Source: Vulcanimicrobiota bacterium
GTDB lineage: Bacteria; Vulcanimicrobiota; Vulcanimicrobiia; Vulcanimicrobiales; Vulcanimicrobiaceae
Length of the DNA: 64,000 nt
Direction: 5' to 3'
Assembly: GCA_963838895.1 (NCBI GenBank)
Contig: CAWIST010000003.1
Location: forward strand, 8,552 to 72,551
Of the stretch, positions 1 to 64,000 are shown piece after piece. A program made the position numbers and the translations under genes. The first letter of the stretch is position 1, and each line of letters begins with the position of its first letter. Below the pieces are notes generated by a model. It did no database searches. It was given only the letters and a program-made list of their open reading frames with translations, and was not told the origin of the DNA.

Positions 1-560
1 ACGCGCGTGTCGTCGACGGTGAAGCTGACCTTCCGGATCGGCGAGAACATCGAATCGAGCGGGATCAAGCCGATCATATGCTCGACGTTGCGCTGCCGAT
101 CGGCCATGACGTAGCCGCGCCCTTTCTCGACGCCGATCTCCATCGAAAGCTTTGCCTCTTTCGAGGAAAGCGTCGCCAGATGGTACGAGGCGTCCAGGAT
201 CTCCACGTCGGCATCCGGCGCGATGTCGGCCGCGGTGACGTTCTTCGGACCGGTCACGCTCAGCGTCAGCACCTTCGGTTCGTCGCTGCTCAGCCGTACG
301 GGCAGGCCCTTGAGGTTGAGCATCAGCGCGATCGTGTCCTCGACCATCCCGGGGATCGTCGAAAACTCGTGCAGGACGCCGTTGATCTTCATATAGGTGA
401 CGGCCGCGCCGGGAATCGAGCTGAGCAAGATGCGCCGCAGCGCATTGCCCAACGTGATGCCGAAGCCGCGCTCGAGCGGCTCGATGATGAACTTCGCGTA
501 GTTCTCCCGGCGCTCGCGAACTTCAATGCTCGCGCCGGTGGGTGCTTCCAAGGTGGTCAT
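1..560 (-). CDS. rpoA: DNA-directed RNA polymerase subunit alpha, N-terminal part (gene runs off the window start)
   Basis: Own translation from the ATG at 560: MTTLEAPTGASIEVRERRENYAKFIIEPLERGFGITLGNALRRILLSSIPGAAVT..., a typical RpoA N-terminal domain. It follows rpsD as in alpha operons. Confidence 0.9.
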   Translation of the reverse strand, partial: MTTLEAPTGASIEVRERRENYAKFIIEPLERGFGITLGNALRRILLSSIPGAAVTYMKINGVLHEFSTIPGMVEDTIALMLNLKGLPVRLSSDEPKVLTLSVTGPKNVTAADIAPDADVEILDASYHLATLSSKEAKLSMEIGVEKGRGYVMADRQRNVEHMIGLIPLDSMFSPIRKVSFTVDDTR

Positions 561-654
561 GTAACTTTGTTTTTGTCCTTTGTTGCCACTTACGTTATCC
601 GGTCTCGCGTCCCCGACGCGCTCCCGATCCTACGCCTAGCGGCGAGAGAGTTGA

Positions 655-1311
655 TTATCGCGAGTAGTACTCAACGATCAGTTGTTCGTCGACAGGCGTG
701 TCGATATGCTCGCGAGCCGGAAGTTGCAGCATCTTTGCACTGTGCTCTTGCTCGTTCCACTCGAGCCAATCGGGCGGGCGGCGATTGCGCGCCACCTCGA
801 GATTCGATTCGAACACCGGCGACTTCAGGCTGCGATCGCCGATCGAGACCACGTCGCCGGGCTTTATGATGTGCGACGGTACGTTCACGATTTTTCCGTT
901 GATGCGAAAATGCCGGTGGGTGACCAGCTGACGGGCTTGCGCACGGCTCGCGGCCAGGTTCAGACGGTAGACGACGTTGTCGAGCCGCCGTTCGAGGAGT
1001 TGCAAGAACGTGCGCCCGGTCTGGCCCGGAACGCGTGCCGCCTCGCGGAAATAGTTTTTGAACTGTCCCTCGTGCACGCCATAGTAGCGGCGCATCTTCT
1101 GCTTCTCGCGAAGCTGGCGCCCGAACTCGGAAACCTTGGTGCGCGATTTGCCCGCGGTCTTCTGCCCCGGCGCCGTGCCGCGGCGTTCTACCGCGCATTT
1201 GCGAGAAAGGCAACGATCGCCTTTTAGGAAGAGCTTGATCTTCTCACCCGTCTTGTTCGCGGCGGTCTCGCGGCGGCAGAGCCGGCAAACCGGTCCCGTA
1301 TATCTCGACAT
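655..1311 (-). CDS. rpsD: 30S ribosomal protein S4
   Basis: ORF 655..1572 trimmed to the ATG at 1311: [15 protein letters not shown]...LIVEYYSR. The start overlaps the rpsK stop by 1 nt. Confidence 0.95.
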   Translation of the reverse strand: MSRYTGPVCRLCRRETAANKTGEKIKLFLKGDRCLSRKCAVERRGTAPGQKTAGKSRTKVSEFGRQLREKQKMRRYYGVHEGQFKNYFREAARVPGQTGRTFLQLLERRLDNVVYRLNLAASRAQARQLVTHRHFRINGKIVNVPSHIIKPGDVVSIGDRSLKSPVFESNLEVARNRRPPDWLEWNEQEHSAKMLQLPAREHIDTPVDEQLIVEYYSR

Positions 1312-1706
1312 CAGACGCGTCTGCGCTTGGGCGGACGGCAGCCGTTGTGCGGGATCGGCGTCACGTCTTTGATCAGCGTGATCTCCAGCCCGGCAGCCTG
1401 CAGCGAGCGGATCGCCGCCTCGCGTCCGGCGCCCGGGCCCTTCACAAGCACCTCGGTCGTCTTCAGCCCGTGCTCCATCGCTTTGCGCGCGGCGGCCTCT
1501 GCAGCCATCTGCGCGGCAAACGGCGTGGACTTCTTCGAACCCTTGAAGCCGAGATTCCCTGCCGACGCCCAAGAGAGCACATTGCCGTGCCCGTCGGCGA
1601 TCGTGACGATCGTATTGTTGAAAGAAGCGTGGATGTGCGCGACGCCCGATTGGACGTTCTTCACCTCACGCTTGCGGCGCGTCTTGGTTTGCTTCTTGGC
1701 AGCCAA
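1311..1706 (-). CDS. rpsK: 30S ribosomal protein S11
   Basis: ORF 1311..1805 trimmed to the TTG at 1706, giving (M)[35 protein letters not shown]... (131 aa, normal S11 length). GGAG lies ~13 nt upstream. Confidence 0.9.
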
Positions 1707-1776
1707 TAGAAAGGGTGACTCCGGGAGGGAAGGCAGTATGCCGCGTGCACCGGAGAGAGGCCGGCGCCAAGGGCCT

Positions 1777-1805
1777 ATGTTACCGTAGGCGCCGCCCCCG
1801 GTCAA
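1777..1805 (-). promoter_or_regulatory. Candidate sigma70-type promoter for rpsK-rpsD-rpoA (TTGACC-N17-TAACAT)
   Basis: Minus strand reads cTTGACCgggggcggcgcctacggTAACATagg, ~70 nt upstream of the rpsK start. Hexamer match by eye only. Confidence 0.3.
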
Positions 1806-1889
1806 GGTCGCGGTGGCGCTCCGCCGCGAGAGAGGGGACTCGCCGGCTGCCGGACCCCCTCATCGCTTCCTAGCCTAGGTGCTTTGCTC

Positions 1890-3173
1890 CTAGAACTTGA
1901 TGCCGAGGCCGGCGTACGGCCCGCTATGGGTGTACCCTGAGGGGTCGTTGGCATTGGCAGCGTTTCCAATGTCCCCGAGCCAGCCGAGATCCACGAAGAT
2001 CGGGCTGTTCCCGATGACCCAGGTCACGCCGACTTGGTACTTGAGCACGCGATATGCCATGATCCACGGCGCACCCGTCACGTCGACGTACGTGCCGCGC
2101 ACGTTCGGGTAGTAGTAGGCGCTCCCGTAGATCGAGAAGCTGTGATCGAGATCGGGTAGCTTCTCAAGCCCGACGCCCCAGCCGCTCATGTTCGGATAGC
2201 CGTAGTTGTTCGAGCGCCAGAGGTAGCCGACACCGATGTAGATTCGCGGATCGGCGATGCGAATGCCCAGGCGGGCGTCGACGTCACGATCCAGCGCCGT
2301 GAAAGCCGGCACGAACGAGAACCCGCCGCCGCCGATGTCCAAGACGTTGCACTCCGGATCGCTCACGCTCGCACAGTTATGCGGGTACTCGTACTGGCGG
2401 AAGTCGCCGGCGAGCATCCACGGGATGTGCCACGTGTCGAACTCCATGGCGCCGCGAACCGCGTACGAGGAGCGTCCGGTGTTGCCCGGGCTGAACTCGT
2501 TGTACACCTTCGGCGAGAAGATGTAGTCGCCGGCAACATAGACGTCGTTATAGCGAGCCGGCGGCGGGGGCGGCGGGGGTGGGGGCGGCGGAGCCGCACT
2601 CGGCGGCGGAGCCGGAGGCGGCGGCGGGGTCGGCGGGATGTACCGCACGACGACGACGTGCTGATCCGGAACCCACTGTACGTAGGCGCCCATGCCTTCT
2701 GAGATCACGCGAACCGGAACGAGCACCATCCCGTTGTACATGATCGGCGGAACGTCAAGGGGCCGTGACTCGCCGTTGATGACGACTTCAGGCCGGCCGA
2801 CGGTGACCTGCACCTGTGCGCCAGGTTTTGAAATCGTAACCGTTTGGTTCGACGGATCGTATGAAACCGACGCGCCCATCTGCTCGAACATCGAGCGCAA
2901 TGGAATGAGCACGGTGCCGTTACGGACTAACGCCGCGAGAACGCGGTTCTGCCGCAGCGTGTCGGGTTTACTGTAGACGTGGTGATCGTTATAGAGAATC
3001 GGAATCGCTCCCGATGGTGGCGAACCGAAATCGGGTGCGGGTGCCCCCGCCTGCGCAACGACAGCACTTCCAATGTTTCGCTGTGCGAATGCGGCAGACG
3101 GTAAGGCAAGCGCTGCGAGCCCGCAGCACGCCGCAACCAGCGTGGCGAGGGCTCCTGTGCCCAATCGTTTCAC
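1890..3173 (-). CDS. Secreted protein: copper-amine-oxidase-N-like (stalk) domain, poly-Pro linker and C-terminal beta-barrel ending in Phe (putative outer-membrane protein)
   Basis: Signal peptide MKRLGTGALATLVAACCGLAALALPSAAFAQ. Motif VLIPLRSMFEQMGASVSYDPSNQTVTISK is typical of Cu_amine_oxidN1. The linker is PPTPPPPPAPPPSAAPPPPPPPPPPP. The C-terminal ~220 aa have alternating hydrophobic residues, are rich in aromatic residues and Gly, and end ...YAGLGIKF. Confidence 0.75.
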   Translation of the reverse strand: MKRLGTGALATLVAACCGLAALALPSAAFAQRNIGSAVVAQAGAPAPDFGSPPSGAIPILYNDHHVYSKPDTLRQNRVLAALVRNGTVLIPLRSMFEQMGASVSYDPSNQTVTISKPGAQVQVTVGRPEVVINGESRPLDVPPIMYNGMVLVPVRVISEGMGAYVQWVPDQHVVVVRYIPPTPPPPPAPPPSAAPPPPPPPPPPPARYNDVYVAGDYIFSPKVYNEFSPGNTGRSSYAVRGAMEFDTWHIPWMLAGDFRQYEYPHNCASVSDPECNVLDIGGGGFSFVPAFTALDRDVDARLGIRIADPRIYIGVGYLWRSNNYGYPNMSGWGVGLEKLPDLDHSFSIYGSAYYYPNVRGTYVDVTGAPWIMAYRVLKYQVGVTWVIGNSPIFVDLGWLGDIGNAANANDPSGYTHSGPYAGLGIKF

Positions 3174-3238
3174 GAATGCCTCCTTAGATGATGACGGACG
3201 GGTCGCTTGGTTACTCTATGCGTTATCCGCCGTACGGC

Positions 3239-4426
3239 TTATTCCCTCAATGACGCAACCGGTAACCGCCTGAGCAGCCAGATGCCTGCCAGCATTTCGA
3301 GCGCCGCCAAGGCAAAGGCGGCAGCGGGTCCGGATCGGCTATAGGCGGCGAGACGTTCGAGCAGCATCGTCGCCAACAACGGCGCAATGATCTGCGGCAC
3401 GATTACGCCCAGGTTCCAGAGAGCCATCGCGCCGGCAGCCGCGTTGATCGGGATGATGCGACACGCAAGCGCCCAATCCGCGACCAGGAAAACGCCCCAA
3501 CCGAGTCCGGCCAATACGATCGCCGTTGTCGCCACGATCGGGGATCGACCGATGACGAAGAGCACCAGGGCCACGACGACGATCGCCGCACCCACGCTTG
3601 CGACGTTGCGGCGGTCGAAGCGATCGCTCGGCTTTGCCGCGATTGCCGCGCCCGCCGCCCCTGCGAGCGTGAAGATCAGCACGAAGATCCCGTCGATGAC
3701 CCGGGCTCGAGCGGTATCCTGGTTGATGAACGCAAGAACGTAAAAGAACAGATAGCCGAGAAGCGTGTAGAACCCGGCGAAGAGCGCGACGCGCGAGGCA
3801 AAGAGCACTGCAAACGCGCGCGAGAGGCGCATCCCTACGACCGGAACTTGCTGGAGCACCCACCCGCGCAGCGTCGCCGTCGTGACGGCGCACGTCGTAA
3901 GGAGCAGGGCGCCGAGCATCACGGCGAGCAGCAGCGGGTTTGCGAACGCGATTGCCAGCAACGCGCCCGCGGCATTGCCGGCGCTCTGAAAGCCCGCCAT
4001 CCACGCCGATGCCAAACCCGTCCGAGAGGCCTCGATCGCGTCGGGGATCGCCGCCTGATACGCTCCGATTGCCACATTGAGCCCCGCCTGCAAGGCCGCG
4101 TAGGCGAACAACAACGACGCCGCCGTCTGCGCTTCGTATAACCAGATCAACGCGGCCGCGCCGAGCAGCGCTCCCACGACGTAGAACTCCAAGCGCCGAC
4201 TGCCCGCGGCACGGCGTCGATCCGACCATGGCCCGACGATGAGCTGCACGCACGCCGCAATGATCGCGCCGCTCGTCGCGACTTGCCCGTAGAGCACGAT
4301 CGCATCCGAGCCAGCGATCTGCGCGCAACGCGCTTGCAGCGAGATGCCCAACAGCGCACCCCAGACCGCCTGGATACCGAACCAAAAGAGGGCGAGGCGC
4401 GCGATGCTAGCGGTGTTCGCAGGCAT
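3239..4426 (-). CDS. MFS-type transporter
   Basis: 395-aa polytopic membrane ORF with a WSDRRR-type loop after TM2 and ~12 hydrophobic segments. Confidence 0.75.
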   Translation of the reverse strand: MPANTASIARLALFWFGIQAVWGALLGISLQARCAQIAGSDAIVLYGQVATSGAIIAACVQLIVGPWSDRRRAAGSRRLEFYVVGALLGAAALIWLYEAQTAASLLFAYAALQAGLNVAIGAYQAAIPDAIEASRTGLASAWMAGFQSAGNAAGALLAIAFANPLLLAVMLGALLLTTCAVTTATLRGWVLQQVPVVGMRLSRAFAVLFASRVALFAGFYTLLGYLFFYVLAFINQDTARARVIDGIFVLIFTLAGAAGAAIAAKPSDRFDRRNVASVGAAIVVVALVLFVIGRSPIVATTAIVLAGLGWGVFLVADWALACRIIPINAAAGAMALWNLGVIVPQIIAPLLATMLLERLAAYSRSGPAAAFALAALEMLAGIWLLRRLPVASLRE

Positions 4427-5135
4427 AACGGTACTCGGCTTCGGTGTCCGCGTCGAAGGCCAGCTCCGGCGCGCACCCGCGCACCACGCGCGCCGCTATC
4501 CCGAGAACGCTCGACGCCCGGCGCTCGAGCACCGCGATCGACAGCGTGCCGAGCGCCAAGCGCGCGAGCAGATCGAATCCGGCGATCCTTGCCATTTGCC
4601 ACGGTTGCTTGCGCGCGCCGAAGAACCGTATCGCAAGCGACGCAACCTTCCCGGCTGCACCCGGCGGCACGACGAAGGCGCCGCCGTTGACGACGCGCTC
4701 GCCGGCAAGGCGAATGCCGAACGGCGGCGCGCCCGGAAAGCGCCGTGCGAACGCCTCCGCATCGCTCAGCGACATCGCGAGTTCGTCTCCCGCTCGCGTC
4801 ACGAAGTCGTCGAGCGACGGCGCGTCGACGTAGGGGAGATCGCTGGTGAGATACAGCAACCGCTCGTCATCTGGCCAGGCGCGCAACGCACGCCGCAGGT
4901 TCTCTCCCCCGTCATCAGCTTCGGGGACGACGCGATCGATTTCAGCGCCGCAAGCGGCGCGTACCATCTCACCCCCGACGACGGCGATCTCGCTCGCGCC
5001 CGCGCCGCGCGCTGCGAGGATCGCCCGCGAGAGCATCGTGACGCCACGAACCGGCGCAAGCGCCTTGATCGTGGTGCCGGCGGTACGCTCGTAGGCGCCG
5101 TCGACCCGACCACCCGCCGTGATGACGGCCCTCAC
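4407..5135 (-). CDS. MobA-like NTP transferase (nucleotidyltransferase) family protein
   Basis: N-terminus MRAVITAGGRVDG... is a GT-A/NTP_transf_3-like glycine loop. Start and stop overlap the neighbouring genes. Confidence 0.6.
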   Translation of the reverse strand: MRAVITAGGRVDGAYERTAGTTIKALAPVRGVTMLSRAILAARGAGASEIAVVGGEMVRAACGAEIDRVVPEADDGGENLRRALRAWPDDERLLYLTSDLPYVDAPSLDDFVTRAGDELAMSLSDAEAFARRFPGAPPFGIRLAGERVVNGGAFVVPPGAAGKVASLAIRFFGARKQPWQMARIAGFDLLARLALGTLSIAVLERRASSVLGIAARVVRGCAPELAFDADTEAEYRYACEHR

Positions 5136-5989
5136 GCCATCCCTGGGAGGGACGGCTGATCCGGCATGCCGCCCGGCGCGCGAAGCAGTACTTCGTCCGC
5201 AGCATCACCGTACCGCTCTTCGAGCAGCGCCACGAGCACTTCCGCATTGCTTGCAGCCCGGCCACGCGCATGATTGTTGAAGAACACCAACGTCTGCTGC
5301 GTCTGCGCCTCCAGATCGGCAATCCGATCGCTCCACGGCATCAGTTCTTGAGCGGAGTAATCGTAGTCATAGCGCGTGACGTTTGTTCCCGTCCACCAGG
5401 TCTTCGCGTTGCGACCGTGCATGCGAACGTAACCAACGGAGCTCGTCGCGTCCGACGACGGCCCAAGCAGCGTCTCATAGGACGGCATGTCCACATTGCA
5501 GTACCCTGCTCCGATCGCGCGCAACAATGCCAGCGTCCGATCCGATTGCCATTCGCGCCGACGGAACTCGACCACAACCGGTATGCCCTCGAACGCCTCG
5601 ACGACGCGCTCGACGTACTCCTCGTTCGTTTGTGTCGCCCCGAACCCGTTCGGAAACTGCGCGAGCACGCAGGCCAGCTTCCCAGCCTCACGTAGCGGCG
5701 TAAGCGCATCGACGAGGCGCGCCGCATCGTCGTGCACTCGCGCGCGCGTCTCCGGCGGACGCGTCACCGTCGCAGGCGCCTTTACGCTGAAGCGGAACGC
5801 AGGCGGCGTGCGCGCCCCCATCGAGGCGATGCTCCGCCGCTCCGGAACGCCATAGTAACTCGAGTCGATCTCGACGGCGGAAAATCGGGTCGCATAGAAC
5901 GGGAGCATCTCCACGGAACGCACCGCCGGCGGGTAGAACGCGCCGACCCAATCTCTATATGCGAACCCGCACGTCCCGACGTAGATCAT
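5132..5989 (-). CDS. DUF72 (YecE-like) family protein
   Basis: ORF 5132..6139 trimmed to the ATG at 5989: MIYVGTCGFAYRDWVGAFYPP..., a typical DUF72 N-terminus. The upstream 50 codons are encoded by the repeat element. Confidence 0.8.
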   Translation of the reverse strand: MIYVGTCGFAYRDWVGAFYPPAVRSVEMLPFYATRFSAVEIDSSYYGVPERRSIASMGARTPPAFRFSVKAPATVTRPPETRARVHDDAARLVDALTPLREAGKLACVLAQFPNGFGATQTNEEYVERVVEAFEGIPVVVEFRRREWQSDRTLALLRAIGAGYCNVDMPSYETLLGPSSDATSSVGYVRMHGRNAKTWWTGTNVTRYDYDYSAQELMPWSDRIADLEAQTQQTLVFFNNHARGRAASNAEVLVALLEERYGDAADEVLLRAPGGMPDQPSLPGMA

Positions 5990-6009
5990 ACGTTTTGAGG
6001 AAGCGAGGT

Positions 6010-6043
6010 GCGAAGGGTCCCCTGCTTCGAAGACGTTCGTCGC
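6010..6043. repeat. Partial inverted copy of the right end of the variant element at 6254..6391
   Basis: GAAGGGTCCCCTGCTTCGAAGACGTTCGTCGC is the near reverse complement of GCGACGAACGTCTTCGAGGAAGGGGACCTC at 6361..6390 (17 + 7 bp pairing). Confidence 0.5.
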
Positions 6044-6055
6044 TCCATCTCGCAA

Positions 6056-6213
6056 GCAAGAAGGGGTGCTCCGTCGTCGAACCGCTGCTCGCTCGCCGTC
6101 CGGGCTCGCTCGCGCTGCGGCGCTTTTTTGGAGGAACAAAGTTTTGAAGTTTCACGTCCCTGTGAAAACGTCCAAAAAAGTTGCAGCTTCTCCGACGGAG
6201 CACCCCTTCTCGC
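6056..6213 (-). mobile_element. Interspersed ~160-nt element, copy A (core read on the minus strand)
   Basis: Core is shared with 18776..18941 and 36805..36971. Arms are GCAAGAAGGGGTGCTCCGTC / GACGGAGCACCCCTTCTCGC (19/20 complementary). Confidence 0.6.
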
Positions 6214-6253
6214 CTCGCAATTCTCGCGCCCTCTCACGGGAGTCCGATCCTTG

Positions 6254-6391
6254 CGAGGTCCCCTTCGGAGAAGTGTGAGAGATTTGCGCAAAAGCCATGG
6301 ACGGCGAACTTCCTTTGAAGTTGCGCAAATCCGATCAAGTAGGAGCGCGCATGGACGCGCGCGACGAACGTCTTCGAGGAAGGGGACCTCG
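6254..6391 (+). mobile_element. Variant of the interspersed element (same GGAGAAG entry, different core)
   Basis: Perfect 13-bp arms CGAGGTCCCCTTC / GAAGGGGACCTCG. GGAGAAG follows directly after the left arm. Internal 11-bp inverted repeat GATTTGCGCAA / TTGCGCAAATC. Confidence 0.5.
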
Positions 6392-6415
6392 TAGGGCTCG
6401 AGCTCCTGTGAACCT

Positions 6416-6802
6416 TTATTTCTTGGGTAGAACTTTCTTCTTGCCGGCGACGGTACGCTTAGGTCCCTTGCGCGTCCGCGCATTCGTCTTCGTCCGCTGT
6501 CCGCGAACGGGGAGGCCGCGTCGATGACGCAGGCCGCGGTAGCATCCGATGTCCATGAGGCGCTTGATGTTGCCCTGAACCTCGCGGCGCAGGTCACCCT
6601 CGACGCGCAGCTCGAGCGCGTCGATCGCGTCGCGCAGGCTCTTTTCATCTTCCTCGCCCATATCTTTGACCCGGACATCCGGGCTCACGCCGGAATGCGC
6701 GAGCAAGCGGCGCGCCGTCGACGGGCCGATGCCGAAGATGTAGGTGAGCGCAACCTCGATGCGCTTCTCGCGTGGAAGATCGATACCGGCGATACGAGCC
6801 AT
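6416..6802 (-). CDS. rpsM: 30S ribosomal protein S13
   Basis: [34 protein letters not shown]..., full-length ORF. Confidence 0.95.
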
Positions 6803-6804
6803 GC

Positions 6805-6921
6805 TTAACCCTGCCTCTGTTTGTGTTTCGGATTGATCTCGCAGATCACGCGCACGACTCCATTACGGCGAATGATCTTGCACTTGTCGCAAATTTTCTT
6901 AACGGACGGACGAACTTTCAT
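6805..6921 (-). CDS. rpmJ: 50S ribosomal protein L36
   Basis: Not in the ORF track. Own translation: [38 protein letters not shown]. Confidence 0.9.
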
Positions 6922-6932
6922 AACAACTCTTC

Positions 6933-7742
6933 TTACGCCGGCGCCGTCAGTTCGGCGTCGGGACGGTAAGCCTCAACGGCGGGAAGTTCTCCGAACTCAC
7001 GCAGCGTCAGAATCTTCGGACCCTGCTCCGTGACGACGATCGTGTGCTCGAAGTGCGCTGCGAGTTTACCATCCGCGGTCACGACTGTCCAGCCGTCCTT
7101 GCGGATCTGGACCGCCGGGTCGCCTTGGGTGACCATCGGCTCGACCGCCAACACGAGCCCCGGCCGCAGCTTCGGCCCGGTGCCGCGCCGCCCGTAGTTC
7201 GGGACCTGCGGCTCCTCGTGCATCTCGCGTCCGACCCCGTGCCCGACCAACTCGCGAACGACGCCGTAGCCATGCCGCTCGGCATGCTCCTGCACCGCGG
7301 CGCCGATGTCCCCGACATGGCCGCCCCGCTGCATCGCTCCGATTCCGAGCATTAGGCATTCCTGCGTCACGTCGAGCAGCCGCTGCGCCTCTGCCGAAAC
7401 GTTGCCGATCGCTACGGTTACCGCGCTGTCGCTCACGTAGTCGTCCAGAGTCGTGCCGATATCGATCGATAGTAAATCGCCTTCGCGCAGCACGTAGCGT
7501 CCCGGAATTCCGTGCACGACTTCGTCGTTCAGCGAGACACAGATCGAGGCGGGGAAGCCCCGGTAGCCTTTGAAGGTCGGAACGCCGCCGCGCGTGCGAA
7601 TGCCGCGCTCGGCCATCGCGTCCAGCTCGCGGGTCGGCATCCCCGCATGCGCTTTCTGCATGAGTTCCGTCAGCACCGCCGCGGTGATCTTGCCGCTGCG
7701 ACGGATCGTCTCGATCTCGCGCGCGCTCTTGAGCGTAATCAT
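6933..7742 (-). CDS. map: Type I methionine aminopeptidase
   Basis: [24 protein letters not shown]...[10 protein letters not shown]... The ATGA overlaps the adk stop. Confidence 0.92.
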
Positions 7743-8296
7743 GGCGCCGGCGCTCGCGTGGGAATCGCGGCGAGCAACTCATCCGTTACAACGTCGATCG
7801 CCGGCGAAGCATCGATACGCGACAGCCTCCCGGTGCGCGCGTAATAATCGACGAGCGGCAGCGTCTGCGCCCGGAAGACTTCGAACCGCCGATCGATCGT
7901 CTCCGGCGTATCGTCTTCGCGGTGACGTTCGCGCAGCCGCCGATCGACGTCCGCGCGCGGGATCTCGAAGAAGATCGCTTGCAGCGAACGCCTGCGCTGC
8001 GCGAGGAGTTTGTCGAGCGCCTCCGCCTGCGCCACCGTCCGCGGAAAACCGTCGAAGAGCGCCGTGCCGTTGCGCGGCAACTCCTGTTCGACCATTTTGA
8101 TCATCAGATCGTCGGGAACCAGTTCGCCGCGCTGCATGAAGCCTTCCGCTTGGCGGCCGAGTTCGGTCCCGCGGGCACGATGTTCGCGCAGCATGTCTCC
8201 GGTCGCGATCGGCTGGAATCCGCAACGATCGTGAAGGATTTGCGCCTGCGTTCCCTTTCCGGAACCCGGTGAACCCAGGAAGACGATGTCGGACAC
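7739..8296 (-). CDS. adk: Adenylate kinase (short-lid type)
   Basis: P-loop IVFLGSPGSGKGTQ. GTG at 8296 chosen because it lies just after the secY stop at 8313. The ATG at 8347 would overlap secY by 35 nt. Confidence 0.85.
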   Translation of the reverse strand: MSDIVFLGSPGSGKGTQAQILHDRCGFQPIATGDMLREHRARGTELGRQAEGFMQRGELVPDDLMIKMVEQELPRNGTALFDGFPRTVAQAEALDKLLAQRRRSLQAIFFEIPRADVDRRLRERHREDDTPETIDRRFEVFRAQTLPLVDYYARTGRLSRIDASPAIDVVTDELLAAIPTRAPAP

Positions 8297-8312
8297 TAGT
8301 CGCTCTGGGGGC

Positions 8313-9605
8313 TCATCGCATGAAGCCTTTGTAATCGCGCATGGCAAGACGCGCCTCGATTTGATTGATCGTGTCGAGAGCGACGCCGACGACGATCAAG
8401 AGCGACGTCGAGCCGAGGTAAAAGGTCGTCACGCTCAAGCCTTGCTGCAACACGCTGGGGAGGACGGCGAGGATGCCGAGGTAGATCGCGGCCGCGGTCG
8501 TGATGCGATAGAGAATCTTGTTCAGGTAATCGACCGTCGGCTGCCCGGGGCGGATGCCCGGGATGAACGACCCGGATTTCTTCAGGTTGTCGGCGACGTC
8601 GCGCGTGTTGAGCACGATCGAGCTGTAGAAGAACGTGAAGACCACGACCAACAAGAAGTAGACCGTGTTGTACAGCAGCGTGTTCGGAGCGAAGTAGACG
8701 CTCAACCAGTTCGAAACGGCGGCGAACGGCCCGGTCGCGCCCCCCGTGCGGCTGAACCACGAGAGCGCTTGCTGCGGCAAGAGCAGGATGGAGATCGCGA
8801 AGATGATCGAGATGACGCCCGCGTTGTTCAGACGTAACGGGATGTACGTCGAGCGCCCCGCAAACATCTTGCGCCCTACGACGCGCCTCGCCTGTTGCAC
8901 CGGAACGCGCCGCTGGCCCTGGTAGAGAAAGACGATCGATACGATGATGACGATCGCCATCACCACGTAGAGGACGAGGTTCAGCAGGCTCAATCCGCCC
9001 TGGGAAGCCGTCGAGTAGGTCTGCGTCACGTACGTCGGATAGCGAAGCACGATGCCGATGAAGATGATGAGCGAGACGCCGTTCCCGATGCCCCGATCGG
9101 TGATTTGCTCGCCGAGCCACATCAGGAACATCGTGCCCGCGACCATCGCAAAAACCGCGAACAGAAAATAGGCCAGGCTCGTATCGTAGAAAACGTGGTT
9201 CGCGCGCATGGAGTTGGCCATGAACGTCGCCTGGACGGTTGCCAGGACGATCGTCAGCCAGCGCGTGTACTGACCGATTTTCTTACGGCCTTCCTCGCCG
9301 CCTTTCTTCGCCAGTTCCTCGAGGTGAGGCAACACGACCGTCATCAGTTGCATGATGATCGATGCGTTGATGAAGGGCGTGATGCCCATCGCGATGACCG
9401 AGAGCCGCTGCAACGCTCCGCCCGAGAGAAAGCCGAGCAAATTGAAAAAGATGCCGCTCTGCAGGACTTGCTGCCACGCCGCCTGGTTCACGTTCGGCAG
9501 CTGGACGTGGATCATGAAGATGAACCACGCGAAGGCAAAGAGTACGAACCCGACGCGCTTGCGAATGTCCGGAACGAGTAGCGCCGCGCGCAGGTTGTTC
9601 AGCAA
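8313..9605 (-). CDS. secY: Preprotein translocase subunit SecY
   Basis: 430-aa ORF with 10 TM segments and the conserved position between rplO and adk. Confidence 0.95.
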   Translation of the reverse strand: MLNNLRAALLVPDIRKRVGFVLFAFAWFIFMIHVQLPNVNQAAWQQVLQSGIFFNLLGFLSGGALQRLSVIAMGITPFINASIIMQLMTVVLPHLEELAKKGGEEGRKKIGQYTRWLTIVLATVQATFMANSMRANHVFYDTSLAYFLFAVFAMVAGTMFLMWLGEQITDRGIGNGVSLIIFIGIVLRYPTYVTQTYSTASQGGLSLLNLVLYVVMAIVIIVSIVFLYQGQRRVPVQQARRVVGRKMFAGRSTYIPLRLNNAGVISIIFAISILLLPQQALSWFSRTGGATGPFAAVSNWLSVYFAPNTLLYNTVYFLLVVVFTFFYSSIVLNTRDVADNLKKSGSFIPGIRPGQPTVDYLNKILYRITTAAAIYLGILAVLPSVLQQGLSVTTFYLGSTSLLIVVGVALDTINQIEARLAMRDYKGFMR

Positions 9606-10289
9606 CTAGGCTGCCTCTTCGAACCGCGCGCCCGCGGCGACGAGCGCCTCGCGCGCGCTCTGCGAGAAGAGAACGTCGCGGAATCGCAGGCCCTGCGGTA
9701 AGGTCTTGCCCGCCTTCGAGCTGCCGAGGATCTTTACCCCGTCGCCGATGCGCTTGAGCAACCCGCGCTCGCGTAGCGACTCCGGCGAAACCTCGATCCG
9801 GGCATCCCATTGCGCGAGTTGGTGCAGATTCACAACCGCATAACGCGAGCGGAAATGTCCGATGTCGCGCGCTTTCTGCGAATATCCGCGCCGATGCGGC
9901 AGGCGCCGCGCCCACGGCGTTTGGCCGCCTTCAAAGGTACGGCCCTTCCCGCCGCCCGAGCGAACGGTCTGCCCTTTGCCGCCTTCACCGCCGGTCTTCA
10001 CCATGCCGGATCCGTGCCCGCGCCCGATGCGCTGACGCTTCGGGCGGCTTCCGGGCGCGGGGCGCAACCCCCCGAGCTTCATCACGCTCGCCCCGAGTGC
10101 GGCAATGGCGCTCGCGACGGACGCTTTGGTCGCAGCCGGTTTTGCAGGAGCCTTCTTCGCGACGCTCTTCTTTGCGACGCTCTTCTTCGCCGCGCGCGGT
10201 TTCGCCGGCGCCTTCTTCATCGCGGTCGCGGGGCGCGCGGGGGCTTCCTTTGCTTTCTTTGCTTTCTTTGCTTTCTTCTTTTGCGCCAT
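9606..10289 (-). CDS. rplO: 50S ribosomal protein L15 with a ~69-aa Lys/Ala-rich N-terminal extension
   Basis: The canonical L15 starts at M70 (MKLGGLRPAPGSRPKRQRIGRGHGSG...). The upstream in-frame [20 protein letters not shown]...AKKSVAKKSVAKKAPAKPAATKA starts at an ATG that overlaps the rpsE stop (TAATG). Confidence 0.85.
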   Translation of the reverse strand: MAQKKKAKKAKKAKEAPARPATAMKKAPAKPRAAKKSVAKKSVAKKAPAKPAATKASVASAIAALGASVMKLGGLRPAPGSRPKRQRIGRGHGSGMVKTGGEGGKGQTVRSGGGKGRTFEGGQTPWARRLPHRRGYSQKARDIGHFRSRYAVVNLHQLAQWDARIEVSPESLRERGLLKRIGDGVKILGSSKAGKTLPQGLRFRDVLFSQSAREALVAAGARFEEAA

Positions 10290-10801
10290 TACGCCGCAAA
10301 AATCTCCTTGACGCTCTTGCCGCGCAATGCGGCAACCCGTTCCGCAGTCTTGAGCGACCTCAACGCCTCGATCGTCGCAAGCACGACGTTGATTGGATTG
10401 TTCGTGCCGAGCGATTTCGTGAGGATATCGTGGATGCCGGCCAACTCGAGCACCGCGCGCATCGAACCACCTGCGATCACGCCGGTTCCCGGAGCAGCAG
10501 GCTTGAGCATCACGCGAGCGGAACCGACCTGATGCGTGATCGCGTGCGGAATCGTCTTCTCGACCATCGGAACCGTGACGAGCGCTCGCCGCGCCTTTTC
10601 GACGCCTTTGCGAATCGCCTCGGGCACCTCACCCGCTTTGCCGATGGCGAAACCGACGCGCCCGTTGCGGTCGCCGACGACGACCAGCGCGCTGAAACTG
10701 AAGCGTTTGCCGCCTTTGACGACCTTCGCAACGCGATTGACGCGCACGACGGTTTCTTCAAATCCACTGCCGTCGCGTTCGCGACCGCCTCGATACTGCA
10801 T
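10289..10801 (-). CDS. rpsE: 30S ribosomal protein S5
   Basis: ORF trimmed to the ATG at 10801 ([36 protein letters not shown]...). GGAGG lies 8 nt upstream, after the rplR stop. Confidence 0.92.
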
Positions 10802-10814
10802 GTACACTAGCCTC

Positions 10815-11177
10815 CTAGAATTCCAATCCTGCTTCGCGTGCCGCATCCGCCAGCGCGCGCACGCGTCCGTGGTATTTGTAACCGCCGCGATCGAAGACGA
10901 CCTGCGTTACGCCCGCCGCTTTGGCCTTTGCCGCAATCGCCGCTCCCACGGCCTTTGCCGCGTCGACGCTGGTATGCGAACGCGAGCCGCCGGCGACGGT
11001 CGCGTCGCGCGTCGACGCGGCAACCAGCGTATGCCCGCGGCTGTCGTCGACGACGCCGGCGTAGATGTGGTGCAGCGTGCGCCGCACGAACAAGCGTGGC
11101 CGCGCCGGCGTTCCGGCGACCTTGCGGCGAAGGCGCTCGTGACGCGAGCGGCGCGCCGTTTCTTTCGAACGTGCCAT
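10815..11177 (-). CDS. rplR: 50S ribosomal protein L18
   Basis: [45 protein letters not shown]... Confidence 0.95.
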
Positions 11178-11728
11178 TACTTCTTGCCCGCCTTCGCAGC
11201 CTTCCCGAGCTTCTTGCGCACGATCTCGCCTTCGTACCGGATGCCCTTGCCTTTGTACGGCTCGGGCGGACGCAACGCCCGAATTTCGGCGGCGACTTGC
11301 CCCACGCGCTGCTTGTCGATGCCGTCGATGTGAATCTTGTTCTGCCCCTCGACCGAGAGCGCGATCCCTTTGGGCGGCGCAAAGACAACCGGGTGCGAGT
11401 AGCCCAGGCTCAGGTTGAGCCGTTCGCCCGCCTTGGCGGCGCGATAACCGACGCCTTGCAGCTCCAGGCTCTTACGAAAGCCCTTGCTCACGCCTTCGAT
11501 CATGTTCGCGATCAACGTGCGCGTGAGGCCGTGCGCCGCGCGGTGTTCGCGCGCTTCGCCACGCTGCAGCACGTGCACCGTCGGACCGTCGATCTTCACC
11601 TCGACGATGTTGCGAAGGATTCGCTCGCTGAGTTCACCCTTCGGTCCCTTCACGTGCACTTCTCCATCGTCGACGGTGACGTTGACACCGTCAGGCACTC
11701 GAACGGGAAGCTTACCAGTGCGTGACAT
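11177..11728 (-). CDS. rplF: 50S ribosomal protein L6
   Basis: [33 protein letters not shown]... Confidence 0.95.
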
Positions 11729-11734
11729 CTCTGA

Positions 11735-12133
11735 TTACCACACGAAGGCGAGAACTTCGCCGCCAACGCCGAGTTTGCGCGCCCGCTTGCCGGACATGAT
11801 GCCCTGCGGGGTCGAGATGATCACCAACCCGAGGCCGCCCAAGACGCGCGGGATCGCCGTTCTCGGCGTATAGACCCGCAGGCCCGGTCGCGAGATGCGG
11901 CGCAGCCCCGTGATGACCTTTTCCTTTTCGGGGCCGTATCGAAGAGCGATGCGCAGCGTGCCCTGCGGGCCTTCGCTGATGCGTTCGACGCCGTTGATGA
12001 AGCCCTCGTCCTTGAGAATCTGCGCGATCGCGTACTTCACGCGCGAAGCGGGGACGTCTACCGTCGTGTGATTGGCGGTGTTCGCATTGCGAATCCGCGT
12101 GAGCATGTCGGCGATCGGATCGGTTACTGCCAT
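11735..12133 (-). CDS. rpsH: 30S ribosomal protein S8
   Basis: [33 protein letters not shown]... Confidence 0.95.
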
Positions 12134-12148
12134 CTGTCGTTTACCTCG

Positions 12149-12334
12149 TCACCACGACGCCTTGGTCACGCCGGGAACAACGCCGAGATGCGCCCCCTCG
12201 CGGAAGCAGATGCGGCACATCGCAAAACGCCGCAGAAAGCCCCGCGGTCGCCCGCAGACCCTACAACGATTGTGGCGCCGAACGTTGAATTTCGGCGTAC
12301 GCCGCGCTTTGACGATCATGCTGGTCTTTGCCAT
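12149..12334 (-). CDS. rpsN: 30S ribosomal protein S14, zinc-binding short (type Z) form
   Basis: 61 aa with CRVCGRP...CRIC. Confidence 0.93.
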
Positions 12335-12337
12335 GCG

Positions 12338-12895
12338 TTACTTTCTCCCGCGTTCGGCTTGAAGCGGCAAGCCCATCGCCACGAGGAACTCCGAAGCCTC
12401 TTCGTCGGTCTTCGCCGTGGTCACGATGGTAATGTCCATGCCGCGTGCCTTGTCCACTTTGTCGTAGTTGATCTCCGGGAACACGAGCTGCTCGCGAAGC
12501 CCAAGATTGTAGTTGCCGCGGCCGTCGAACGATTTCTGTGGTAGCCCGCGAAAGTCGCGGATGCGCGGCAGCACGATATTGAACAGTTTGTCGAGGAAGA
12601 TGTACATGCGGTCGCCGCGCAACGTCACCTTCGCCGCAATGTTCGTCCCTTCGCGCAGCTTGAATGCCGCGATCGACTTCTTCGCCTTGGCGACGACCGG
12701 CTTTTGGCCGGTGATCGCCGTCAACTCGGCGACGGCGGCGTCGAGCGCTTTCGGGTTCACGATCGCTTCACCGACGCTCATGTTCACGACGATCTTCTCC
12801 AGCTTCGGGATCTCGTTGACGTTGCCGTAGCCGAAGCGATCCTGCAATCGCTTGCGGATCTCGCTTTGATATCGTTCCTTCAAACGCGACGCCAT
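12338..12895 (-). CDS. rplE: 50S ribosomal protein L5
   Basis: [44 protein letters not shown]... Confidence 0.95.
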
Positions 12896-12899
12896 GTTC

Positions 12900-13256
12900 T
12901 CACGCTCCCTTTGCCGACTCGCGCGCCGGTTCGCCGCATCGCACGCAGATGCGCGCGCGGCGATGTTCTTTGGTATCGCCGCGACGAAGCCGCGTCGGTG
13001 CCTTGCACGCTTCGCACACGTATTGCAGCGAGGAGAGCGGCAGCGGCGCTTCCTTCTCCACGATGCCGCCGGTTCGAGTCGAGGAGCCGATGTTTCCGGA
13101 CTGCTGCTGTGGCTTGGTATGGCGCTTGACGACGTTGACGCCCTCGACGGTTGCCGCGGCGAACGCCGGGAAGATCGCCTTCACGACGCCGCGCTTCCCT
13201 TTCTCTCTGCCGCGGCGCACCATCACGGTGTCGCCTTTGACAATCTGCGCTTTCAC
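12900..13256 (-). CDS. rplX: 50S ribosomal protein L24 (with C-terminal CxxC...CxxC ribbon)
   Basis: The GTG at 13256 overlaps the rplN stop (GTGA): (M)[27 protein letters not shown]...[11 protein letters not shown]...ICVRCGE. Confidence 0.9.
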
Positions 13257-13630
13257 AGCATCTCCGGAGCGAGCGAGGCGATCTTCAGGAAGCCGCGATC
13301 GCGGAGTTCCCGCATCACGGGTCCGAAGACGCGCGTCCCGCGCGGATCGAGGTTGTCCTTTTCGCCCTTGATGATAACGCACGCGTTGTCATCGCAGCGC
13401 ACGACCGAGCCGTCCGAGCGGCGAATCGGCGCGGTCGTCCGCACGACGACGGCTTTGACGACCTGCCCCTTCTTTACGGCGGCGCCGGGGATCGCAGCCT
13501 TCACGGTGCCGACGACGACGTCTCCGACGTGTGCGTATTGATGCCGGCTTCCACCATGAATGTGAATCACCAGCAGTTCGCGCGCGCCGGAGTTGTCCGC
13601 AACTTTCAGACGGGTTTCTTGCTGGATCAC
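13253..13630 (-). CDS. rplN: 50S ribosomal protein L14
   Basis: The GTG at 13630 overlaps the rpsQ stop: (M)[23 protein letters not shown]... Confidence 0.92.
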
Positions 13631-13893
13631 TTGGCCTTCTCCACGATCTCCAGCAGGCGCCAGCGCTTCTCGCGCGAGAGCGGCCGGCATTCCACGATCC
13701 GCACGACGTCGCCGATCTTCGCCTCGTTGCGCTCGTCGTGGGCTTTGAAACGCGCCGACTTCCGCACGATCTTGCCGTAGACGCGGTGCGGGACGCGCTT
13801 CTCCGAAACGACCACGATCGTCTTGTCCATCTTGTCCGAAGCGACGCGTCCTTGCTTGACGCGGCGCTTGCTCGCCTCTCTACGCTGCTCCAT
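13627..13893 (-). CDS. rpsQ: 30S ribosomal protein S17
   Basis: ATG at 13893: [41 protein letters not shown]... Confidence 0.9.
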
Positions 13894-14102
13894 GTTGATC
13901 CTGCGCGAGCCGTTTCTCGGAGATGATCGTCTGAATCTGCGCATACGAACGGCGCATCTCGCGGATCTTGCTGAAATCCGTCAAGTGTCCGGTGCGAAGC
14001 GCAAAACGCAGGTTGAAGAGTTCCGACTTGGTTTCTTTGGCTTTCTGCTGCAGCTCCATGTACGCTGAGCATGCGCAGCTCGGCAAGCTCGTTCTTCTTC
14101 AT
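13880..14102 (-). pseudogene. rpmC: 50S ribosomal protein L29, one frameshift near 14060 in this sequence
   Basis: The ATG at 14102 (ATGA overlap with the restored rplP stop) reads [14 protein letters not shown]. The rest (ELQQKAKETKSELFNLRFALRTGHL...) is one nt out of frame. Span length is 223 nt. Confidence 0.85.
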
Positions 14103-14519
14103 GCGTTCGCCTCCTCACGGGTGATGATCCCGTCCCGATCGGCAGCTTCGAGGCGGCCCGCAGCAACGCTTCGCGCGCGCGTGACCGGCTCGACGCCGGC
14201 CAACTCGAAGAGCACGCGGCCCGGACGCACGACCGCGACCCAGCACTCGGGATTTCCCTTGCCCGAGCCCATGCGCACTTCCGCCGGCTTCTTGCGTCAC
14301 CGGCTTGTCGGGGAATACTTTGATCCAAACCTTTCCACCGCGTTTGATGTGCCGGGTCATCGCAATACGCGCGGCTTCGATCTGCCGGTTCGTCATCCAG
14401 CACGGTTCGAGTGCCTGCAGTCCGTACTCGCCAAATGTCAGCGAGTTGCCGCGCGTCGCCGCGCCGCGCATGCGGCCCCGTTGTGATTTGCGCCACTTCA
14501 CGCGTTTGGGGGTTAGCAT
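14099..14519 (-). pseudogene. rplP: 50S ribosomal protein L16, three frame changes (~14291, ~14175, ~14130) in this sequence
   Basis: Frame 1 reads [19 protein letters not shown]...[10 protein letters not shown]. The next frame reads [39 protein letters not shown], the next [14 protein letters not shown], and the last IITREEANA*. Span length is 421 nt. Confidence 0.85.
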
Positions 14520-15426
14520 TATTCGCCTACCTCTCCACTCGTAGCGCTCGTATCGAGCGCGGGTTCGAGCGCCGGTTCAATCGGTGCAGGCTCCAACGCG
14601 GGCTCGATCGGAGCCGGCTCCAATGCCGGTTCCGCGGGCGCGGGCTCCAATGCCGGCTCCACCGGGGCCGGTTGCAATGCAGCTTCGACCGGCTGTGGCT
14701 CGCGCGGTGCGCCGTTTTGCGGCGCGCGCGTGCGCCTCCGGCCGCCACGTTCGCGGCGCCGCTCGGAGCGATCCATACGATTTCCCTCGCCGCGGGGCTG
14801 ATCGGGCAGCACTTCGCCGCGATAGATCCACACCTTCACGCCGATCCGGCCGAAGGTCGTGAACGCTTCGACGTCCGCGTAGTCGATGTCCGCGCGCAGC
14901 GTGTGCAGCGGGACCTTGCCGTCGGGCTTCGCTCGGTGCGGGCGATCTCCGCGCCGCCGAGGCGACCTGAGACCTGCACCTTGACGCCGCGCGCACCGGC
15001 CTTCATCGAGCGCGAGATCGCCTGTTTCATCGCGCGGCGGAACGCAATGCGCTTCTCGAGCTGGTCGACGATGTTTTGGGCGACCAAACGCGCATCCAGC
15101 TCCGGATGCTTGATCTCCATCACGTTGACTTGAACGTTCTTGCGCGTCAACTGCTCGAGGCTCTTGCGGATATCCTCGATGCCGACCCCCCGCTTGCCGA
15201 TGATGATGCCCGGCTTGGCGGTGTTGACGATGACGCGCGCCTGATTGGCTCGGCGCTCGATCTCGACCTTGCTGATCGCGGCCGAACGCATCCAGCGGTT
15301 GAAGAATTTGCGAATGGCAACGTCCTCGTGCAACCACTCGACATAGTGCTTTTTCTCGAACCAGCGGCTGTCCCACGTGCGCGTGATGCCCAAGCGCATG
15401 CCGACCGGGTGAATCTTCTGTCCCAT
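14519..15426 (-). pseudogene. rpsC: 30S ribosomal protein S3, frameshift near 14930, with a repetitive C-terminal tail
   Basis: [23 protein letters not shown]...[11 protein letters not shown] is in the frame of ORF 14836..15660. [39 protein letters not shown]... is in the frame of ORF 14519..15376. Confidence 0.88.
14555..14700 (-). repeat. In-frame ~27-nt tandem repeats encoding (EPALEPAPx)n in the S3 tail
   Basis: The translation reads [37 protein letters not shown]. Confidence 0.6.
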
Positions 15427-15436
15427 TGACTTCCTT

Positions 15437-15865
15437 TTAAGCTCCCGCCGCGGCCGCTGCCGCCCGCTTGCGCGCGCGCGACGGCGTCCGATGCGGATGC
15501 GCGCTCGAGGAAACGGCGGCGCCGGGTCGCGCACGCCGCGTACGCTTCGGCGGCTGCTCTCCGACGACGACGGTGACGTGCGAGAGACGCTTGCGCTTGA
15601 AGTACGCTCGCCCTTGCGCGCGCGGATCGAGCCGTTTGGTAAAGCGTCCACCCGGGCCACCGTCGACGGTGATCCGGACGATGTACAGCTCGTCCGTGTT
15701 CATATTGTGGTTCGTTCCGGCGTTGGCCACCGCACTTCGCACGAGCCGTTCGATCGGCTCGGCCGCATACACGTCGGCGAACTTCAAGAGCACGAGCGCT
15801 TCGCGAACGTTCTTGCCGCGAATCGCATCGGCGATGCGGCGCAGCTTGCGAGGCGCCATGCGCAC
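15437..15865 (-). CDS. rplV: 50S ribosomal protein L22; the true N-terminus probably extends to the GTG at 15909 through a frameshift
   Basis: (M)[28 protein letters not shown]... The in-frame upstream codons ([12 protein letters not shown]) look like L22 but carry no start. The GTG at 15909, overlapping the rpsS stop (GTGA), is in another frame. Confidence 0.85.
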
Positions 15866-15905
15866 GAACCGCAGGTGCGCGACGGCTTGCGGGGCCGCGC
15901 TCGCG

Positions 15906-16184
15906 TCACGTCTTGACCGCCGCCTTCTCGCCGCCGTGGCTGCGGAAGACGCGCGTCGGTGCGAACTCGCCCAGCTTGTGCCCGACCATGTTCTCGGTGA
16001 TGTAGACCGGTACGTGCGTCTTCCCGTTGTGCACGCCGATGGTGTGACCGACCATCGCCGGAACGATCGTCGTCGCGCGGCTCCACGTCCGAATGACGCG
16101 CCGCTCGCGAGTCTCGTTCAGTTTCTCGATCTTCTTCAACAGGTGCTCTGCGACGAAAGGTCCCTTCTTCAGCGATCGACCCAC
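15906..16184 (-). CDS. rpsS: 30S ribosomal protein S19
   Basis: [24 protein letters not shown]... Confidence 0.95.
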
Positions 16185-17011
16185 TTACGATTTCCTCTTC
16201 CGTACGATCATCGGCGTCGTGCGCTTGTTGCGCCGCGTCTTCTTGCCCATCGTCATCACGCCCCACGGCGTCGTCGGCGGACGACCCGACGTCGAGCGTG
16301 CCTCGCCGCCGCCGTGCGGATGGTCGACCGGGTTCATCGCGATGCCGCGCACGCTCGGGCGCTTGCCCAGATGACGCGAACGCCCCGCCTTCCCGATGAT
16401 CTGGTTCTCGTGCTCGATGTTGCCGAGCTGGCCGATCGTCGCGCGGCAGTCGATGTGAATCTTGCGCACTTCACCGGACGGCATGCGCACCTGCGAGTAC
16501 GGCTCTTCTTTTGCCATCAGCTGCGCACCGACGCCGGCCGAGCGCACGAGCCGCCCGCCTTGGCCGGGCCGCAGCTCGATGTTGTGGATCACGGTGCCGA
16601 CCGGAATGCTCTTAATCGGCAGCGCGTTGCCGGTCTTGATGTCGGCATTCGGCCCCGACTCGACGACGTCGCCGACCTGCAGGCCGAGCGGTGCGAGAAT
16701 GTACCGCTTCTCGCCGTCGCGATAGTGCAGCAGCGCGATCCGGGCCGAGCGGTTCGGATCGTATTCGATCGTCGCGACCTTCGCCGGGACGCCGTCCTTA
16801 CGCGCGCTTGAAATCGATCGAAACGATATTGCTTGCGCGTTCCGCCGCCTTTGTGGCGCACGGTGATGTGGCCGTTGAAGTTGCGTCCGGAATGCTTCTT
16901 GCGAACCTCGATCAGCGACCGCTCCGGCTCGACTTTGCTCAGTTCGGAAAAATCCAGCGTGGTGATGAAGCGCCGGCCCGGACTCGTTGGTCTGTACTTC
17001 TTGACGGGCAT
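16185..17011 (-). pseudogene. rplB: 50S ribosomal protein L2, two single-nt insertions (~16820 and ~16800) in this sequence
   Basis: [15 protein letters not shown]...GGGTRKQYR runs from the ATG at 17011. IDFKRA is in the +1 frame. [37 protein letters not shown]...[13 protein letters not shown]... is in the frame of ORF 16185..16592. Span length is 827 nt. Confidence 0.88.
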
Positions 17012-17319
17012 TATTGCTCGAAATAATTCACGCCGCCGAGTTCGATCTTCTGACCGCTCTTCAGCGTGACCACGGCTTTCTTGAAATCGCTCTGCCGCCC
17101 GCTCGTGCGGACGCGGCCGCGCGCGAAGTTCCGCGCCTTGCCCCGAACGTTGGCGGTGTTGACCTTGACGACGTTCACCTTGAAGATCTCTTCGATCGCG
17201 TGGCGGATCTGCGTCTTGGTCGCCTCGGGGTGCACCGCGAAGGTATATTGCGTCTCGAGCGCCTTCGACATCGACTTCTCGGTGATGCGCGGCGAGAGGA
17301 TTACGTCGCGAGCGTCCAT
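17011..17319 (-). CDS. rplW: 50S ribosomal protein L23
   Basis: [35 protein letters not shown]... Confidence 0.95.
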
Positions 17320-17969
17320 CAGCTCTTCCCCTTGGTAAGCGCATCCACGATGGCATCGTATGCCGCCGTCGTCAGCACGAGGCGCTCGAAGCGCAGCACG
17401 TCCTTGACGTCGAGGGCGCCGGTGTCCGTAACCGCGACGCGGCGCAGGTTGCGAGCCGTCCGCGCAATGGCCGCGACATTCGCCTCGCCGGGCGCGTGCA
17501 CGATCAGCGTCTTAGGGCCCGACGAGGCGGCTTTGCGGCTGCCGAAGATCAGCTGCACGCAATCCACCGTCTTGGCCGGAACGAACGTCGACGCGTCCAG
17601 CAGCGTCACCGCATCGTTGCCGAAGCGCTCCGCGAGCGCGGCGATGATCGCGCTACGCCGCTCCTTCTTGTTCAAACCTTCCGCGTAGCTGCGCGGCTGC
17701 GGGCCGAACACGACGCCGCCGTGGCGCCATTGCGGGGAGCGAATCGAGCCTTGGCGCGCGCGCCCCGTTCCCTTCTGTCTCCACGGTTTCCGCCCGCCGC
17801 CCGCGACCTCGTCGCGCTTCTTGGTCGATGCGGTGCCGGCACGGGCGTTGGCAAACTCACGATGCACCGCGCGAAAAATCACGTGCCGCGGCAGCTCGTT
17901 GTTCGTGAAGATCTCGTGCGTCGGGACCTCGCGCACGACGGCCCCGCTTCCGTCGATGACGTTCGGCAT
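17319..17969 (-). CDS. rplD: 50S ribosomal protein L4
   Basis: ...GGGRKPWRQKGTGRARQGSIRSPQWRHGGVVFGP... Confidence 0.95.
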   Translation of the reverse strand: MPNVIDGSGAVVREVPTHEIFTNNELPRHVIFRAVHREFANARAGTASTKKRDEVAGGGRKPWRQKGTGRARQGSIRSPQWRHGGVVFGPQPRSYAEGLNKKERRSAIIAALAERFGNDAVTLLDASTFVPAKTVDCVQLIFGSRKAASSGPKTLIVHAPGEANVAAIARTARNLRRVAVTDTGALDVKDVLRFERLVLTTAAYDAIVDALTKGKS

Positions 17970-18610
17970 CAGGCGCGCGCCCCCGCAGGTTTCCCCTTCA
18001 CGCTCGACCGCACGATGACCAACCCATTCTTCGCGCCGGGAACCGGGCCGCGGACGAGCAAGAGATTTCGCTCGGAATCGGCGCGCACGACCTCCAAGTT
18101 TTGCTGGGTCGTCCGATCGCTTCCGTAGTGCCCGGGACGACGGCTACCGGGCGTCGTGCGCCCGGCGTTGGTGTCGCCGTTCGACGCCGGCTGGCGATGG
18201 ATCATCGATCCATGGCTCGCGCCGCCGCCGCTGAAGTTGTGACGCTTGATGGCGCCGGAGAAGCCGTGTCCTTTGGAGACGCCGATCACGTCCACGCGGT
18301 CGCCGGGTTCGAAGCCCGAGACCGTCACTGTGGTGCCGACCTCCAGATCCTCGATGCCGTCGCGAAACTCGCGGACGAAGCGGACGGGGTCGACGCCTTG
18401 CTTCTTATAATGACCAACCAGCGCGCGCGTGACGCGGCGCCGTTTCGGCGTGCCGAATCCGAGCGCGACGGCCTCGTAGCCGTGCTTCTCTTTCGTCCGC
18501 CGCTCCACGACCGTGCAGGGACCTGCTTCGATCACCGTGACCGGCACGAAGCGCCCGTCCTCGGTAAAGTAGCTGGTCATCCCAACCTTCCGGCCCAGGA
18601 TGTTCTTCAT
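17969..18610 (-). CDS. rplC: 50S ribosomal protein L3
   Basis: ORF trimmed to the ATG at 18610 (MKNILGRKVGMTSYFTEDGRFVPVTVIEAGPC...). GGAGGG RBS. Confidence 0.93.
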   Translation of the reverse strand: MKNILGRKVGMTSYFTEDGRFVPVTVIEAGPCTVVERRTKEKHGYEAVALGFGTPKRRRVTRALVGHYKKQGVDPVRFVREFRDGIEDLEVGTTVTVSGFEPGDRVDVIGVSKGHGFSGAIKRHNFSGGGASHGSMIHRQPASNGDTNAGRTTPGSRRPGHYGSDRTTQQNLEVVRADSERNLLLVRGPVPGAKNGLVIVRSSVKGKPAGARA

Positions 18611-18673
18611 GACCCTCCAGAAACACACGGATCCAGGCGTACTGCTCGCGCCACCCCGGATCACAACCTCGGC

Positions 18674-18702
18674 ACTATATCAAGCCGGCCTCACCCCGTC
18701 AA
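18674..18702 (-). promoter_or_regulatory. Sigma70-type promoter upstream of rplC (TTGACG-N17-TATAGT)
   Basis: Minus strand reads cgcTTGACGgggtgaggccggcttgaTATAGTgcc, ~60 nt before the rplC ATG. The architecture is almost the same as the site upstream of rpsL. Confidence 0.5.
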
Positions 18703-18775
18703 GCGCGGGTGGGGAGCGCAGCGGATGGTCCAGTCCCTTTTGGGGCGCCTCTTCGAGCCGCCGCCTTCGGGTACG

Positions 18776-18941
18776 CGTGGAGACGGAGTGTCCCAATCGG
18801 AGAAGTTGCAACTTTTTTGGACGTTTTCACACGGACGTGAAACTTCAAAACTTCGTTCTTCCAAAGGTGCCGCGTATATGCGCGAGCGAGCCCGGACGGC
18901 GAGCGAGCCGCGGTTCGACGATGGGGCGCCCCGTCTTCACG
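18776..18941 (+). mobile_element. Interspersed ~160-nt element, copy B
   Basis: Arms are CGTGGAGACGGAGTGTCCCAATC / GATGGGGCGCCCCGTCTTCACG (3 wobble positions, 1 mismatch, 1 bulge) around the shared core. Confidence 0.6.
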
Positions 18942-18956
18942 TGGACGCCGGAGGCG

Positions 18957-19277
18957 CTAGTAGTTTAGCCTGAGGTCGTAGCGGCAGGTGTTGAAGGCGC
19001 CTTCGGTCGCAACGTGCCCGTTGCGCCAGATGACGCGGATGTCTTCCAGGCAGCCCTCGCCGATCGTGAAGTTCGCCGATTGGCCTGAGAAGAGGAAGTT
19101 GTTGCCGAGCAGATCCGGCCCCCACATGCGGCGGTTGATCCCCGAGATATTGATGGTCTGGACGGCGTGCGAACCGGCGTTCACTACGCGCAGATTATGC
19201 GCCGCAAACGACGGAGCAGCGCACGCTAGGGTTGCAGCAGCGGCAAATGCCAGCGCGAGAGAGAGCCTTCTTAGCAT
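18957..19277 (-). CDS. Small secreted protein of unknown function (paralog 1)
   Basis: Signal peptide MLRRLSLALAFAAAATLACAAPSFA. Shares WGPDLLG...IGEGC.ED.R.I..NG....NTC.Y.L.L.Y with the next gene. AAGGTG RBS. Confidence 0.75.
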   Translation of the reverse strand: MLRRLSLALAFAAAATLACAAPSFAAHNLRVVNAGSHAVQTINISGINRRMWGPDLLGNNFLFSGQSANFTIGEGCLEDIRVIWRNGHVATEGAFNTCRYDLRLNY

Positions 19278-19293
19278 GCTTTCACCTTTCGTC

Positions 19294-19614
19294 TTAGTAC
19301 GTTAGATTCAAGTTATAGGCGCACGTGTTGATGTTGCCGCGCACGATCGTATAGCCGTTGGTGTAGATGATTCGGACATCTTCGGCGCATCCTTCGCCGA
19401 TATTGAACGTGTCGCGCACGCCGGGACGCAAGACATATCTGCCGAGCAGGTCCGGCCCCCAGAGACTCCGATTCACACCCGAGATCTGAATGTGATACGC
19501 GGTGTGGCTCCCGTTGTTGAAGATAACGAACCGGTGCGAGGCATACGCCGGGGCGACCGAAGCGAGGGTCGCGGCGATGCTCAGCACGAGAAAAAGAGCG
19601 GCTTTCTTGAACAT
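19294..19614 (-). CDS. Small secreted protein of unknown function (paralog 2)
   Basis: Signal peptide MFKKAALFLVLSIAATLASVAPAYA. AAGGTGG RBS. Same motif set as 18957..19277. Confidence 0.75.
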   Translation of the reverse strand: MFKKAALFLVLSIAATLASVAPAYASHRFVIFNNGSHTAYHIQISGVNRSLWGPDLLGRYVLRPGVRDTFNIGEGCAEDVRIIYTNGYTIVRGNINTCAYNLNLTY

Positions 19615-19701
19615 CCAGTTCCACCTTTCTATGGCGAAGAGACAGCCAGGCTGCTGCCTCTTACGCCCTTACGGTGACATGCCCCTTGCCCGGCACAGTC
19701 C

Positions 19702-20871
19702 CTACTCGAAGGCCGAGAGCCCCGTAATGGCCTGCCCCAGAATCAGCGTGTGCACCTCGTGGGTGCCTTCGTAGGTGGAGACCGACTCGAGGTTATTCAT
19801 GTGGCGGATGACCGGATACTCGAGCGTGACGCCGTTGGCTCCGAGCAGCGCCCGCGCCGAGCGGGCGATCTCGAGGGCTGCTCGCACGTTGTTCAGTTTT
19901 CCGAAGCTCACCTGTGCCGGATGCAGGCGCCCTTCTTCCTTCATTCGCCCGAGATGCAAGGCGAGCAGCGTCCCCTTTTGCAGTTCGAGCAGCATCTCGA
20001 CCAAGCGCTGCTGGATCAACTGGAATCCGGCGATCGGGCGATCGAACTGCACGCGCGTCTTCGCATACTGCAGCGCCGTCTCGTAGCAGGTTCGCGCGGC
20101 GCCCATCGAGCCCCAGATCAGACCGAAGCGCGCTTCGCTCAGACACGCAAGCGGCCCCGAGAGACCAGAAGCGCTCTCCAAAATCGCATCGGCCGGAACC
20201 CGTACGCCGGAGAGAGCGAGTTCGCTCGTCACCGACGCGCGCAGCGAGAGTTTTGGGCCCACGTCATGAATCGTGAATCCCCGAAGAGCCGTCGGAACGA
20301 TGAATCCGCGGATTCCGTCCGGTGCTTGCGCCCAGACGATCGCAACGTCGGCGATCCCGCCATTGGTGATCCACATCTTGGTTCCGTCGATGATCCAATC
20401 GGCGCCGTCCCGACGCGCTCGAGTTCGCATCCCGCCTGGATCGCTGCCGAAATCCGGTTCGCTCAAGCCGAAGCAGCCGATGCGCTCGCCGCGCGCCATC
20501 GGCGGCAGCCATTCCCGTTTTTGCGCGTCGCTGCCCCAGCGATGGATTGCATACATCGCAAGCGATCCTTGCACGGATACGAGGCTCCGTACGCCCGAGT
20601 CGCCCGCTTCTAACTCCATGCAGGCCAGGCCGTAGGCAACGGCACCGCTGCCGGCGCAGCCGTACCCTTGCAGTTGCATTCCGAGCAAGCCCAGCTCGCC
20701 CAACTCGCGCACGAGTTCCTTTGGAAGAATCCCCGCCTCGAACCAGGCCGCAATCTCCGGCAGTACGCGATCGCGCACCCAGGCGCGCGCGGTGCCGCGC
20801 ATCATCCGCTCCTCGTCGGAGAGCGACGCGTCGAGAGCGAGGAAGTCGAGGGGATCCGGCGCCGCCGCCAT
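19702..20871 (-). CDS. Acyl-CoA dehydrogenase, glutaryl-CoA dehydrogenase-like
   Basis: 389 aa with ...GCFGLSEPDFGSDPGGMRTRARRDGADWIIDGTKMWITNG...YEGTHEVHTLILG... Confidence 0.8.
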   Translation of the reverse strand: MAAAPDPLDFLALDASLSDEERMMRGTARAWVRDRVLPEIAAWFEAGILPKELVRELGELGLLGMQLQGYGCAGSGAVAYGLACMELEAGDSGVRSLVSVQGSLAMYAIHRWGSDAQKREWLPPMARGERIGCFGLSEPDFGSDPGGMRTRARRDGADWIIDGTKMWITNGGIADVAIVWAQAPDGIRGFIVPTALRGFTIHDVGPKLSLRASVTSELALSGVRVPADAILESASGLSGPLACLSEARFGLIWGSMGAARTCYETALQYAKTRVQFDRPIAGFQLIQQRLVEMLLELQKGTLLALHLGRMKEEGRLHPAQVSFGKLNNVRAALEIARSARALLGANGVTLEYPVIRHMNNLESVSTYEGTHEVHTLILGQAITGLSAFE

Positions 20872-20872
20872 C

Positions 20873-21874
20873 TTAGCGGTTGACGAAGCTCATGTCCGGG
20901 TAGCGCGCACCGCTCGCGGCATCCGGCGGAAAGATTTCGTTCAGCTCCGCTACGTCGCCGGCGGAGAGATCGACCTGGAGCGCCCCGACGTTCTCCTCCA
21001 AATACTTCACGCGCTTGGTTCCCGGAATCGGCACGACGTCGTCGCCGCTTGCAAGGAGCCACGCGAGCGCAAGCTGGGAGGGGGTGCAGCCCTTGGCCTT
21101 CGCGACGCGCTCGACTTCGCGCACCAACTTCAAGTTCTTCTCGAAGTTCTCGCCTTGGAAGCGCGGCGAATGCGCTCGAAAATCGTCCGGCGTGAAGTCG
21201 CTCGGGCTCCCGATCGACCCGGTGAGAAAGCCGCGGCCGAGCGGACTATACGCGACCAGCCCGACCCCGAACTCGCGCGCGGTCTCGAGTTGACCGTTGC
21301 TCTCCAGGTCACGCGACCACAGCGACCATTCGTTCTGGAGGGCCGCGATCGCGTGGACGGCGTGAGCGCGACGGATGTTCGCGGCGCTCGCCTCCGAGAG
21401 CCCGAGGAAGCGCACCTTTCCCGCGGTGACCAACTCGGACATCGCGCCGACGGTCTCCTCGATCGGAACGCTCGTATCGACGCGATGCTGATAGTAGAGG
21501 TCGATGTGATCGACGCCAAGGCGTTGCAGCGACGCATCGCACGCGGAGTGCACGTACGCCGGGTGCCCGTCGATGCGTCGCTCCGACGAGTCGCCGGAAC
21601 CGCGCACGATGCCGAATTTCGTCGCGAGCACGACGCCGTCGCGCCGGCCGCGGATCGCCTTGCCGACGAGCCGCTCGTTTTCACCGTTACCGTACATGTC
21701 GGCCGTGTCGAGGAAGGTGACGCCGAGTTCGAGTGCCCGGTGGATCGTCCGAATCGACTCGCCTTCGTCGCCGGGCCCGTAGAACTCCGACATGCCCATG
21801 CAGCCCAAGCCGAGGGCGGAGACGACCAAACCACTTTCCCCGAGTGAACGCCGTTGCATGGGACGCAAAACCAC
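20873..21874 (-). CDS. Aldo/keto reductase family oxidoreductase
   Basis: ...[13 protein letters not shown]...[20 protein letters not shown]... The start is either the GTG at 21874 or the ATG at 21859. Confidence 0.8.
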
Positions 21875-21884
21875 GCTGGGCGGG

Positions 21885-22316
21885 TCAGCGTTTCAGGACT
21901 CGATTGAGCTTGTCGAAGAGCGCCTCCGTCGAGCGCTCGAACTGATCCTCGAAACGCCGCCATAGGAGGCGCCCGTCCGTCTCCGAGAGCTTCGCCTCGA
22001 TGCGGTATTCGAGCGTCGTCGTCTTGCCCTCGGTCGTGAGATAAAAGCCGTGGCGTCCGTCGACGCCCTCGTTGAGGATGCGCCAGACGATCCGCTCCTC
22101 GGGAACGACCTCGGCCAGTATGCTGTGGATCCCGAGGTGCCACTCCTCGGTCTTCCCCACGGTCAATGGCCCCGGCGAGCGCATGAACGGCTGCGAAGCG
22201 AACGGCCAGATCTGATCGCCGGACGTGCCCATCTCCTCGAGCAGATGAAAAATGCGACGTTTCGTTCCCGAGAACGTCCGGGATCTCGACTCGCGCAACT
22301 CAATGGGCATGGCCAA
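21885..22316 (-). CDS. SRPBCC (START/Bet v1-like) superfamily protein
   Basis: 143-aa ORF with length and pattern typical of polyketide-cyclase/AHSA1-like proteins. TTG start 9 nt after GAGGAG. The functional call is weak. Confidence 0.5.
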
Positions 22317-22349
22317 GCGGGTTCGCTCCTCGACCCGGGCAATCTTGTG

Positions 22350-22658
22350 TTAGGCCTTCAACTCGATATCTACGCCGGCAGGCAAGTCGAGGTGCATCAG
22401 CGCGTCCATCGTCTTCGGCGACGCCTGAAGGATGTCGATGAGACGCTTGTGGGTGCGCATCTCGAAATGCTCGCGGGATTTCTTGTCGTTGTTCGTCGAG
22501 CGTTGGACGCAGAAGCGATTGATCTCCGTCGGCAGCGGGACCGGCCCGCTGACGAAGGCGCCCGTGCGTTTCGCCGTTTCGACGATGCGCTCGGCGGACT
22601 GATCGAGCACCCGATGATCGTACGCCTTCAGGCGGATCCGTATCTTCTGCTTTGCCAT
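22350..22658 (-). CDS. rpsJ: 30S ribosomal protein S10
   Basis: [34 protein letters not shown]..., 9 nt after the tuf stop. Confidence 0.95.
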
Positions 22659-22667
22659 CGCCCTAGT

Positions 22668-23867
22668 CTAACCGGTGACCGTGGTGACGACGCCGGCGCC
22701 CACCGTGCGTCCGCCCTCGCGGATGGCGAAGCGCAATCCTTCTTCGCACGCGATCGGCGTGATCAGTTCGACCTCCATCTGCACGTTGTCGCCCGGCATT
22801 ACCATCTCGACGCCCTCCGGCAACTTGATCGTGCCCGTCACGTCCGTGGTGCGGAAGTAGAACTGGGGACGATAGTTTCCGAAGAACGGCGTGTGACGTC
22901 CGCCCTCCTCCTTCGAGAGAACGTAGACTTCGGCTTTGAACTTCTTGTGCGGCTTTACTGAGCCCGGTTTCGCGAGCACCTGTCCGCGCTCGATCTCGGT
23001 TCGCTCGATGCCGCGCAGGAGCACGCCGATGTTGTCGCCGGCGATGCCGATGTCGAGCAACTTGCGGAACATCTCGATCCCGGTCACGACGGTCTTCCGC
23101 GTCTCCTCTTTGAGACCGACGATCTCGACCTCTTCGCCGACCTTCACCTGGCCGCGCTCGACGCGCCCCGTGCCGACCGTACCGCGGCCGGTGATCGTGA
23201 AGACGTCTTCGACCGGCATGAGGAAGGGCTTGTCGATTTCACGTTGCGGCTCCGGAATGTACTGATCGACGGTGTCCATCAACGCGAAGATCGGATCCGC
23301 ATCCGGGTCACCGCGCTTGCCGCTCGACTGAAGCGCCTTGAGCGCCGAACCGCGAATGATCGGCGTTTCGTCGCCGGGATACGAATACTTGTTCAGCAGC
23401 TCGCGCACTTCCAGCTCGACCAATTCGAGCAACTCCTCGTCCTGCACGAGGTCCACCTTGTTCAAGAAGACGACGACGCGGGGAACGCCGACTTGACGCA
23501 TGAGCAGAATGTGCTCGCGCGTCTGCGGCATAGGGCCGTCGGTCGCAGCCACGACGAGGATCGCACCGTCCATCTGCGCCGCGCCGGTGATCATGTTCTT
23601 GATGTAGTCGGCGTGGCCCGGGCAGTCGACGTGCGCATAGTGGCGCTTGGCGGTCTCGTACTCCTGGTGCGAGATCGCGATCGTGATGCCGCGCTCTTTT
23701 TCCTCGGGCGCGTTGTCGATCTCGTCGACGCCGCGCGCGGTGGCGAGCCCCTCGGTCGCAAGGCAGTGCGTAATCGCCGCCGTCAACGTGGTTTTGCCAT
23801 GGTCGATGTGACCCGTCGTGCCGATATTGACGTGCGGTTTCGTCCGCTGGAACTTTGCCTTTGCCAT
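22668..23867 (-). CDS. tuf: Elongation factor Tu
   Basis: [33 protein letters not shown]..., 399 aa. Confidence 0.97.
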
Positions 23868-23886
23868 TATTGCCTTTCCTTGTTAC

Positions 23887-25989
23887 TCATGCTGCCGAAG
23901 TCTTCTTGCTGCCGCCCGATTTCGCGATGATCTCCTCGGTCACGGACTTGGGTGCCTGTTGGTAGTGAGAGAACTCCATCGTGTAGGTCGCACGCCCTTG
24001 CGTTGCCGAGCGCATGTCGGTTGCGTATCCGAACATCTCGGAGAGCGGAACGTGCGCCGTGATCACTTGGGCCCCGCCCGGTGCGTCCTCCGTCGTTTGG
24101 ATCATGCCCCGACGGCGGTTGAGGTCGCCCGTGATATTCCCCATGAAGTCCTTGGGGGTCGTCACCTCGACCTTCATGATCGGCTCGAGCAACACCGGCC
24201 CCGCCGTGCGGTTGGCTTCCTTGAAGCCCATCGACGCGGCAACTTTATAGGCGATCTCGGAGGAGTCGACCTCGTGGTACGAGCCGTCGATCGCCTCCGC
24301 CTTGAAGTCGAGCACCGGATAGCCCGCGAGCACCCCGCTTTGCGCGGCCTCGACGATGCCTTCCTGCACGGCCTTCGAGTACTCCTTCGGAACCGCACCG
24401 CCCCTGATGTTCCACTCGAACACGAAACCCGTCCCCGGCGGTTGCGGCCCGATCCTCAGCGTGACGTCGCCGTACTGCCCGCGTCCGCCGGTCTGGCGGA
24501 TGAACTTGCCGCGCCGCTCGACGCTCTTGGTGATCGCTTCCTTATATGCAACCTGCGGTTTGCCGACGTTGGCCTCGACCTTGAACTCGCGGCGCAGGCG
24601 GTCCAGGATGATCTCCAGGTGCAGCTCGCCCATGCCCGAGATGATCGTCTGCTGCGTCTCCTCGTCGGTCCGCATGCGGAAGGTCGGGTCCTCTTGCGCC
24701 AGGCGCGCGAGCGCCGTGCCGAGCTTGTCCTGATCGGCCTTCGATTTCGGCTCGATCGCCTGCGAGATCACCGGCTCCGGGAAGGTGATCGACTCGAGCG
24801 CGATCGGAGCCTTCTCGTCGCAGAGCGTGTCGCCGGTGCGCGTGTCGGTCAAACCGACCGCCGCGGCGATGTCGCCCGCGCCGATCGAATCGATGTCCTC
24901 GCGGTGGTTCGCATGCATGCGCAGGATGCGCCCGATGCGCTCTTTGCGTCCCGAACGCGAGTTCAGCACGTAACTGCCCTTGTTCAACAGCCCCGAGTAG
25001 ACGCGGAAGTACGTGAGGTTGCCGTAGGGATCGGTTGCGATCTTGAACGCCAATGCGGCAAAAGGCTCGTTGTCGTCGGGCTTGCGTGTGAGCTCGGCGC
25101 CCGTCTTCGGGTCGATGCCGACGATCGGTTTGGCCTCGAGCGGCGAGGGAAGATAGTCCACGATCGCATCGAGCAGCGGCTGAATGCCCTTGTTCTTGAA
25201 CGCGGAGCCGCAGAGCACCGGCAGCACCGTTCCGGCAATCGTCGCGCGGCGCAGAGCCGCCTTCATGCGATCGACCGGTAACTCTTTGCCCTCGAAGAAC
25301 ATCTCGAGCAACGCGTCGTCCTGCTCGGCGATCGCCTCGACGAGTTCGTGCCGCCACTTCAGCGCGGTCTCGCGCAAGGCGCCGGGCTCGACTTCTCCCT
25401 CTTCGGTCGCGGAGCCGAGATCGTCCGTGTAAATGATCTTCTTCATCGTGAAGAGATCGACGACGCCTTTGAAGGCATCCTCGGCGCCGAGCGGCACCTG
25501 AATGGGCACCGCGCGCGCTCCGAGGCGTTCGCGAATCTTCGCGATGACGTTGAAAAAGTCGGCGCCCATCCGATCCATCTTGTTCACGAAAACGATGCGC
25601 GGAACGCGGTACTTGTTGGCTTGGCGCCACACCGTCTCCGATTGCGGCTGCACCGCGGCAACCGAGTCGAAGAGCGCGACCAACCCGTCGAGCACGCGAA
25701 GCGAGCGCTCGACCTCGACGGTAAAGTCCACGTGGCCAGGCGTATCGATGATGTTCACGCGCGTGTCACGCCACACGCAGGCAGTTGCCGCCGACGTGAT
25801 CGTGATGCCGCGTTCCTGCTCTTGGACCATCCAGTCCATCGTCGCGGCGCCGTCGTGAACTTCGCCGAGCTTGTGGACGCGGCCCGTGTAGAAGAGAATG
25901 CGTTCGGTGGACGTCGTCTTGCCGGCATCGATGTGCGCGGCAATGCCGATGTTACGCGTTCGTTCGAGCGGGAAATCCCGTGTTGCCAT
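23887..25989 (-). CDS. fusA: Elongation factor G
   Basis: ORF 23887..26349 trimmed to the ATG at 25989: [36 protein letters not shown]... The upstream 120 codons are an out-of-frame read through rpsG. Confidence 0.95.
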
Positions 25990-26008
25990 GTCGATCTCTC
26001 GGGAACGA

Positions 26009-26479
26009 TTACCAGCGGTAATGTGCGAAGGCTTTGTTGGCCTCGGCCATCTTGTGGGTATCGTCGCGCTTCTTGATCGTGGCGCCCGTGTTGTTTGCGG
26101 CGTCGAGCAGCTCGTTTGCGAGCTTCTCTTCCATCGAGCGGCCGCCGCGCGCACGAGCGAAGGAGATGATCCAACGCATCGCCATCGCCGGCCGGCGATC
26201 GGGACGCACTTCCATAGGCACCTGGTACGTCGCACCGCCGACGCGCCGCGGGCGCACTTCGACCAACGGCATGGCGTTGGAAAGGGCTTGCTGGAACACT
26301 TCGTAGGCGTCGCGCCCGGTCTTTTCCGCAACGATATCGAGCGCGCCATAGGTAATCCGCTCCGCGGTCGATTTCTTGCCGCGTAGCATCACCTTGTTGA
26401 TGAAACGCGCCAAAATACGCGAGTTATATCTCGGATCCGGGAGAATCTGTCGCTTGGGAGCGGGACCTTTACGCGGCAT
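26009..26479 (-). CDS. rpsG: 30S ribosomal protein S7
   Basis: [37 protein letters not shown]... Confidence 0.95.
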
Positions 26480-26919
26480 TACTTCTTCTTCTCGCGCTTG
26501 GCGCCGTACTTCGAGCGCCCTTGCTTGCGGTTTGCCGTTCCGGCGGTATCGAGCGTTCCGCGAATGATATGGTAGCGCACGCCCGGGAGATCTTTGACGC
26601 GGCCGCCGCGCACGAGCACGACGGAGTGCTCTTGCAGGTTGTGGCCGATACCGGGGATATAGGCGGTGACTTCCTCACCGTTGGTCAGGCGGACGCGCGC
26701 GACCTTACGCAGCGCAGAGTTCGGCTTCTTCGGCGTGACGGTCTTGACTTGCGTGCAGACGCCGCGGCGCTGCGGGTTGCCCCGGACCTCGAACGTCCGG
26801 GTCGGCAAATCGGGATGACCCGGCTTGGGTCCGGTGAGGATCACGCGGAACGCACGGGTCTTGACCTTTCGCTCGGTCTTCTCTCGACCAGCTCGAACCA
26901 GTTGATTGATCGTCGGCAA
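26479..26919 (-). CDS. rpsL: 30S ribosomal protein S12 with a ~21-aa insertion near the N-terminus
   Basis: TTG at 26919: (M)[13 protein letters not shown]...[28 protein letters not shown]... 146 aa, against ~125 for typical S12. Confidence 0.9.
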
Positions 26920-26942
26920 ATTTCTATCCCTAGCCACACAGT

Positions 26943-26980
26943 AAAAAAGAGCCGCACCCCGGGGTGGGCCTGAACCCCGG
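26943..26980 (-). terminator. Terminator-like hairpin plus U-run, with an overlapping alternative hairpin, between tyrA and rpsL
   Basis: Minus strand reads CCGGGGTtcaggcccACCCCGGggtgcggctctttttt. One hairpin pairs CCGGGGT with ACCCCGG. The other is GCCCACC(ccgg)GGTGcGGC followed by TCTTTTTT. Confidence 0.45.
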
Positions 26981-26981
26981 A

Positions 26982-27010
26982 AGTATATCAAGGCGCCTAG
27001 GGGCCGTCAA
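26982..27010 (-). promoter_or_regulatory. Sigma70-type promoter upstream of rpsL (TTGACG-N17-TATACT)
   Basis: Minus strand reads gTTGACGgcccctaggcgccttgaTATACTtcc. The -35 overlaps the tyrA stop codon. Confidence 0.45.
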
Positions 27011-27795
27011 CGGCGGAATACGGCGCGCAGCGGCTCGAATTCGCCGCGCTCGATAGCGGCGCAGATGCTCGACAGCGAGCCGGCGAGCAACTGCCCAGCG
27101 GCCCCGACCTCGTCGGCGTTTGCGGCGAAAATCTCCTTCCAGAGATCGAAGCTCGAGTCGCCCAGCCGCAGGAACTCCAATGCCGCCGGGCCGCAGAGGC
27201 CCTCTGCCTGAGCCCCTCGCAGCCGCATTCCGTTGGCGATCAGAACGGCCACGAGCTGCGGGAGGTGCGAGGTGGCCGCTATCGCCGCGTCGTGGGCCGC
27301 CGCCTCCACGGCTCCCGGTCGCGCACCCAGGGAGAGGATGAACGCGCGTGCGCGTTCATCCAGCGCGACGTCGCCGCTCGGCACGTACGCCCAGCTTCTT
27401 CCTTCGAAGAGGTCCTCGCGCGCCGCCGCAGGGCCGCTGCGCTCGCTACCGGCTAGCGGATGGGAGCCCACGAAATTCCTCAACCCGGCTGCCGCCGCAG
27501 CAACGACGCGTTTGACCGAAGCGACGTCCATCACGAGGTCGCAGGCGGGCGGGCGATCGCGCAGGCGTCGCAACTCCTCGCAGGTGGCGTCGATCGGCGT
27601 TGCAAGCACCACGCAAGCGCAGCGTTCGTACAACGCGTCGCGCGGGACGCGCTCGTCGATCGCTCCGAGGCCGAGCGCGGTCGAGAGGGCGGCTTCATCC
27701 ACGTCAAACCCGAGCACGTGCGTCCCGTTCCTGCTAGCGCGCAGACCGATGGAGCCGCCGATCATCCCCGTGCCGAGAATGCCGAGCCTCTTCAT
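27007..27795 (-). CDS. tyrA: Prephenate dehydrogenase
   Basis: MKRLGILGTGMIGGSIGLRA...FVGSHPLAGSERSGPAAAREDLFEG... Confidence 0.85.
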   Translation of the reverse strand: MKRLGILGTGMIGGSIGLRASRNGTHVLGFDVDEAALSTALGLGAIDERVPRDALYERCACVVLATPIDATCEELRRLRDRPPACDLVMDVASVKRVVAAAAAGLRNFVGSHPLAGSERSGPAAAREDLFEGRSWAYVPSGDVALDERARAFILSLGARPGAVEAAAHDAAIAATSHLPQLVAVLIANGMRLRGAQAEGLCGPAALEFLRLGDSSFDLWKEIFAANADEVGAAGQLLAGSLSSICAAIERGEFEPLRAVFRR

Positions 27796-28155
27796 TTATT
27801 GTGCGAGGTCGGGGCGCAAGACGACGGCCTCGTCCAGGTAGACGTGCTCGACCTTATCCTGCGCGCGCTCCGTGTTCACGTGCATGAGCACGCGGATGCA
27901 CCGGCCCAGCGCCCCGGGAACGTCGATCTCGCTGAAGTGCAGCATCGGGACCGCGAGCCAGCCGAGTTCGCGCGCGCCGATCGCCGGAAATGCGGCACGC
28001 AGATCCGGCGTGAGGCTGAAAAGGATCGAGGCAATGTCGTCGGTGCGCACCGCGTTTCGTGCCGTCATCTCGCTCAGGAGCCGCTTCGTCGCCGCCAAGA
28101 TCGCGTCACGATCGTCTGCGTCGACGGTGATTGCCCCGCGAATGCCGCGGATCAC
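27796..28155 (-). CDS. aroH: Chorismate mutase, AroH class
   Basis: MIRGIRGAITVDADDRDAILAATKRLL...DIASILFSLTPDL... Confidence 0.85.
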   Translation of the reverse strand: MIRGIRGAITVDADDRDAILAATKRLLSEMTARNAVRTDDIASILFSLTPDLRAAFPAIGARELGWLAVPMLHFSEIDVPGALGRCIRVLMHVNTERAQDKVEHVYLDEAVVLRPDLAQ

Positions 28156-29924
28156 CGCGCGAAGGTCGTTTCCGAGATCGGAATTCGCTCCAGGTCGGCG
28201 ACGATCTCGCTGAAATCGTCAAAGGTCAGCGCCTGCTCTTTGTCGCTCTTTGCCTCGGCTGGATTCGGGTGCACTTCGACGAGCAAGCCGTGCGCACCGA
28301 CGGCTTTTGCCGCGCGGCAGAGCGGACGAATCCACCGGCGAACGCCGACGCCGTGGCTCGGATCGACGAGCACGGGGAGATGCGAGCGTTCGCGCAGCAC
28401 CGGGACCGCGGAGAGGTCGAGCGTGTTTCGCGTCGCCGGCTCGAACGTGCGAATGCCGCGTTCGCAGAGCATGACGTTCGGGTTTCCCTCCGCTAAGATG
28501 TATTCCGCAGCGGCGAGCAACTCGTCGATCGTCGCGGAGAGCCCGCGCTTGAGCAAGACGGGGCGTCCGGCCCGGCCGACGGCTTTGAGCAGATCGAAAT
28601 TCTGCATGTTGCGCGCACCGATTTGCAGGACGTCCACCTGCTCGGCGATGCGCGAAACTTGATCGGTGGTCATTACCTCGCTCACGGTCGGAAGGCCGCT
28701 CGCGCGCCCCGCCTCGGCCAGCAACGTGATGCCTTCCCACCCAAGGCCCTGAAAGGCGTACGGGCTCGTGCGCGGTTTGAACGCGCCGCCACGGAGCATC
28801 ACGGCACCGCGCGCCTTGACTTCGCGCGCCGTTTCGAGGATTTGCTCGCGCGATTCGATCGAGCAAGGTCCAGCGATGATGACGAACTCGCCGTCGCCGA
28901 TCCGGACGCCGCCGATCTGCAGCACGGTACCGTCCGGCTTCGTCGGTCGCGCGACCCGCGGGAAGGGCGATTCGACAGCCGGTGCGATCGGCTCGGGAGT
29001 CCGCCGCTCCGGCACGCGCTCGAGCGATGGCCGCACCACTACTTCCGGCGCGCCGATCGGATCGCCGACGTGGGCATCGTAACTTCCGGGAACGGAGAGC
29101 GCCTTGCAGGCGGCCTTCAACTCGACCAGCGCCGCCGTAACGTTTTCGTCGCGCACGTCGCCCTCGAAGTCGACATAAAAGATCCGCTCGGAGCCGTGGC
29201 CGAGATACGGCTTCGATTCCAACTTGTCGCCGTTGATCCCATGCGCGGCGAGAATCGAAAGACAACGGGCAAGCGATCCCGTGCGCTCCTCGACGGCGAA
29301 GATCAGCGACGTCTTGCGCCGTACGCCCGGACGTTCGGCGTCGAATGCCGGGTCGGGTGGCGCGTGGCGCGGGCGCACGATGAGAAACCGGGAGTAGGTC
29401 GCGGGGTGATCGGCGCAGTGCGCGGCCAACTCCACGAGGTCGTAGATCGCCGCCGCCGACGGAGGCGCCAACGCCGCGATGGAGGGGCTTCCGCTCCGCG
29501 CGACCTCGCGCGCGGCAACGCCCGTGTCTTCACACGGAATCACCCGTGCGTGCTCGAGACCGCTCAAGAACTTCCCGCATTCCGCAATCACGAGCGGATG
29601 CGCGAGCACCTCGCGGACGTCGCGTAAGGTCGCGCCGCGCACGCCGAGCAGGCGATGATCCGTTCGCCAGAGGATCTCGGCCCACGGGGCCAAGTCGAAC
29701 TCGGCGATGAGATCGTACGCTTCGCGAACGGTTCCGCCGATGGCATTTTCGATAGGGATGACGCCGAGGTCGGCGCGCAAACTGGAGAGCGCCGTGACCA
29801 GCTCGCGATAACTCGGCACGCCGAGCGTGTTTGCGACGATTCCCCGTTCGCGCATGAAATGGTCGAGCACAAGCTGCGAATATGCGCCGTCGACTCCCTG
29901 GTACACCGCAACGCCGGTCTTCAC
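28152..29924 (-). CDS. Fusion protein: prephenate dehydratase + ACT domain + type I-beta 3-deoxy-7-phosphoheptulonate (DAHP) synthase
   Basis: The N-terminal ~275 aa are PheA-like (VAVYQGVDGAYSQ..., then an ACT-like TSLIFAVEERTGSLARCLSILAAHGIN). The C-terminal ~265 aa read FVIIAGPCSIESREQ...LRGGAFKPRTSPYAFQGLG...LQIGARNMQNF...VDPSHG. Confidence 0.85.
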   Translation of the reverse strand: MKTGVAVYQGVDGAYSQLVLDHFMRERGIVANTLGVPSYRELVTALSSLRADLGVIPIENAIGGTVREAYDLIAEFDLAPWAEILWRTDHRLLGVRGATLRDVREVLAHPLVIAECGKFLSGLEHARVIPCEDTGVAAREVARSGSPSIAALAPPSAAAIYDLVELAAHCADHPATYSRFLIVRPRHAPPDPAFDAERPGVRRKTSLIFAVEERTGSLARCLSILAAHGINGDKLESKPYLGHGSERIFYVDFEGDVRDENVTAALVELKAACKALSVPGSYDAHVGDPIGAPEVVVRPSLERVPERRTPEPIAPAVESPFPRVARPTKPDGTVLQIGGVRIGDGEFVIIAGPCSIESREQILETAREVKARGAVMLRGGAFKPRTSPYAFQGLGWEGITLLAEAGRASGLPTVSEVMTTDQVSRIAEQVDVLQIGARNMQNFDLLKAVGRAGRPVLLKRGLSATIDELLAAAEYILAEGNPNVMLCERGIRTFEPATRNTLDLSAVPVLRERSHLPVLVDPSHGVGVRRWIRPLCRAAKAVGAHGLLVEVHPNPAEAKSDKEQALTFDDFSEIVADLERIPISETTFAR

Positions 29925-29990
29925 GTTCCTCCGTGGCTCCGCCCGAGCAAGAGCAAACCCGTTCCAATACGAAAGCCGAAAGCCGAGGCT

Positions 29991-31208
29991 TTGTCAAGGC
30001 AGCCCGGCAGGAGGCGGGCAGGCATCGACGCTTTCACTCCCACGCCCGGTCCTGAAAAGGCGCCGCGGCTCGACGTTCTCGACGGCCTACGCGGCATCGC
30101 CGTGCTGCTCGTGCTTTGGTACCACATCTGGGAGATCTCGTGGCTGCCCGCACCGCTGCCCGCGTTGCAGTTCCTTCCGGAGACCGGTTTCGTCGGAGTC
30201 CATCTCTTCTTCTTTCTGAGCGGCTTCGTCATTACGTATCCGTTTCTGCGCGCACAGGTTCGCGGTACGCGGGCGCCGGCGTGGGGGCACTTTGCGTGGC
30301 GCCGTTTCATCAAAATCGTGCCTTCGTATGTGCTTTCCATCGCAGTCGCCTATGCGATCGGTTACGCGGGCATTCAGGACTCGACGCCCGCCTCGATCGC
30401 CGTGTTCACGCACCTGCTCTTCATTCACACCTGGTTCCCCGCGACGTACGGCTCGATCAACGGCGTGCTGTGGACGCTTGCGGACGAGGTCGAGTTCTAC
30501 TTGATCTTTCCGCTTCTTTGGCTCGGCTTTCGACGCCATCCATGGCTGGTCGCGTCGGGTATGATCGCAGTCGCCATCCTGTGGCGCGCGGGAACCGCCG
30601 CGTGCTGCTATCACACGCTCTTCCCGATGTATTCGGAGAACCTGCCCGGGTATCTCGACATCTTCGCTTGCGGGATGCTGGCCGCGATGCTCTATTGCCG
30701 CTACACGGAACGCGTCGACGCCTCGCCGTATCGTCGTGTTGCGCCGCTGCTCGCGCTCGCGGGCGCGGTCGCGTTCGTGATGCTCCTGCAAAATCTCTTC
30801 GCCCACCGACACGACGACCAATGGGCGGTCGTGTGGCAGATATGGCGGCGAGAATGGTTCGGTGTCGCTTTCGCGGCGATCGCGCTCGGCGCCCTCTGGA
30901 GTGCCCGCGCTTGGCAGCACGTGCTCGCGAACCGCGTGCTCGTTTTCTGCGGGGTGATTTCTTACAATCTCTACCTTTATCACCAGATGCTGGCGCGCGA
31001 GTTGCTGTGGCATCACCTCCCTCCCTATCCGCCGGACTACCATCTCGATCCGCAGTGGCAGGTGACGTATACGATCGTCGCCTTCGCGGTCACGATCGCG
31101 CAAGCGTGGCTCGTGACGGTGCTCGTGGAGCGTCCGCTGCTGAAGGTGCCCGATCCGCCGCGGTTGTGGGCACTCATTCGATCGTGGGGGAACGCGGCCA
31201 AGCGCTGA
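29991..31208 (+). CDS. Acyltransferase family 3 (OafA/YrhL-like) membrane protein
   Basis: ...LDGLRGIAVLLVLWYHIWE...VGVHLFFFLSGFVITYP... No ATG lies after the divergent gene, so the TTG at 29991 is a tentative start. Confidence 0.75.
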   Translation: MSRQPGRRRAGIDAFTPTPGPEKAPRLDVLDGLRGIAVLLVLWYHIWEISWLPAPLPALQFLPETGFVGVHLFFFLSGFVITYPFLRAQVRGTRAPAWGHFAWRRFIKIVPSYVLSIAVAYAIGYAGIQDSTPASIAVFTHLLFIHTWFPATYGSINGVLWTLADEVEFYLIFPLLWLGFRRHPWLVASGMIAVAILWRAGTAACCYHTLFPMYSENLPGYLDIFACGMLAAMLYCRYTERVDASPYRRVAPLLALAGAVAFVMLLQNLFAHRHDDQWAVVWQIWRREWFGVAFAAIALGALWSARAWQHVLANRVLVFCGVISYNLYLYHQMLARELLWHHLPPYPPDYHLDPQWQVTYTIVAFAVTIAQAWLVTVLVERPLLKVPDPPRLWALIRSWGNAAKR

Positions 31209-31546
31209 TCGAGAGCATCGTCGGCGCCGCGGTTGCGATCGTGATCGTGGGCGCCGTACTCGGCGGCGCGATCGTCGCAAACGCGCACTTCGGGCCGGAT
31301 CCGGCGCAGGCCTCGCTTTCCGCAGCAGTTGAGCGCGAGATGGCGGTCGCGCGCGATCTCGTGAAGTACCAAGGGACGAAACTGCAACCGGTCACCGTGC
31401 AAACGAACGTGCCGCTGCCCGACGGCTCGCCGCTTCCGGCGACGCTGCAACTTCAAACGGCATCGCTGCCGAACGGGGGCGCAGGTGACGATCTCCGCTT
31501 CCGCGGCCTGGCGCAACGCGAACCTTGCGTACTCGATGACCGCTAG
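31184..31546 (+). CDS. Small protein with a TadE/pseudopilin-like N-terminus; the 3' end may extend to 31625 after a frameshift near 31480
   Basis: GTG at 31184: (M)GERGQALIESIVGAAVAIVIVGAVLGGAIV... After the G5 run the +1 frame (VTISASAAWRNANLAYSMTASVLAPAPIPG...) looks more protein-like than the annotated tail. Confidence 0.4.
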   Translation: MGERGQALIESIVGAAVAIVIVGAVLGGAIVANAHFGPDPAQASLSAAVEREMAVARDLVKYQGTKLQPVTVQTNVPLPDGSPLPATLQLQTASLPNGGAGDDLRFRGLAQREPCVLDDR

Positions 31547-31629
31547 CGTCCTCGCGCCCGCGCCGATTCCCGGCGCGTCACTCGCGCTTCCCGGCCTAGC
31601 ACCGGCGCCGACCGGAGCGCCGTAGGCTC

Positions 31630-32298
31630 GTGCTGATCCGCGTGATGTTCCTCGCATTTGCGCTCGCGGTGCTCGGTGAGACGCTGCTTCATGCCGCCGC
31701 AGCGCTCGCACTTGCGGCCTTCCATCGGCAGGGCGTGAGCGCAGCGCAAGCCGCGTTCGTGAACGCAGCGCAGCTTGCACAAAGCACGATCGCCGGCGCC
31801 ATGGCATCGGGCGCGACACCACCCACAGTGATGCCGTCGCCCGCCCCGACCTGTGCAGCGAGCAGCGACGATGCGTGCCTGATGACGTCGAGCGTGACCC
31901 TGACGGAAGTAACGCCGGCGCCTTCGCCGTGCCCATCCCCCGGTTGCGGCACGTATCTACAAGGAAACGACGCGATCGCAGAGGGGCGGCTTGCGGTCGC
32001 GATCGATGCCGTCGTCACGAATGCAGCCGGCGAAACGATCGCCGCGCGAGGCGGCACGGTCGTCTTTCGAACCTTCCGGATTACGCCGTACGCCGTTCCG
32101 GTCGGCTCGCTCGATGCGACGCTCGACGACCTTGCGGGAAACGCAGGCGATGAGGGTGGAATCGTGCCCGCCGGTCCCGGGGCGGGAACGTTGATCGACG
32201 TCGTTTATCAGAATGCTTCGAGCGGCGCTACGATGCCGGCCAACGTGTGGAGCGGCCTCGCGCCATCAGCACCGCTCGTTCGATCCTGGACGCCCTAA
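31630..32298 (+). CDS. Hypothetical membrane-anchored/secreted protein (possibly a PilX-like N-terminal helix)
   Basis: 222 aa with an N-terminal hydrophobic helix VMFLAFALAVLGETLLHAAAALALAAF, then a Pro/Ala/Thr-rich region. Confidence 0.5.
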   Translation: MLIRVMFLAFALAVLGETLLHAAAALALAAFHRQGVSAAQAAFVNAAQLAQSTIAGAMASGATPPTVMPSPAPTCAASSDDACLMTSSVTLTEVTPAPSPCPSPGCGTYLQGNDAIAEGRLAVAIDAVVTNAAGETIAARGGTVVFRTFRITPYAVPVGSLDATLDDLAGNAGDEGGIVPAGPGAGTLIDVVYQNASSGATMPANVWSGLAPSAPLVRSWTP

Positions 32299-32300
32299 TG

Positions 32301-32678
32301 CTAACCGGCCGAAGATTTGAGGGCCGAGTCGGTGATGTTGGCGATGACCGGCACGCGAACTTCCTTGCCTTGGAAGCCGGAGATGAACGTCCACAGCCAC
32401 ACCGCGAGCCACGCGATGTTGAGCAGCCAGGCCAGGAACGTATGGATCGCAGAGAGGCCCGCCATGTACATCGGTATTGCGAGAAATCCCAGGGCGACGT
32501 AAAGGATCACCACCGCCACGCCGAGCACGATCGACTGCGCCGCGGCCCAGCGCACGAACGAGTTCGTGCCGCCGCCGACGAGCATGACGACCCCGCCTAG
32601 CCAACTGAAGAGATAGGCCAGACCCGCGGCAACATGGGGTTCGAGGCCGAAGGGCGTGTCATGGTTCGGCGGGCGCAT
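32301..32678 (-). CDS. Small integral membrane protein (DUF4870-like), tandem paralog 1
   Basis: ATG at 32678: MRPPNHDTPFGLEPHVAAGLAYLFSWLGGVVMLVGGGTNSFVRWAAAQS...ISGFQGKEVRVPVIA... Confidence 0.7.
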   Translation of the reverse strand: MRPPNHDTPFGLEPHVAAGLAYLFSWLGGVVMLVGGGTNSFVRWAAAQSIVLGVAVVILYVALGFLAIPMYMAGLSAIHTFLAWLLNIAWLAVWLWTFISGFQGKEVRVPVIANITDSALKSSAG

Positions 32679-32765
32679 AATGTTCGAACGGCGCCGCGAT
32701 GCCGGCCAATTCGCAAACCGGCCCAGCACGCTCGGCGCCGCTCGTGAGGTCCTTGGGCGGCCTGG

Positions 32766-33137
32766 TTAGCCGATCATCGACTTGAACAGGCTCTCCGTCA
32801 ATCCGGCAATGATGGGCACGCGTACTTCCTTGCCCTGGAAACCGCTGATGGTCGTCCATATCCAGAGAATGAACCATATCAATCCCAAGAGCGGAAAGAT
32901 CATGAACAGGAAGTAGAAGTGCAGCAATCCCATCATCAGCTGCAATGCGAAAATGAGCACGATATACAGCCCCCACATCGTGGTTGACTGAGCTGCCGCC
33001 CACTTTACGAACTTGTTCGTGCCGCCGCCGACGAGCATGACGATGCCGCCGAGGATGCCGAGCAGGTAGGCGAGACCCGCCGCGACGTTGGGCTCCAGCC
33101 CGAAGGGCGTGTCTTTGCTGGGAGGTTGACCAACCAT
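32766..33137 (-). CDS. Small integral membrane protein (DUF4870-like), tandem paralog 2
   Basis: ATG at 33137: MVGQPPSKDTPFGLEPNVAAGLAYLLGILGGIVMLVGGGTNKFVKWAAAQS...ISGFQGKEVRVPIIA... Confidence 0.7.
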   Translation of the reverse strand: MVGQPPSKDTPFGLEPNVAAGLAYLLGILGGIVMLVGGGTNKFVKWAAAQSTTMWGLYIVLIFALQLMMGLLHFYFLFMIFPLLGLIWFILWIWTTISGFQGKEVRVPIIAGLTESLFKSMIG

Positions 33138-33265
33138 ATGCTTGCAGTATCCTCTCTTTCCAAAAGGCTCCGAGTGCGCAATCGCTGGCACCCCCTTTCG
33201 TCGCAAGCCCGGCAAGCGCCTGGAACGGCAAGGAATCAGGGGGCGGGCACGAAAGGGCGCGCCCG

Positions 33266-33451
33266 ATGGCCAGGCGCGCGTGGAACCTGCTCTTGCTGGT
33301 GCCGTTCGTCGCATACCTCGATCCGGTCTGGTATAACCACGCCGAGCCGCGCCTCTTCGGCTTCCCCTTCTTCTATTGGTACCAGCTCCTCTGGGTGGCG
33401 CTGACCTCGCTGATCATCGCGTCGGTCGCGCTGTTGCAGCGCCGCCGATGA
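33266..33451 (+). CDS. DUF3311-type small membrane protein (companion of an SSS transporter)
   Basis: 61 aa: ...LLLLVPFVAYLDPVWYNHAEPRLFGFPFFYWYQLLWV... Its stop overlaps the next ATG (ATGA). Confidence 0.75.
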   Translation: MARRAWNLLLLVPFVAYLDPVWYNHAEPRLFGFPFFYWYQLLWVALTSLIIASVALLQRRR

Positions 33452-34964
33452 CCGCGGTTCGCGACGAGGTCTTCGCCGGGCTCGTTCTCTTGGTTACCCT
33501 GATGGGCTTCGTCGCCGCCCGCTGGGGCGGCGCAAACTTGCAGCGGCTCGACGAATGGGCGCTGGGCGGAGGCGCTTCGGAACCGTCGTCTCCTGGTTCC
33601 TGATCGGCGGCGACCTCTACACGGCGTACACCTTCATTGCAGTGCCGGCGCTGATCTATGGCGCCGGCGCGCTCGGCTTCTATGCCGTTCCGTACGCCGC
33701 GATCGCTTATCCGTTCGGTTTTCTCGTGCTCTCGCGCTTTTGGTCGGTCGCCCGCGCGCGTGGCTATGTCACCGCCGCCGATTTCGTCCGCGATCGTTTC
33801 GGCGACCGGGCGCTCGAGGTGGCGGTCGCGCTGACCGGCGTGCTCGCTTCGATGCCGTACGTTGCGCTGCAGGTCGTCGGAATGAAGGCGGTCTTGATGC
33901 GCTTGGGAGGCGCCTTCGCGCTCGGCAACGGCGAGTTGGCGCTGACGGTCGCGTTTGTCTTACTCGCCGCCTACACGTATACCAGCGGCCTGCGCGCGCC
34001 CGCGATGATCGCCTTCGTGAAGGACACGCTGATCTATGCCACGGTCATCGCCGCCATCGTCATCATCCCGGCAAAGCTCGGCGGCTGGGGGCACATTTTC
34101 AATGTTTCCGCGGCAGTGCTGGCGGCGCGTCCAAAGCCGTCGTCGATCTTCCTCACGCCGCAGTTGCAAGTGGCCTATGCCACGATGGCATTCGGATCGT
34201 GTCTCGCGCTTTTTATCTATCCGCACTCGATCACGGCGATTCTCGCGGCGAAGAGCAAGCAGGTCGTGCAGCGCAACATGATGTTGCTGCCGATCTACTC
34301 GCTCATGCTCGGATTCCTGGCGTTGCTCGGATACTGCGCGATCGCCGCCGGCATCAAGACCACCGACAGCAGCAGCGTCATTCCGAGGCTGCTCACCTCG
34401 TTCTTCCCGGACTGGCTCGCCGGCGCAGCATTGGCCGCCATCGTCATCGGCGCGATCGTGCCGGCGGCGATCATGGCCATCGGCTCCGCGAACCTCTTCG
34501 CGAGCAACATCTTCGGTGAGTTCCGCCCCGATCGAACGCGCGGCAGCGCTCATCTTCCCAGGTTGCTCGCGCTGGCGCTCTTGCTCTTTGCGCTCGGTTT
34601 CGTCGTCTTCGTGCCGACGGCGTACGCGATCAACTTTCAGTTGCTCGGCGTGATCTGGATGGTGCAAATCGTCCCCGCGTTCGTGCTCGGCCTCTACACG
34701 CGCGCCCTCCATCCCAAGGCGCTGCTCCTGGGATGGCTCGTCGCGATGATCGTCGCCACGACGATGGCGGCGAGCACCGCGGTCGGGGGCGGCGGCATCT
34801 CCGCAAACATCACGCTGCATCTCTTCGGGACGAGCGTTACCGGCTTCATCGCGCTGTACGGCCTCGCCGTCAACCTCGTCATTGCAATCGCGGCTTCGTT
34901 TGCGCTTTGGATGTTGCGCGTATCGCCGGGCGTCGACGCGACGCGCGCGGCGGATTACTCGTAA
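33448..34964 (+). pseudogene. Sodium:solute symporter (SSS) family transporter, 1-nt frameshift near 33569
   Basis: MTAVRDEVFAGLVLLVTLMGFVAARWGGANLQRLDEWALGG is in one frame, and RRFGTVVSWFLIGGDLYTAYTF... is in the frame of ORF 33555..34964. The intact paralog at 41990 has ...YIVGGRSFGTLFLWLLLAGEVYT at the same point. Confidence 0.8.
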
Positions 34965-35013
34965 TTTTAGTCTTTTCGCTAGTTTAGGCTTTACGCCAAG
35001 TATAAATGGTGTA

Positions 35014-35042
35014 TTGACAAACAGGCTCATGATGGCTACGCT
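35014..35042 (+). promoter_or_regulatory. Candidate sigma70 promoter (TTGACA-N17-TACGCT) for the 35091 gene
   Basis: gtaTTGACAaacaggctcatgatggcTACGCTttc sits in the only AT-rich stretch of the area. A GGGAGG RBS lies 9 nt before the ATG at 35091. Confidence 0.35.
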
Positions 35043-35090
35043 TTCTAGGAGGCGCCGCCTAGGTGCCGTGCCTTCGGGGAGGTCTGCCAC

Positions 35091-36050
35091 ATGGCCAATC
35101 AGTCAATAGGCCGATCTGCACGGTCTTCGATTTCATTGACCCGCGCCGAAGCACTCGGCGCATCGCTCTCGTTATTGCTGCTGCCGGCGTGCGGCGGCGC
35201 CAACGCTCTGCTCGCCTCGGCAGTACCGCGTTCCCCCTCGGCGAAGGGTGCGCGACGCCCGGCGCTCGGCAAAGTCTCGACGAAACCGACGCTCCATTTT
35301 CCGGCGTCACGTCCCGACGGCACGACGCCTGCATTGAGAAGAGCTGCTCAGTCAGAGGTCACGACCGAAGATTCCGGATCCGGTCAGGAGTTCTCTTACG
35401 AGGGCCTGACGGCGATTGCGTATGCCAGCCAGAGCTACCTGGAGCTGTACGACTCCTCGGGGAACCTCATGGCGCAGATCTCATGGAGCGTCGATGGAAA
35501 TGGGGTGATGACTGCGACCGGCGTGGGTCCGTTGCAGACTGCCACGGTTACTGCGCCGAGCATCAGCAGCGTCGTCGCCGCCGGTTCCGTGCAGATCGAT
35601 TCCGCCGGCGGCTCGTTCAGCGAACCGGATTCTTCACTGAGCTTCTCCGACAGCAACACGCAGCTCGGCGCACAGCAGACGGTATCCTCGTCGAACTCGA
35701 CCACGATCACGCCGTCCCTGTCATCCCTTCCCACACTCACGTTCCAGCTACCCGTTTTGCACGAAGGTGGCGGCGGCGGATGCGGGAGCCACGGCTGCCC
35801 CCAAGTTATCACAGCGGGTGGCGTCCAGCCGATGTTCGCCGGGGGGGACTGCGCCGCGGCTTTGCTCGCGGCTATGCTGATCATTACCGTGATCATGGAC
35901 GTGCTCGCCGACATCATCATCGCAGCCTGCCTTCCCGACGAGCCATTCGAGCCCGTAGTCTGCGGCGCGGCTTTTCTATTGGTAACAAGGATGTTGGACG
36001 CGCTGGAAAATCTCTTACAAGAACTCGTAAACGCCTACTGCGCGGATTGA
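35091..36050 (+). CDS. Putative lipoprotein of unknown function with a Gly/Cys-rich and hydrophobic C-terminal module
   Basis: Lipobox LLLLPAC. A Ser/Thr-rich middle. The C-terminus reads HEGGGGGCGSHGCPQ...GDCAAALLAAMLIITVIMDVLADIIIAAC...VVCGAAFLLV...NAYCAD. Confidence 0.65.
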   Translation: MANQSIGRSARSSISLTRAEALGASLSLLLLPACGGANALLASAVPRSPSAKGARRPALGKVSTKPTLHFPASRPDGTTPALRRAAQSEVTTEDSGSGQEFSYEGLTAIAYASQSYLELYDSSGNLMAQISWSVDGNGVMTATGVGPLQTATVTAPSISSVVAAGSVQIDSAGGSFSEPDSSLSFSDSNTQLGAQQTVSSSNSTTITPSLSSLPTLTFQLPVLHEGGGGGCGSHGCPQVITAGGVQPMFAGGDCAAALLAAMLIITVIMDVLADIIIAACLPDEPFEPVVCGAAFLLVTRMLDALENLLQELVNAYCAD

Positions 36051-36069
36051 GCTTGATGAAGGAACCGCA

Positions 36070-36414
36070 GTGTCGTTGTTGACTCGGCCTCGCAGTAAGG
36101 CGCATCTCGCGCTCTTTGCCGCTTTGATGGCGACGATGATCCTCTCGGTCGCGAGCGGCTACTTCCATGGCCCACCGCTCCTGGAGCGTGCGCCCATCGC
36201 GATCGTCTGCCTGCTCTCCTTCCCTGCCGCGTACCTCTGGGGAAAGCGGCTAGCCGCGCGCGTCATAATAAACGCCGCGCTTATGGAACTCGTGCTCGCG
36301 GCGTGTTTTGGTGCCTTCCTCTTCGTACGCTCGCCCGCAGTCAACGATGCGATATTCCTCGCAGCGGCAGCACTCCTGGTTGCCGCGCTACTGCTCAGGC
36401 GGCTGAAACGTTAG
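36070..36414 (+). CDS. Small multi-pass membrane protein of unknown function
   Basis: 114 aa with ~4 hydrophobic segments, 19 nt after the preceding gene. GTG start. Confidence 0.55.
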   Translation: MSLLTRPRSKAHLALFAALMATMILSVASGYFHGPPLLERAPIAIVCLLSFPAAYLWGKRLAARVIINAALMELVLAACFGAFLFVRSPAVNDAIFLAAAALLVAALLLRRLKR

Positions 36415-36827
36415 CGAATGCGAAATGGGGCGTTTTCTTCCGTGGCCGCACCTGCGGCATTTCGCGCAATGACGCGTAGACGATAGCCGCGCAGGAAGAT
36501 CGGCGGCGTATCAAAGACGTCGAGGCTGAACGCGAAGCGCCCGGCCGCGATGCGCGGCACGTTGATCGCGAAGAGATTCGTGCGCACTTCCATCGCCTTC
36601 GTGTTCGTCGATACGACGAAGCTCGCGCGCCAGACCTGACCGCGGCGAACGTCCAGAGATGAAAAATGCATGGCGACAATGCGCGGTGCTGCCGCCTTAG
36701 GGAGAATCGGCGGCGTGGCCCAGGCCTTGGGCACGTTGCCGACGACGGCATTGGAGGGGATCTGTGTCGGCGGCGACGCGCACGCGGCTAGCAGCAATAG
36801 GGCAGTCATCAACAGGGGGCGCCCCAT
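36411..36827 (-). CDS. Putative lipoprotein of unknown function
   Basis: ORF 36411..36983 trimmed to the ATG at 36827: MGRPLLMTALLLLAACASPP... (lipobox LLAAC). The upstream 52 codons are encoded by the repeat element. Confidence 0.6.
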   Translation of the reverse strand: MGRPLLMTALLLLAACASPPTQIPSNAVVGNVPKAWATPPILPKAAAPRIVAMHFSSLDVRRGQVWRASFVVSTNTKAMEVRTNLFAINVPRIAAGRFAFSLDVFDTPPIFLRGYRLRVIARNAAGAATEENAPFRIR

Positions 36828-36971
36828 TGGAGAAGCTGCAACTTTTTTGGACATTTTCACAGGGATGTGAAACTTCAAAACTTTGTTCTTCCAATAAAAG
36901 TGCCGCAGCGCGAGCGAGCCCGGACGGCGAGCGAGCAGCGGTTCGACAATGGGGTGCCCCTTGTTGATGAC
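36805..36971 (+). mobile_element. Interspersed ~160-nt element, copy C
   Basis: Arms are GTCATCAACAGGGGGCGCCCCATT / AATGGGGTGCCCCTTGTTGATGAC (24 bp, two G:U positions) around the shared core. Confidence 0.6.
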
Positions 36972-37040
36972 CCTAGTCTGCATGCCTTAACATCGTCAGC
37001 GCCAAGCGGAGTTTCCTGCCGCACCGCGTAAAGTGCCCGC

Positions 37041-38066
37041 ATGAGGCCCGCGCAATCGCTCGCCTTCGACTATGCGGTTGGGATTTGCTGCGTTTGGATC
37101 GTTAGCGGCTTCTTCTTCGACGCATGGGCGCACGGGCACGTGCCGATCGAATCCTTTTTCACGCCTTACCATGCGGTCTTCTACTCCGGCGGGCTCGCGC
37201 TGCTCCTGATCGTCGCGGGGTACGCAATCGGAAATCGCGCTCGCGGCGCGTCGTGGCGCGATTCGGTTCCGCAGCCGTACCATTTGGCGTTGCTCGGTTT
37301 TCCGATCTTCCTCGTCGCCGGCTTCGGCGACATGCTCTGGCATCGGCTGCTCGGCCTCGAGGTCGGCGTCGATGCCCTGCTCAGCCCGACCCATCAGGCA
37401 CTCGGGTTGGGCATGTTCTTCCTCGCGAGCGGGCCCATTCGCTCGGTGCTCGCCAACCGTTCGACGAGCACGACGCTCGCGCGCCAGGTTCCACTGCTGC
37501 TTGGCCTGATCGCCTGGTATGGACTCGTCCACTTCGGCACCGCCTACGCCTTCGATCCCGGAGCCGCACGGGCAGATGCGCCGCCGCCGATCGCGTTCTC
37601 TTCTCAGTACCTCACCGCGCTTGCGATCGGCTATTACAAGATCTCCGTCGGCGTCCTCATCGTGATCTTCCAGGCGACGCTGACCGCCGGCTTCGCGCTC
37701 TGGAGCGTTTCGCGCATGGCCCTGCGCCCCGGTTTCTTCACGATCCTGTACCCCTGCGCGAACGCGATGGCGGCCGCACCGTTCACGAACCAAACGCCGT
37801 TGCTCGCGATCACGCTCGTCGCCTCATTCTGCGTGGGCATCGCCGCGGACCTGCTGGTTGCGCGCACCGATCCGCAGCCGGAGTCGCCTGCAGCGTATCG
37901 CTGGTTCGCGGTGCTCGTCCCGCTCGTCTACACCGGCGTATTTCTGCTCGCAACCGCGATTCGCGCCGGGATTTGGTGGGATTGGAACATCTCGCTCGGC
38001 GCGTGCTGCTGGGCGGGAGTCGCGGGCTTTGGTTTGAGCTTCATCGGAACCGCGCGCCGCACGTAG
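37041..38066 (+). CDS. Polytopic membrane protein of unknown function with conserved His motifs
   Basis: 341 aa with ~9 hydrophobic segments and the motifs DAWAHGH, GDMLWH and SPTH. Confidence 0.65.
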   Translation: MRPAQSLAFDYAVGICCVWIVSGFFFDAWAHGHVPIESFFTPYHAVFYSGGLALLLIVAGYAIGNRARGASWRDSVPQPYHLALLGFPIFLVAGFGDMLWHRLLGLEVGVDALLSPTHQALGLGMFFLASGPIRSVLANRSTSTTLARQVPLLLGLIAWYGLVHFGTAYAFDPGAARADAPPPIAFSSQYLTALAIGYYKISVGVLIVIFQATLTAGFALWSVSRMALRPGFFTILYPCANAMAAAPFTNQTPLLAITLVASFCVGIAADLLVARTDPQPESPAAYRWFAVLVPLVYTGVFLLATAIRAGIWWDWNISLGACCWAGVAGFGLSFIGTARRT

Positions 38067-38117
38067 CCATCTTGCCGGCGCGTCCAGTTCCGCTGACTTC
38101 AGGGTACTTGATCCGGC

Positions 38118-40181
38118 ATGGATGCGCGCGAGCGCGGTTTCACGCTGCTCGAGATGACGATCGCGGTAGGAATCTTCGCCCTCCTACTCGCGACGGGCGC
38201 GTGGGCGCTCGCATCGCATCCTAACGCGCTGGCCGCTGCGACCGACGATCTCGACGCTTCGATCGCCGCGGCCCGCGCACTCGCGGCGTCCAGCGGCAAC
38301 GGCGCGACGCTCGTCTTTGCGCCGCGAAGCAACTCAACGGGGAGTCCGCTTCCCGGTTTCCTGCTGCGCGTCTATCGCGGTCGCCCGAATGCCGCAAACG
38401 CGGTGAGCCCGACTTCGGCCATGCCGCTCGTTGCTGATGCGAGCGTGCGCGAGCGTACGCTCGGAGCACCGCCATTCGCAATCTTCGTCGACAGCGCGGG
38501 CAACGTGAGCGCAGAGGCGCAGTATCCCTCTTTCGATGCGAACGGAGAGGCGAGTTTCACCGTCATCGCGCAGGAGCCGGAGTGTCCCGCCGGTGGCTTC
38601 ACGCTGACGCTGACCAATCCGCAGGGCAACGCCACGACGACCCGTACGCTCGCGTGTCGCGTCTCGCTCAGCGGCACACCCGCGCCGAATCCGTCGCCGA
38701 CGCCGAACGTGCCGATCGTCACGCCGAGCACGCTGCTCTTTCATTGGCCCGAAGATGAGCAGCAGCAGTTTGTCGCAACCGAATGGGGTTACACGCATTG
38801 GTTTGCCTCCGCGAGCGGATTTGCGTGCGGAAACGGCATCGCCGCATTTCCTAACGTGTTGCCCTCGCCCTACAGCGCCGCGTACTCGCCCTCGGAGGCG
38901 CTACTGCCGCCTCCGCCGCCGCCGAACACGCCGTTCTCCTATCCTAACTCGAACGGCGGCAGCATGAACGACGCGCCCGCCAGCTTTCCGCTCCAGCCGC
39001 AAAGCGCGGGACTTTGCACTGCCGCCGTCCAGGACGACGGCGGACAAAATGCTTCGACGGCCGTCATCGTGATGGGCTGGCTGACGGCGACGTATGCTTC
39101 CACGAGCGCGACGCATGCGTCGGGCTCGCTCGCAATCCCCGCGAACGCACTGCCAAAAGCCGGCAGCAGCGTGACGATCGCGCTCGCGAAGAGCTTCGAT
39201 GCAACCGCGCTCGCCCCGCGGGTGGCGTTTACGGGAAGCAACGCCTCCGCGTGCGCCGCCGATCTCGCGCTGACGGCCTCGAACGGGACCACGCCGAGTA
39301 CGCCTTCGAGCACGCCGGCAACCGCATCGGTTACGCTGACGGTGACGGCGCTTCCGCCGTCGGCGCTTTCGTGCGCCGGCGTGATCTACAATCACTACGC
39401 GGATGCGAACGCGCCGTCGGACGCGGTCTCCGAGGCGGGCGAGGGAGTTGCCTTCACCACGTCGCTCTCGCCCGCGGAGGGACCGCTTACCGTGTGGCCC
39501 GTCGGCGTCGTCTATCCCGTCTCCGGCCAGACTCTCGACGCCGGTTGCAGCGCCGTCGCCTATAAGAACGCCTCACTCACTCAGATCGACGCGAGCGATT
39601 CGACTTACGCCTCACTCGGCGCCGGCACCGACGCCAACGGCTGCTACAGCGGCGTGGTAGTCGTAAGCGAGACGGGATACGGGGGAGCGTTTGCCCTCAC
39701 TCCGGCATGCGGAAACTCTTTAGTATTAGGAATATGGTCTCCGACCGATGTTGGACCAACAGCCGACATCGAAATGAGCGGCGGCGTAACGCCCGTGGCG
39801 TCCTGTGCCGTTTCCGTCTCTTCGAGCGACCAAACCATCGTAAACGGCGGGGCGCGTAACGTCGAAGTTGCCGTTGATTCATGCTCGAGCAGCGGCGGAA
39901 CAGTTACCACTGGGACGGGCTGTGAGTTCACGATGCCGGTCAGCTGGGGAGATCCACCCGATTGTGCGCCGGGCGGCGCCCAGGGTACGCTCGTCACCGT
40001 TGCCGTCATAGAGAGCCCCGATCCGATGCTCGGCACGATCGCGCAAATTAGTAATAATGGTGTAACAGGAACGTACGTTTGGACTCGGACCGCTCCCGGA
40101 ACTCAGACGATCAGTTGGACTGAAATCGAGACGACCTGCCGTCACGACACCACGTCGCACGGAACTATAACGTTCGACTGA
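38118..40181 (+). CDS. Large (687 aa) protein with a prepilin-type N-terminal cleavage/methylation signal and a GspH/FimT-like start (modular pilin/pseudopilin)
   Basis: MDARERGFTLLEMTIAVGIFALLLATGAWALA matches the class III signal (G/FTLxE plus a hydrophobic helix). It is followed by ~600 aa of Ser/Thr/Ala/Pro-rich sequence with paired Cys. Confidence 0.8.
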   Translation: MDARERGFTLLEMTIAVGIFALLLATGAWALASHPNALAAATDDLDASIAAARALAASSGNGATLVFAPRSNSTGSPLPGFLLRVYRGRPNAANAVSPTSAMPLVADASVRERTLGAPPFAIFVDSAGNVSAEAQYPSFDANGEASFTVIAQEPECPAGGFTLTLTNPQGNATTTRTLACRVSLSGTPAPNPSPTPNVPIVTPSTLLFHWPEDEQQQFVATEWGYTHWFASASGFACGNGIAAFPNVLPSPYSAAYSPSEALLPPPPPPNTPFSYPNSNGGSMNDAPASFPLQPQSAGLCTAAVQDDGGQNASTAVIVMGWLTATYASTSATHASGSLAIPANALPKAGSSVTIALAKSFDATALAPRVAFTGSNASACAADLALTASNGTTPSTPSSTPATASVTLTVTALPPSALSCAGVIYNHYADANAPSDAVSEAGEGVAFTTSLSPAEGPLTVWPVGVVYPVSGQTLDAGCSAVAYKNASLTQIDASDSTYASLGAGTDANGCYSGVVVVSETGYGGAFALTPACGNSLVLGIWSPTDVGPTADIEMSGGVTPVASCAVSVSSSDQTIVNGGARNVEVAVDSCSSSGGTVTTGTGCEFTMPVSWGDPPDCAPGGAQGTLVTVAVIESPDPMLGTIAQISNNGVTGTYVWTRTAPGTQTISWTEIETTCRHDTTSHGTITFD

Positions 40182-40194
40182 ACGCGCAACTACT

Positions 40195-41058
40195 CTAAGG
40201 CCAGTTCGGAACATTGGGATCGACGTAACCACGCGGATCTCTCGGAAACTCGGCATCACCGTAGGCCTGCGTGCCGCCGTCGAACGTATACCACGTCCCA
40301 CCAAACCAAAGTGTGTCCGAAGCCGTAGCGTATAGATTGCTGCCTCCGAAGGCGGCGTCGATTTCATTGCCACAGTCGGCGCCCCCAATCGCGAATGTGC
40401 TTCCGCTAGTGATGTAGCCGTACGGATTACTCGGCTCGGGCGTCGGCGCCGGTCCGATGCCGTTCCACGCCACTTCCTCCTCAGCTATTGCGCGCGCATT
40501 CTCCACAAGCCATTCGTCGGGGACGACCTGCGGAAGGCTGTCCGTTGTGCGTTCTGCGTTGAAGTCGGCGAGACATGGGGTTTCGTTTGCGTTGAGCGTG
40601 GTGAGCCGGTAGGCGCCGTTTGTTTCGGCGGCGGGCGGTGTAACCAGCGGAATCGGCGGCAGCACGGGCGCGTGCAACATCTGCACGCCGCCGCTCACCA
40701 TGATGTCGTCGTGAATCGTGGGCCTGCCGTCGGGCGGACTGACGGAATCGGAGCCGATCACCAGCAGATAGTGACCGTTTGCCACACCGCCGAGGGTGAA
40801 CGAACCGTCGGCGGCGGTCGTCGTTTGCGGCGAGGGCAGCGGCGTCGCGCCCGCGACCCAGGGCTCGAGTGTGACTCGCTCGCCCGCCAGCGCAACGCCC
40901 GACGGATCGTCGACGAGCATACCCGATAGGGTCGTGAAGCCCGGCGTCATCGTGGGCGTCGGCGGCGTCCCCCCGCCGCCGCCTCCGCCACCGCAGCCGG
41001 AGATCAACCCTAAGATCATCGCCGCCGACAGGAACCCGCTCCAAACCCGAGGCGCCAT
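40195..41058 (-). CDS. Lipoprotein with a carboxypeptidase-regulatory-like (CarboxypepD_reg) domain
   Basis: Lipobox LISGCGGGGGGGG. ...AADGSFTLGGVANGHYLLVIG... Confidence 0.65.
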   Translation of the reverse strand: MAPRVWSGFLSAAMILGLISGCGGGGGGGGTPPTPTMTPGFTTLSGMLVDDPSGVALAGERVTLEPWVAGATPLPSPQTTTAADGSFTLGGVANGHYLLVIGSDSVSPPDGRPTIHDDIMVSGGVQMLHAPVLPPIPLVTPPAAETNGAYRLTTLNANETPCLADFNAERTTDSLPQVVPDEWLVENARAIAEEEVAWNGIGPAPTPEPSNPYGYITSGSTFAIGGADCGNEIDAAFGGSNLYATASDTLWFGGTWYTFDGGTQAYGDAEFPRDPRGYVDPNVPNWP

Positions 41059-41126
41059 CCACCCAAACCCTCCACTCGGGATTATCGGCGTCCCTCGATC
41101 GATTGTTTAGCCCGATCTGGCCAGTC

Positions 41127-41792
41127 TTATCGTTTGCGGGCGATCAGGATGCCGTCACACATCGGCACGAGCGCAACGTCGACGCGCTCGTCGTGCCCTG
41201 CCTTGTGCGCAAGGGCGCGAAGAGCGCGCGTATCCCCGTCGTCGATCTTTGGATCCGCTACCGCGCCGTCCCACAGCACGTTGTCGACCAGCAGCAGGCC
41301 GCCGCGACGCAGCAGCAAGAGCGCGCGCTCGTAGTAGGCGTCGACGTTGACCTTGTCGGCGTCCACGAAGGCCATATCGAACGCGTCGCGCGTCCCGCGC
41401 TCGAGCATGTCGTCGAGCGAATCGAGCGCGGGCCCGAGAAGCAGCTCGATCTTACCGGAGACGCCCGCCCGTTCCCAGTACCGCCGCGCAATTGCCGTGT
41501 ATTCGGCGCTGACGTCACAGGCGACGATGCGTCCGTCTTGCGGCAGCGCGAGCGCCATCGAGAGCGCGCTGTAGCCGGTGAAGACGCCGATCTCGAGGTA
41601 CGAACGCGCGCCGATTGCGCCGGCGAGCAATCGCATGAACTGCCCCTGATCCGGTCCGATCTGCATCCGCGCGTTGGGCATACGGGCGGTCTCCTCGCGC
41701 AGCTCTTTGAGCAGCGGCTCCTCGCGCAAGGTCGCGCCGAGGATGTACTGCTGAATCTTCGGATCCAGGAAGGTGCTCTTACCGACGATCAT
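41127..41792 (-). CDS. Class I SAM-dependent O-methyltransferase (caffeoyl-CoA OMT-like)
   Basis: ...ARSYLEIGVFTGYSALSMALALP...FDMAFVDADKVNVDAYYE...GGLLLVDNVLW... Confidence 0.8.
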   Translation of the reverse strand: MIVGKSTFLDPKIQQYILGATLREEPLLKELREETARMPNARMQIGPDQGQFMRLLAGAIGARSYLEIGVFTGYSALSMALALPQDGRIVACDVSAEYTAIARRYWERAGVSGKIELLLGPALDSLDDMLERGTRDAFDMAFVDADKVNVDAYYERALLLLRRGGLLLVDNVLWDGAVADPKIDDGDTRALRALAHKAGHDERVDVALVPMCDGILIARKR

Positions 41793-41804
41793 CTATCCGT
41801 ACTC

Positions 41805-41993
41805 ATGTTCCGGCGCCGCGCGATTCTCCTCGCTACCATTCCTGTAATCGCGCTGACGATCGCCGTTCCATTCGTGAACCGTCTCGAACCCAGCGTCTTC
41901 GGACTCCCTTTCGTGCTCTTTTGGATCGTCGCGTGGGTGTTCCTCACGCCGGCGTTCCTCTGGGTTGTCGGTCGCATGGAGCATCGCTGGTGA
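41805..41993 (+). CDS. DUF3311-type small membrane protein
   Basis: MFRRRAILLATIPVIALTIAVPFVNRLEPSVFGLPFVLFWIVAWV... Its stop overlaps the next GTG (GTGA). Confidence 0.75.
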   Translation: MFRRRAILLATIPVIALTIAVPFVNRLEPSVFGLPFVLFWIVAWVFLTPAFLWVVGRMEHRW

Positions 41994-43441
41994 GCGCGCC
42001 GTTCATCGCGCTCGGCATTGTCGCGGTCGTCGTGCTCGGCACGATGATCTTCGCGCTTCGCAGCGCAGGACGCATTCCGATGGATCCGCAACAATACATC
42101 GTCGGCGGACGCTCCTTCGGCACGCTCTTTCTTTGGCTGCTCCTCGCGGGCGAGGTCTACACCAGCTTCACGTTTCTCGGCGCGGCCGGCTGGGCGTACG
42201 GCCGCGGCGCGCCCGCGTATTACATCCTTGCGTACGGCACGTGTGGGTACATCATCGGCTACTTCCTGCTGCCGGCGATTTGGCGCGTCGCAAAGGAGCG
42301 CGGGCTGCTCACGGCGCCGGACTTTTTCGTCGACCGCTATGGAAGCCGCACGCTCGGAGTCGGCATCGCGCTCGCGCAGTTCGTGATGATCGTGCCGTAC
42401 GTGACGCTCCAGTTGACGGGCTTGCAGATTCTGCTCACGATCGCCGGCTACGGAACGTTCCACGCGACGGCCGCGGTCGGCGCTGCCTTTCTCTTGATGG
42501 CGCTCTTCGTCTTCACTGCGGGGCTGCGCGGCACGGCGTGGGCCAGCGTAGTAAAGGATGCGCTCGTGCTTGCCGCCGTGATCTTCGCGGGCATCGCCAT
42601 CCCGATCCATTTCTTCGGCTCCGTCCCCGCGATGCTCGGGCAGTTGCGCGCCGCGCATGCGGCGATGCTGACGCTCGCACCGGGGACGGCCCCGAGCGGG
42701 ACGGTCTGGTACGTCTCGACCGTCCTGCTCACCGGAATCGGCTTCTACATGGGACCGCAGTCCTTTGCCGCGATCTACAGTGCGCGCAGCGAAGAGGCCC
42801 TACGGCGCAACGCGGTCTTTCTGCCGCTCTATCAGATCGTGCTGCTGCTGGTTTTCTTCGCGGGATTTTCCGCGCTCCTCATCGTGCCGGGGCTCAAAGG
42901 CGCGCAGGCGGATCAATCCTTCCTCCTGGTCGTGCAACGCTTCTATCCGCCGTGGGTGATGGGCATCATCGCAGCCGCCGGTGCGCTCGCCGCGCTCGTG
43001 CCCGCCTCGGCATTGCTGCTCGGCGCGGCGAGCGTCGTTGCAAAGAACGTGCTCAGCGACGGCTTGGGCCTTGCCCGCAGCGACCGGGCGCGCGTGGTCG
43101 CGACGCGCGTTCTCGTGCTGGTGAGCGCCGTCCTCTCGCTCGCGTTTTGGCTGGTCGAGAAGCAGACGCTGGTCGGTTTGTTGCTGATCGTCTACAGCGG
43201 CATCACGCAGTTCATGCCGGGCGTCGCTTGCGCGTTTCTGTGGCGGCGCGCGACGGCATGGGGCGTCGGCGCAGGGCTAATCTGCGGACTTGCAGCCGCG
43301 GGATGGCTGGGCGCGAGCGCGACGTCGCTCGCGGGGCTCAACACGGGCTTTGTCGCGCTGATCCTCAACGTCGTCGTGCTAGTGGCCGTCTCGCTCGCGA
43401 CCAAACGCCGCGAGCCCGCCGCTTTAGACGGTCGCGCGTGA
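41990..43441 (+). CDS. Sodium:solute symporter (SSS) family transporter
   Basis: GTG at 41990: (M)SAPFIALGIVAVVVLG...YIVGGRSFGTLFLWLLLAGEVYTSFTFLGAAGWAY... An intact paralog of 33448..34964. Confidence 0.85.
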   Translation: MSAPFIALGIVAVVVLGTMIFALRSAGRIPMDPQQYIVGGRSFGTLFLWLLLAGEVYTSFTFLGAAGWAYGRGAPAYYILAYGTCGYIIGYFLLPAIWRVAKERGLLTAPDFFVDRYGSRTLGVGIALAQFVMIVPYVTLQLTGLQILLTIAGYGTFHATAAVGAAFLLMALFVFTAGLRGTAWASVVKDALVLAAVIFAGIAIPIHFFGSVPAMLGQLRAAHAAMLTLAPGTAPSGTVWYVSTVLLTGIGFYMGPQSFAAIYSARSEEALRRNAVFLPLYQIVLLLVFFAGFSALLIVPGLKGAQADQSFLLVVQRFYPPWVMGIIAAAGALAALVPASALLLGAASVVAKNVLSDGLGLARSDRARVVATRVLVLVSAVLSLAFWLVEKQTLVGLLLIVYSGITQFMPGVACAFLWRRATAWGVGAGLICGLAAAGWLGASATSLAGLNTGFVALILNVVVLVAVSLATKRREPAALDGRA

Positions 43442-43723
43442 AGCGAAGCAGTCCCGACAATACACCGGCTTGTCGCCGCGTGGATTGAACGGCACCTCCG
43501 CGACGCCCCCGCATTGGGTGCAGGTCGCGGTGAACATCTCCCGTACGCGGCCGGCGCCGGGGCCCTGCCCTTGCGATCGCGACGCCTTGCGCGCGGCCCG
43601 GCAATCCGGGCAGCGGTTGGGTTTGTTTTGGAAGCCCTTCTGCTCGTAAAAGCGCTGCTCCCCGGCGGTGAATACGAACTGCCGGCCGCAGTCTACACAG
43701 TTGAGCATTTCGTCTACGTACAC
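43424..43723 (-). CDS. Zinc-ribbon protein (two CxxC...CxxC units)
   Basis: LNCVDCGRQFVFTAGEQRFYEQKGFQNKPNRCPDCR...CTQCGGVAEVPFNPRGDKPVYCRDCF. Confidence 0.75.
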   Translation of the reverse strand: MYVDEMLNCVDCGRQFVFTAGEQRFYEQKGFQNKPNRCPDCRAARKASRSQGQGPGAGRVREMFTATCTQCGGVAEVPFNPRGDKPVYCRDCFASRATV

Positions 43724-43756
43724 GGAACTCGAACTCCTGATTGCAACGGGTAATGG

Positions 43757-44176
43757 TCAGCGACGCACGATCGCATTCGCTCCCTCTTCGAAAATATAGA
43801 GCGGGCCGACCAAGAGGTAGATGAGGTTCTCCAGGAACTTGGGCTTGCTTCCCTCGAGCCGGTGCCCGACGAGTTGGAAGCCCCATCCGAGGATGAACGC
43901 TGCCACGTTGACGGACCACGCGAGCCTCACGCCGATTTCGTAGAGTACGACGAAAACCAGCAGCGACAGTAGCGCGCCGCGCAGGTCGATCGTCGTATAG
44001 TACGCGAGGGTGAGGACCGCGAGCACGATCGCGAGATCGATGGGGCCGAAGCGCACGCGCGCCGTCAGTCCCAAGAGGCCGAGGATGATGAGTGGGATCC
44101 CGAAGGCGTGACAGAGACGATTACGCCGATCGCTGTGATACGAGGCGTATTCGCCGAAGAGTTCAGCCTTGGTCAT
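43757..44176 (-). CDS. DUF962 (Mpo1-like) membrane protein
   Basis: ORF trimmed to the ATG at 44176: MTKAELFGEYASYHSDRRNRLCHAFGIPLIILG... Confidence 0.7.
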   Translation of the reverse strand: MTKAELFGEYASYHSDRRNRLCHAFGIPLIILGLLGLTARVRFGPIDLAIVLAVLTLAYYTTIDLRGALLSLLVFVVLYEIGVRLAWSVNVAAFILGWGFQLVGHRLEGSKPKFLENLIYLLVGPLYIFEEGANAIVRR

Positions 44177-44269
44177 GCGAAGAACGTTCCTAGAGTTCCG
44201 CCCGCTTCTCGTCCAAACGGCGGCCCACCTTGCGCGGGCCCCCGGAGGGCGCTGCCGAAATCCACGCGG

Positions 44270-45445
44270 ATGAGCGCGATTGCCGTCCCCTCCCAACTCG
44301 TCGACGACGTGGTCGCCGTGCGACGCCGCCTCCACATGCAGCCCGAACTCGGCTTCGAGGAGCACCGCACCGCCGCGTTCGTGACCGAACGCTTGCGAAC
44401 GCTGGGCTTCGAAGTGTACGAACATGTCGGCAAGACCGGCGTGGTCGGCGTCATGCGGGGAGTGCGCCCGGGCCGCACGATCATGCTGCGCGCCGACATG
44501 GATGCGCTGCCCATCGTCGAGGAAACCGGGCACGCCTATCGCTCAGAGACCGAAGGCGTGATGCACGCCTGCGGGCACGACGGCCACGTCGCGATTCTGC
44601 TCGGCGCAGCAAGCCTGGTCGCAAGTGCGCGCGGTGAGTTAGCCGGAACGCTATGCCTGGTCTTCCAGCCGGCCGAAGAGGGCAAGGGTGGTGCGAAGGC
44701 GATGCTCGACGACGGGCTCATCGAGCGCTTGGGCATCGAGCGCGCCTACGGTCTGCACCTCTCTTCGAAGTACCCGACCGGAATGCTCGGGTTTCGCGAG
44801 GGCCCGATGTATGCGTCGAGCGATTCGATCGAGATCGACGTGGTCGGCGTTGGCGGACACGGGGCAGCGCCCCACGATGCCGTCGACCCGATCGTCACGG
44901 CGGCGAACTTTATCACGTCGCTCCAACAGGTCGTCTCGCGCCAAGTCGATCCCCTCGAGCCTGCGGTCGTCACGATCGGCGCAATCCACGGCGGCACGAT
45001 TCACAACGTCATCCCTCGCACGTGCCGAATGCTCGGAACGGTGCGCGCCTTCTCCGACGAGGTGCGTGCTGCCATGCCGGAGCGCATCGAGCGCGTGCTG
45101 CGCGCCTGTTGCGATGCATCCGGCGCGACCTACGAGTTCGAGTATCTCTTGCGCTACCCGGTGACGGCGAACGATCCGATGCAAACGGCATACGTCAAGG
45201 CGCTCGCCACCCGCCTCGTCGGCGAAGAGCGCGTTTTCGATGCCGATCGTCTCATGGGCGCCGAAGATTTCTCGTTTTTCGCGCAGCGCGTTCCCGCGTG
45301 CTTCTATACGCTCGGCACGCGCGGCGGACCGAGCACCGCGCACCCGCACCATTCGAGCCTCTTCGACATCGACGAGGCGGCGTTGCCGACGGGCGTCGCG
45401 ATGATGACCGCGCTCGCGCTCGATGCCGCACGCAACGCCCCGTAG
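44270..45445 (+). CDS. M20-family amidohydrolase (N-acyl-amino-acid amidohydrolase/hippurate hydrolase-like)
   Basis: ATG at 44270: ...RRRLHMQPELGFEEHRTAAFV...MHACGHDGHVAILLGAA... Confidence 0.85.
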   Translation: MSAIAVPSQLVDDVVAVRRRLHMQPELGFEEHRTAAFVTERLRTLGFEVYEHVGKTGVVGVMRGVRPGRTIMLRADMDALPIVEETGHAYRSETEGVMHACGHDGHVAILLGAASLVASARGELAGTLCLVFQPAEEGKGGAKAMLDDGLIERLGIERAYGLHLSSKYPTGMLGFREGPMYASSDSIEIDVVGVGGHGAAPHDAVDPIVTAANFITSLQQVVSRQVDPLEPAVVTIGAIHGGTIHNVIPRTCRMLGTVRAFSDEVRAAMPERIERVLRACCDASGATYEFEYLLRYPVTANDPMQTAYVKALATRLVGEERVFDADRLMGAEDFSFFAQRVPACFYTLGTRGGPSTAHPHHSSLFDIDEAALPTGVAMMTALALDAARNAP

Positions 45446-45451
45446 CGTCGC

Positions 45452-46030
45452 ATGGCCGAAACGATTCCCGAGGTCACCGAGCCGCACGGCCTCGCGGACT
45501 ACCTCGAGGTCATGACCCGTGCCGTCTTTCAGGCCGGCGTGAGCTGGAAGCAAATCGCGCAGCATTGGGATGCCTACCGCGTCGTATTCGAGAACTTCGA
45601 AGTTCCGCGCGTGGCAGAATACGACGATGCCGACGTCGAGCGCATTCTTGCGACCGACGGGATTCTGCGCTCTCCGCGCAAGGTCTTAGCGACGATTCGC
45701 AACGCGCGGACGTTGCTCGAGCTGGACCGCGAGCCAGGCGGATTTCACGGCTACCTGCGAAGATTCAACGGCTACGAGCCGCTCGCGAAAGACTTGAAGC
45801 GCCGATTCGCTTTCATGGGTGAGATGAACGCCTGGTATTTTCTCTTTCGCGCCGGCGAGCCGGTGCCGCGCTTCGAGTCTTGGGTCACGACGATCGAGGG
45901 CGATCATCCGCGCATGCGCGAGATGGTCGCCTTAGCCCGTTCGCAAGGCCGCTCGCCGGAGAACGAGCGTCAGGGGCTCGCCGTCGGCGAAGGCGACGGA
46001 GCCGGCGACGGCGGCGCCCCTCGCTCCTGA
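45452..46030 (+). CDS. DNA-3-methyladenine glycosylase I (Tag)-like protein
   Basis: ...VMTRAVFQAGVSWKQIAQHWDAYRVVFENF...ILRSPRKVLATIRNARTLL... The low-complexity C-terminal tail overlaps the convergent ORF. Confidence 0.6.
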   Translation: MAETIPEVTEPHGLADYLEVMTRAVFQAGVSWKQIAQHWDAYRVVFENFEVPRVAEYDDADVERILATDGILRSPRKVLATIRNARTLLELDREPGGFHGYLRRFNGYEPLAKDLKRRFAFMGEMNAWYFLFRAGEPVPRFESWVTTIEGDHPRMREMVALARSQGRSPENERQGLAVGEGDGAGDGGAPRS

Positions 46031-46740
46031 CCGTTGCCGCGGAACTGCGGACGCACCATGTAGATGCCCAGCGCCGGCGTGTAGTTCAGCTCCGGCACCG
46101 GTTGCCCGTCGTAGCCGCGCTGCGCCACGTCGGCGGCGCTTCCGCTCGCGACGCGCCCGCACATCAGGAGTGCGCCGATCGTCGACGGGTCGCCCGGGTT
46201 CAACTCGTACCACGTTCCGGCTTTCGCGGTGTGCGCCGTAATCGTCCAACTCGGCGTCGCGACCCCGGTTGCGAAATGCGCGCGCAGTTCGCCGAGCATT
46301 TCCGCCGCGGTGTTGTGCAGGTCGCTCGTACAAGAACCGCCGCTGCGCACTTCGAATGGTGTCGCCGGAGGCGTCGTCGGAAGCTGATAGACGCGGAAAC
46401 TCTCCTGGCCGGGCTGCTGCTGCCGCATGGCGATGTACAATCCGACGGACGGCATGAACTCGAGTTGCGGAACGAGGAAGACCGCGGTGGTGCCAGGCTG
46501 ATAGAGGTGCTGCGCGGTCACGTCCTGCGCCCGCGCGAGGTGAATCGTCAGGCATCCGGCGAGCATTCGCACGCGCGTGCCTGTCTTCGGCGTGACCGTG
46601 AGCGCGTACGTCGAGCCGAGGCCGTGGTAGGCAATCGTCGCGTCCGGCAGCTCCGGCACCGCGATCGTCGCCGGGTAGCCGGCAGCGGTCTTCGCCGCCT
46701 CGATGCGCGCCTGGAACGCCTTGAGCGTGCTCGTGAGCAA
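45970..46740 (-). CDS. Protein or domain of unknown function, either a separate ORF or the frameshifted C-terminal extension of the upstream receptor-like gene
   Basis: This frame is open from ~46960 but carries no start before the TTG at 46740. Composition is protein-like (…LKAFQARIEAAKTAAGYPATIAVPELPDATIAYHGLGSTYALTV…). Confidence 0.45.
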   Translation of the reverse strand: MLTSTLKAFQARIEAAKTAAGYPATIAVPELPDATIAYHGLGSTYALTVTPKTGTRVRMLAGCLTIHLARAQDVTAQHLYQPGTTAVFLVPQLEFMPSVGLYIAMRQQQPGQESFRVYQLPTTPPATPFEVRSGGSCTSDLHNTAAEMLGELRAHFATGVATPSWTITAHTAKAGTWYELNPGDPSTIGALLMCGRVASGSAADVAQRGYDGQPVPELNYTPALGIYMVRPQFRGNGQERGAPPSPAPSPSPTASP

Positions 46741-46954
46741 CTGCGCCGCCGCAGCGTCGCTCGCGCTGCACGTCTGCGGATTGTTGTTGACGGCGAACGG
46801 CTCCGCCGGCGGTGAGGTAGGAAGCGCCGAGAAGAACGACCGGCTGCCGCCGCGACCCCGATTCGTTCGTGCCCCCCGGACCGCCGGGGCCGCCTTGCGC
46901 GCCGCGGGGAAGATCGAAAGCGGTTCCGCTCGGCGCCTGCTGCGCGCCTTGCCC

Positions 46955-49339
46955 GAATCTCACCGTGTACGTCATCGAATATTGCCGCGGAGCAAGCGGG
47001 CGCGCGAGGTTCGGCAGCACCATGCCGCCGAGGGTAACGTACGGCACCTCCCACTGCGGGCTCGCGAAGATCCCCGCATAGGCGTTCGTAATGTTGCTCG
47101 CCGCGACGGTGAGGGTTCCGTGCTGGAGCTGCGCGCTCACACCGGCATCGAAGGTCGTGTACGAAGGCAAGGCGTTCGGATTGTTGCTTCCCGTGTACTG
47201 CGCATCGAAGAGATATTCGAGCGCCGAGTTCGGGGATTTGTAATCGAACACGATTCCCGCTTTGTGCAGCGGCACGTTGGGCGTTTGCTGCCCCGAGATC
47301 ACGAACGAATATGGATTATCGATGCGCGGATCGCGCGTGAAGACGACCGCCGACGTCAAGTTGTAGTACGGCTGCACGACGAGATTGCCGAAGGTCAGGT
47401 ACGAGGTGATTTCGCCACCCTCGTATACGCGCTGCGTTCCCGAGATCGGGGTCATGAAGTAGAGCTGTGAGGCGCCGAAGGGCGTGCCCGGCGGCGCGTT
47501 ACAGCCCGCAGGCGAATCCCAAATCGGCTCGACGAGCGCCGGGTATCCCGGCGGAACGACGCCGAGCGCGGTCAACACGGAACCGTTAACGTCGACCGGC
47601 AGCACCACGTCGCTTTGCACCTGACGGTAAAGCGAGAGCGAGACGTTGCCCCCGAAAATCGTGTGCGTGTATCCGACCCGCAACGAGCTCGAAGAGCTGG
47701 CCCCAGGCTGGTCGCCGGGCGCGCTGCCGTATGCGACGTCGCCGTTACAGTCGAAGCGCAGCGACGCAGGGTCGGTCAGAATCGTTTGGCGCGTTCCTCC
47801 CGCCGCGACGCCGCCGAGCGAGTACGACAGCGCGTAGGTGTCGCGCGCGTTCGGTCGCCACGTCGCGCCGGCGCTTCCGAGAAACGTCGACGGCGCATAC
47901 GACGCGTGGCTGACGCCGAGGTTCTCGTTGAGCGTCAGTTTGTCGTTTGAATGGATCGTATCGCTGATCTGCAGCGCGTCGTACGACGACGCAGCCGCGC
48001 CGTTATAGTACGGGATCGCTTGCGGTACGAGCGGGACGTTCGACTGCGAACTCGTCGTGCCGTAGGCCTGGACGGCGATCGTGTGACGCTCGCGCGACGG
48101 GAGCGTCGCGTTGATCATGAAGCCTGAAGTCCGGCTCCGAGTCGCAAAGCCGTTGGGATCGAGCGTCCCGTTCACATAGCGATTCAGCTCGTTCTCGACG
48201 TTCCCCGAATCCATGCCGTAAATGGAGGCCTGGACGGTCGTATCGCCCAGCAACGCGTCGTCGGTGAGTGCATAGAGCGAGAAGTTGCCTTGGCTTCCGT
48301 TGTTTGGACCGTAACCGCACGGCAGTGCTCCGTCGAGGCGCAGGCAGACGAGCCCGGTGTCGACCGTCGAGCCCATGAAGGTGGCGATCAACGTCTGGGA
48401 GTCGCTGAACGCGTAGTGCAGCTTGAGCAGCTGGCCTCCGATCGAACTATCGCCCTCGTGCAGATAATCCAGGCCGCTCGTATCCAGGTAACGTTCGCCG
48501 TCGACCAAACTCGGCGCGTAACGGTCCGTGACTTCGACTGCGATGCCGAGTTTGCCGTCGGAGCCGGTTTCCGCGAGTGAGTAGTTGTATTTGCCGTACG
48601 AACCCATCGAGAGCGACGCATAACTCAGCCAGCTCAACGTCGGCTCGAGCGTCGTGAAGTTCACGCCGCCGCCGAGGCCACCGAGCTGCGGCCCGAGCCG
48701 CACGCCGGCGCCCGTGAAAAGGTCGGTCGCAAAGCCACGCAGATTGCCGGCGCTTCCCGGAGCGTTGAGCGGAATGCCGTCGAGCGAGAGCTGCGTCTGG
48801 CTCGCGTCGTGCCCTTCGAGGGAGACGGTTTGCGTGGCGTCGCTGTCGTCGCTCGACGTCGAGACGCTGACTCCGGAGAGCTTGTTGAGCGCGTCGGCAA
48901 GATCGTTGGAAAGCTTGCGTTGCACCGAATCTTGGGTGATCGTGTCGGCGGACACGATTGTCGAAGAATGCACCGTGACGTGCCCGATGACCTGGAGCTG
49001 CTGATAGTAAGCCAAGCTGACGCTGACCGTGATCGCACGGCCTTCGATGACTTCGAACTGCGGCGAGATGACGGCTTCGTAACCGTTCTTGACCACGCGC
49101 GCCCGATATATCCCGTCCGGCACGTCCGTGAAGAGGACCTCGCCGTTGCTCCCGGTGAGTTCGCTCGTGATCACCGGGCCGCTCAGGAGCACGCGGGCGA
49201 GTGCGAGCGGAGCCTTCGTGCTCGCGTCGGTCACGGCAATGCGAATCTGCCCCGAATCGCTCTGCTGCGCCACGGCGAAGGGGGAGGACATCGCAATCGC
49301 GAGCGCGGCCGTCGCGCAGGCGATCAGCCGGCGTACCAT
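46955..49339 (-). CDS. TonB-dependent-receptor-like outer-membrane protein with an N-terminal carboxypeptidase-regulatory-like domain (3' end uncertain)
   Basis: Signal peptide MVRRLIACATAALAIAMSSPFAVAQ. A CarboxypepD_reg-like stretch ...SNGEVLFTDVPDGIYRARVVKNGYEA... A plug-like region. The barrel ends ...YSMTYTVRF at 46955, but no stop follows in frame. The rest of ORF 45932..49339 is Arg-rich shadow sequence. Confidence 0.7.
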
Positions 49340-49398
49340 TGCTCGCGATTGTGCCCAAAATCGCTGGACCGTGCCTGGGAAATCGCGGAGCGCCGCTC

Positions 49399-50811
49399 CT
49401 AAATCGTGATGGTGACGGTCGTTCCGCGCCCCGGTCCGCTGTCGATGGCGATCCTTCCGCCGGCGCGCTCGACCGCCCGCTTCGCAATCGCGAGGCCGAG
49501 GCCGCTACCTGCGATCTCCCCGCGCTGATCGCCGCGGTAGAACCGCTCGAAGGCGTGCAGCCGCTCGGGCTCGGTCATGCCCGGGCCTTCGTCGCTGACC
49601 GCGATCGTCGTATGACCGTTCGTTTTGACGGCCGCAAGATGGATCGGCGATTCCGGCGCGTACTTCAGCGCGTTCTCGACGACGTTCCACAGCGCTTCGC
49701 CCAGTTCGGCGCGATCGGCGACGACCTCCGCGGTGCCCTCGACGTGGTAGTCGATGGCGCGCTGCTCGTCGTACCGGCGCGCCGCGTCACACTGCGTGCG
49801 CAGCAACTCGGCAACGTCGATCGGTTCGGGGTGCGGCTCAGTATCGGCATCGAGATGCGCTAAACGCATCAGACGATCGATGAGCCCGCGCATGTGCTCT
49901 TTTTCGAGGGCCATCGTCCCGAGAATCTGCCGCGCGATCTTCACTTCGTCGACGGCGCCGCGCCGCAGCACGTCGATGTAACCGCCGATGACGGTCAGCG
50001 GCGTCCGCAACTCGTGGCCCGCGTCCGCGACGAAGAGCCGCATCCGCTCCTCGGTTGCGCGCCGCTGCTCCATCGCCGAAGCGACCGACGCTGCCGCGTC
50101 GTTATAGGCGCCGGTCAGCGTGGCGATCTCGTCGCCGCCCGCCATCACGAAGCGCCGCTGCGTGTAATCGCCCTCGGCGAGCGCGTGCAACGAATCGGTA
50201 ACGTCGTTGAGCGGGCGCAGCGCCTGCGTGGCAACGAGGCGCCCGCCGAACCATGCGATGACGATCGCCCCCACGGCGAGAGGGATGACGACGAACCAGT
50301 ACGGCGAGAGCGAGCCGAGCAGGAGCCAGAACGACGGCTCGATCGCGACGAAGCCGCCGTCGACGGCCGTCAGCGTACGCGGCGGCGGCCCGAAGTGCGA
50401 CGGCGGGCCCGGCGCCGGCACGACGATGCGGGGATAGTGTGTCGCGCCGCGCGCATCCTCGAGCTGCGCTATGCGCTGCGCAATGATGCGATCGAGCGCC
50501 GCAGGGTGCAGGGTACGGTCCCCGGCGATGTACGTCCCGTGCTGGTCGAAGACGGCGACGCGGGTGCCGAGGTTGCTCAACTCCTGAACGATGATCGGTG
50601 CGGCTTGCCTGAGCGAGAGCGAGTTCGCGCGATAGTCCTGCGCGATGACGCGAGCCTCCTCGCGCTTACCGATCATCAACTCGAACTCGAAACGGTACAA
50701 ATCTGCGACGAGCGCAATTGCCGAGGCGAGTACGACGAGCACGATCGTTACGCCGAAGATCACGGCGTACAGCATCGACAGACGGGAGGCGATCGAGCGC
50801 TGGAAGATCAC
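49399..50811 (-). CDS. Sensor histidine kinase (HAMP + HisKA + HATPase)
   Basis: The GTG at 50811 overlaps the regulator's stop (GTGA). ...FVADAGHELRTPLTVI...NALKYAP...DEGPGM...GSGLGLAIAK... Confidence 0.85.
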   Translation of the reverse strand: MIFQRSIASRLSMLYAVIFGVTIVLVVLASAIALVADLYRFEFELMIGKREEARVIAQDYRANSLSLRQAAPIIVQELSNLGTRVAVFDQHGTYIAGDRTLHPAALDRIIAQRIAQLEDARGATHYPRIVVPAPGPPSHFGPPPRTLTAVDGGFVAIEPSFWLLLGSLSPYWFVVIPLAVGAIVIAWFGGRLVATQALRPLNDVTDSLHALAEGDYTQRRFVMAGGDEIATLTGAYNDAAASVASAMEQRRATEERMRLFVADAGHELRTPLTVIGGYIDVLRRGAVDEVKIARQILGTMALEKEHMRGLIDRLMRLAHLDADTEPHPEPIDVAELLRTQCDAARRYDEQRAIDYHVEGTAEVVADRAELGEALWNVVENALKYAPESPIHLAAVKTNGHTTIAVSDEGPGMTEPERLHAFERFYRGDQRGEIAGSGLGLAIAKRAVERAGGRIAIDSGPGRGTTVTITI

Positions 50812-51494
50812 TGCGAGAGGCCGTAACCGACGCTTCGAACGGTGCGAATGAACGAGCCGGGCTCGCCGGGGCGATCGATCTTCGCGCGCAAATACGAAAT
50901 GTAGGTTTCGACGATGTTGGGGCCGCCTTCGAAATCGTGTCCCCAGACGATCTCCAGAAGATGATCCTTGCTGAAGACGCGACGCGGCTCGCGCATGAAG
51001 ACCGACAGCAGATCGAACTCGCGATGCGTCAAGTCGAGGCTGTCTTTGCCGCGCCGCACTTCGCGCGTGTCCTGGTTGAGCGAGACGTCGCGCCAATGCA
51101 GCACGCGCTCTTCGATCAACTGCGGGCGGCGCAACTTCGCCTGCACGCGCGCGATCAGCTCTTCGAAGACGAACGGCTTGACGAGATAGTCGTCGGCACC
51201 GGCGCCCAAACTCTGCACCTTGTCGTCCAGGCTGCCCTTCGCGGTGAGCATGAGGATCGGAACGTGACTGATCTCGCGCAGCATCGGCAGCAGCGCCAAA
51301 CCGTCGATCTTCGGCATCATGATGTCGAGAATGATCACTTCGGGGTCGAAGCGGCGCACTAACTCTAGCGCCGCCTGGCCGTCGGCGGCGGTTGCCACCT
51401 CGAAGCCTTCGCGGGAGAGGCCTAGCTCGAGCATCTCGCGGACCATGCGATCGTCGTCCACGACCGCGATACGGGCGTGCTGCACACCGTTCAT
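50808..51494 (-). CDS. OmpR-family response regulator
   Basis: ...IAVVDDDRMVREML...VIILDIMMPKIDG... plus a winged-helix C-terminus ...RTVRSVGYGL. Confidence 0.9.
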   Translation of the reverse strand: MNGVQHARIAVVDDDRMVREMLELGLSREGFEVATAADGQAALELVRRFDPEVIILDIMMPKIDGLALLPMLREISHVPILMLTAKGSLDDKVQSLGAGADDYLVKPFVFEELIARVQAKLRRPQLIEERVLHWRDVSLNQDTREVRRGKDSLDLTHREFDLLSVFMREPRRVFSKDHLLEIVWGHDFEGGPNIVETYISYLRAKIDRPGEPGSFIRTVRSVGYGLSQ

Positions 51495-51555
51495 CTACGC
51501 GGAATACTCCGGCCGGACCCTGTGAGCGGCCTGAGGTTCGGGACGAAAGGCTTGC

Positions 51556-52545
51556 CTAGGCGGAGTGAATGAGGCGCGGCTTGGTTGCGGCCGCCGTGGC
51601 GCTCTTGCGCTCGAACAGGCTGTGCATCGCATCGACGACCGCCGGATCCCACTGAACGCCCTTGCCCTCCTCGAGGATCTTCAGCGCCTCTCGCGGGTTT
51701 ATCGCCGCGCGATAGGGACGGTCGGTGATCATCGCGTGATAGGAGTCCGCAACCGCGACAACTCGCGCCTCGAACGGGATCGCCGTGCCCTCGAGGCGAT
51801 CCGGATAGCCGGTGCCGTCGTACCGCTCGTGGTGCGATCGAACGATCGAGCTGCAGCGCCGAAGCGAAGGAATCCCCTCGATCATACGGGCCCCCGCGGC
51901 CGAGTGGTTCTTCATGACCTCCCACTCCTGCGAGGTAAGAGGGCCGGGCTTATTGAGAATCGCGTCGGGGGTGCCGATCTTGCCGACATCATGAAGCAAG
52001 CCGCAGAGTTCTACGAACTCCACGGCCTCGCCAGAAAGTCCCATCGCCGTCCCGATTCGTCGCGCCCACACCGCGGTCGCTTTTGAATGGCAGCAAGTCG
52101 CTGCATCGCGTTCGGCAAGCATCGTGAGTAGGACGTCAGTCGTTCGGTCCACTTCGGGAGCCGAAACCGGCTCTGCCAGCGGCCCAAAAGCCCCGCGCTG
52201 AACCTCGGCTGCGAGCAACTCGAGCGATGCCAGCACACGCCGGGCATCAACCGGGAAGCGTCTCGCCTCGACCGAGATCGCATGCGTCGCGGCGGAGAGC
52301 ACATCGCTCGCGCCTGCGCGTCCGACTCGTTTTACCTCGCGCTCGCCCCACGTTACCAATCCGATTGGCTTGCTGAGGGTAAGCGAGAGGCACAGACGAT
52401 CCAGGAGGGTCTCGAGCGACGGCTCTGTCGAGTCCAGCGCCCGGACCTCCGGGAGCGTCAAATGCTCGATCGCGCTGCGGAGCAGCGCCCCCAGGTCCCT
52501 TCCTAGGACCTCCCCGAGCTGGGAGATTGTCTGTGGTTCGAGCAT
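51556..52545 (-). CDS. HD-GYP domain protein (putative c-di-GMP phosphodiesterase)
   Basis: ...LHDVGKIGTPDAILNKPGPLTSQEWEVMKNH...HHERYDGTGYP... Confidence 0.85.
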   Translation of the reverse strand: MLEPQTISQLGEVLGRDLGALLRSAIEHLTLPEVRALDSTEPSLETLLDRLCLSLTLSKPIGLVTWGEREVKRVGRAGASDVLSAATHAISVEARRFPVDARRVLASLELLAAEVQRGAFGPLAEPVSAPEVDRTTDVLLTMLAERDAATCCHSKATAVWARRIGTAMGLSGEAVEFVELCGLLHDVGKIGTPDAILNKPGPLTSQEWEVMKNHSAAGARMIEGIPSLRRCSSIVRSHHERYDGTGYPDRLEGTAIPFEARVVAVADSYHAMITDRPYRAAINPREALKILEEGKGVQWDPAVVDAMHSLFERKSATAAATKPRLIHSA

Positions 52546-52585
52546 CCGAGACTTCCCTTTCTCTCGGCCTCGTCGTCGGTTTGGT

Positions 52586-52705
52586 CTAGCCGACTGATCC
52601 TGGCGGCATGCTGTCCACCGGGGCGGATTCTAGCATTCCGGGTAGTGCGGCCACGCCGCCGTCCACGACGAGATGCGCCGCGAGAGCGAGTAGAGCAAAA
52701 AACAT
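52586..52705 (-). CDS. Possible 39-aa small ORF upstream of the HD-GYP gene
   Basis: The ATG is preceded by AGGAGA (11-nt spacer): MFFALLALAAHLVVDGGVAALPGMLESAPVDSMPPGSVG. There is no homology evidence. Confidence 0.25.
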   Translation of the reverse strand: MFFALLALAAHLVVDGGVAALPGMLESAPVDSMPPGSVG

Positions 52706-52773
52706 GTTGTGTGGGTTCTCCTGGGTATGGGTTCTCTGTACGCAGCATACCCTATGTCGCCGAACCTTGTCTC

Positions 52774-52811
52774 TACCCAAAAGTGGGTATGCCCGTTTTT
52801 AAAAGTGGGTA
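52774..52811. promoter_or_regulatory. Candidate operator: palindrome TACCCA-N4-TGGGTA plus a second AAAAGTGGGTA half-site 22 bp away
   Basis: The plus strand reads cTACCCAAAAGTGGGTAtgcccgtttttAAAAGTGGGTAgg, in the AT-rich gap between the LAL regulator gene and the small-ORF/HD-GYP unit. Confidence 0.3.
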
Positions 52812-52831
52812 GGTTCGTTCACGCTTACTCG

Positions 52832-55465
52832 CTAGGCAAGTAAGCCTAAGCGCTCCGCGGCCCCGACGAGCTCGGCTTGGCCCTTGCAGCCGAGCTTTGC
52901 GATCGCGTGCTTGATGTGGGTCTGGATCGTTAGCAGGGAGCGGCCGGTTTCCACGGCTATCTGCTTGCGGCTCAGGCCGGCAGCCAGCAGCTGGAGGATC
53001 CGGATCTCGGTCTCCGTTAGGTGAACCTCGACCGAAGCCGTCTGGTCCATAGCCTCTCGAGCCCGGCTCACCAGCCGCGAGAAGCCGCCCAGTCCGTCCT
53101 GGTCCATTCGACCGAGCCAGTAGGAGATGTCCGGAATGAGCGCTCCCAGGCCGGCGGTCCGACAGAGGTTCCCCACGGCCTCCCGCATGGCGGCGGCCGC
53201 CGGGCGGCTCGAGAGTGAATCGCGCTTCAATATCCGCTTTGCGCTGGTATGACGCCCGGCGCTGCCCTCGGCGAGCGCCACCAAGAGCTGGGCGATTTCC
53301 AACAGGAGCGATCCGAAGCCGTTTCGGATTGGCGCATCCGCGTCGATCAGCTCGATGACGCGGGCAACCTCCGTCTTCGACTCCTTGCTTTGTCCGTCCA
53401 GAGCGAGGCAGAGCGCGTAGACGGCACGCAACACCGTCGCGTCGGTGGAACTCGCCTGCCGATCGATGATGCCGGCCAAGACGCTGCAGGCTTCGCCGAA
53501 GCGTCCCTCCCAGGCGTGCTGGTATGCATGGCTCTCGACGATGTAGACGCCGCGCGAGGCGTCGCTCGTCCGAAGCTCGCCCGCCTGACGCGCGAGGTCC
53601 GTAACACGATCGAGATTGCCGCGCCAGATTTCGAGCGCGAGCAGTCGCAGCGCCTCCGTGTGCATGTCAAAGACGTCGCCCGATTTCGCCGCGGCCATCG
53701 CCGCCTGTTGGGCGTACCAAACGGCGAGCGCGACGTCGTTCTCGCAGAATGCGGCCTCCATGACGAGCATGTCGAGCGCACGGCAGGCGAGGCTGTGCAT
53801 CGACAGGCGATTTGCGATGTCGGCGCTCTGCGAGAGCGCGAAGCGGGCGCGCTGGTCCTCGCGCAACTCCCAGGCGACCACGCCTTGCCGCTGCCGCGTC
53901 CGAGCCAGCGACGCGTCTTCTATCGCATACGCGGTTTCCGCATCGACGCGATCGAGCAGCGCTGCGGCCTTCTCCTTCTCCCCCGAACGCGCTGCGATCA
54001 CCGCGCGCAGCGCAAGGGCCTCGGCGAGGAGCGCTTGTGGAATCGATTCGCTGTCGACCATGCGATCGAGCAGCGCTTCGGCCTCCCGCGCCTTTCCCAA
54101 GTTGACATAGATGAGCGCGAGCCGCATCGCGACGCCCGCGCGCAAGGCTGCATCGCCCGTCAACTCCATGCTCCGGCGCATCAAGGGTTCCGCGTCCTCG
54201 AAGCGGCCGATGCTTGCCTCGAGGGCACCGCGCAGTGCGAGCACGACGGGATGCTCGCGCCGGTGCTCTTCCGAGATCGCGGCGATCGCCGCGAGGACGA
54301 GATCGGTGTAGCCGGTCGCGAGGAGATCGAAGCCGTGCTCCTCCGTCAGGCGAAGGACGGAGCCTTCCGCACCGGCGTCGGCATAAAGCCGCAGGGCGAC
54401 CCGAACGCGCCCGATGGTCTCGAGCGCCGACGCGATCGTGCAGCGCAGGCGGTTTTTCGCGGTCGCGCCCTCGAGTTCGAGTTGGTAGAGAACGAAATCG
54501 CGGAAAAGGTCGTGACAGCGGTAGACGCCCGGGCGAACTTCATAGAGGAAGGCGACCCGCTCGCGCAGGTCGGCAATGAGTTTTTGCGCGCGGTCAAAAC
54601 CGATCGCGACCATCGCCTCGCTATCGATCTCGGAGAGCAATGCCGTCGCTTCCAGGAAGCCGCGCTCCTCGTCGGAGAGCGAGCGGTACACCTGCTCCGC
54701 GAGATAATTGTAGATCATCTCGCGCGTCATCATCGTGATGCTGCGCAGGTCGACCGAACGCGTCGAGGTTCGCAACGCAAAACTCAGCGCCGTCGGCCAG
54801 CCGTCGGTGAGATCGATCAGCGAGCGTAACTCCTCTTCGCGCACGCCGAGCCGAAATGCGGATGCGGCTTGCTTTGCTTCCTCCGTCGAAAAGCGTAGGT
54901 CGCGCTCGTCGATCGTGAGATCGCAGTCGTTGTATGCGAGCCACGTTCCGACCGGGAGGCCGTCGACCGTTCGACTGGAGATGACCCAGCGAATGTGCCC
55001 CTTCGTCCGATCGATCAGCGCAACGAGGAAGCGGATGACCTCGGGATCTTTGTCGGCGACGTGCAGGTCGTCGATCGCAATCGTGCCGCGATATGCTTTC
55101 AGGTGCGCGTGCATCCATATCGCAAGGTCGGCGCCCGCCGTCGCCGAGGCGCGGTTGCGCTCGTAGGCGCCGGGGAAGGCCCGCCGCGCTTCGGGCGCCG
55201 CATCCTCCAGCGACTCGGAGAGGCCTCGCAGGAAGCCCGGCAGCGTGTCGTGCTCGGGGCGAAGGTCGAAGCGCATCCATGGCTCGTCGAGTTCCTGAAG
55301 GAACTGCGAGAGCGCGACCGATTTTCCGTAACCCGCAGGCGCCGCGATGACGACGATATGATGCTCAGCCGCGTTCGCAATGCGTTCGACGACGCGCGGA
55401 CGCGGGATGGGTTTAAAGGCCCCGCCGGTTTCGATGCGGCCGTCGGGACGAACGGGACGGATCAT
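52832..55465 (-). CDS. MalT/LAL-type transcriptional regulator (AAA ATPase + TPR-like repeats + C-terminal LuxR HTH)
   Basis: Walker A VVIAAPAGYGKSVAL. A long helical-repeat middle. The C-terminus reads LTETEIRILQLLAAGLSRKQIAVETGRSLLTIQTHIKHAIAKLG. Confidence 0.85.
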   Translation of the reverse strand: MIRPVRPDGRIETGGAFKPIPRPRVVERIANAAEHHIVVIAAPAGYGKSVALSQFLQELDEPWMRFDLRPEHDTLPGFLRGLSESLEDAAPEARRAFPGAYERNRASATAGADLAIWMHAHLKAYRGTIAIDDLHVADKDPEVIRFLVALIDRTKGHIRWVISSRTVDGLPVGTWLAYNDCDLTIDERDLRFSTEEAKQAASAFRLGVREEELRSLIDLTDGWPTALSFALRTSTRSVDLRSITMMTREMIYNYLAEQVYRSLSDEERGFLEATALLSEIDSEAMVAIGFDRAQKLIADLRERVAFLYEVRPGVYRCHDLFRDFVLYQLELEGATAKNRLRCTIASALETIGRVRVALRLYADAGAEGSVLRLTEEHGFDLLATGYTDLVLAAIAAISEEHRREHPVVLALRGALEASIGRFEDAEPLMRRSMELTGDAALRAGVAMRLALIYVNLGKAREAEALLDRMVDSESIPQALLAEALALRAVIAARSGEKEKAAALLDRVDAETAYAIEDASLARTRQRQGVVAWELREDQRARFALSQSADIANRLSMHSLACRALDMLVMEAAFCENDVALAVWYAQQAAMAAAKSGDVFDMHTEALRLLALEIWRGNLDRVTDLARQAGELRTSDASRGVYIVESHAYQHAWEGRFGEACSVLAGIIDRQASSTDATVLRAVYALCLALDGQSKESKTEVARVIELIDADAPIRNGFGSLLLEIAQLLVALAEGSAGRHTSAKRILKRDSLSSRPAAAAMREAVGNLCRTAGLGALIPDISYWLGRMDQDGLGGFSRLVSRAREAMDQTASVEVHLTETEIRILQLLAAGLSRKQIAVETGRSLLTIQTHIKHAIAKLGCKGQAELVGAAERLGLLA

Positions 55466-55474
55466 TCCTTTACG

Positions 55475-56188
55475 CTACCGTACCATTGGCGGGACCTGCG
55501 CGGGCATGCTGTACGCAGACCTTTTGGTGAAACTTAACTTTTGGGGAATCGGGACGTGCCCCTTGTCGATGAGCCGGCTGATCCAATAGGCGAGGAGCGC
55601 CCCGTCCCAGCGAAGACGCGGAGCGAGCCACGCCCGCTGCCTCGGGCAGGTGATCTCGCCCAACTCGAGCACGAAAGCCCCCTGGCTTGCCCGCGTCTGT
55701 CGATAGGCGTAATACTGCCGAAGGCCGCCGGTGAAGTTGTCGGGGCGAAAGCCAAAGGGGAAGTAGCGGCCGTAGAGGCGTTTCCATGACTGGGCGGCTG
55801 CCCGATCCGTCGCGGAGGGGTAGCCGATCGAGGCCGCGCTGCTGCACGCCGGGACCGCCCCGTCAAAATGAACGAAGACCGCCGCGCGCACGGCGTAGCT
55901 GCGAGCATAATCCGCGGGCAGTCTTACCACCTTGATTCCGTGACTTCTCAGGATGCGCGTCGCGGCGTCGGCGACGATCGGCGTCCACTGCCGTTCGCCG
56001 GAGGCTCCGAGGTTACAGTGGTGCGTGGGAAAACGAGCGCAACTCTGAGGACGGCCTTCGTGTCCGGCGGAGATTAGCACGTCGTAGCCGGTCACGAGCT
56101 CCGGCGGCGGGCTTGGCGTCGAAGCGAGCATGATGAACGCGGCGGCGAGAGTCGCCGGAATGCCAGGCGTATGGCAGGAGAGTCGCAT
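55475..56188 (-). CDS. Putative N-acetylmuramoyl-L-alanine amidase-like (Amidase_3-like) secreted protein
   Basis: The pattern ...VLISAGHEG...AAVFVHFDG...AFVLELGEIT... resembles the zinc-ligand layout of MurNAc-LAA amidases. N-terminal hydrophobic segment. Confidence 0.5.
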   Translation of the reverse strand: MRLSCHTPGIPATLAAAFIMLASTPSPPPELVTGYDVLISAGHEGRPQSCARFPTHHCNLGASGERQWTPIVADAATRILRSHGIKVVRLPADYARSYAVRAAVFVHFDGAVPACSSAASIGYPSATDRAAAQSWKRLYGRYFPFGFRPDNFTGGLRQYYAYRQTRASQGAFVLELGEITCPRQRAWLAPRLRWDGALLAYWISRLIDKGHVPIPQKLSFTKRSAYSMPAQVPPMVR

Positions 56189-56202
56189 ACGATATCCTCG
56201 GA

Positions 56203-59200
56203 ATGCAACGCATCGGCGAGCGACTCATCTTCTCCGCCTCGGACCTGAACGGGTTCTTGGAATGCGAGGTTCTCACCGGCCTCGAAGAGGAGGCCGCGCG
56301 CGGCTTGCGCGTGAGGCCGGAACCCGACGAGACCACCGCGCTGATCGCTCGCAAAGGCGAGGAGCACGAGCAGCGTTACCTTGCATCGTTGCGCGCAAGC
56401 GGAGTCGACGTTCACGAGATTCCGCGCGTCGAGCACCACGATGCCGCGAGCCTGGAGGCGGCGGAACGCGCCACGCTCGCCGCCATGGAACGCGGCGCCT
56501 CCGTCATCTACCAGGCGACGTTCTTCGACGGCCAGTTCATGGGGCACGCCGATTTTCTGCGCCGCGTGGAGCGCCCTTGCGAACGCTGGGCGTGGAGCTA
56601 CGAAGTTCTCGACACCAAACTCGCGCTCTCCACCAAGACGTATTTTCTGGTTCAGCTCTGCAACTACAGCGCGCACGTCGAGCGGCTTACGGGCACGATG
56701 CCGGCGCGGATGATCGTCGTTTCCGGCAGTAACGTCGAGGCGTCCTACGCGCTCGAGGACTACTTGGCCTACTACCGTCACTTGAAGGCCGCCTTCATCG
56801 CCCGCATGAGCGCGCGCGGTAACGGCGCCTATCCGCATGAGGTTCCTCACTGCAAGATCTGCCGCTGGAGCCCGATCTGCGACGCGCGACGCGACGCCGA
56901 CGATTACCTCGGGCTGGTTGCGTGGATGCGACGCGATGCAATCCGCCGCCTGACAAGCGAGGGCACGACGACGATTGCGGCGTTGGCATCCGCGACCGAC
57001 GCCGCGCGGCCCGCGGGTATGGCACCGGAGAGCTTCGAGCGCCTGCGCTCCCAAGCCGCGCTGCAGCACGCGCAGCGGACGACGGGCAAGCATTCCTATG
57101 AGTTGCTGCCTTTCCAAGAGCAGCGCGGTTTCGCGCTCCTGCCGCAACCCAATCCCGGCGACGTCTTCTTCGATATGGAAGGCGATCCGCTCTACAGCGC
57201 GGAGCGTGGTCTCGAATATCTCTTCGGCGTTTACTTGCCGCTCGAGCAACGATACCTCGCCTATTGGGCCAAGAACCCGAGCGAGGAGCGACAGGCATTC
57301 GAGACCTTTATCGACTTTCTCGAGCGACGCCGCGCGGCCCAACCGCAGATGCACGTCTACCACTACGCGAGCTACGAAACGTCCGCCCTGAAACGCCTTT
57401 CCGGATACTACGCCTCACGTGAAGAATCGCTCGACGCACTCCTTCGCGCACAATCATTCGTCGATCTCTTCGCGATCGTGCGCCAAGGCTTGCGGATCTC
57501 GCAACCGTCGTATTCGATCAAGAAGCTCGAGCCGTTCTACGGCTTCGCCCGCGAGACGAAGACGCGGCGCGGGGATGATTCGATCTTGATGTTCGAGTCG
57601 TGGCTCGTGGACGGCGACGAGAACGTGCTCGTCGACATCGAGAACTACAACCGCGACGACTGCCTCTCGACGCTGCGCCTGCGAGAGTGGCTCCTGAAGC
57701 TTCGTGGCGAGCTCGCCGCTCGCGATGGAGAGTTCGCGTGGCGCGCCGAGCCTGCGCCACCGCCTCCACCACAAACGCAGGACGTCGACGAGCGCGGCGC
57801 CGCCCGGGAGCGGCTCTTGGCGGGACTCGCCGTTCCGGAATCGATCGGCGCTTTGCGTGCCGCCGACGAGTCCTTTCGCGCGCGTTGGCTGCTCGGCCAT
57901 CTGCTCGATTATCACCGTCGCGACGAGAAGCCGGCCTGGTGGGCGTACTTCCAGCGCTGCGAGAATCGCGACCAATTGGTCGAGTTCGATCGCGAGGCGC
58001 TTGGCGGGCTTCGGCACCGCGACGACATCGAGCCCTATAAACTGAAGGCGAGCCATTCGACCTTCGTCCACGTCTACGAGTACCCGGAGCAAGCGCATGA
58101 CCTCAAGGGCGATCCCTACATTCTCGACGCCGCCAATCCGCGTAGCGCGGGCGAGATCGTCAGGATCGACGAGGACGCGCTGCAATTGCACATCAAACTC
58201 AGCGGAAAGGTCGACTCCGGCAGGCTCGATGCCCTCGCGCCCATGCCCGCGCTCGCCACGGGATCGCTGCGCGAAGCGCTCTTGCGTACCGCGCGCTCCT
58301 ATCTGGACGCAACGCTCGAACGCGAGCAGCCCGCGCTCGTCGATATCTTGCTGCGCCGCCCTCCGCGTTTGCGGGGGCGGGTTTCGGGTGCGAGCGTGCA
58401 GCCGGAGGTTCCCGATGCGCGCGCTATTGCGGCGTTGGCCAGGTCGCTCGAGGGAAGCTACCTCTTCGTGCAAGGGCCCCCCGGCAGCGGAAAGAGCACG
58501 ACGGGCGCCGAGGTGATCCTCGACCTGATCGGCTCGGACAACCGGGTAGCGATTCTCGCAAACCAGCACAAAGCGATTCACAATCTCCTGCACAAGATCG
58601 AGTTCGAAGCGCAGCGGCGCGGCCAGGCGTTTCACGGAATTCAGCGCTATAGCAAGAGCAACGCCGGCTCGTCATTCGAGTCGAAGCTCGAGCGATCGTA
58701 CGTGACGTGCACGGACTCAAACGACGCGCTCGACGAGCCGCACGATCTCGCCGCGGGGACTGCCTGGGTATTCTCGCGGCAAGAACTCGTCGGGCGCTAC
58801 GATTACCTGGTAATCGATGAAGCCGGGCAGATCGCGCTCGCGAACGCGATCGCCTGTGCGCCGTGCGCGCGCAACCTGATCCTCCTCGGCGATCCGCTGC
58901 AGCTCGCGCAGGTCTCGCAGGGCTCGCACCCACTGGGCGTGGAGCTCTCGGTCCTCGAGCACTTGCTCGGCGACGATGCGACGGTGCTGCCGGACCGCGG
59001 GGTCTTCCTCGATCGCTCGTTCCGCATGCACCCGGCGATCTGCACCTTCATCTCGGAAAGCGTCTACGAGACGCGACTGCGCGCCGGCGAAAATACGACG
59101 GCGCATCGAATCCAGACACCAGGCCTCTCCGGCAGCGGGCTACGCTACCTCCCGGTCGCGCACGAAGGCAATGCGCGCGAATCCGCAGAGGAGGCCGAAC

Positions 59201-59673
59201 GCATCGTTTGCGAGAGCGCGCTCCTGCTGAAGGGAACGTACGAACTCAAGCCCGGCGTCGCCGAGCCGCTCGCGCAGGCGCAGATCTTGGTCGTCTCGCC
59301 ATACAACGCGCAACGACGGCTTCTACGGGAGCGCCTCGCGAAAGCGGGTCTTGGCGAGATTCGGGTCGGCACCGTCGACAAGTTTCAGGGACAAGAGGCG
59401 CCGGTCGTCTTTTACTCGATGGCAACATCGAGCGGGGACGAACTGCCTCGCGACGTCGGCTTCCTCTTCGAGAAAAATCGCCTCAACGTCGCGATCTCCC
59501 GCGCGCAGTGTTTGAGCGTGCTGGTCTGCTCGCCGCGGCTGCTCGACGTCCGCTGCTCAACCCCGGAGCAGATGGCCTTAGTGAACCTCTTATGCCGCTA
59601 CGCAGAAGCGGCAACGCAACAACGTCCGGGAATCACTGGTTTAGTCCAGGCGACGCCGGCATGGAAGAGGTAA
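56203..59673 (+). CDS. RecB-family (TM0106-type, Cas4-like 4-Cys) nuclease fused to an RNase-H-like module and an SF1 (Upf1/DNA2-like, AAA_11/AAA_12) helicase
   Basis: N-terminus ...SASDLNGFLECE...YEVLDTKLA...HCKICRWSPIC... Middle GDVFFDMEGDPLY...HYASYETSALKRL. C-terminus FVQGPPGSGKST, LVIDEAGQ, LLGDPLQL, VSPYNAQ, VDKFQGQE, NVAISRAQ. Confidence 0.85.
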   Translation: MQRIGERLIFSASDLNGFLECEVLTGLEEEAARGLRVRPEPDETTALIARKGEEHEQRYLASLRASGVDVHEIPRVEHHDAASLEAAERATLAAMERGASVIYQATFFDGQFMGHADFLRRVERPCERWAWSYEVLDTKLALSTKTYFLVQLCNYSAHVERLTGTMPARMIVVSGSNVEASYALEDYLAYYRHLKAAFIARMSARGNGAYPHEVPHCKICRWSPICDARRDADDYLGLVAWMRRDAIRRLTSEGTTTIAALASATDAARPAGMAPESFERLRSQAALQHAQRTTGKHSYELLPFQEQRGFALLPQPNPGDVFFDMEGDPLYSAERGLEYLFGVYLPLEQRYLAYWAKNPSEERQAFETFIDFLERRRAAQPQMHVYHYASYETSALKRLSGYYASREESLDALLRAQSFVDLFAIVRQGLRISQPSYSIKKLEPFYGFARETKTRRGDDSILMFESWLVDGDENVLVDIENYNRDDCLSTLRLREWLLKLRGELAARDGEFAWRAEPAPPPPPQTQDVDERGAARERLLAGLAVPESIGALRAADESFRARWLLGHLLDYHRRDEKPAWWAYFQRCENRDQLVEFDREALGGLRHRDDIEPYKLKASHSTFVHVYEYPEQAHDLKGDPYILDAANPRSAGEIVRIDEDALQLHIKLSGKVDSGRLDALAPMPALATGSLREALLRTARSYLDATLEREQPALVDILLRRPPRLRGRVSGASVQPEVPDARAIAALARSLEGSYLFVQGPPGSGKSTTGAEVILDLIGSDNRVAILANQHKAIHNLLHKIEFEAQRRGQAFHGIQRYSKSNAGSSFESKLERSYVTCTDSNDALDEPHDLAAGTAWVFSRQELVGRYDYLVIDEAGQIALANAIACAPCARNLILLGDPLQLAQVSQGSHPLGVELSVLEHLLGDDATVLPDRGVFLDRSFRMHPAICTFISESVYETRLRAGENTTAHRIQTPGLSGSGLRYLPVAHEGNARESAEEAERIVCESALLLKGTYELKPGVAEPLAQAQILVVSPYNAQRRLLRERLAKAGLGEIRVGTVDKFQGQEAPVVFYSMATSSGDELPRDVGFLFEKNRLNVAISRAQCLSVLVCSPRLLDVRCSTPEQMALVNLLCRYAEAATQQRPGITGLVQATPAWKR

Positions 59674-59871
59674 GGCGCGAGGAGCTCTGAGTTTCGTTCG
59701 GGTCAAGGAGCCGAGCGGGCGAAGTGTACTAGGGTACATGAGCTCCGAGGCGACGCCGGCATGGAAGAGGTAAGGCACGAGGAGCTCTGAGTTTCGTTCA
59801 GGCCAAGGAGCCGAGCGGGCGAAGTGTACTAGGGTACATGAGCTCCGAGGCGACGCCGGCCTGGACGAAAC

Positions 59872-59884
<13 letters not shown>
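59648..59884. repeat. 100-bp tandem direct repeat (2 full units plus a partial one) that also forms a long inverted repeat with the rpoC 3' end
   Basis: Units at 59648-59747 and 59748-59847 differ at 3 positions by eye. A third unit starts at 59848. CGAGGAGCTCTGAGTTTCGTTCAGGCC (59776-59802) is the near reverse complement of 59858-59884. Confidence 0.85.
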
Positions 59885-63804
<3,920 letters not shown>

Positions 63805-63826
63805 TCATCCAGGCGCGCAGAAGGCT

Positions 63827-63855
63827 ATTCTACACGAGCGACGCGCTCCGGGCAA
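63827..63855 (-). promoter_or_regulatory. Candidate sigma70 promoter upstream of rpoC (TTGCCC-N17-TAGAAT)
   Basis: The minus strand reads cTTGCCCggagcgcgtcgctcgtgTAGAATagc, ~120 nt before the rpoC start. Confidence 0.3.
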
Positions 63856-63900
63856 GACTGCGGGACCCGCGCCCATCGCGCAGGCCCCGCGTCGAGAGCC

Positions 63901-64000
63901 CTAGGCCGGCTGAGAAGCGCCTTCGGAGGGGTGCTTCCAGATCTGCTGGAGGATCGTGGCGACGAGCATCATGATGATGGCGCCCCAGAGGTCCGCCAGC
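63901..64000 (-). CDS. 3' end of an unidentified membrane-protein gene (not rpoB)
   Basis: Own translation of the minus strand: ...LADLWGAIIMMLVATILQQIWKHPSEGASQPA*. It is hydrophobic, with no resemblance to an RpoB C-terminus. Confidence 0.45.
   Translation of the reverse strand, partial: LADLWGAIIMMLVATILQQIWKHPSEGASQPA

Follow-up and report, generated by a model that had tools for sequence, protein, structure and literature searches.

A candidate family of hairpin-forming mobile repeats in Vulcanimicrobiaceae with arms extended by inverted copies of flanking DNA

We found that a 64,000-nt stretch of DNA from a Vulcanimicrobiota bacterium (GCA_963838895.1, contig CAWIST010000003.1, positions 8,552 to 72,551, forward strand; here called the window) carries a repeat family with a defined architecture, insertion polymorphism among relatives, arms derived from the flanking DNA as inverted copies, and a strand asymmetry. 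The reading that we favor, and consider likely, is that of a lineage-specific, nonautonomous, Correia/ERIC-like mobile repeat that forms a hairpin and whose arms are made or kept perfect by fold-back (template-switch) DNA synthesis. The unit consists of three layers, namely, a structured core of ~118 nt, a terminal inverted repeat (TIR) of 13 nt, and an outer part of 7 to 11 nt that the element would not itself carry, and the family in Vulcanimicrobiaceae comprises at least two subfamilies, A and B.

The source organism belongs to the family Vulcanimicrobiaceae of the phylum Vulcanimicrobiota (formerly Eremiobacterota/WPS-2), and the window, as placed by ribosomal protein L3 and a 341-amino-acid (aa) membrane protein, falls near Ca. 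Tyrphobacter and Ca. Tumulicola. Loci from relatives, labeled L011 to L063, were compared with the window by orthology, with the relative represented by L011 to L015 showing 85.5% DNA identity to it. Further copies of the element were gathered via these orthologous loci, and a covariance model was built on the four A copies; the whole evidence base consists of six full copies and three informative pairs of insertion and empty site. The 64 kb contain four copies (three of subfamily A and one of subfamily B) plus fragments, as follows.

6056 to 6213, minus strand: copy c1, subfamily A, covariance model score of 191.6 bits; 5′ outer arm GCGAGAA (6207 to 6213), 5′ TIR GGGGTGCTCCGTC (6194 to 6206), core (6076 to 6193), 3′ TIR (6063 to 6075), 3′ outer arm TTCTTGC (6056 to 6062)
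18776 to 18941, plus strand: copy c2, subfamily A, covariance model score of 158.4 bits; 5′ outer arm CGTGGAGAC (18776 to 18784), a new inverted copy; 5′ TIR (18785 to 18798), core (18799 to 18919), 3′ TIR (18920 to 18932); 3′ outer arm GTCTTCACG (18933 to 18941), ancestral flank
36805 to 36971, plus strand: copy c3, subfamily A, covariance model score of 184.1 bits; 5′ outer arm (36805 to 36815), ancestral; 5′ TIR (36816 to 36828), core (36829 to 36947), 3′ TIR (36948 to 36960); 3′ outer arm (36961 to 36971), a new inverted copy
6234 to 6411, plus strand: copy of subfamily B; model match at 6246 to 6398 (60.6 bits, E value of 1e-10)
6016 to 6043, minus strand: fragment of a B element, core 3′ end and 3′ TIR only, 93% complementary to 6361 to 6388
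18735 to 18765, minus strand: fragment resembling the 3′ end of the element, recognized by eye; GGCGGCGGCTCGAAGAGGCGCCCCAAAAGGG, that is, the core end plus the TIR-like GGCGCCCC

The positions and strands of the three A copies are those given in an initial annotation of this DNA, and they are confirmed by two invariant core motifs that each occur exactly three times in the window, compared to none in 100 shuffled sequences. The core common to these copies is 118 to 121 nt long, with a pairwise identity of about 90 to 95%. Each of the three copies folds as a rod with a closing stem of 20 to 27 bp and a folding energy of −78 to −89 kcal/mol (z-scores of −3.8 to −8.0); the arm pairing of c1 can be extended to 6049 to 6220, giving 27 bp with one bulge. 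The units of the element measure 148 to 178 nt, and none contains an open reading frame (ORF) with both a start and a stop. We also noted that rpoC (59872 to 63623, minus strand) is broken up among at least three ORFs, which overlap, differ in frame, and all encode RNA_pol_Rpb1 domains. Such splitting of an essential gene points to probable indel errors in the assembly, and single-base bulges in the arms of the element may likewise be sequencing errors. A Logan contig from the same sample begins inside c2, as expected of a repeat in a short-read assembly.

The covariance model built from the four A copies also identified a diverged B copy in the window and another in L019, both scoring about 60 bits. 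The window B copy is a fourth, diverged copy that the initial annotation had missed. It adjoins c1, lies antisense to rpsM with its first base 4 nt past the rpsM stop codon, and has the same architecture as the A copies, with arms of about 35 bp (6234 to 6273 and 6372 to 6411) and a folding energy of −100.7 kcal/mol (z-score of −7.8). The two fragments lie 12 nt beyond c1 (6016 to 6043) and 10 nt from c2 (18735 to 18765). Among the relatives, L011 has one A copy in the spacer between a 106-aa gene and rplC, about 70 nt away from the place of c2, in the opposite orientation and with other outer arms; L019 has one B copy (2307 to 2466) between tuf and rpsJ, where L022 has a decayed, A-like copy (2560 to 2714). 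This tuf-rpsJ spacer is only 8 to 9 nt long in the window and L011. Copies c2, window B, and L019 B are all directly 3′ of stop codons, and four of five copies are intergenic, with c3 inside a coding sequence. As judged from these positions, spacers of the ribosomal operons (tuf-rpsJ, upstream of rplC, and downstream of rpsM) appear to be repeated landing sites.

The initial annotation had proposed that the arms conserve pairing rather than sequence, as would befit an RNA. We found instead that the inner part of the arm is a conserved 13-nt TIR, GGGGYGCYCC-RTY, common to all eight arms of the four A copies, and that a shorter motif, CCCC(A/T)TC, is common to the A TIR and subfamily B; the end sequence of the element is GGGGYGCCCCATY. 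Between c1 and c3, the TIR differs at 4 of 13 positions, and all four differences are matched on the opposite arm. The arms are nonetheless copy specific yet self-complementary, as first described, in their outer 7 to 11 nt, which are unrelated between copies and complementary within each copy. In all four A copies these outer arms abut the TIRs and have at most one mismatch, a transition.

Orthologous empty sites show the origin of the outer arms: in all three insertions for which such sites are available, one outer arm was already there as flank, and the other arose as its inverted copy. One of these insertions, c3, lies in a gene, with the following features.

36411 to 36827, minus strand: lipoprotein gene, 138 aa, with its first four codons now within the c3 5′ TIR
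36972 to 36983, minus strand: ATGCAGACTAGG, putative former start of the lipoprotein gene, now displaced; L017 has ATGTGCAGAAGG at the corresponding place

L017 and L018 have no element at the c3 site, and their spacer between the lipoprotein gene and the gene for the 341-aa membrane protein is 82 nt. An automatic global alignment of this site was uninformative, and a protein-anchored alignment was used. The lipoproteins of the window and the relative are both 138 aa long and align without gaps from residue 1 (MGRPLLMT versus MCRRLLFA), showing that the c3 5′ outer arm, which is the reverse complement of CTGTTGATGAC and corresponds to codons 5 to 8 (LLMT), is ancestral coding sequence; the c3 3′ outer arm is a new inverted copy of these codons. 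The DNA inserted here (36816 to 36971) is 156 nt long, in frame, and stop free. Read on the minus strand, the c3 5′ TIR forms codons 1 to 4 (ATG GGG CGC CCC), so that, as far as the aligned sequences tell, the TIR probably supplies a new start codon to the lipoprotein gene, while ATGCAGACTAGG, which lies in frame beyond c3, is probably what is left of the original start. Near this site, a PMT_2 glycosyltransferase gene of ~1.5 kb that relatives have between the 341-aa membrane gene and an N_methyl (prepilin-type) gene (L017, 11023 to 12555; L060, 11350 to 12846) is cleanly missing from the window at 38066 to 38118.

The other two informative insertions lie upstream of rplC. At c2, CGTGAAGAC, which adjoins the 106-aa gene at its stop codon, has the orthologous sequences CGTGGTGAC (L011) and CGTGCGAC (L019), and this flank orthology extends exactly to the TIR boundary; the complementary arm, GTCTCCACG, has no counterpart in L011 or L019. 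For the L011 copy, the window itself is an empty site, and GCTCCC is found at the empty site in both the window and L019, with GGGAGC found in neither. The spacer upstream of rplC is empty in both L019 and L063, and the relatives at L057 and L059 are likewise free of copies but lack the 106-aa gene. The ancestral flank lies 5′ of the element in two of the three insertions and 3′ in one, which excludes a strictly polar, target-primed integration.

Thus, the element carries an inverted flank duplication of 9 to 11 nt in place of a direct one. When the junctions of the three insertions with empty sites were read directly, we found no direct target duplication at any of them and no TA duplication. 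Because one outer arm is ancestral and the other is its inverted copy, the "compensatory changes" of the outer arms are an artefact of copying, and their covariation reflects templated copying of the flank, not compensatory evolution. The initial annotation had named conserved TIRs together with direct target duplications as the pattern that would speak against it; the TIRs are indeed there (13 nt), while the target-derived part is inverted rather than direct.

The conserved TIR, the size of the unit, its multiple copies, and its insertion polymorphism are also what an ordinary TIR-bearing MITE moved by an insertion sequence (IS) transposase would have, with the complementarity of the outer arms arising by chance or by compensatory drift after insertion. 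The length of the duplicated flank fits this as well, since IS4/Tn5-like elements have target duplications of a similar 9 to 11 nt. We nevertheless consider this account quite improbable: a direct target duplication is missing from all three insertions, chance is excluded by arms of 7 to 11 nt in four of four A copies (by our estimate, roughly 1e-4 each), and drift is excluded by cores that are 90 to 95% identical in copies whose outer arms are unrelated. A different account holds that the element inserts into the loops of preexisting palindromes, such as terminators or REP-like hairpins, so that the arms are the halves of a host hairpin. Both c2 and the L011 copy do lie within a terminator-like hairpin of the empty L019 and L063 spacers, and the position of c2, window B, and L019 B right after stop codons points the same way. 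However, only one of the outer-arm sequences is present at each of the three empty sites, with the other being new DNA; the arms of c2 and of the L011 copy differ from the stems of the ancestral hairpin, which in L019 read AGCGCGGGA/TCCCGCGCT; and the target of c3 is a coding sequence without a matching palindrome. Host-hairpin halves are therefore a very improbable source of the arms.

In our favored reading, the ends of the core and the TIRs would pair within one DNA strand, and the 3′ end of that strand would prime fold-back synthesis, an intramolecular template switch that takes the opposite arm and the adjoining ~10 nt of flank as its template. Perfect hairpins are known to arise, and to be repaired, by template switching (PMC8794818, PMC5453318). 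The copying could occur at integration or in later rounds of replication, and it could convert a conventional direct target duplication of 9 to 11 bp to an inverted one; an enzyme supplied in trans would mobilize the element. From the pattern of arms we infer such synthesis, which would yield near-perfect arms, TIR variants that seem compensated within a copy, copy-specific outer arms, and no direct duplication, and which would account for the lack of fixed polarity with respect to the flank. The presence of an arm extension in all four A copies suggests that extension is either fast or built in. A more specific proposal is that integration itself makes an inverted target duplication of ~10 nt by hairpin-primed synthesis, from a single-stranded intermediate of fixed polarity. 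We regard this as possible but doubtful. If it is true, hairpin-primed integration would be a means by which a selfish hairpin regenerates perfect arms of its own accord and mimics RNA covariation. We know of no bacterial mobile element for which an inverted target duplication has been described as a signature of transposition.

Beyond the flank copying, we found conservation of structure. When the six copies (four A and two B) were aligned structurally, standard pairs filled 95.8% of pair cells, compared to 74% in shuffles and 36 to 49% in slid controls, and 35 of 53 pairs have changes on both sides, a level reached by none of 500 shuffles, although all of these figures lean towards structure since the alignment was fitted to the model. 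The structure is conserved, as initially proposed, and this holds across the subfamilies. The internal helix P2 has both-side changes in 6 of its 10 pairs with 98% pairing, and there are more in P1 and P3; the P2 and P5 stems have plainly different sequences in A and B but keep their pairing. An example of a both-side change is CTTTTTTGGA/TCCAAAAAAG in the window compared with CTTTCTTGGA/TCCAAGAAAG in L011. The unpaired columns are almost invariant while the stems vary, the reverse of the initial description of variable loops between retained stems; loops and junctions are more conserved than stems.

The structure is also asymmetric with respect to strand. The initial annotation had remarked that arm mismatches are of the G·U type on one strand, and this was strengthened by our analysis: read in the GGAGAAG orientation, the arms of all six elements have 15 G·U mismatches, compared to 2 A·C (P = 0.002), and the three copies not used in that annotation have 8 and 1, respectively. 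The GGAGAAG strand also folds better in each of five elements tested, by 4 to 14 kcal/mol. Together, the G·U-only bias and the covariation of internal helices suggest a single strand of fixed polarity as the form that is active or under selection. The outer-arm mismatches, which are G·U only, lie on the same strand, and have arisen in place, go beyond what fold-back copying alone, or any model that we formulated, explains.

These same properties (internal helices that covary between A and B, nearly invariant unpaired columns, mismatches and better folding that favor one strand, and z-scores down to −8) would all fit structured noncoding RNA genes or cis-acting RNA modules, such as RNase III or stability elements, in which the stems are selected on the sense transcript and mobility is secondary. 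The distribution of the copies argues otherwise, since they are present or absent among close relatives at sites that are not conserved, one of them (c3) is within coding sequence, and their outer stem is copied flank rather than conserved RNA sequence. The sense strand is codirectional with host transcription in c1 and the L011 copy but not in c2, window B, or L019 B; no promoter-like or terminator-like site was found in or beside the copies; and there is no Rfam match, even at an E value of ≤10. We consider an RNA function of this kind unlikely. Transcription of an RNA with both arms would need to begin in host DNA, yet only about half of the copies have their sense strand codirectional with the host genes. 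We therefore consider a single-stranded DNA (ssDNA) transposition intermediate more likely than RNA to be the constrained form.

Several other candidates were considered and set aside. Retron-like a1/a2 repeats were rejected, as there is no reverse transcriptase nearby, as were IS200/IS605 ωRNA and IS110 bridge-RNA guides, given variable segments on either side that are complementary to one another. The core was also considered as a sigma-54 or sigma-70 promoter and dismissed because the spacing is unsuitable and scans were negative. Choice of target by pairing of a carried guide was discarded on the ground that c1, c2, and c3 have outer arms with no relation to one another.

The insertions upstream of rplC and downstream of rpsM lie in a region of ribosomal protein genes. 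On the minus strand, the order of genes and elements is fusA, tuf, rpsJ, a 143-aa ORF (a 141-aa gene in relatives), an aldo-keto reductase gene, an acyl coenzyme A (acyl-CoA) dehydrogenase gene, genes for two 106-aa secreted proteins, c2, the rplC promoter, rplC through map, rpmJ, rpsM, the B copy, c1, and genes for DUF72, MobA-like, MFS transporter, and Cu-amine-oxidase-N1 proteins, followed by rpsK. One further feature is relevant to the position of c2.

18674 to 18702, minus strand: predicted rplC promoter, TTGACG-17-TATAGT with an upstream TG, strong sigma-70 type

This promoter is kept across the family (L011, L019, L022, L056, L057, L059, and L063), and both c2 and the L011 copy lie directly upstream of it. 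The block between the S10 and L3 genes (the 141-aa, aldo-keto reductase, and acyl-CoA dehydrogenase genes) is present in all relatives examined (L011, L019, L022, L057, L059, and L063), and the S10 operon therefore looks to have been permanently split in this lineage by a block of metabolic genes. Since the block occurs in every relative while the site of the element can be empty, the block is ancestral and the element came later. The initial annotation had placed two copies at the edges of foreign blocks within ribosomal operons; c1 and c2 do border nonribosomal blocks, but the block next to c2 is ancestral and is not delimited by the element. The spacers upstream of rplC and downstream of rpsM are nests of copies and fragments whose history is only partly reconstructed, and extra TIR-like fragments in both the window and L011 point to a complicated history of the rplC-upstream locus.

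Two further features of this region were observed. The tandem, paralogous 106-aa secreted proteins (18957 to 19614, minus strand) belong to no Pfam family; there is one such gene in L011, L019, and L063 and none in L022, L057, and L059, and the pair appears to be a recent tandem duplication within the S10-to-L3 block. The gap between rpsM and rpsK (1311 to 6802) is about 4.5 kb and holds the genes for DUF72, a MobA-like nucleotidyltransferase, an MFS transporter, and a Cu-amine-oxidase-N1-domain protein.

The suggestion that the repeat is an ERIC- or Correia-like palindromic unit without a match to a known family held up in database searches. Rfam gave no matches over the whole window at the gathering score and only noise for c1 and c3 at an E value of ≤10, and blastn of the element against public plasmid and phage collections detected no similarity. 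The exact 21-mer GAGCCCGGACGGCGAGCGAGC had four and six chance matches, all in unrelated sequence, in collections of genome contigs and metagenome contigs, respectively; this 21-mer is too strict as a probe, as the L011 copy has one base different. A concatenated six-frame translation of the core returned only the window's own ORF from a protein database. A first scan of viral contigs yielded only chance matches at the ends of three contigs of 37% GC, through a short motif alone, and there was no copy of the element among the 30 matches of a second scan. Neither the window nor the relatives' loci examined showed a transposase, RAYT, or reverse transcriptase, and mobilization in trans by an enzyme, like the ssDNA intermediate, is what our favored reading would entail.

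During these searches, we also observed other repeats. At 59648 to 59909, a 100-nt unit lies in tandem, 97% identical, at the 3′ end of a helicase/RNase_H_2 gene; beyond it, a 52-nt inverted repeat extends into the 3′ end of rpoC, so that the two convergent genes have a large hairpin between them. This structure has no relation to the element and scores only 21.7 bits with the model, on both strands. Direct repeats of 70 to 140 nt (32217 to 33125; 72 to 76% identity and about 460 nt spacing) overlap two adjacent minus-strand ORFs without Pfam domains (32301 to 32729 and 32766 to 33314), which are probably tandem paralogues. The three viral contigs, L023 to L025 (IMG/VR 3300045988; 37% GC), have GGAGCGAGCCAGGACGGCGAGCGAG about 50 to 90 nt from an end, and in L024 it is present at both ends in inverted orientation. 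It may be a phage terminal-repeat motif; nothing beyond this short sequence resembles the element, and the similarity is taken as chance.

The element is a worked example of how apparent compensatory changes in a long stem can come from copying of flank, not from selection for RNA pairing, which calls for caution when RNAs are sought by covariation in repeat-rich genomes. Should inverted duplication of the flank prove to be the rule throughout the genome, it would represent an undescribed route of integration or maturation for small palindromic repeats; to our knowledge, the movement of ERIC-, RPE-, and REP-like elements is still largely unexplained. The element also reshapes genes, in that it has given the lipoprotein gene a probable new start codon and has come to lie between a terminator and a promoter upstream of rplC. 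Vulcanimicrobiota/Eremiobacterota is an uncultured yet abundant soil phylum, for which we know of no repeat family described before this one.

By analogy, the element appears closest in behavior to Correia, ERIC, and Rickettsia palindromic elements (RPE) and closest in its strand-specific hairpin logic to REPINs. Correia elements (NEMIS) of Neisseria are likewise noncoding repeats, 100 to 160 bp long, with terminal inverted repeats that give a long hairpin when transcribed, and they are intergenic, in either orientation, often beside promoters or terminators. They can also invert in place (PMC10969869). However, Correia elements have a conserved 26-bp TIR, a direct TA duplication, and an IHF site, whereas the element described here has a 13-nt TIR, no direct duplication, and a stem made longer by inverted duplication of the flank; the two share no sequence similarity and come from different phyla. 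ERIC (IRU) sequences of Enterobacteria are similar in being imperfect palindromes (~127 nt) with a conserved central core, found in both orientations in intergenic transcribed regions, but their copies are conserved over the full length, without copy-specific arms. We know of no inverted flank duplication described for ERIC.

RPE can sit in frame within coding sequences, without stops (PMC10969869), as does c3, a 156-nt, in-frame, stop-free insertion at codon 5 of the lipoprotein gene. Unlike the present element, which is intergenic in four of five copies, RPE are mostly intragenic and encode segments of peptides. REPs and REPINs, with their RAYT enzymes (HUH Y1), share with the element hairpin repeats, complementary arms, and clustering or nesting, and their active form is one DNA strand of defined polarity, as it may be here. 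REPs are units of 20 to 40 nt with GTAG or CGTC tags (PMC3733652). The unit described here is far longer, with a conserved core of 118 nt, and c1 alone has CGTC at the inner end of its TIR. In a REPIN, the arms are conserved and the loop varies, in contrast to the conserved core and variable outer arms of the element.

Structural rather than sequence conservation and folding of one strand are also features of integron attC sites and the single-strand origins of rolling-circle plasmids, both of which are units defined by the fold of one DNA strand. In attC sites, the outer R and L boxes are conserved and the center varies, the reverse of what we found here, and the element has no integrase, Rep, or cassette context. 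The mechanism that we propose is quasi-palindrome template-switch mutation, as developed by Ripley, by Lovett, by Löytynoja and Goldman, and by Mönttinen and Löytynoja. Intrastrand template switching produces perfect reverse-complement repeats, longer stems, and apparent compensatory changes in one step (PMC8794818, PMC5453318). Template switching has been described as a sporadic class of mutation, whereas here its proposed products are a regular feature of every copy of a mobile family.
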